Below, piece after piece: positions 1 through 25,828 of a stretch of 25,828 nt of DNA (position 1 is the stretch's first letter; each line of letters begins with the position of its first letter). The translations under genes were made by a program, and so were the position numbers. A model generated the notes under the pieces. The model was given only the letters and a program-made list of their open reading frames with translations. It did not search any database and had not been told where the DNA came from. This DNA comes from Octopus sinensis (taxonomy: Eukaryota), in the NCBI RefSeq assembly GCF_006345805.1, contig NW_021836066.1, forward strand, positions 1 to 25,828. Direction: 5' to 3'.

Positions 1-601
1 AACATATGGTAAATGTATACGTATATGTAGCCTATTTCTTCATCTTCTAATTTGGATTGTGTGTGTGTGTGTGTGTATGTATCCGTACACATTAACATTA
101 TATACTCACATACGCATTAATATTAATTGGATATCATATTAAACTTGACTCAAACTTACTATTAATGCCAAATATCAGTATATTACACTTTGCAGCAATA
201 GCCTTGCAAAAGAACAATTATAATTAGCTTAAATTCAAATGAATTCTTATGTTACCGAAATCTGTTAAGTTATACCCTCTTGTTCATGCTTAAATGCTTA
301 AAACTAAGTTCACAGAATAGGTTTCAAGACCAGTTTGGATAATTTCATATTTTGAATCACTTGGCTGGCTTTTATTACTTGCCTCTGGTCACAATCATTG
401 CAGGTCTGTTGAACTTGTCCCGAAATGTTTAGTGCTCTTCTCTGATAATTCTTCAGTTCTTGGATAGTTCTTATTTTTATTATAAGCATCATCGATATGA
501 GAAGAGGAATTTTTATTGTTATATGAAAAGGTGACCTCAACATACACTTCACAGAAAAGATTACCGGTAATATATTGTAAATGTTCGTTTGCATGTTTCA
601 C

Positions 602-930
602 AATGTGTGTGTGTGTATGTGCACACGTGTGTGTGTGTATGTGCACACGTGTGTGTGTGCATGTGTGCGAGTGTATGTGCGCACGTGTGCATGTGTGTGT
701 GTGTATGTGCGCACGTGTGCGTGTGTGTGTGCATGTGCGTGTGTGTGTATGAGTGCACGTGTGCGTGTGTGCGTATGTGTGTATGTGCGCACGTGTGTGT
801 GTGTATGTGCGCACGTGTGCACGTGTGTGTGTGTGTATGTGTGTGTGTGTGTGTCTGCTTGTATGTATATGCATGTGTGTATAAGCATGTGCATACATTT
901 GTATATATGCTTATATATCTATATATAGAG
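602..930. repeat. Compound (TG)n/(TA)n simple repeat with recurring gtgtgtatgtgcgcac-like units
   Basis: Directly visible; it produces the Cys/Val and His/Thr ORFs in the track. Confidence 0.95.
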
Positions 931-952
931 TGTGAGTGTGTATCTGTATATG

Positions 953-1255
953 AGGGCACATGGCCCAGTGGGTAGGGAGTTGCACCCAGGATCATAAGAT
1001 CATGGTTTCAATTCCTGTGCCAGGTGTTGTATTATGTCGTGTGAGCAAAAAAACTTCATCTCATGTTGCTCTACCATCACTTCGACACCTGACATGTAGT
1101 GCACTGTTCAGGCAACGTCAATATGATGGCAGGTGTGAGCTTAATGTACAGCACGGACATTTGATCACTTCAAACGAATCACCTGTGCAGGTTTGTTCAG
1201 CTTGAAATTGCTGAACCGTCTTTCTTGGACTATGAGAAACTACCATTGATGCCAT
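953..1255 (+). mobile_element. Diverged tRNA-derived SINE
   Basis: A-box-like TGGCCCAGTGG at 961 and B-box-like GGTTTCAATTC at ~1003; the head resembles the SINEs at 17348 and 17820, but the body differs. Confidence 0.7.
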
Positions 1256-1311
1256 CATATATGTACACACACATGCACACACACACACAGACACACACAC
1301 ATACATTATAT

Positions 1312-1716
1312 TACTCTTTTACTCTTTTACTCTTTTACTTGTTTCAGTCATTTGACTGCGGCCATGCTGGAGCACTGCCTTTAATCGAGCACTCGACCCG
1401 GCACTTATTCTTGTAAGCCCAGTACTTATTCTATCGGTCTCTTTCGCCGAACTACTAAGTAACGGGGACATAAACACACCAGCATCGGTTGTCAAGCATG
1501 CTAGGGGACAAAACACAACACACACATGCATATATATATATATATATATTAACGACGGGCTTCTTTCAGTTTCCATCTACCAAATCCACTCACAAGGCTT
1601 TGGTCGGCCCGAGGCTATAGTAGAAGATACTTGCCCAAGGTGCCACGCAGTGGGACTGAACCCGGAACCATGTGGTTGGTTGACAAGCTACTTACTACAC
1701 AGCCACTCCTGCGCCT
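1312..1716 (-). mobile_element. Composite tRNA/CORE SINE (head + internal TA/TG microsatellite + 3' module), similar to octopus OR-type CORE-SINEs
   Basis: The minus strand begins AGGCGCAGGAGTGGCTGTGTAGT (A box), has GGTTCAGTCCC (B box) and the CORE-like CACCTTGGGCAAGT, and ends in (AAAAGAGT)n. Close copies lie at 2041, 21962 and 23703. Confidence 0.85.
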
Positions 1717-1726
1717 ATATACATAT

Positions 1727-2015
1727 ATATCATCATCATCATCATCATCGTTTAACGGACGTTCTCCATGCTAGCATGGGTTGCATGGTTCAACCGGGGA
1801 TCTGGGAAGCCAGAAGGCTTCACCAGGCTCCAATCTGATCTGGCAGAGTTTCTACAGCTGGTGACCTTCCTAACGCCAACCACTCTGTGAGTGTAGTGGG
1901 TGCTTTTTATGTGCCACCGGCACAGGTGCCAGACGAGGCTGGCATACGGACACGATCGGATTGGTGCTTTTTACTTGCCACCGGCACGGAAGCCAGTCAA
2001 GGTGGCGCTGGTATT
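1727..2015 (-). mobile_element. RTE-type LINE 3' end or RTE-tailed SINE fragment
   Basis: (CAT)n tract followed by cgtttaacggacg...ccttcctaacgccaacc; internal repeat of ggtgctttttaYNtgccaccggcac. Clade assignment is from recall of RTE-like 3' ends. Confidence 0.55.
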
Positions 2016-2040
2016 ATAATATATGAATATATTATATTCA

Positions 2041-2447
2041 TAGGTGCAGGAGTGGCTGTGTGGTAAGTAGCTTGTTTACCAACCACATGGTTCCGATTTC
2101 AGTTCCACTGCATGGCACCTTGGGCAAGTGTCTTCTACTATAGCCTCGGGCTGACCAAAGCCTTGTGAGGTGATTTGGTAGATGGAAACTGAAAGAAGCC
2201 TGTCGTATATATGTATATATATATATATGCATGTGTGGTTTGTGTGTTTGTGTTTGTCCCTAGCATTGCTTGACAACGATGCTGGTGTGTTTTTGTCCCC
2301 GTACTTAGTGGTTCGGCAAAAAGAAGAGACCGATAGAATACTGGGCTTACGAAAGAATAAGTCCTGGGGTCGATTTGCTCGACTAAAGGCAGTGCTCCAG
2401 CATGGCCGCAGTCAAATGACTAAAACAAGTAAAAGAATAAAAGAATA
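2041..2447 (+). mobile_element. Composite tRNA/CORE SINE
   Basis: Same family as 1312-1716 in the opposite orientation; ends aaaagaataaaagaata. Confidence 0.85.
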
Positions 2448-2529
2448 TATATTAGCAGCTAAGCCCGGTTTCACCCGGTCTGTTTGGATGATGTGGCTGT
2501 GATCGTTTGCGATTAGGCATAATCTATAA

Positions 2530-2544
2530 CAGTGTTTCTCAACC
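2530..2544 (+). mobile_element. hAT-like terminal sequence (partner end not found)
   Basis: CAGTGTTTCTCAACC matches common hAT/MITE termini; no reciprocal terminus was seen. Confidence 0.3.
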
Positions 2545-2632
2545 TTATCATTTCGGGTCCCCTGTTTCAATTGGAGCCTCCAACTGAATGAAAATTTCCT
2601 GACCCCCATCCCATCAGAAAACAGCTTCTAAG

Positions 2633-2701
2633 TAACTGGTTGTTTTAATGGCGGAAGAAAGAGTGGAATTCCATTAGAAAAAGTTTTAATCGATTTTCTC
2701 G
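2633..2701 (+). CDS. Candidate internal exon of an unidentified gene (TGCFNGGRKSGIPLEKVLIDFL)
   Basis: Consensus donor CTCG|GTAAGT at 2701/2702 and an open frame phase-compatible with 3787; the acceptor is weak. Confidence 0.2.
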
Positions 2702-3050
2702 GTAAGTGTGGGGGTTAGGGAAAAAAATACAAACCGCATTCCAATCTATGCACCCATCTCCACATGTGTGCCACTTTTCACGTGAATCCACCCAGCCATT
2801 TGACTGTGAACCTCAGGACAAGAAAGAATACAACGATCGCCCATATCCAATTTATATTAAATATATATATGTGTGTGTATATATGTGTATATATATATTT
2901 GTATATATATATATGTATGTATATATATATATATATGTATATATATGTATATATATATGTATATATATGTATATATGTATATATGTATATATATGTATGT
3001 ATATATATATGTATGTATATATATATATATATAATATATATGTATATATA

Positions 3051-3183
3051 TAGACCGATAGAATAAGTACTAGGCTTACAAAGAATAAGTCCTGGGGTCG
3101 ATTTGTTCGACTAAAGGCGGTGCTCCAGCATGGCCGCAGTCAAACAACTGAAACAAATAAACGATAAAAAGAATAAAAGAATA
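3051..3183 (+). mobile_element. 3' module of composite SINE (partial)
   Basis: Matches the 3' part of 2041-2447 (gaccgatagaataagtac...catggccgcagtcaaa); begins directly after a TA array. Confidence 0.8.
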
Positions 3184-3419
3184 TATATATCTTTATATAG
3201 GTTTGACTTCCTCTCTCTCTCTTTTTATCTTTCCATATGTCTATCATTCTGTCTCTCTATCTGTCTATCTATCAGTCTATGCATGTATGTATGTATGTAT
3301 GTATCTATGTATCTATCTATCTGTCTGTATATCTTTAAACACACACAGATAAATGTATATAATAAGAGAGAGAAAGAGGGAGAGAGAAAGAGAAAGAAAG
3401 ATAGATAGACAGATATTGT

Positions 3420-3695
3420 CCATAGGAAGGCAGTGTTGGTAGTGAAGCATCGATCAAAATACCTTGTGGTGTATTTCCTCACATCCCTTTATATACTGAG
3501 TTTAAAGCCGACTAAGGTCAAATTTGCCTGGACTTCTTCTGAGGTTGTTAAATTAAGCAGCAGAGAAAATATGGGCATCAATATAATCAGCTAAAACCCC
3601 TTGGAGGCAGTTTTCCAGAATGACTACACTACAATAGCTGAAAGCACTGAAAAGAATAAAAGGATAAAAGAATAAAAGGATAAAAGAATAAAAGA

Positions 3696-3697
<2 letters not shown>
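3420..3697 (+). mobile_element. Old diverged SINE
   Basis: Degenerate match to the 16495 family (ctgagttt...aggtcaaatttgcc) with an (aaaagaat/aaaaggat)n tail. Confidence 0.5.
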
Positions 3698-3739
<42 letters not shown>

Positions 3740-3786
3740 AAAATATACTTTTAACATTGTTATTTCCATTTATTTCATATTTTCAG

Positions 3787-3844
3787 CAATACTGCATAAA
3801 TATTGTAATGATAATTTTATAAAACCATATTCAAATTTTACCTC
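3787..3844 (+). CDS. Candidate internal exon (ILHKYCNDNFIKPYSNFT)
   Basis: Pyrimidine-rich acceptor tttcatattttcag and donor CCTC|GTAAAA; 58 nt, phase 1 to phase 2. Confidence 0.25.
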
Positions 3845-4322
3845 GTAAAAATATTCAGTATGTTCTTTTTTTATATGCTACTGACATATGTGTTATACAT
3901 ACATACATATATATACATATATACATGTATATATATATATATAAATATGTGTGTGCATATATATATATTATATATATATATAATATATATATATATAAAT
4001 AGTGTATATATATATATATATTAAAAATATGTGTATATATATATAATATGTAAATATGTGTATATATATATATATGTAAATATGTATATATATATATATG
4101 TAAATTTATATTTGTAAATGGAGTTATTTACTTATGTTCCCATCTACAATTAAAGTATGTTTGCATGCGTGATTATGTGTGTATGTATGAGTATGTACAT
4201 ACATATATTTGCATGTTCTGATTGATACATGTGTGTATATGTGTGCATATGTATTTGTATAAATACATCTGTGTACACATATATATGTGTGCATGTATGT
4301 ATGTATATATATATATATATGA

Positions 4323-4356
<34 letters not shown>

Positions 4357-4561
4357 GCATCATCATCATTTAACATTTGTGTTCCATACAGGCATACATA
4401 CATGTTATGTATACACATATGCATATATGAATATGTATATATGCATTAGGCATGAGTGTGTGTGTATACATTTTTCTTTTACTTGTATGTTTGCATTTCT
4501 GTATTAATTTATTACAGATGAAATAAAATTATCAATTTTAGAAACCTTATTTTCTTTTCAG

Positions 4562-4634
4562 GGCTAACATGTTCTGGCATTTCTTGGAACAAAGAATAAA
4601 GAATAATTTGAAAACACCAAAGACTAAAAGATGA
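4562..4634 (+). CDS. Candidate terminal exon (ANMFWHFLEQRIKNNLKTPKTKR*)
   Basis: Strong acceptor ccttattttcttttcag; in frame with 3787-3844; TGA at 4632-4634. Confidence 0.25.
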
Positions 4635-5229
4635 AAGCCAGTGAAAACTGTGTTTGTGAAATTACTGAAGTGAAAACCTTCAAACTATGACAAGCTCATG
4701 TAAGCCTAAAACAACTTCATAAAAGTGTCAAATACTAAATGGAAGTGCTAAGGGAAATTGTGAAAACGCCATAGTGAATCAAATACTGTCCTTTAAACAT
4801 CAAAGCTGTTCATTTTTTTGACATGTTAAGTATGTCAATTAATAATGATGCACGACTCTCAACTATGGAAACAGAATTGGTTTGTGGTCAAATGGTAGAC
4901 TGACAAGCCTACTGCTGGTTTTTCTATATCTGATTTTATTCCATATCATTTATAGCTGGACAGCAGGCCATAAGCCAATCCCTTACTACAAAAGAAAGAG
5001 AGAAAGAAAGAGAGAGAGGGAGAGTGAGAGAGAGAATGAGAGAGAGGAAAAAAATTCAATCAATAATTTTGTAGTAAATTTTGATTAAATGTAGAAATTG
5101 TGCATTTTTTCACTTAATGGAAAAATCAAATACATTTTAAGAGTGATTTTTTTCCTCTCCCTTTCAGTTTTTTTTTAATATTATTTAAAAAAAAAGATTT
5201 TATTATTATTATTACTATTATTATTGTTA

Positions 5230-5243
5230 TTATTTTTCATTGC

Positions 5244-5307
<64 letters not shown>

Positions 5308-5427
5308 TATTATATTCTGTGAAATATTTTGAGTGGAATTGTCTGTCACTGGGAAGTGCATCGAAGAGGAAGAATGAATATTAGAACAATACATAATTTT
5401 GGCTGGAATTAAGTCTTCAAAAGATTG
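5230..5427 (-). CDS. Candidate terminal exon with poly-Asn (QSFEDLIPAKIMYCSN...NNNSNEK*)
   Basis: Strong minus-strand acceptor ttttattttatttttgccttttcag followed by a 65-codon open frame; the poly-N comes from an (ATT)n microsatellite. Confidence 0.2.
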
Positions 5428-6121
5428 CTGAAAAGGCAAAAATAAAATAAAATGAATAAAAAATATAAACATAAACAAAAATCAAAGTAAATCCAAAATC
5501 GGGGAGAAAATATGAAGAAGAAGAAGAAGAAACATAGAAAAGAAGAGAAAGAAATTAAGCTGATTTAATTGAAGATAATGACTTGAGTACGAAGATCTGA
5601 GTACCAAAATTCAAGTACCAAGATTAAAAAGTTTTAAAAAATTCATTAAGCGGCAAAATAAAATGCAGAATTGAACAAAAAAAAGAATGGAAAAAGAAAA
5701 ATAAAAAAAAATAATGAAAAGACAAAAAAAAAACAGTAGAATCTCAAGAAAAATCTTAAGTCACATAATTTTCTTGATGGGCTTAACTTTTAATGAACCA
5801 ATAGAATTTTATATGAAAAGACATTTTTCTGTGTGATAGCAGTAATTATTGGAATAGAATGGCTGAATTTTTGATCACATTTCGTGGAAGAGATGTATAA
5901 ATCCATAAAAACACTAAGCAATGATGAATCTTTTAACCATTTTAGTCGCAAAGAAATTATTCTCTCAAACTACATGGAGTTTCACTCTGCCTCCTGGCTC
6001 TGGCTTATAGGATAATAGGCTTTAATAGCGCTGGTATATATATATATATATATGCAAACACACATTTATATATATATATGTCTGTTTGTATATATCATAA
6101 TTACATATATATGTGCGTCTG

Positions 6122-6159
<38 letters not shown>

Positions 6160-6177
6160 TATCATATATAATCATAT

Positions 6178-6208
<31 letters not shown>

Positions 6209-6789
6209 CATATATATATGTTTGTGTGTGTATATATATATATATGTATATATATAAACATATATGCATGTATATATACACACACATCACACACAGACAC
6301 ACACATATATATACAAACATATATATATGTTTGTGTGTATATATATATATATATATAAACATATATGCATGTATATATACACACACATCACACACAGACA
6401 CACACATATATATGCACACACATACATATATATATATATATTATATACAAACATATATATATATATATATATATACGCACACACACCACATATATACATA
6501 TATATATAAATATGTATACACACACACACATATATTCATACTAATAATAATGATGATAGTAATAAACAATAAAGATGATGATGATCATAATAATAATAAT
6601 AATAATAATATATGTACGATAACATCATAAATAGTAGTAGCAATAGTGTTAGTAGTAGCTGGAGTACTAAAATAATATTAATATCAAATCAGAAATACCT
6701 ATACATAAATTTGCTGTGCGCATATCTGTATGTCTGAGTGTGTGTGTGTGCACAAGAAACAAATTTTATTACAGGTTCTAAATGTGATG

Positions 6790-7020
6790 TATATATATAT
6801 ATATGGTGGATGTCAGTATACCTGGTGGTATTTGGCCAGGTCTCTTTACAATCTGAGTTCAAATCCCACCCAGGTAGATTTGCCTTTCATTTTTCCATGC
6901 TTGATAAAATTGATACCAGTCAAAGTACTGGGCAGATATTTTCAACTATTGCACAGTACAAGGCTGTGCCCCAGCATGGCCAAAGTCTGATGATTAATAC
7001 AACTTAATAAAAGAAGAATT
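6790..7020 (+). mobile_element. Old diverged SINE
   Basis: ctgagttcaaatccc, gcctttcattttt, gataaaattgataccag and cccagcatggcc, as in other SINEs in this window. Confidence 0.6.
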
Positions 7021-8260
7021 TAGATTCTTACTCATACACATAAGTTGAAATGCACATCCATATATACATGTATGTGTATATATATAAGCTTATGTATATA
7101 TGTAAATATATATATACCTATATATGTATATGCATTTATATATATACATACTAGCTTATGTATATATATAGATATATATATGTATATATGTATATATATA
7201 TATATGGTATATATATGTATATATGTATATAATATATATATATATGTACACATATATGTATGTATATGTTTATATATATGCATATATATAAATATATAAA
7301 TGCATACATATATATGTATACACACACACATATATGTATATATATACATATATGCATATGTGCATACACATACACTTACACACGCACATATATAAATATA
7401 TGCATGTATACATATGCTCCCCTAACAACATTGATGTATGATGACTTAATTGAATGACTTACCTTTACCTATACATTGAATTAGTATGTCAAGTGGTTGA
7501 ATATTTTACGGATGTTTACACTTTACATAATACCCATGTAGAATCAGAGCAATTCAAGTGTGACAAGATTGGGCTTCTGAATTACAGGTGAACTTCATTA
7601 CAGGTGAACCTCATTTGATAACATTCTACATAGTTTCCATCCACAAAAATTAACCTACAAATGAATAAAGCACATACATGTAAGAAGATCTAACCATATA
7701 TACCCTGTTGATTAATTTTCAGTAATTTACCTTTTTAGATGATTATTTAATAATTAGTCTAAATAAATCCTATTCTATTCATGAATTTGTGTAAATTCTG
7801 TTTCAGGGGTTTTTTGTGAGATTTTTGTTCCATTGTCAACTAATATAAATTATGAATAGAGAACATGAAAAATTCTAGACATGCAGTAAAACATACAGAG
7901 ATTTAAGTTTATCAGGAAATGTAACCGGCCTGTCATCGAAGTCAAAAAAATTCATAGATATCCTAAGTACATGCAAAAACAAAATAAAAAAAAGAAAGAA
8001 AGAAAAACTAGATATAAGGTTTGAAACTGCCGGAGATGAAGTTTAGAAGATCAGACAGAAGAAGGCTTTAGAATTTTAGTGGTTTAATTATTTACCACTT
8101 GATACAGAAGAACAGATACAAGTTCTGAAAGATCTCGACGTAGAATTATTAAAATTATTGATGTAAAGTTGGATATTATTAAACACTGCATGAATCAAAG
8201 AAAAAGGGGCCACTGCATACATCCACATATTCATACATAAATGCACATATGTATATACAC

Positions 8261-8292
<32 letters not shown>

Positions 8293-8414
8293 ATATATAT
8301 ATACATACACATATATATACACATATACATATATATGTATATATGTACATGTATACACTCTAGAATCAATCAATGAAGAAGTGTGTTCAATGCTACAATA
8401 GGGGATAAATGTTC

Positions 8415-8590
8415 CTTATTTTTGGAGTAACAAGGCAACCGATGGTTTCATGTTAAAAACTCTTAACAATTATTCAAGCAAACCATTTTTTTTGAGACAA
8501 GTACCAATATTCACAAATGGGTTTACTCGAATAAGTGTAGTGATCTTTTCAACATGAAACCATTGGTTTCTTTATTAATCCAGAAATAAA
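8415..8590. mobile_element. Foldback element A; ~75-bp imperfect arms, each with a highly degenerate outward hammerhead-like motif
   Basis: 8415-8488 is the imperfect reverse complement of 8515-8590 (e.g. aaccgatggtttcatgtt vs aacatgaaaccattggtt). Confidence 0.75.
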
Positions 8591-9061
8591 TTTTATACAT
8601 ATATATACATACATATATATAAGCACATATAAATATAAATATACATATATATGTACAAGCATATATACATATATGCATAAACACTTGCACATAAGCACAC
8701 TCGCATATGTATATAAAATATATAAATATGTCTATATACATGTGTATACGTTCATTCTTATGTTAATACATCTGTAAAAAAAAAAAAGAAACATAATTAA
8801 ACATTGTCTGAACAATGGTTTTGCTCAACAGGACACATGCTTTCAATGATATATATATCTATATGTATATATATATATATATATACTGTCACCCAAAATG
8901 CTGACAGAAACCATGATGTAATTTATATGTAACCATTTACATATGAATAAAATAAACATACATCAGAAACTATTCTATTCCTTTTTTTCTTTACAGCAAA
9001 ATAAATAAAAATTTATATGCATGTATAGATGGATATATAATATATATAATATATATATATA

Positions 9062-9211
9062 TATAAACAAACATGAAAACACAAAGAGAAAACACAACAA
9101 CGCCAGGACATGGAACAAGTATTGGACGCTCAGGAAAGGTAAGAAAGAAGGAGGATTTAATGTTTCGAGCGGAGCTCTTCATCAGAAACATAGGAAAGAC
9201 GGAGGAAAAAA

Positions 9212-9215
<4 letters not shown>
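9062..9215 (-). mobile_element. Dispersed repeat family F, Penelope-like pseudo-LTR-type fragment between TA tracts
   Basis: Related copies at 11088-11190 and 15392-15545 share acgctcaggaa; this copy contains a hammerhead motif. Confidence 0.65.
9155..9189 (-). ncRNA. Minimal type I hammerhead ribozyme motif
   Basis: Minus strand reads GUUU CUGAUGA A GAGC ucc GCUC GAAA CAU U AAAU; core intact, 4-bp stems I and II, stem III vestigial. Confidence 0.7.
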
Positions 9216-9242
<27 letters not shown>

Positions 9243-9487
9243 CATACATACATTATAAGAATAAAAATTTTGGGCAGTGAGTTACCAAAGGTTTCATGTC
9301 CACAAACCCAAAGCCTTGTGGGTTGCACATCAGACTATGCAAAGACAAAAGATTTAAACTTTCTATGTCGCGGACAATGAGGAAACACTCAGAAATTGAG
9401 ATTTAAGTCTTAACATATAAAAACGGTAATGAGGACGGGTTGTCACTCCTGAACCAGAGGATAAAGCAACTCTTATAGACCCCAGAA

Positions 9488-9928
9488 AAGCCTAACCAGC
9501 AAACGGGAAGATCCAATTTCTCTGTAGGTAGAGCTTGAAGTGGACACATTTAGAAAAAAAACTAGCCTTACCAGCAAACGGGAAAATCCACTTTTTAAGT
9601 AGGTAGAGCTTGAAGTGGACACATTTAGAAAAAAACTAGCCTTACCAGCAAACGGGAAAATCCACTTTTTCAGTAGGTAGAGCTTGAAGTGGACACATTT
9701 AGAAAAAAACTAGCCTTACCAGCAAACGGGAAAATCCACTTTTTCAGTAGGTAGAGCTTGAAGTGGACACATTTAGAAAAAAACTAGCCTTACCAGCAAC
9801 GGAAAATCCACTTTTTCATTAGTAGAGCTTGAAGTGGACACATTTAGAAAAAAACTAGCCTTACCAGCAAACGGGAAAATCCACTTTTTCAGTAGGTAGA
9901 GCTTGAAGTGGACACATTTTGAAAAAAC
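9488..9928 (+). repeat. Tandem array of six ~74-bp units inside the left arm of element B
   Basis: ctagcc unit starts at 9562, 9636, 9710, 9784 and 9855; the right arm has a single copy at ~10309-10385. Confidence 0.9.
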
Positions 9929-10538
9929 TTCTTTACCACTGTTTAACATGCTGGGTTAAGTAATGTCCTTAAGAATTTTGGCTCTCTCCATGATGCAGAT
10001 TTTGCAACAGCCTCTCTCATTAATATATGGGCCTGGGTGATCAATTATATTCCACTTGATATCACGTGGGGTCCCTTGATCTTGGAGGTGCCACTCATGG
10101 CAGGCCAGGGACATGACGAACCATGTTTCTGGGACTCTGATGGAGGACTGGTGGTTGCGGAAGTGACGTTTGAAAGATGTACTGGTTGATCTGATATATT
10201 TACAAACTTGGGATGGGACTGTATTCGCATTCCTGGTGTAATGGCATCACAGAAAGGGCCAAAATTCTTAAGGACTATACTAAACCTGACACGTTAAATA
10301 GTCATAAAGAAGTTTTTTTCCTAAATGTTTCCACTTCAAGCTCTGACTACTAAAAATATTGGATCTCCCTGATTGCTGGCTATGCATTTTGGGATCTATA
10401 AGGGTTGTTTTATCCTCTGGTTTAAGGTAGACAACCCGTCCTCATTAATGTTTTTTCATGTTAAGGCTTACATCTCGATTTCTGAGTGTTTCCTCACGTC
10501 CACAATATGGAAAGTTTAAATTTTTTGTCTTTGTAAAA

Positions 10539-10595
10539 AGTCTGACGAGCTGACCACAAGGCTTTGGCTTTGAGAATATGAAACCTTTGGTAACT
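10539..10595 (+). ncRNA. Type I hammerhead-like motif, right arm of B (mirror copy at 9279-9336, minus strand)
   Basis: AGU CUGACGA ... GAAA CC uuu GGU A ACU; core, stem III and a 3-bp stem I are present, but the base of stem II pairs poorly. Confidence 0.5.
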
Positions 10596-10860
10596 CTATG
10601 TCAGAAATTAAAATTTCTGTTGTAATAATTACTGCTCTATTCTTTTAAGTGTGCTTCTTTTCTGATATGTATTTTATTGACTATATATACACATATATAT
10701 ATAGTTGAAAAGAAGTTAGGAGTCCATACAAATAAAAAATCATGGTTAAAAAATCTAAAGAAAGTTGGAAAAGCACAAAAGTATAGAATGTTTAATATTT
10801 TTGTTACAATGAGTGATTTATATATATATATATTTATGTATATATATATATATATATTTT

Positions 10861-11044
10861 AGTTTTTATTTTATTTCATCTAGTTTCAGCTCATGAGCTG
10901 TGGCCATGCTAAGGCACCACCATTTGGTGTTGCTACATAATTTTACTTCACGAATGCTTTTTAGCAATTGACATTTGGTACATGAGAGAGTTTGATGCAG
11001 CTGCCCTCATCTGCACCTCCTGCTGTGAAGTTCATTCATCTGGG

Positions 11045-11045
<1 letters not shown>
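10861..11045 (-). mobile_element. Variant SINE 3' module
   Basis: gtttcagctcatgagctgtggccatgctaaggcacc resembles the composite-SINE 3' end. Confidence 0.5.
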
Positions 11046-11087
<42 letters not shown>

Positions 11088-11190
11088 GTTAATCCAAACA
11101 AGAAAACACAGAAAAAAAGAGAAAAAAACACAGCAACGCAGGACGTGGAACAATTAAAGTATTATTGACGCTCAGGAAAGAAGGGAAATA
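11088..11190 (-). mobile_element. Truncated family F copy lacking the hammerhead
   Basis: Matches 9062-9150 and stops in a TA tract before the ribozyme segment. Confidence 0.7.
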
Positions 11191-11243
11191 TATATATATA
11201 TGTACAAACACATGGGTTTTTTTTTCAATTTTTTAATTATTTT

Positions 11244-11575
11244 ATTTGGATGGAAACATTTTAAAATCCAGTTTCAGAATCTTCTGAAGCAATGTTCTGG
11301 CAATGCCTAGTTGGGTAGAGTGATGACGGGTAGAGGCTGACGGATTGTCAAGGACACTCTGCTGTACAGCTTCCACTACTGCTTCAGTTCTTTCAGTGCA
11401 CTTAGGACCTCTTCCCAGAAGATCACTGATTGAAACCGTTCTTTCAAAACCAGGCGATTAGGTTCCAAATCATCTTATTACTAGGAGATACTCTGACAGT
11501 GAAATGTTGCCAGTACTTTCTCTGAGTTTGAATAGTTGATCTTTCACTTGAATAGGAAAACTCAACAAGTTTTAC
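11244..11575 (-). pseudogene. Decayed IS630-Tc1-mariner transposase N-terminus (DUF4817-like HTH region)
   Basis: Hand translation across a stop and a frameshift: KLVEFSYSSERSTIQTQRKYWQHFTVRVSPSNKMIWNLIAWF*KNG/SISDLLGRGPKCTERTEAVVEAVQQSVLDNPSASTRHHSTQLGIARTLLQKILKLDFKMFPSK. Confidence 0.7.
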
Positions 11576-11711
11576 TCATTGCTAGACATCAAATGTAGCC
11601 ATTTTAAGCTCCAAGAGATATTCTATAACATGCAGAAAAAAAAAAGAAAATAAAAAAGACTGAAAATGAACAAACCATGACTTTTTCAAACCCTTCCGTT
11701 TTTCAGTAGCT

Positions 11712-11731
11712 ACTCTGTATATATGTATATG

Positions 11732-11782
<51 letters not shown>

Positions 11783-12007
11783 ATGTATATATATATATAT
11801 GTATGTATGTATGTATGTATATATATGTATGTAAGTATATATATGTATGTATGTATATATATGTATGTATGTATATATATATATATATGTATGTATATAT
11901 ATATATATGTATGCATGTATTATATATATATATATATATTATATATATGTATATATATGTATATGTATGTATATATGTATATATATGTATATATATATAT
12001 GTATGTA

Positions 12008-12044
<37 letters not shown>

Positions 12045-12136
12045 GTATATATGTATATATATTTATATATATGTATGTATATATGTAGATATATATATAT
12101 ATATGTATGATATATATATGTATGTATAGATATATA
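11712..12136. repeat. (TA)n/(TATG)n cryptic microsatellite
   Basis: Directly visible. Confidence 0.95.
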
Positions 12137-13263
12137 TAACTTAGAATAACTTAGAAAGGTTTTGGCCAGTATTGGCCCAGGCCATGTCTAACTTAATAGC
12201 ACCACCTGGTGAAGTCTTTCAGTCAGGATTTGGGCACCAAGGCCTTCGAGCAGAGAGTTATTGTTTGCGGAGACATATCCGGGTGTGGGTGGTTTGTCCG
12301 GTACTGTTTGAAGGAATTTGTCCAAAGACTTCTTGAATTTTGTGTGGTCAGTTTCTTTTTGACGTGCCCTGGTGTAATGTTAAGAGAGCAGGTCCAATTG
12401 AGGTGAAATAGTTGTGCCGTATTGTCGTTATGTGATGCGATTTGATTTTTGTTGTGGACGGATGGCACGTGGTCCAAGCCTTGGATGCATTTTGAAGGTG
12501 ATGCCAACATCATTCGGACAGTGCTGGTGGAATATTTTCCACATCATACAGATAATGTAGCGTTCACGGCGTCGTTGGAGTGAATACAATTTCAGCTTCT
12601 CTAGTCTACCCCAGTAGTCAAGGTCTGACATGCCATCTATCTTTTTTGTGATTGACCTTTGAGGTGCTTCAATTCTCATAATATTTTGTTTTGTGTAGGG
12701 AGACCACAGTGGACAGCAGTATTCAAGGTGGGGTCGGGCAAAAGTGGAGAAGAGAAGGATAATAGCGTGGGAATCTCTCGACTGGAAGGTTCTGAGAATC
12801 CAGGAACACATTCTGCGGGCCATGTCAACTTTGCTGCTTATATGTGTAGCCCAGCTTATGTTGTTGTCCACTGTTACTCCCAGGTCTCTGATGTTGTTGG
12901 ATGCCATGAGAATTTCTCCAGAAGGAAGAGAGTATGGGAGTTTCAGAGCGTCCTCCCTTCCAAAGTGGATCGGTTCAAATTTGTCTTCATTTAGCAACAT
13001 GTTATTCTTTTCCGCCCATTGGACAACAGCCAGTAGGTCTGACTGAAGGTTTATTTGGTCATCCACGCCATTGATGACCTTCTGGAGCTTGGAGTCATCA
13101 GCGAAGGTTCTGATGTTACTGTGTTTGATGGTATCAGTAATATCATTTATGTAGATGATGAAGAGAAGTGGGCCCAACACAGTGCCCTGTGGGACACCAC
13201 TGCTGACTTTGGCTGGGCTGGAAGAAGAAGCTTTTCCCAAGAGCAGGTCCAATTGAGGTGAAA
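12137..13263 (-). mobile_element. 5'-truncated CR1-group non-LTR retrotransposon inserted in a TA array
   Basis: RT ORF plus a frameshifted C-terminus ([38 protein letters not shown]); 3' tail (TTCTAAGTTA)x2. Confidence 0.9.
12428..13252 (-). pseudogene. Reverse transcriptase C-terminal half (274-aa ORF)
   Basis: Motifs [23 protein letters not shown] and RPHLEYCCPLWSPY, typical of CR1/L2-group ORF2; lacks the endonuclease and the N-terminal RT. Confidence 0.92.
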
Positions 13264-13313
13264 ATATATAATATATGTATGTATATATATATGTATGTAT
13301 ATATGTATGTATA

Positions 13314-13344
<31 letters not shown>

Positions 13345-13380
13345 ATTATGTATGTATATATATATAAGTTTGTATATATG

Positions 13381-13415
<35 letters not shown>

Positions 13416-13940
13416 GTATGTATATATATATGTATGTATATATATAATATATATATGTAGATATATATATATATATGTATGTATAATGTATGTATATATA
13501 TATATATGTATATATTATTATATGTATGTATATGTATATAGATATATATATATGTATGTATATATGTATATATATATTATATGTATATATATATATTATG
13601 TATATATATTTATATATATATGTAGGTATATATGTATTATATATGTATGTATATGTTAATATATATGTATGTATATATGTATATATATATGTATGTATAT
13701 ATTTATATATATATGTATGTATAAATGTATATATATATGTATGTATATGTATATATATATATATGCATATATATATGCATATATATGTATATATATATAT
13801 ATATGTAGATATATATATATATATATTATATCTATATATATGATATATAATTATATATGTATATATATATATATATATTATATGTATATATAATATGATA
13901 TATATGTATATCTATATATATTATATATATAATATATATG

Positions 13941-13982
<42 letters not shown>

Positions 13983-14061
13983 TATATAATATATGTATAT
14001 ATATATATATGTTATATATAATATATATATATGTATATATTATATATATATAATGTATATG

Positions 14062-14095
<34 letters not shown>

Positions 14096-14133
14096 ATATG
14101 TATATATATATATATGTATATGTATAATATATG

Positions 14134-14170
<37 letters not shown>

Positions 14171-14198
14171 GTATGTATGTATATTATATATATATATG
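13264..14198. repeat. ~0.9-kb (TA)n-based cryptic microsatellite
   Basis: Directly visible. Confidence 0.95.
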
Positions 14199-14645
14199 TA
14201 TAAGGATAAATTAAATATAGAGATAATCTATTGACAATCCCCAATTTATTTATGTTACAATATTACATTAGGTACTATGGATATAATATATAACATAACA
14301 TGATATTATATAACATAAATAATTATAAAAAACAAAAAAGCTAACAAATTGTTTCGACTTATATATATATATTTTTTCTGATATACATAATCACAGTTAC
14401 ATATATAGTTACTTCAGGGTCTTTTTCTAAACCAAACACCCTGAAGTGACTATATATATAATATATATTTATATCAGAAAATATATATATAAGTCGAAAT
14501 AATTTGTTGGCTTTCTTGGTTTTTAAAATTATCTATGTTATATAATATAATATTACGTTATATAATATATTCAAAGTACTTAATGTAATATAAATATATT
14601 ATTGGATTGTCAGTAGAATATCTCTATATCTAATTTATCTTTATA
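14199..14645. mobile_element. Foldback element E, ~220-bp arms with outward hammerhead-like motifs
   Basis: taaggataaattaaatatagagata at 14201 mirrors tatctctatatctaatttatcttta at ~14619-14643; centre at ~14421-14437. Confidence 0.85.
14439..14515 (+). ncRNA. Type I hammerhead-like motif, right arm of E (mirror copy at ~14335-14426, minus strand)
   Basis: CC CUGAAGU GACU [AT-rich] AGUC GAAA U/C AAUUU GU U GG; A9 is replaced by U in both arms. Confidence 0.5.
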
Positions 14646-14794
14646 ATTGAATTATACCTATATTTATATGGTATCCAACTGAAGTACCAGTGAATTGGAT
14701 GTTTAACACACCCCTTTGAAGGATTTCTTTTCCTCAGTTTGTTAATTTATACACACACACACACACACACACCACACACATATATATATATATA

Positions 14795-15000
14795 TACATA
14801 TCTTTTATCTTTTACTTGCTTCAGACATTAGACTTCTGCCATGCTAAGACATGGCCATGGAAGAATTTTTAGTTGAATGTACTTATTTTCTTAAGCCCAG
14901 TACTTATTCTTTTGGTGTCTTTTACTGAACGACTAAGTTCTAGGGGTGTAAACACACAATCACCTGTTGTCAAGTGGTGGTGGAGGACAAACTCAGACCA
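14795..15000 (-). mobile_element. Diverged composite-SINE 3' module
   Basis: cccagtacttattc and ttgtcaag, as in 1312-1520. Confidence 0.65.
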
Positions 15001-15230
15001 TTCCCCACCCTACATGGAATGTCAATATACATGCACACACACACACACACTTAAGCACATATACGAACAAGGGATGAAAAATAGGTACAATAAAACACTA
15101 GGGGAAAAAATTGAGGAATGAAAATTAGTGATGGACATGAAGTGAGAAAAGTGAACAAGTCCATGGGTAGAACTAAGAAAAAAATTAAGAGAAAACTGGT
15201 GAAAAAATAGGGAAAAATAATTAATAATAA

Positions 15231-15540
15231 ATAGGCACAGATATGGCTGTGTGGTAAGAAGCTTGCTTCCCAACTACATGGTTCCACAGCATGGGACCTT
15301 GGGAAAGTGTTATCTACTATAGCCTCGGGCTGACCAAATCCTTGGGAGTGGATTTGGTAAAAGGAAACTGAAAGAAGCCTGCTATATATATAGGGAGAGT
15401 TTACGAAAAAATAAAAGACAAAGACAAGTGGTGTACAAAACAAACAGATGTATTAGTATAACGCTCAGGAATAGAAAAGTCTTTTACGTCTTGAGCCTTT
15501 GCTCTTCCACAGAAAAGGGACATAGAAAAAACAAGGAGAG

Positions 15541-15579
<39 letters not shown>

Positions 15580-15912
15580 CATGGATACATACATACAAAC
15601 ATACATACATTTATATATATATATATGTATGTATGTTTGTATGTATGTATGTATCCATGTATATATGTGTGTGTGTATATATGTATATATATGTGTGTGT
15701 GTGTTCGTTCTCCCATCATCACTTAACAACTGGTGTTGGTGTGTTTGTGTCCCCATTACTTAGTGGTTCAGCAAAAGAGACTGATAGAATAAGTATCAGG
15801 CTAAAAAAAAAATAAGTACTGGGTCAATGCATTTGACTAGAAATTCAAGGTGGTGCTCCAGCAAGGCTGTAGTTTAATGAATGATGCAAATAAAAGATAA
15901 AGGCAAAAGAAT
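15231..15912 (+). mobile_element. Diverged composite tRNA/CORE SINE interrupted by a family F copy
   Basis: Head at 15231-15385, F copy at 15392-15545 inside the internal TA tract, 3' module at ~15700-15912. Confidence 0.7.
15481..15516 (-). ncRNA. Degenerate family F hammerhead
   Basis: UUUU CUGUGGA A GAGC aaag GCUC AAGA CGU A AAAG; stems conserved, core mutated. Confidence 0.45.
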
Positions 15913-16494
15913 AAAACTCAGAGTATAAAAAAAATAAATATAATAAAAAAATAAATAAAATCACAATACTGGAGAAAAGTCCAAGGGGTACATAGTTGAT
16001 GCAAAGTTTGGTGGGGTAGAAATGTCCAAAGTACGGTGGGGAGCCGATGAATGAAACTTTGTAGTGTGATGCTCTTAGAGAGGCAAGCAACAGATGTGTA
16101 AGGACGTGTCAGAGCTTAAGAATTTATAATGGAAGGAAAGGAAAAGGGGAAAGTCCTGAATATCCAAAGATGATAAAAGTGGTTGAGTTCACTGGGAGGG
16201 AAATTGGGAAAAATCAGTCGGAGAGAATTTAGTCCAAATGCATGTCTTGGAGAAAGAAGTTGGTACGAATCACATGAGAAAAAAATGGTGAAGAGAAAGA
16301 AAGCTCTTTGACATAGAAGTAAAGAGAAATGGAAGCAAGGAGATAAAAAGAAAAGGACCAAGAAGAAAGTATGTGTGTGCGTGCATGCATAAGTGTGTGT
16401 GTGTGTGCTTGGAATGTTTGTGTGCGTGTGTGTTTAGGCATGTATGTGTTAGTCAGTTAAAGAGTTGTTAGCAAGAATGGTATGAAACAGAGTT

Positions 16495-17086
16495 TAAGGC
16501 GGCGAGCTGGCAGAAATGTTAGCACGCCGGGCGAAATGCGTAGCCGTATTTCGTCTATCACTATGTTCTGAGTTCAAATACTGCCGTGGTCAACTTTGCC
16601 TTTCATCCTTTCGGGGTCGATTAAATAAGTACCAGTTACGCACTGGGGTTGATATAATCGACTTAATCCGTTTGTCTGTCCTCTCTGTGTTTAGCCCCTT
16701 GTGGGTAGTAAAGAAATAGGTATTTCGTCTGCCGTTACTTTCTGAGTTCAAATTCTGCTGAGGTCGACTTTACCTTTCATCCTTTTGGGGTCGATTAAAT
16801 AAGTACCAGTTACGCACTGGGGTCGATATAATCGACTTAATCCGTGTGTCTGTCCTTGTTTGTCCTCTCTGTGTTTAGCCCCTTGTGGGTAGTAAAGAAA
16901 TCGGTATTTCGTCTGCTGTTACGTTCTGAGTTCAAATTCCGCCGAGGTCAACTTTGCCTTTCATCCTTTCAGGGTCGATTAAATAAGTACCAGTTACGCA
17001 CTGGGGTCGATATAATCGACTTAATCCGTGTGTCTGTCCTTGTTTGTCCTCTCTGTGTTTAGCCCCTTGTGGGTAGTAATGAAATA
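16495..17086 (+). mobile_element. tRNA-derived SINE (Meta-domain-like centre) with a tandemly triplicated ~180-bp body and a 16-bp TSD
   Basis: TSD GGTATGAAACAGAGTT at 16479-16494 and 17087-17102; gcctttcatcctttcggggtcgat-like motif occurs three times. Confidence 0.85.
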
Positions 17087-17347
17087 GGTATGAAACAGAG
17101 TTGTCAAGCAAAGTGGAAGTTGAGGGGGGAGGAAGAAAGCATGTGAGTGTGGTAGAAAACTTGTGTGTGTGCAAGTGTGAATGTGTGTATGAGTGCTGGT
17201 GGGTATGTGTGTATGCATCAAGGGCACAAGATGGTGATATGTGTTTGTGTGCATGTGTGTGTAGATGTGTGTGTGTGTGCATGTGAATATACTGGAGTAT
17301 TTTCATATATGCATTTATATATATATATATATATATATATGTATAAT

Positions 17348-17530
17348 GTGGAGTTGCAATGGCCCAGTGGTTAGGGCAGCGGACTCACGGTCATAGGATC
17401 GCGGTTTCAATTCCCAGATCAGGCGTTGTGAGTGTTTATTGAGCGAAAACACCTAAAGCACCACGAAGCTCCGGCAGTGGGTGGTGGAGATCCATCTGAT
17501 AGCCTGGTAGGTCATCATGATCACAGTGAT
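17348..17530 (+). mobile_element. tRNA-derived SINE, internally deleted copy of the 17820 family
   Basis: A box TGGCCCAGTGG; jumps from the gtggtgg region to catctgatagcctggt. Confidence 0.8.
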
Positions 17531-17581
17531 ATGTGTAATATTAATTAACAGGAGATGGATTCAGTATTAAACCTTTATTGG

Positions 17582-17626
17582 GTACAACATATGTTTCAAG
17601 CCATCAGTCTGGGTCTCATCAAGTAC
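17582..17626 (-). ncRNA. Degenerate type I hammerhead motif G
   Basis: GUAC UUGAUGA GACCC agacugau GGCUU GAAA CAUAUGU U GUAC; palindromic stem III ACAUAUGU and 4-bp stem I. Confidence 0.5.
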
Positions 17627-17784
17627 ATTGATAAAGACCTTTTAGTGTCAGCTGTCTTGTTATTATAAGCCCATCAAATTAGGAAATGAATAAAACCAAA
17701 TAATATTATAATACGCAATATATTATATTATATTACGCAACACTTAAACATACTACTTGACTTATATTTATTTGTCCAAATTAC

Positions 17785-17818
<34 letters not shown>

Positions 17819-17819
17819 G

Positions 17820-18118
17820 TGGAGGTGCAATGGCCCAGTGGTTAGGGCAGTGGACTCATGGTTTCGATTCTCAGACCGGGCGTTGTGAGTGTTTATTGAG
17901 CGAAAACACCTAAAGCTCCACGAGGCTCCGGCAGGGGGTGGTGGTGATCCCTGCTGTACACTTGCACCACAACTTTCTCTCACTCTTTCTTCTGTTGGCC
18001 TGCTCGCTTAGCCAGCAGGGTGGCGTCATTTGAAGGCTGAAACAACACGAAGTGCATTGTGACCAGCGATGTGTAGCAACATCTGATAGCCTGGTCGGTC
18101 ACGGTGATCACAGTGACG

Positions 18119-18120
<2 letters not shown>
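17820..18120 (+). mobile_element. tRNA-derived SINE (longer copy)
   Basis: A box TGGCCCAGTGG, B box GGTTTCGATTC, 3' gtcacggtgatcacagtga. Confidence 0.8.
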
Positions 18121-18157
<37 letters not shown>

Positions 18158-18427
18158 AAGGTGTATTCAACATGTTCAAATGCATTTGAACCTGGAAAAA
18201 CCTTCCACTACTGAGATAGTCCTGGAACAGAATTCTCTTTCCAAGCATAAGGAAAAACCTATTTTAGGCTGTGAATGATACCAGTGGATTGGAGGAAGTG
18301 TGTGTTGCTTGTATCGTTTTGATTTGTTTGCTATGAAATCCAAATCTGTTATTCATAACCTGATAAGAACAAAATTATTCTGACCAAAACAGCATACTGT
18401 ACTTATGCTGATGTGCATTATATAAAT

Positions 18428-18999
18428 AATGTCACACAAAGCAGCATTGAATAAAATATATTCATGCAAAGGTATATTTAACACATTGGAGTGTATTTGG
18501 ATGTGAGAAGAACTTCTGTGGAGATAGTCCCATGAAATGAATTCACTTCCTTCTACATGTGTGGTAACATTTTGGGCTGTGAGTGAAAACATTTGATCAT
18601 AGGACACATATGTTTCTGCATTTTATCACCTCATCAGTTGCAGAAATCATACCTGGCATTTGCGGATGGATAAGAATGAACTTATTTTTTATTAAAACAA
18701 CATACAGTACATTTGTTGATGTGCATAAAGCTTGATCAAATTAGAAATTCTTATTGGGTCGTGAATGATAAATTTGGCTTTAGTGGCTGATGAAATGAAA
18801 AAAAATGAAGAAATGCTTGCATTTTGTCATCCAATAATGTCATTTACAGCCCAAAATGTGTCTTCACATATCAAGGGAAAGAATTCTTTCCTGGGACCAT
18901 TTCCAGAGCAGAAGGTCTTCTCATGTCCGAGTGCACTTGATTGTGTTTAATGCAACTTTACAAAACTATATTTTATTTAGCACTGCTTTGTGCAATGTT
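18428..18999. mobile_element. Old foldback element H, ~210-bp diverged arms with outward CTGATGA...GAAA motifs
   Basis: Mirror pairs centred at ~18713: acattttgggctgt 18567-18580 / acagcccaaaatgt 18846-18859; cacaaagcag / ctgctttgtg; tcatcag 18631-18637 / ctgatga 18787-18793. Confidence 0.7.
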
Positions 19000-19007
19000 A
19001 CACACAT

Positions 19008-19043
<36 letters not shown>

Positions 19044-19304
19044 TATACACACATATTATACACATATGCACTCACACTCACATTATACACACATATTATA
19101 CACACATGCACACACACACACACACACATTATACACACATTATAAACACATGCACACACACACACACACATTATACACACATATTATACACACATGCACA
19201 CACACACGCACACACATTATACACACATGCACACACACCATGTATGTTTCATGCCTGTATGATGCTGAGTTCAGCCTGACTTAGTTATACCAAGTTAAGT
19301 TTTT

Positions 19305-19745
19305 TTTCTACTATAGCTTTGGGCAGACCAAAGACTTGAGAGAGGATTTGGTAGATGGAAAACTGTAAGCAACCTAATGTGTGTGTATGTGTGTGTGTAT
19401 ACACACACATAAATCCATATGTATATATGCACGCATGTATGTATGTATGTATGTATGTATGTATGTTTGTATGTGTGTGTGTATGTATGAATGTATGTAT
19501 GTATGCGTGTGTGTATGTATGTGTTGTGTGTATGTATGAATGTATGTATGTATGTATGTGTGTGTGTATGAATGTATGTGTGTGTGTGTATGTATGTATG
19601 AATGTATGTATGTGTGTGTATGTATGTATGTATGTATGTATGTATGTGTGTATGTATGTGTGTATGTATGTATGTATGTACGCATATATATATATATGGA
19701 TGAATGTATGTATGTATGTATGTGTGTGTGTATGTATGTATGTGC
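19305..19745 (+). mobile_element. Partial CORE-SINE head followed by a long (TATG/TG)n tract
   Basis: ctactatagc...gatttggtagatggaaaactg matches the other heads. Confidence 0.6.
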
Positions 19746-20921
19746 ATTTGTCCCTTTGTCCTGACATCATGTGTTGGTTTTAAACGTGGAGGAAATACTT
19801 AACAGATGAGGTTTAGGGACCAGAAATGGTATCTGGCTGTAGAAAATCTACCCCCAAAAATTCCTCCTAGCCCATCTGAGCATGAAATAGGGAATATTAA
19901 ATGTAAAGATGTTTATGATGATATCCATCTACCCTTCTCACTCACATACACACATGCAATTACACACATATATATACAAAAGCGAGTGAGAATGAGAGAG
20001 AGAGAGAGAGTGGGAGAGAGAAGAGAGAGAAAAGTAAGGGAAAGAAAGTATGTGTATATGAAAGAGACAGAAGAGAAAAAAAAATGAAAGAGTATTTTGT
20101 AATGTTTTAGTGAAATTGATGGAATTTAGAAGGTTTCAAACAAAAGTTCTACTAGATGAATGAGTGAGCTTTCCTGTGTTTTCATTAAATATTTTGTAAT
20201 ATTTATGTTGTTTAGAGCTGTTCGTTTGAAATGGTTTCAATTTATGTTTTGTGGGGCTGTTCTTTTGAAATAGTTTCAGTTTACAGTGAACTGCTCTTAT
20301 TGAATGGCTAAATTATGTTATGGATAATATCATAATAACAACTAATATTTTTGTTCATTACATTTAAGGTGGCTAGGATGGGTGTTAATGCAAGTTATTT
20401 GTTTTTTAAGACCTCTTCTACAAATGATATGATTACAGTACAGTTAAGGCATTATACAGTTGCTCATTAACAAGTCATATTCCTAGGGTGGTTGGAGTGC
20501 ATATGTATGTAGTGAAGGGATTTGTTAGATTTATGTAAAAAAGAACATAGTGTGGAACTAGGTATAGGGTGACATAGAGAAAATTAACTAGTCTCAGATA
20601 AGTTTCAGTACTAATTTCTCAGCTGATGTATATGTGAGTGCGTGTGTATGTATCTATCTCTCTCTCTCTTTTCTCTTTCACTTGTTTCAGCCATTTGACT
20701 GCAGCCATGCTGGAGCACTGCCTTTGGTCAAGCAAATCGACCCCAGAACTTATTCTTTGTAAGTCTAGTACTTATTCTATCGGTCTCTTTTGCCGAACTG
20801 CAAAGTTATGTGGATGTAAACACACCGCCATCGGTTGTCAAGTGATGTTGGGGGCAAAACACAGACACACAAACATATACACACACATACACACACACAC
20901 ACACACTATATATATATATAT

Positions 20922-21280
20922 AAAATAATATGTTACATTACTCGATAGTCAAGATAAAACTCTGAGTTTCAGATGCCAAAGTGGGAATCCACAACGCCAT
21001 CTCTTCGGTTATCTGGCTATTTGAAAATACTCTGAGTTTCAGATGCCGAAGTGGGAATCCACAACCCCATCTCTTCGGTTATCTGGCTATTTGAAAATAG
21101 CATTTTCAAATAGCCAGATAACCGAAGAGATGGCTTTGTGGATTCCCACTTCGGCATCTGAAACTCAGAGTTTTATCTTGACTATCGAGTAATGTAACAT
21201 ATTATTTTATAGATAAATTTCCTCTATTTACATAATATTGAGGTCTCTTTCTTTCTTTTGTTATCTTACCATTTTACCAA
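20922..21280. mobile_element. Foldback element C with three hammerhead-like motifs and a one-sided ~70-bp tail
   Basis: Near-perfect palindrome centred at 21099-21101; 70-bp tandem duplication in the left arm (20959 and 21029). Confidence 0.88.
21117..21177 (+). ncRNA. Type I hammerhead motif, right arm of C
   Basis: GAUAA CCGAAGA GAUG...CAUC U GAAA CU cag AGU U UUAUC; U4-to-C change in the core. Confidence 0.6.
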
Positions 21281-21863
21281 TATATATATATATATATTTA
21301 ATATATATATATGTACATATATATATATACAACAGGCTTCTTTCAGTTTCCATCTACCATATCCACTCACAAGGCTTTGATTGACCTGAGGCTATAGAAG
21401 AAGACACTTGCCCAAGGTCTGCTGCGCAGAGACCTTGCAGCGCAAGTTGAGCAAAATTGAGAGCATGATAGAAGAAGGCTTGCTCTTTATTCTGTAGAAG
21501 ACAAAATTCAAATCGGACCATGTTAACACCAAAAATTATTTACATCAAAAAGGTGCTTTTTTTCTATGAAAATCCCTATTTTTTACGATTTTTGACTGCT
21601 GTGTCACCATTTTTCGGTGTATTTCAACTGGAAAAATGTTCACTTGAAGAGAATAACAAGTTGCATAATGCAAAATTTTTACTTTCCAAAATTCCAAATC
21701 TAAAGGGTCGAAACAAACCCAAGCAACACTGGGTGATACTGCTAGTATATACATAAATTTAAAATAACATGAGTGAAAAATTGAATATTAATTTGATTAA
21801 TATCAATTTATAACCAGTGGTCTAGCATATAGAAAAATCTGAAGATTCAGAAAAATTGTATTA

Positions 21864-21914
21864 CATACATATAAGGGGGATGACCACTTAGTGGTCATCC
21901 CTCTTATATGTATG
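21864..21914. other. Near-perfect 24-bp hairpin
   Basis: catacatataagggggatgaccac-tta-gtggtcatccctcttatatgtatg; a single G-T wobble. Confidence 0.85.
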
Positions 21915-21961
21915 AAATATATATATATATATATATGTATATTGATAAAAATGGTAAGATA

Positions 21962-22357
21962 ATAGGTGCAGGAGTGGCTGTGTGGTAAGTAGCTTGCTAA
22001 CCAGCCACATGGTTCCGGGTTCAGTCCCACTGCGTGGCATCTTGGGCAAGTATCTTCTGCTATAGCCCCAGGCCGACCAATGCCTTGTGAGTGGATTTGG
22101 TAGACGGAAACTGAAAGAAGCCTGTCGTATATATGTATATATATATGTGTGTGTGTTTGTGTGTGTGTGTTTGTCCCCCTAGCATTGCTTGACAACCGAT
22201 GCTGGTGTGTTTACGTCCCCGTCACTTAGCGGTTCAGCAAAAGAGACCGGTAGAATAAGTACTGGGCTTACAAAGAATAAGTCCCGGGGTCGATTTGCTC
22301 GACTAAAGGCAGTGCTCCAGCATGGCTGCAGTCAAATGACTGAAACAAGTAAAAGAG
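21962..22357 (+). mobile_element. Composite tRNA/CORE SINE inserted into element D
   Basis: Full head to aaaagag tail; the flanks rejoin as ggtaagataacaaaagaaag, with an apparent short TAA duplication. Confidence 0.88.
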
Positions 22358-22562
22358 TAACAAAAGAAAGAAAGAGACCTCGATATTATGTAAATAGAGG
22401 AATTTATCTGTAAATGTAATATGTGACAATTATTTGGTAGTCATGATAAAACTCCGAGTGTCCGATGCCGAGGTGGAAATCCACGCTGCCATCTTTTCCA
22501 TTATCCGGCCATCGGAAAAACGCTATGAAGAATGACTGTTTATACAAATAGCGTTTTTCTGA

Positions 22563-22636
22563 TGGCCGGATAACTGAAGAGATGGCGGCGTGGATTTCCA
22601 CCTCGGCATCCGAAACTTGGAGTTTTATCATGGCTA
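22563..22636 (+). ncRNA. Type I hammerhead ribozyme, best-preserved candidate (right arm of D)
   Basis: UGGCC g GAUAA CUGAAGA GAUG...GUGG auuu CCAC...CAUC c GAAA CU ugg AGU U UUAUC au GGCUA; predicted cleavage after 22624. Confidence 0.72.
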
Positions 22637-22663
22637 CCGAAAATTGTCACATATTACATTTAC

Positions 22664-22702
<39 letters not shown>

Positions 22703-22775
22703 TATATATATATTATACACACACACACACACCATATATATATATATTATATATATATATATATATATACACACA

Positions 22776-22827
<52 letters not shown>

Positions 22828-22832
22828 CATAA

Positions 22833-24570
22833 CAGGGTATGGTGCATAAATTGTCGTCTAACTTATGCAAAAATGAAAATAACACTGACATTCTTTTAAC
22901 AGATATATTTACCAAAAGTACATAAAAATATTTTGAAATACTAAAGCGTAAATTTATTCCATAAAAGCGCCATAGATTTCAACCATGGCCTCCAGACAAC
23001 TTCAGAATCTTCTGCAACTCTTCTGGATGGTCTCCTTGTTTAAGTTGACTGCCATGACCTGCATCCTTAACCCTCATGCTTTCCGAAATCCGCCGAAACT
23101 ACCTGATTATATATACACTTTAGATGAGTTGTAGTGCACCTGAGCACTGACACAACTATTATTATTTTATTATTATTATTATTATTATTATTTAAGTTGG
23201 TGAATGCTGCCATAATCCTTGCCTTCAGTTTATCTTTGGTTTACTAGGAGTTTTGTTGGTTTCTCACTCAACTGTGACCCACACATAACAATCAAGGGGT
23301 TGCAGTCTGTGGAGTTAGGTGGTCAGATGTTAGAGGTGATGTGGTCACAGAAATTGTCTGACAGCCACGACTGGGTTCTCCTGCTTGTGTGACAAAGAGT
23401 CTTCCAGCATTCTCTTGACCCAGTGCATAACATCACCATCGCTAGTGACCACTCCAAACACCATGATGTTGACTGGATGCTGGATTTTTATCACTCTTGG
23501 TACATTTTTGGGGGACACAGCAAACCAACGGTTGTTCTGTGTGTTCACTATCTGATCCTGGCAGAAATTTTTCTCATCTGAGGAAAAACCAAAGCATGTT
23601 CAGTTGGTGGGGATGCTTGAGTTTGTTCAAAAGCTCCTTAGCGCATTCTTTCCTTTTGTCCTTGGGATAAAAATTGGCCCTTTCTCATCTTGTATAAGGA
23701 ATACTCTTTACTCTCTTTTTACTTGTTTCAGTCATTTGACTGCGGCCATGCTGGAGCACCGCCTTTAGTCGAGCAAATCGACCCCGGGACTTATTCTTTG
23801 TAAGCCCAGTACTTATTCTATCAGTCTCTTTTGCCGAACTGCTAAGTGACGGGGACGTAAATACACTAGCATCGGTTGTCAAGCAATGCTAGGGGGACAA
23901 ACACAGACACATACATATATATATACATATATACGACAGGCTTCTTTCAGTTTCCGTCTACCAAATCCACTCACAAGGCATTGTTTGGCCCGGAGCTATA
24001 GCAGAGGACACTTGCCCAAGATGCCACGCAGTGGGACTGAACCCGGAACCATGTTAGCAAGCTACTTACCACACAGCCACTCCTGCGCCTGAATGTCTCC
24101 TCCTACTGAATGTCTTCATGTGCTACTTGCTTGATTAGAAATTCAGACACTCCCATGACCCTGGTGATAGACCTGATTGACTTGGAGGGATTGTTGTCAG
24201 TCATGGCTTGGAGCTCACCAACAAATTCAGGAGTCCTTTTGCTATCAGAATGATCAGAGTGACTTTTCCGAGCTGCTGTACCTTTGCAATCACCATTAGA
24301 GTCATCTAACGCTTTCCGAATTCTCTGCACTCAGATTGACACCCAAACGCTCTGAAATGTTCATAATGGCACTTCTAGTGCAGATGCCAAGCAGTACAGC
24401 ATGTCATTTCCATATTTCTGGCAGAGTGAATTGCGTCATGGTGCTATTTTTCTCACAGACAGTTCCCAACTGACCCTACTATACTGTGTAATTGACAAAA
24501 TCAAAAACAAACAATGTGCATGCATGAAATTAAAAATATAAAATGGTGACGTTTTACTCATCGCACCCTC
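22833..24570 (-). mobile_element. Decayed maT/rosa-like (DDD mariner-type) DNA transposon with both TIRs
   Basis: TIRs CAGGGTATGGTGCATAAATTGTC (22833) and the reverse complement at 24544-24570 (GAGGGTGCGATGAGTAAAACGTC), the latter followed by TA; transposase fragments RTPEFVGELQAM, SDEKNFCQDQIVNTQNNRW, IMVFGVVTSDG, PPNSTDCNP/LDCYVW with stops and frameshifts. Confidence 0.85.
23703..24090 (-). mobile_element. Composite tRNA/CORE SINE inserted in the transposase gene
   Basis: Full-length copy flanked by GAAT at 23699-23702 and 24091-24094. Confidence 0.88.
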
Positions 24571-24714
24571 TATATACCATGCACATACTCATATATACGC
24601 CGCATTGTATGTAAGTACATATGCATATGGTGCATTCACTCACATAGATAGACAAATATGAAAGTTAAAGGGAAAAAAGTTATTCAATAAAAGAATTTCA
24701 TTTCTCAGTGAGTT

Positions 24715-24979
24715 TTGTTGCATGTGTGTGTGTGTCTGTGTGTGTGTGTATAGATGTGCTCAAACACACACACTCACGTATTTGTATACATATATATGTA
24801 TGTTTATGCACTCACACACATATATGTGTATATATGTGTGTGTGTGTGTGCATATATATTTATGGTTATATCTATACCATTCTCTCTCTACACACTCACA
24901 CACATACACACATATATACACAGACATACATACACACACATGTATATAATATATATGTATATACATATATATCTCACAC

Positions 24980-25012
<33 letters not shown>

Positions 25013-25247
25013 TATATATATATGCATCTATACACACACACACACATATATACTTATATATGTACATAAATACACACACATAAATATATATTATGTATAT
25101 ATATAATATATATATATTTATATATACATATATATATTAATATATATATATACTTATATATACATGTTATATACATATATATATTATATATATATATATA
25201 TATACTTATATATATACATGTTATATACATATACATACATACATATA

Positions 25248-25285
<38 letters not shown>
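24715..25285. repeat. Mixed (TG)/(CA)/(TA) microsatellite region
   Basis: Directly visible. Confidence 0.9.
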
Positions 25286-25287
<2 letters not shown>

Positions 25288-25438
25288 ACATATATGCATA
25301 TTTTTACATTTATCTTAGAACATTCAGCCATAAATTCGGACTGCTCTCCATTTCTACACAAGCTGTAAAAACACATCGGCATATCCTCTGGAGAAGCACA
25401 TGGAAAAGTAGTGTGGAGATAGAAAAATAACAGGAGTG

Positions 25439-25470
<32 letters not shown>

Positions 25471-25828
25471 GTGAAAGAGTCATTTAGGAGTGAGAGAGTG
25501 TAGGAGAGTAAGGAGAGAGAGAATAGAGCTGTAGAAAGGGAGAGAGCGTGAACGAATGAGAGTGCTGGCTGAGCTTAGCATTGACTTAGAGAAAACACTT
25601 AGAATTTCACATAACAACAGTGTGCAGCTATAGTTTGTAGATCGCGCTGTAGTGTTCATTTGGAGTTATGGATTATACAACCGCTCATCTTACCAACACA
25701 TATAACTATACAAGTAAGTTAGCTTTTATGTACTCTGTTGTTCTTTGTAGCTTTTGTTTCTTACCTCGTTCCTTTTATTCATGTTTGGTTTTTCTTTTCT
25801 TTTTCGGTAAACTTGTAACTTTGAAACC

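What the first reader, a model, noticed from the sequence alone, without database searches (positions are those of the whole stretch)
8415..22668. Recurring architecture: foldback elements carrying paired, outward-facing hammerhead ribozyme motifs
Seen: six palindromic elements (A 8415-8590, B 9252-10626, E 14199-14645, H 18428-18999, C 20922-21280, D 21941-22668) fall into five families with no similarity to each other by eye. In each, both arms read outward as stem I / CUGAnGA-like core / stem II / GAAA / short stem III / NUH / stem I, which is type I hammerhead topology. Most abut (TA)n tracts. Established: Penelope-like elements (PLEs) carry minimal type I hammerheads in their pseudo-LTRs, which can be direct or inverted, and non-autonomous hammerhead retroelements (retrozymes) exist. 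Inference: these look like MITEs but may be non-coding, ribozyme-bearing retroelements made of inverted pseudo-LTR pairs that favour TA microsatellites. I am not aware of such a class being described in cephalopods, but I cannot check this.
Basis: partly seen in the sequence, partly recalled or inferred. Interest (0 to 1): 0.9.

Follow-up and report, generated by a model that had tools for sequence, protein, structure and literature searches.

The report
Inverted Penelope-element ends with decayed hammerheads
The palindromic repeats are real and are best read as head-to-head pairs of truncated 3' ends of Penelope-like retrotransposons that carry mostly mutated hammerhead ribozyme motifs, which is a known way for these elements to insert, here seen in new families in an octopus-like genome.

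Summary
All six foldbacks exist. C and D are one family, and D also holds a SINE insertion. No Rfam hammerhead model matches any of them, and strict descriptors find nothing.

Element B encodes a remnant of a GIY-YIG endonuclease. Its long homologues combine reverse transcriptase and GIY-YIG, the Penelope-like element (PLE) architecture. B is two 5'-truncated PLE 3' ends joined head to head.

Five B-family copies give a consensus that is a proper type I hammerhead. Each single copy carries core-killing mutations. Only D's right arm has a canonical core with all three helices. C has U4C, E has A9U, A lacks the CUGANGA strand, and H has no helix II.

A, B, C and D share a one-sided unique tail and sit inside (TA)n tracts. 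Both are published PLE insertion signatures.

E and H are unresolved and may be MITEs.

Verdict: new members of a known kind, mostly ribozyme relics, not a new class.

The parts
9266..10246 (-). B, long 5'-truncated PLE copy: end of the endonuclease ORF, 3' UTR, and hammerhead relic. It has no tail.
   Evidence: Stop-free 96-aa frame at 9959-10246(-) with 401 homologues. About 75% nt identity to L001 and L025.
9959..10246 (-). Remnant of the C-terminal GIY-YIG endonuclease domain of a Penelope-like element.
   Evidence: Best hits 1.7e-17 and 1.1e-16. Pfam GIY-YIG in 6 of 35 aligned homologues. P0040 has weak RVT_1 plus GIY-YIG in one ORF.
9489..9927 (.). 74-bp tandem repeat, 6 copies. It is an expanded 3' UTR segment, present only in the long B copy.
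   Evidence: TRF. The same segment is single-copy in L001, L025 and L026.
9275..9340 (-). B_L hammerhead relic. Core is CUGAUGU (A9U) and helix II no longer closes on the core.
   Evidence: Model R1 scores it at 81.4 bits.
10250..10609 (+). B, short 5'-truncated PLE copy. It starts in the last ~25 codons of the ORF and faces outward.
   Evidence: 'ERAKILKD' is encoded on both strands. Arm alignment; match to L001.
10535..10600 (+). B_R hammerhead relic. Core CUGACGA and GAAA are intact, helix III is ACC/GGU, H17 is A, and helix II is disrupted.
   Evidence: Model R1 scores it at 89.7 bits.
10610..10675 (+). B tail: an extension of the 3' end present on one arm only.
   Evidence: Homologous sequence follows the 3' end in L001, in L025, and in the inverted copy of L019. 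It closes the gap to the (TA)n tract from 72 to 6 bp.
20922..21098 (-). C left arm, including a 70-bp tandem duplication (20959-21098). It carries two hammerhead-like units (20952-21014 and 21028-21084) with the U4C core CCGAAGA.
21102..21218 (+). C right arm. The hammerhead-like unit at 21116-21178 has core CCGAAGA, a 6-bp helix I, a long helix II, and helix III ACU/AGU.
21219..21285 (+). C tail: a one-sided extension shared with D, followed by (TA)n.
   Evidence: The gap to the microsatellite falls from 61 to 0 bp.
21941..22406 (-). D tail, homologous to the C tail and split by a tRNA-like SINE insertion at about 21962-22358.
22407..22523 (-). D left arm. The hammerhead-like unit at 22445-22505 has lost both core strands (UGGAAAA and GGAC).
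22551..22668 (+). D right arm. It holds the only unit with a canonical core (22569-22629): GAUAA CUGAAGA, a 13-bp helix II with one bulge and two mismatches, GAAA, ACU-UGG-AGU, then U and the cleavage point before UUAUC.
8359..8415 (-). Candidate one-sided tail of A, lying between the TA-rich tract and the left arm.
   Evidence: This rests on position only; no second copy is available.
8416..8590 (.). A: a short foldback with arms of about 73-75 nt. GAAACCAUYGGU resembles the B motif, but the 5' core strand is UUGAAUA / UCGAAUA, not CUGANGA.
   Evidence: A_L is the best non-self hit of the B/L019 model, at 13.5 bits and E about 0.11. nhmmer gives E = 1.9.
14199..14645 (.). E: an AT-rich foldback. 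Hammerhead-like units lie at the inner arm ends (14341-14419 minus strand, 14439-14510 plus strand), with core CUGAAGU (A9U) and helix I of 0-2 bp. Origin unresolved.
18435..18992 (.). H: an old foldback (arms 71% identical). Exact CUGAUGA sits at both inner arm ends and GAAA plus helix III is kept through two compensatory pairs, but there is no helix II. A candidate 8-bp target duplication matches at 6 of 8 positions. Origin unresolved.

Best explanation
What the foldbacks are. They are insertion scars of Penelope-like retroelements (PLEs). Each is two 5'-truncated cDNA copies of an element's 3' end, joined head to head. The two 3' ends face outward and abut the target, usually a (TA)n tract. 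One copy carries an extra terminal tail.

How the geometry arises (inferred from published biochemistry). A PLE protein nicks and extends both target strands, and it starts reverse transcription at two alternative internal sites. The tail is the stretch between those two sites.

The hammerhead words. The 3' region of these PLEs contained a type I hammerhead, so each arm shows hammerhead words reading outward. In this window nearly all of them are mutated and should be inactive. Only D's right arm keeps a canonical core.

What is shown:
- The palindromes.
- The PLE endonuclease remnant in B.
- The conserved motif and tail in independent B-family copies.
- The shared tail of C and D.
- The microsatellite setting.

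What is inferred:
- Dual-strand priming as the cause of the geometry.
- PLE origin of C/D (about 0.7), A (about 0.6), E (about 0.4) and H (about 0.3).
- Any past catalytic activity.
For: B is PLE-derived.
- A 96-aa stop-free frame has 401 homologues.
- GIY-YIG matches 6 of 35 homologues; P0146 scores above the Pfam cut-off.
- P0040 combines weak RVT_1 (residues 33-213) with GIY-YIG (residues 485-521).
- P0026 and P0146 show a YRDD / YRVD motif upstream.
- The end of the ORF is encoded on both strands.

Independent copies. L001, L025, L026 and the Octopus bimaculoides locus L019 share the 3' UTR, motif and tail. L025 and L019 also have an inverted truncated copy next to the ORF copy.

Family consensus. 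It reads AGAGU CUGAUGA G(c)UGUCCACAAGG..CUUUGUGGAUG C GAAA CCuuuGGU A ACUCU.
- It passes the descriptor with helix I 9 bp, helix II 13 bp and helix III 3 bp.
- It folds with z = -4.1.
- On 7 sequences, 78% of cells pair against 29-45% when the partners are slid. Seven pairs show double changes.

D_R and C.
- They are the only hits of the flexible descriptor.
- The true core pair ranks first of 720 permuted pairs.

Tails and setting.
- One arm ends at the microsatellite. The other arm continues for 57-70 nt and then reaches the microsatellite.
- This stretch is homologous between C and D.
- It is also homologous between B, L001, L025 and L019.

Arm identities. Arms are more alike within an element (C 98%, D 91%) than between C and D (75-80%). 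That fits each palindrome being formed at its own insertion.

Literature.
- PMC8557442: inverted 5'-truncated copies, one-sided tail, (TA)n targets, hammerhead near the 3' end.
- PMC11167929: the tail lies between two RT start sites, and the protein cleaves and extends both strands.
- PMC4209133: PLE hammerheads, including pairs on opposite strands.
Against: - No Rfam hammerhead match at any threshold tried.
- Only 2 of 13 units keep a canonical core.
- The hammerhead fold of D_R is 6 kcal/mol above its minimum-energy fold.
- The B consensus rests on five decayed copies.
- No ORF-bearing PLE sharing the ends of A, C/D, E or H could be found.
- The tails (57-70 nt) are longer than the 30-40 bp reported.
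- C and D have nearly the same inner truncation point. That fits a discrete short template better than random truncation.
- H lacks helix II and has a possible 8-bp target duplication.
- E is so AT-rich that its helices are cheap.
Confidence: 0.68

Rival explanations
1. A, C/D, E and H are ordinary MITE or foldback-type DNA transposon derivatives. Their hammerhead-like words are chance, picked out by eye from hairpin-rich, AT-rich sequence. Only B is PLE-derived.
For: - No Rfam hammerhead hit.
- The cores are imperfect in A, C, E and D_L.
- H has no helix II, and its 8-bp flanks match at 6 of 8 positions.
- TA target duplications cannot be told apart from (TA)n flanks.
- Loose core-plus-GAAA words occur about 1.3 times per kb of strand across the window.
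- MITEs and Tc1-mariner, hAT and unclassified TIR elements are annotated in Octopus vulgaris (PMC13282606).
Against: - C and D share a 70-nt extension on one side only, so the mobile unit has no terminal inverted repeats.
- The true hammerhead core ranks first of 720 decoy cores on the real sequence.
- A_L is the best non-self match of the PLE motif model, and the match spans the whole arm.
- Helix III is preserved with compensatory changes across families.
Confidence: 0.2
2. The ORF-less foldbacks derive from short, discrete, non-autonomous RNAs: a hammerhead, about 20-170 nt of 3' end, and a tail. PLE proteins mobilise them in trans. This would be a SINE-like or retrozyme-like parasite of PLEs, not random truncations of full-length elements.
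For: - Inner arm ends lie only 0-23 nt upstream of the hammerhead core in A, C, D, E, H and in the inverted copy of L019.
- C and D have almost the same arm length.
- Vertebrate non-LTR retrozymes are proposed to be non-autonomous PLE derivatives (bioRxiv 10.64898/2026.07.22.740005).
Against: - Only one family has two copies here.
- Selection bias: only arms long enough to hold the motif were flagged.
- B and L025 have longer arms that reach into the ORF.
- No transcript data are available.
Confidence: 0.22
3. The palindromes are local inverted duplications made by replication or repair errors in microsatellite-rich DNA, and are not mobile elements.
For: The window is 12.7% pure dinucleotide runs. 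C and D lie only 660 bp apart in opposite orientation.
Against: - B-family copies occur at unrelated loci and in other assemblies with the same ends.
- C/D homology stops exactly at the element ends.
Confidence: 0.04

Closest known systems
Penelope-like element insertions with an inverted 5'-truncated copy and a one-sided tail (PMC8557442; PMC11167929)
   Same: - Head-to-head truncated copies with their 3' ends outward.
- A tail on one end only.
- A (TA)n or other microsatellite target with no readable target duplication.
- A hammerhead motif near the 3' end.
- A GIY-YIG endonuclease ORF (B only).
   Different: - Most examples here are very short and have no ORF (arms of 73-220 nt).
- The tails are 57-70 nt, against the 30-40 bp reported.
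- The hammerheads are mostly mutated.
- The families come from an octopus-like genome and are not described in the papers I could search.
Minimal and variant type I hammerheads of metazoan PLEs (Cervera and de la Pena 2014, PMC4209133)
   Same: - Type I topology.
- A long helix II with an unpaired nucleotide next to the closing pair.
- A short helix III.
- High sequence variability.
- Pairs of motifs 100-700 bp apart on opposite strands, as reported in Schistosoma mansoni.
   Different: - Helix III here is a 3-bp stem with a 3-nt non-palindromic loop, not the 1-2-bp stem capped by a small palindromic loop (or no helix III at all) of the published motifs.
- The bulge sits after the first pair of helix II, not between positions 9 and 10.1.
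- Activity is untested.
Animal non-LTR retrozymes (PMC7229834; bioRxiv 10.64898/2026.07.22.740005)
   Same: Short, non-coding, hammerhead-bearing repeats thought to depend on PLEs.
   Different: Retrozymes are direct tandem repeats processed into circular RNAs. These are inverted pairs, and the only tandem piece is the 70-bp duplication inside C.
MITEs and foldback DNA elements
   Same: Small size, long inverted arms, AT-rich or TA insertion sites, and hairpin-forming transcripts that score against microRNA models.
   Different: The one-sided tail makes the unit asymmetric. No fixed target duplication was found. B encodes a retroelement endonuclease remnant.

Membership tests
Hammerhead ribozyme, type I | Invariant core: C3 U4 G5 A6 N7 G8 A9, G12 A13 A14, the A15.1-U16.1 pair, and H17 not G | tested here: inconclusive
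   Met in D_R and B_R and in the B-family consensus. Not met in B_L (A9U), C x3 (U4C), E x2 (A9U), A x2, or D_L. H x2 have the core words only.
Hammerhead ribozyme, type I | Helices I, II and III closing directly on the core, with helix I open | tested here: inconclusive
   Met, with one bulge, in D_R, in C and in the B consensus. Covariation on the B/L019 alignment: 78% paired, 7 double changes. Not met in H (no helix II). Helix I is 0-2 bp in E and A.
Hammerhead ribozyme, type I | Match to the curated Rfam hammerhead covariance models | tested here: not met
   No hit at gathering score, and none at E<=10 in six per-element scans. PLE variants with long helix II are known to need their own descriptors (PMC4209133).
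Hammerhead ribozyme, type I | Mg2+-dependent self-cleavage after H17 | not testable with these tools
   Needs in vitro transcription of D_R, C_R and the B-family consensus.
Penelope-like element | An ORF with reverse transcriptase and a GIY-YIG endonuclease | tested here: met
   Met for B only, and only the endonuclease C-terminal remnant is present. Homologues carry GIY-YIG (6 of 35), and P0040 carries RVT_1 plus GIY-YIG. A, C/D, E and H have no ORF.
Penelope-like element | 5'-truncated copies in tandem or inverted arrangement (pseudo-LTRs) | tested here: met
   B, L025 and L019 each show an inverted truncated copy beside an ORF copy. The other foldbacks have the same geometry.
Penelope-like element | [quoted passage not shown] | tested here: met
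   B tail 10610-10675 is conserved in L001, L025 and L019. The C and D tails are homologous. A is a candidate by position only. Lengths are 57-70 nt, against the 30-40 bp published.
Penelope-like element | Insertion bias for microsatellites | tested here: met
   9 of 12 boundaries lie within 23 bp of a pure dinucleotide run, against about 0.24 expected per boundary. L019 also ends in (TA)n.
MITE (DNA-transposon derivative) | Terminal inverted repeats at both outermost ends, plus a target duplication of fixed length | tested here: inconclusive
   With the tail included, B, C and D have no terminal inverted repeats. TA duplications cannot be read inside (TA)n. H has 8-bp flanks TAATGTCA / CAATGTTA, matching at 6 of 8.
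Non-LTR retrozyme | Direct tandem monomers, each with one hammerhead, expressed as circular RNA | tested here: not met
   The arms are inverted. The only tandem piece is the 70-bp x2 duplication in C. Circular RNA cannot be tested here.

The most novel reading that the evidence does not exclude
The ORF-less foldbacks (A, C/D, perhaps E and H) come from a discrete class of short RNAs that begin at the 5' edge of a hammerhead and end in the PLE tail. PLE proteins copy them in trans onto both nicked strands. This would yield a SINE-like, PLE-dependent family that repeat annotators file as MITEs. At least one copy (D_R) would still be able to self-cleave.
Probability: 0.2. Interest if true: 0.6.

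Novelty: new member of a known kind. Interest (0 to 1): 0.35.

Why it matters
- Annotation. Short palindromic repeats next to (TA)n in cephalopod genomes can be retroelement scars rather than DNA-transposon MITEs. That matters for repeat annotation and for counting Penelope-like activity.
- Dating. The arms are identical at birth, so their divergence dates each insertion.
- Mechanism. The pattern gives natural examples consistent with dual-strand priming and two alternative RT start sites, which have been seen in vitro for one lizard PLE.
- Open observation. Short arms start right at the 5' edge of the hammerhead. This is unexplained and could bear on what the ribozyme does for these elements.
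- Limits. None of this is a new kind of system, and most of the ribozyme motifs here are dead.

Tried and rejected
1. Rfam scans of the whole window and of each element found no hammerhead, only generic hairpin and microRNA-type matches.
2. A strict type I descriptor and a min-HHR descriptor both gave 0 hits, against 0.02 per shuffle. I first read this as 'no hammerheads'. I withdrew that reading once family alignments showed the descriptors were too rigid about bulges and mutations.
3. A word-indexed protein search with the B ORF found nothing. A search with translated C/D arms found nothing. A search with P0002 found only itself.
4. A metagenome scan with a C/D pattern gave 17 loci, all chance matches of 21-29 nt.
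5. An nhmmer profile of the B 3' end against the window gave only B as a significant hit; A scored E = 1.9.
6. The covariance model from B/L019 does not reach C/D, E or H, because it is too sequence-specific.
7. More distant PLE relatives from other assemblies (L022-L024) showed no descriptor hit downstream of the ORF.
8. Pfam on the interior ORF fragments of B and H, and on the 21.4-kb and 23-kb regions, gave nothing.
9. The RT ORF at 12428-13252 matched no PDB sequence.
10. A Helitron reading of C/D was rejected by eye: there are no 5'-TC or 3'-CTRR ends.
11. No C/D covariation test was run, because the five units differ too little.

Full report
**Observation.** The window is AT-rich and full of microsatellites, and it looks like animal DNA. 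All six palindromes are present. Arm identities are A 79%, B 82%, E 83%, H 71%, C 97-98% and D' about 90%. C and D are one family in opposite orientation. That SINE is inserted into a 70-nt stretch which follows only one arm of both C and D.

**First pass on the ribozyme claim.** Rfam 15 gave no hammerhead match for the whole window at gathering score. It gave none at E<=10 in six per-element scans either, only hairpin and microRNA-type matches. A strict type I descriptor found nothing. A min-HHR-style descriptor written after Cervera and de la Pena (PMC4209133) also found nothing, against 0.02 hits per shuffle. Exact CUGANGA occurs 11 times on both strands. Four of these lie in B_R, in H (twice) and in D_R. 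At this point the finding looked like pattern-matching on an inverted repeat, where any motif on one arm is mirrored on the other.

**Element B changes the picture.**
- Its interior has a 96-aa stop-free frame on the minus strand, 9959-10246.
- That frame has 401 homologues in the representative library, the best at 1.7e-17.
- Pfam GIY-YIG matches 6 of 35 aligned homologues, and P0146 scores above the curated cut-off.
- P0040 has a weak RVT_1 match at residues 33-213 and GIY-YIG at residues 485-521 in one ORF.
- P0026 and P0146 show a YRDD / YRVD motif upstream.

Reverse transcriptase followed by a C-terminal GIY-YIG endonuclease is the Penelope-like element (PLE) architecture (PMC8557442). 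The last codons of this ORF ('ERAKILKD') are encoded on both strands of B. So B is two 5'-truncated PLE 3' ends joined head to head. One is a long copy on the minus strand (9266-10246), with a 74-bp segment expanded to six copies. The other is a short copy on the plus strand, starting at about 10250.

**Independent copies.** Contigs carrying homologous ORFs could be fetched.
- L001, L025 and L026-L028 are Logan assemblies of runs SRR118693xx. They are about 67-78% identical to B at the nucleotide level.
- L019 comes from the Octopus bimaculoides assembly GCA_001194135.2 and is a related family.
- L025 and L019 again show an inverted truncated copy beside the ORF copy.
- In L001, in L025 and in the inverted copy of L019, the 3' end continues into a stretch homologous to B 10610-10675.
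- B's left arm and the forward copy of L019 stop before that stretch and run into (TA)n.

This matches the published 'tail'. The tail is an optional extension at one end only. It corresponds to the sequence between two alternative start sites of reverse transcription (PMC8557442; PMC11167929).

**The B-family motif.** An alignment of B_R, B_L, L001, L025 and L026 gives this consensus: AGAGU CUGAUGA G(c)UGUCCACAAGG-loop-CUUUGUGGAUG C GAAA CC-uuu-GG U A / ACUCU.
- Helix I is 5-9 bp and the core is canonical.
- G10.1-C11.1 closes a helix II of about 13 bp with one bulge.
- Helix III is 3 bp and the cleavage triplet is GUA.
- The consensus passes a bulge-tolerant descriptor that also finds a canonical control.
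- It folds with z = -4.1.

Each individual copy is damaged in a different place. B_L has A9U. L001 has C3U and G12A. L025 has G5A and A9U. L026 has C3G and A13G. B_R keeps the core but has lost the base of helix II. This is what decay of a once-functional motif looks like. The two states at positions 11.1-12 (UG in B, CA in L001 and L026) are the two products expected from a CpG; this point is inference.

With the two L019 copies added, 78% of cells pair on the hammerhead structure, against 29-45% when the partners are slid. Seven pairs have changes on both sides, and only 7 of 500 shuffles reach the observed pairing. Helix I covaries between the two L019 copies: UUUAUGG/CCAUAAA against UUUGGGG/CCCCA(C)AAA.

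**C/D.** D_R (22569-22629) reads GAUAA CUGAAGA [GAUG.CGG.GUGG auuu CCAC.UCG.CAU(c)C] GAAA CU-ugg-AG U U / UUAUC.
- Every invariant core position is canonical.
- Helix I is 5 bp and helix III is 3 bp.
- Helix II is long, with one bulged C next to the closing pair and two mismatches.
- The three C units are the same except for U4C, which should be inactivating. D_L has lost both core strands.

I also ran a test that keeps the real sequence and its hairpins. Among 720 permuted core word pairs laid on about 26,000 three-way-junction scaffolds, the true CUGANGA/GAAA pair ranks first, with 3 hits against a mean of 0.10. Only 4 of 720 pairs have an exact hit. The three hits belong to one family, so this counts as one event, with p of about 0.006.

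The hammerhead fold of D_R is -11.0 kcal/mol against a minimum of -16.9. A transcript across a whole foldback would form a hairpin of about -200 kcal/mol. The pairing of two outward motifs is therefore a by-product of geometry and not a working design.

**Anatomy shared by A, B, C and D.** One arm ends directly at the microsatellite. The other arm continues for 57-70 unique nt and then meets the microsatellite. Counting the tail shrinks the gap to the nearest pure dinucleotide run: B from 72 to 6 bp, C from 61 to 0, D from 237 to 4, and A from 79 to 22. Overall, 9 of 12 boundaries lie within 23 bp of such a run, against about 0.24 expected per boundary in this window.

With the tail included, the unit has no terminal inverted repeats, which argues against a DNA-transposon MITE. 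Arms are more alike within an element (C 98%, D 91%) than between C and D (75-80%). That fits palindromes formed at each insertion. The published finding that a PLE protein cleaves and extends both target strands (PMC11167929) offers a mechanism: two cDNAs primed from the two nicks and meeting head to head. That step is my inference.

**A, E and H.**
- A shares AUGAAACC(A/U)UUGGU and the CCAAAAAU-type end with B. Its left arm is the best non-self hit of the covariance model built from B/L019, at 13.5 bits and E about 0.11, and the match spans the whole arm. Its 5' core strand is UUGAAUA, and nhmmer gives only E = 1.9.
- E has CUGAAGU (A9U) on both arms, a G-C-closed AU-rich helix II in E_R, a 3-bp helix III, and almost no helix I. 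In such AT-rich sequence this is weak evidence.
- H has exact CUGAUGA at both inner arm ends. GAAA plus helix III is kept through two compensatory pairs (ACA/UGU against AUG/CAU). But no helix II exists, and the core folds into another hairpin. Its flanks TAATGTCA / CAATGTTA match at 6 of 8 positions, so a hAT-like MITE is not excluded.

No further copies of A, C/D, E or H could be obtained.

**An unexplained regularity.** In A, C, D, E, H and the inverted copy of L019, the inner end of the arm lies 0-23 nt upstream of the hammerhead core. B_R and L025 reach further, into the ORF. Selection bias may contribute. Alternatively, the template may be a short RNA that begins at the hammerhead.

**Comparison with what is known.**
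- Hammerheads in PLE flanking repeats are published, including pairs 100-700 bp apart on opposite strands (PMC4209133).
- Inverted truncated copies, tails and (TA)n targets are published (PMC8557442, PMC11167929).
- PLEs are annotated in Octopus (PMC13282606).
- 235 Hammerhead_1 loci were reported in the giant squid genome (PMC6962438).
- Vertebrate retrozymes are proposed to be PLE derivatives.
- I found no paper describing these octopus families or their hammerheads.

**Verdict.** What is here is a set of new members of a known kind, mostly ribozyme relics. E and H remain undecided.

Noticed in passing
window 21063-21137 (centre of C), both strands: The hairpin at the centre of C scores 57.3 and 56.4 bits against Rfam mir-9/mir-79, whose gathering score is 58.6. 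One arm reads UCUUCGGUUAUCUGGCUAUUUGA, which by eye is 19 of 23 identical to what I recall as the miR-9-5p sequence, with a mismatch in the seed. D' is much less similar, so this is probably chance on a perfect hairpin.
   Followed up: partly
window 1510-1725, 2033-2248, 20653-20859, 21300-21416, ~21962-22358, ~23700-24075: Several copies of a SINE of about 390 nt with a tRNA-like head (GGTGCAGGAGTGGCTGTGTGGTAAG...GGTTCCGGGTTCAGTCC). ARAGORN calls no tRNA. One copy is inserted into the tail of D, with a possible 3-bp TAA duplication. Octopus tRNA-derived SINEs are known from the literature (cited in PMC4758252).
   Followed up: partly
window 12428-13252 (-): A 274-aa ORF with Pfam RVT_1 (7.6e-10) and an FADD motif. 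No GIY-YIG lies downstream and there is no PDB match. It looks like a LINE-type RT fragment unrelated to the foldbacks.
   Followed up: partly
window 16546-17091: A 184-bp unit repeated three times at 90% identity. About 50 nt of the unit also occurs at 81-89% identity in the Octopus bimaculoides locus L019 (1634-1695) and at window 6843-6903.
   Followed up: no
window 9489-9927: A 74-bp tandem array (6 copies, 95% identity) inside the long B copy. The unit is a single-copy part of the 3' UTR in the other B-family copies, so the array expanded after insertion or in the source copy.
   Followed up: partly
window 21858-21920: A small, near-perfect palindrome (tacatataagggggatgaccac ttag tggtcatccctcttatatgta) between C and D, next to (TA)n. 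No family was assigned.
   Followed up: no
A, C, D, E and H inner arm ends; L019 2875-2882: Short inverted arms begin 0-23 nt upstream of the hammerhead core in six of eight cases. This suggests a preferred 5' end of the template or cDNA at the edge of the ribozyme. It is unexplained.
   Followed up: partly
window 23348-23599 (-) and 24106-24330 (-): Stop-free frames of 84 and 75 aa flank a SINE. They have no Pfam hit and may be a decayed gene or transposase fragment.
   Followed up: no
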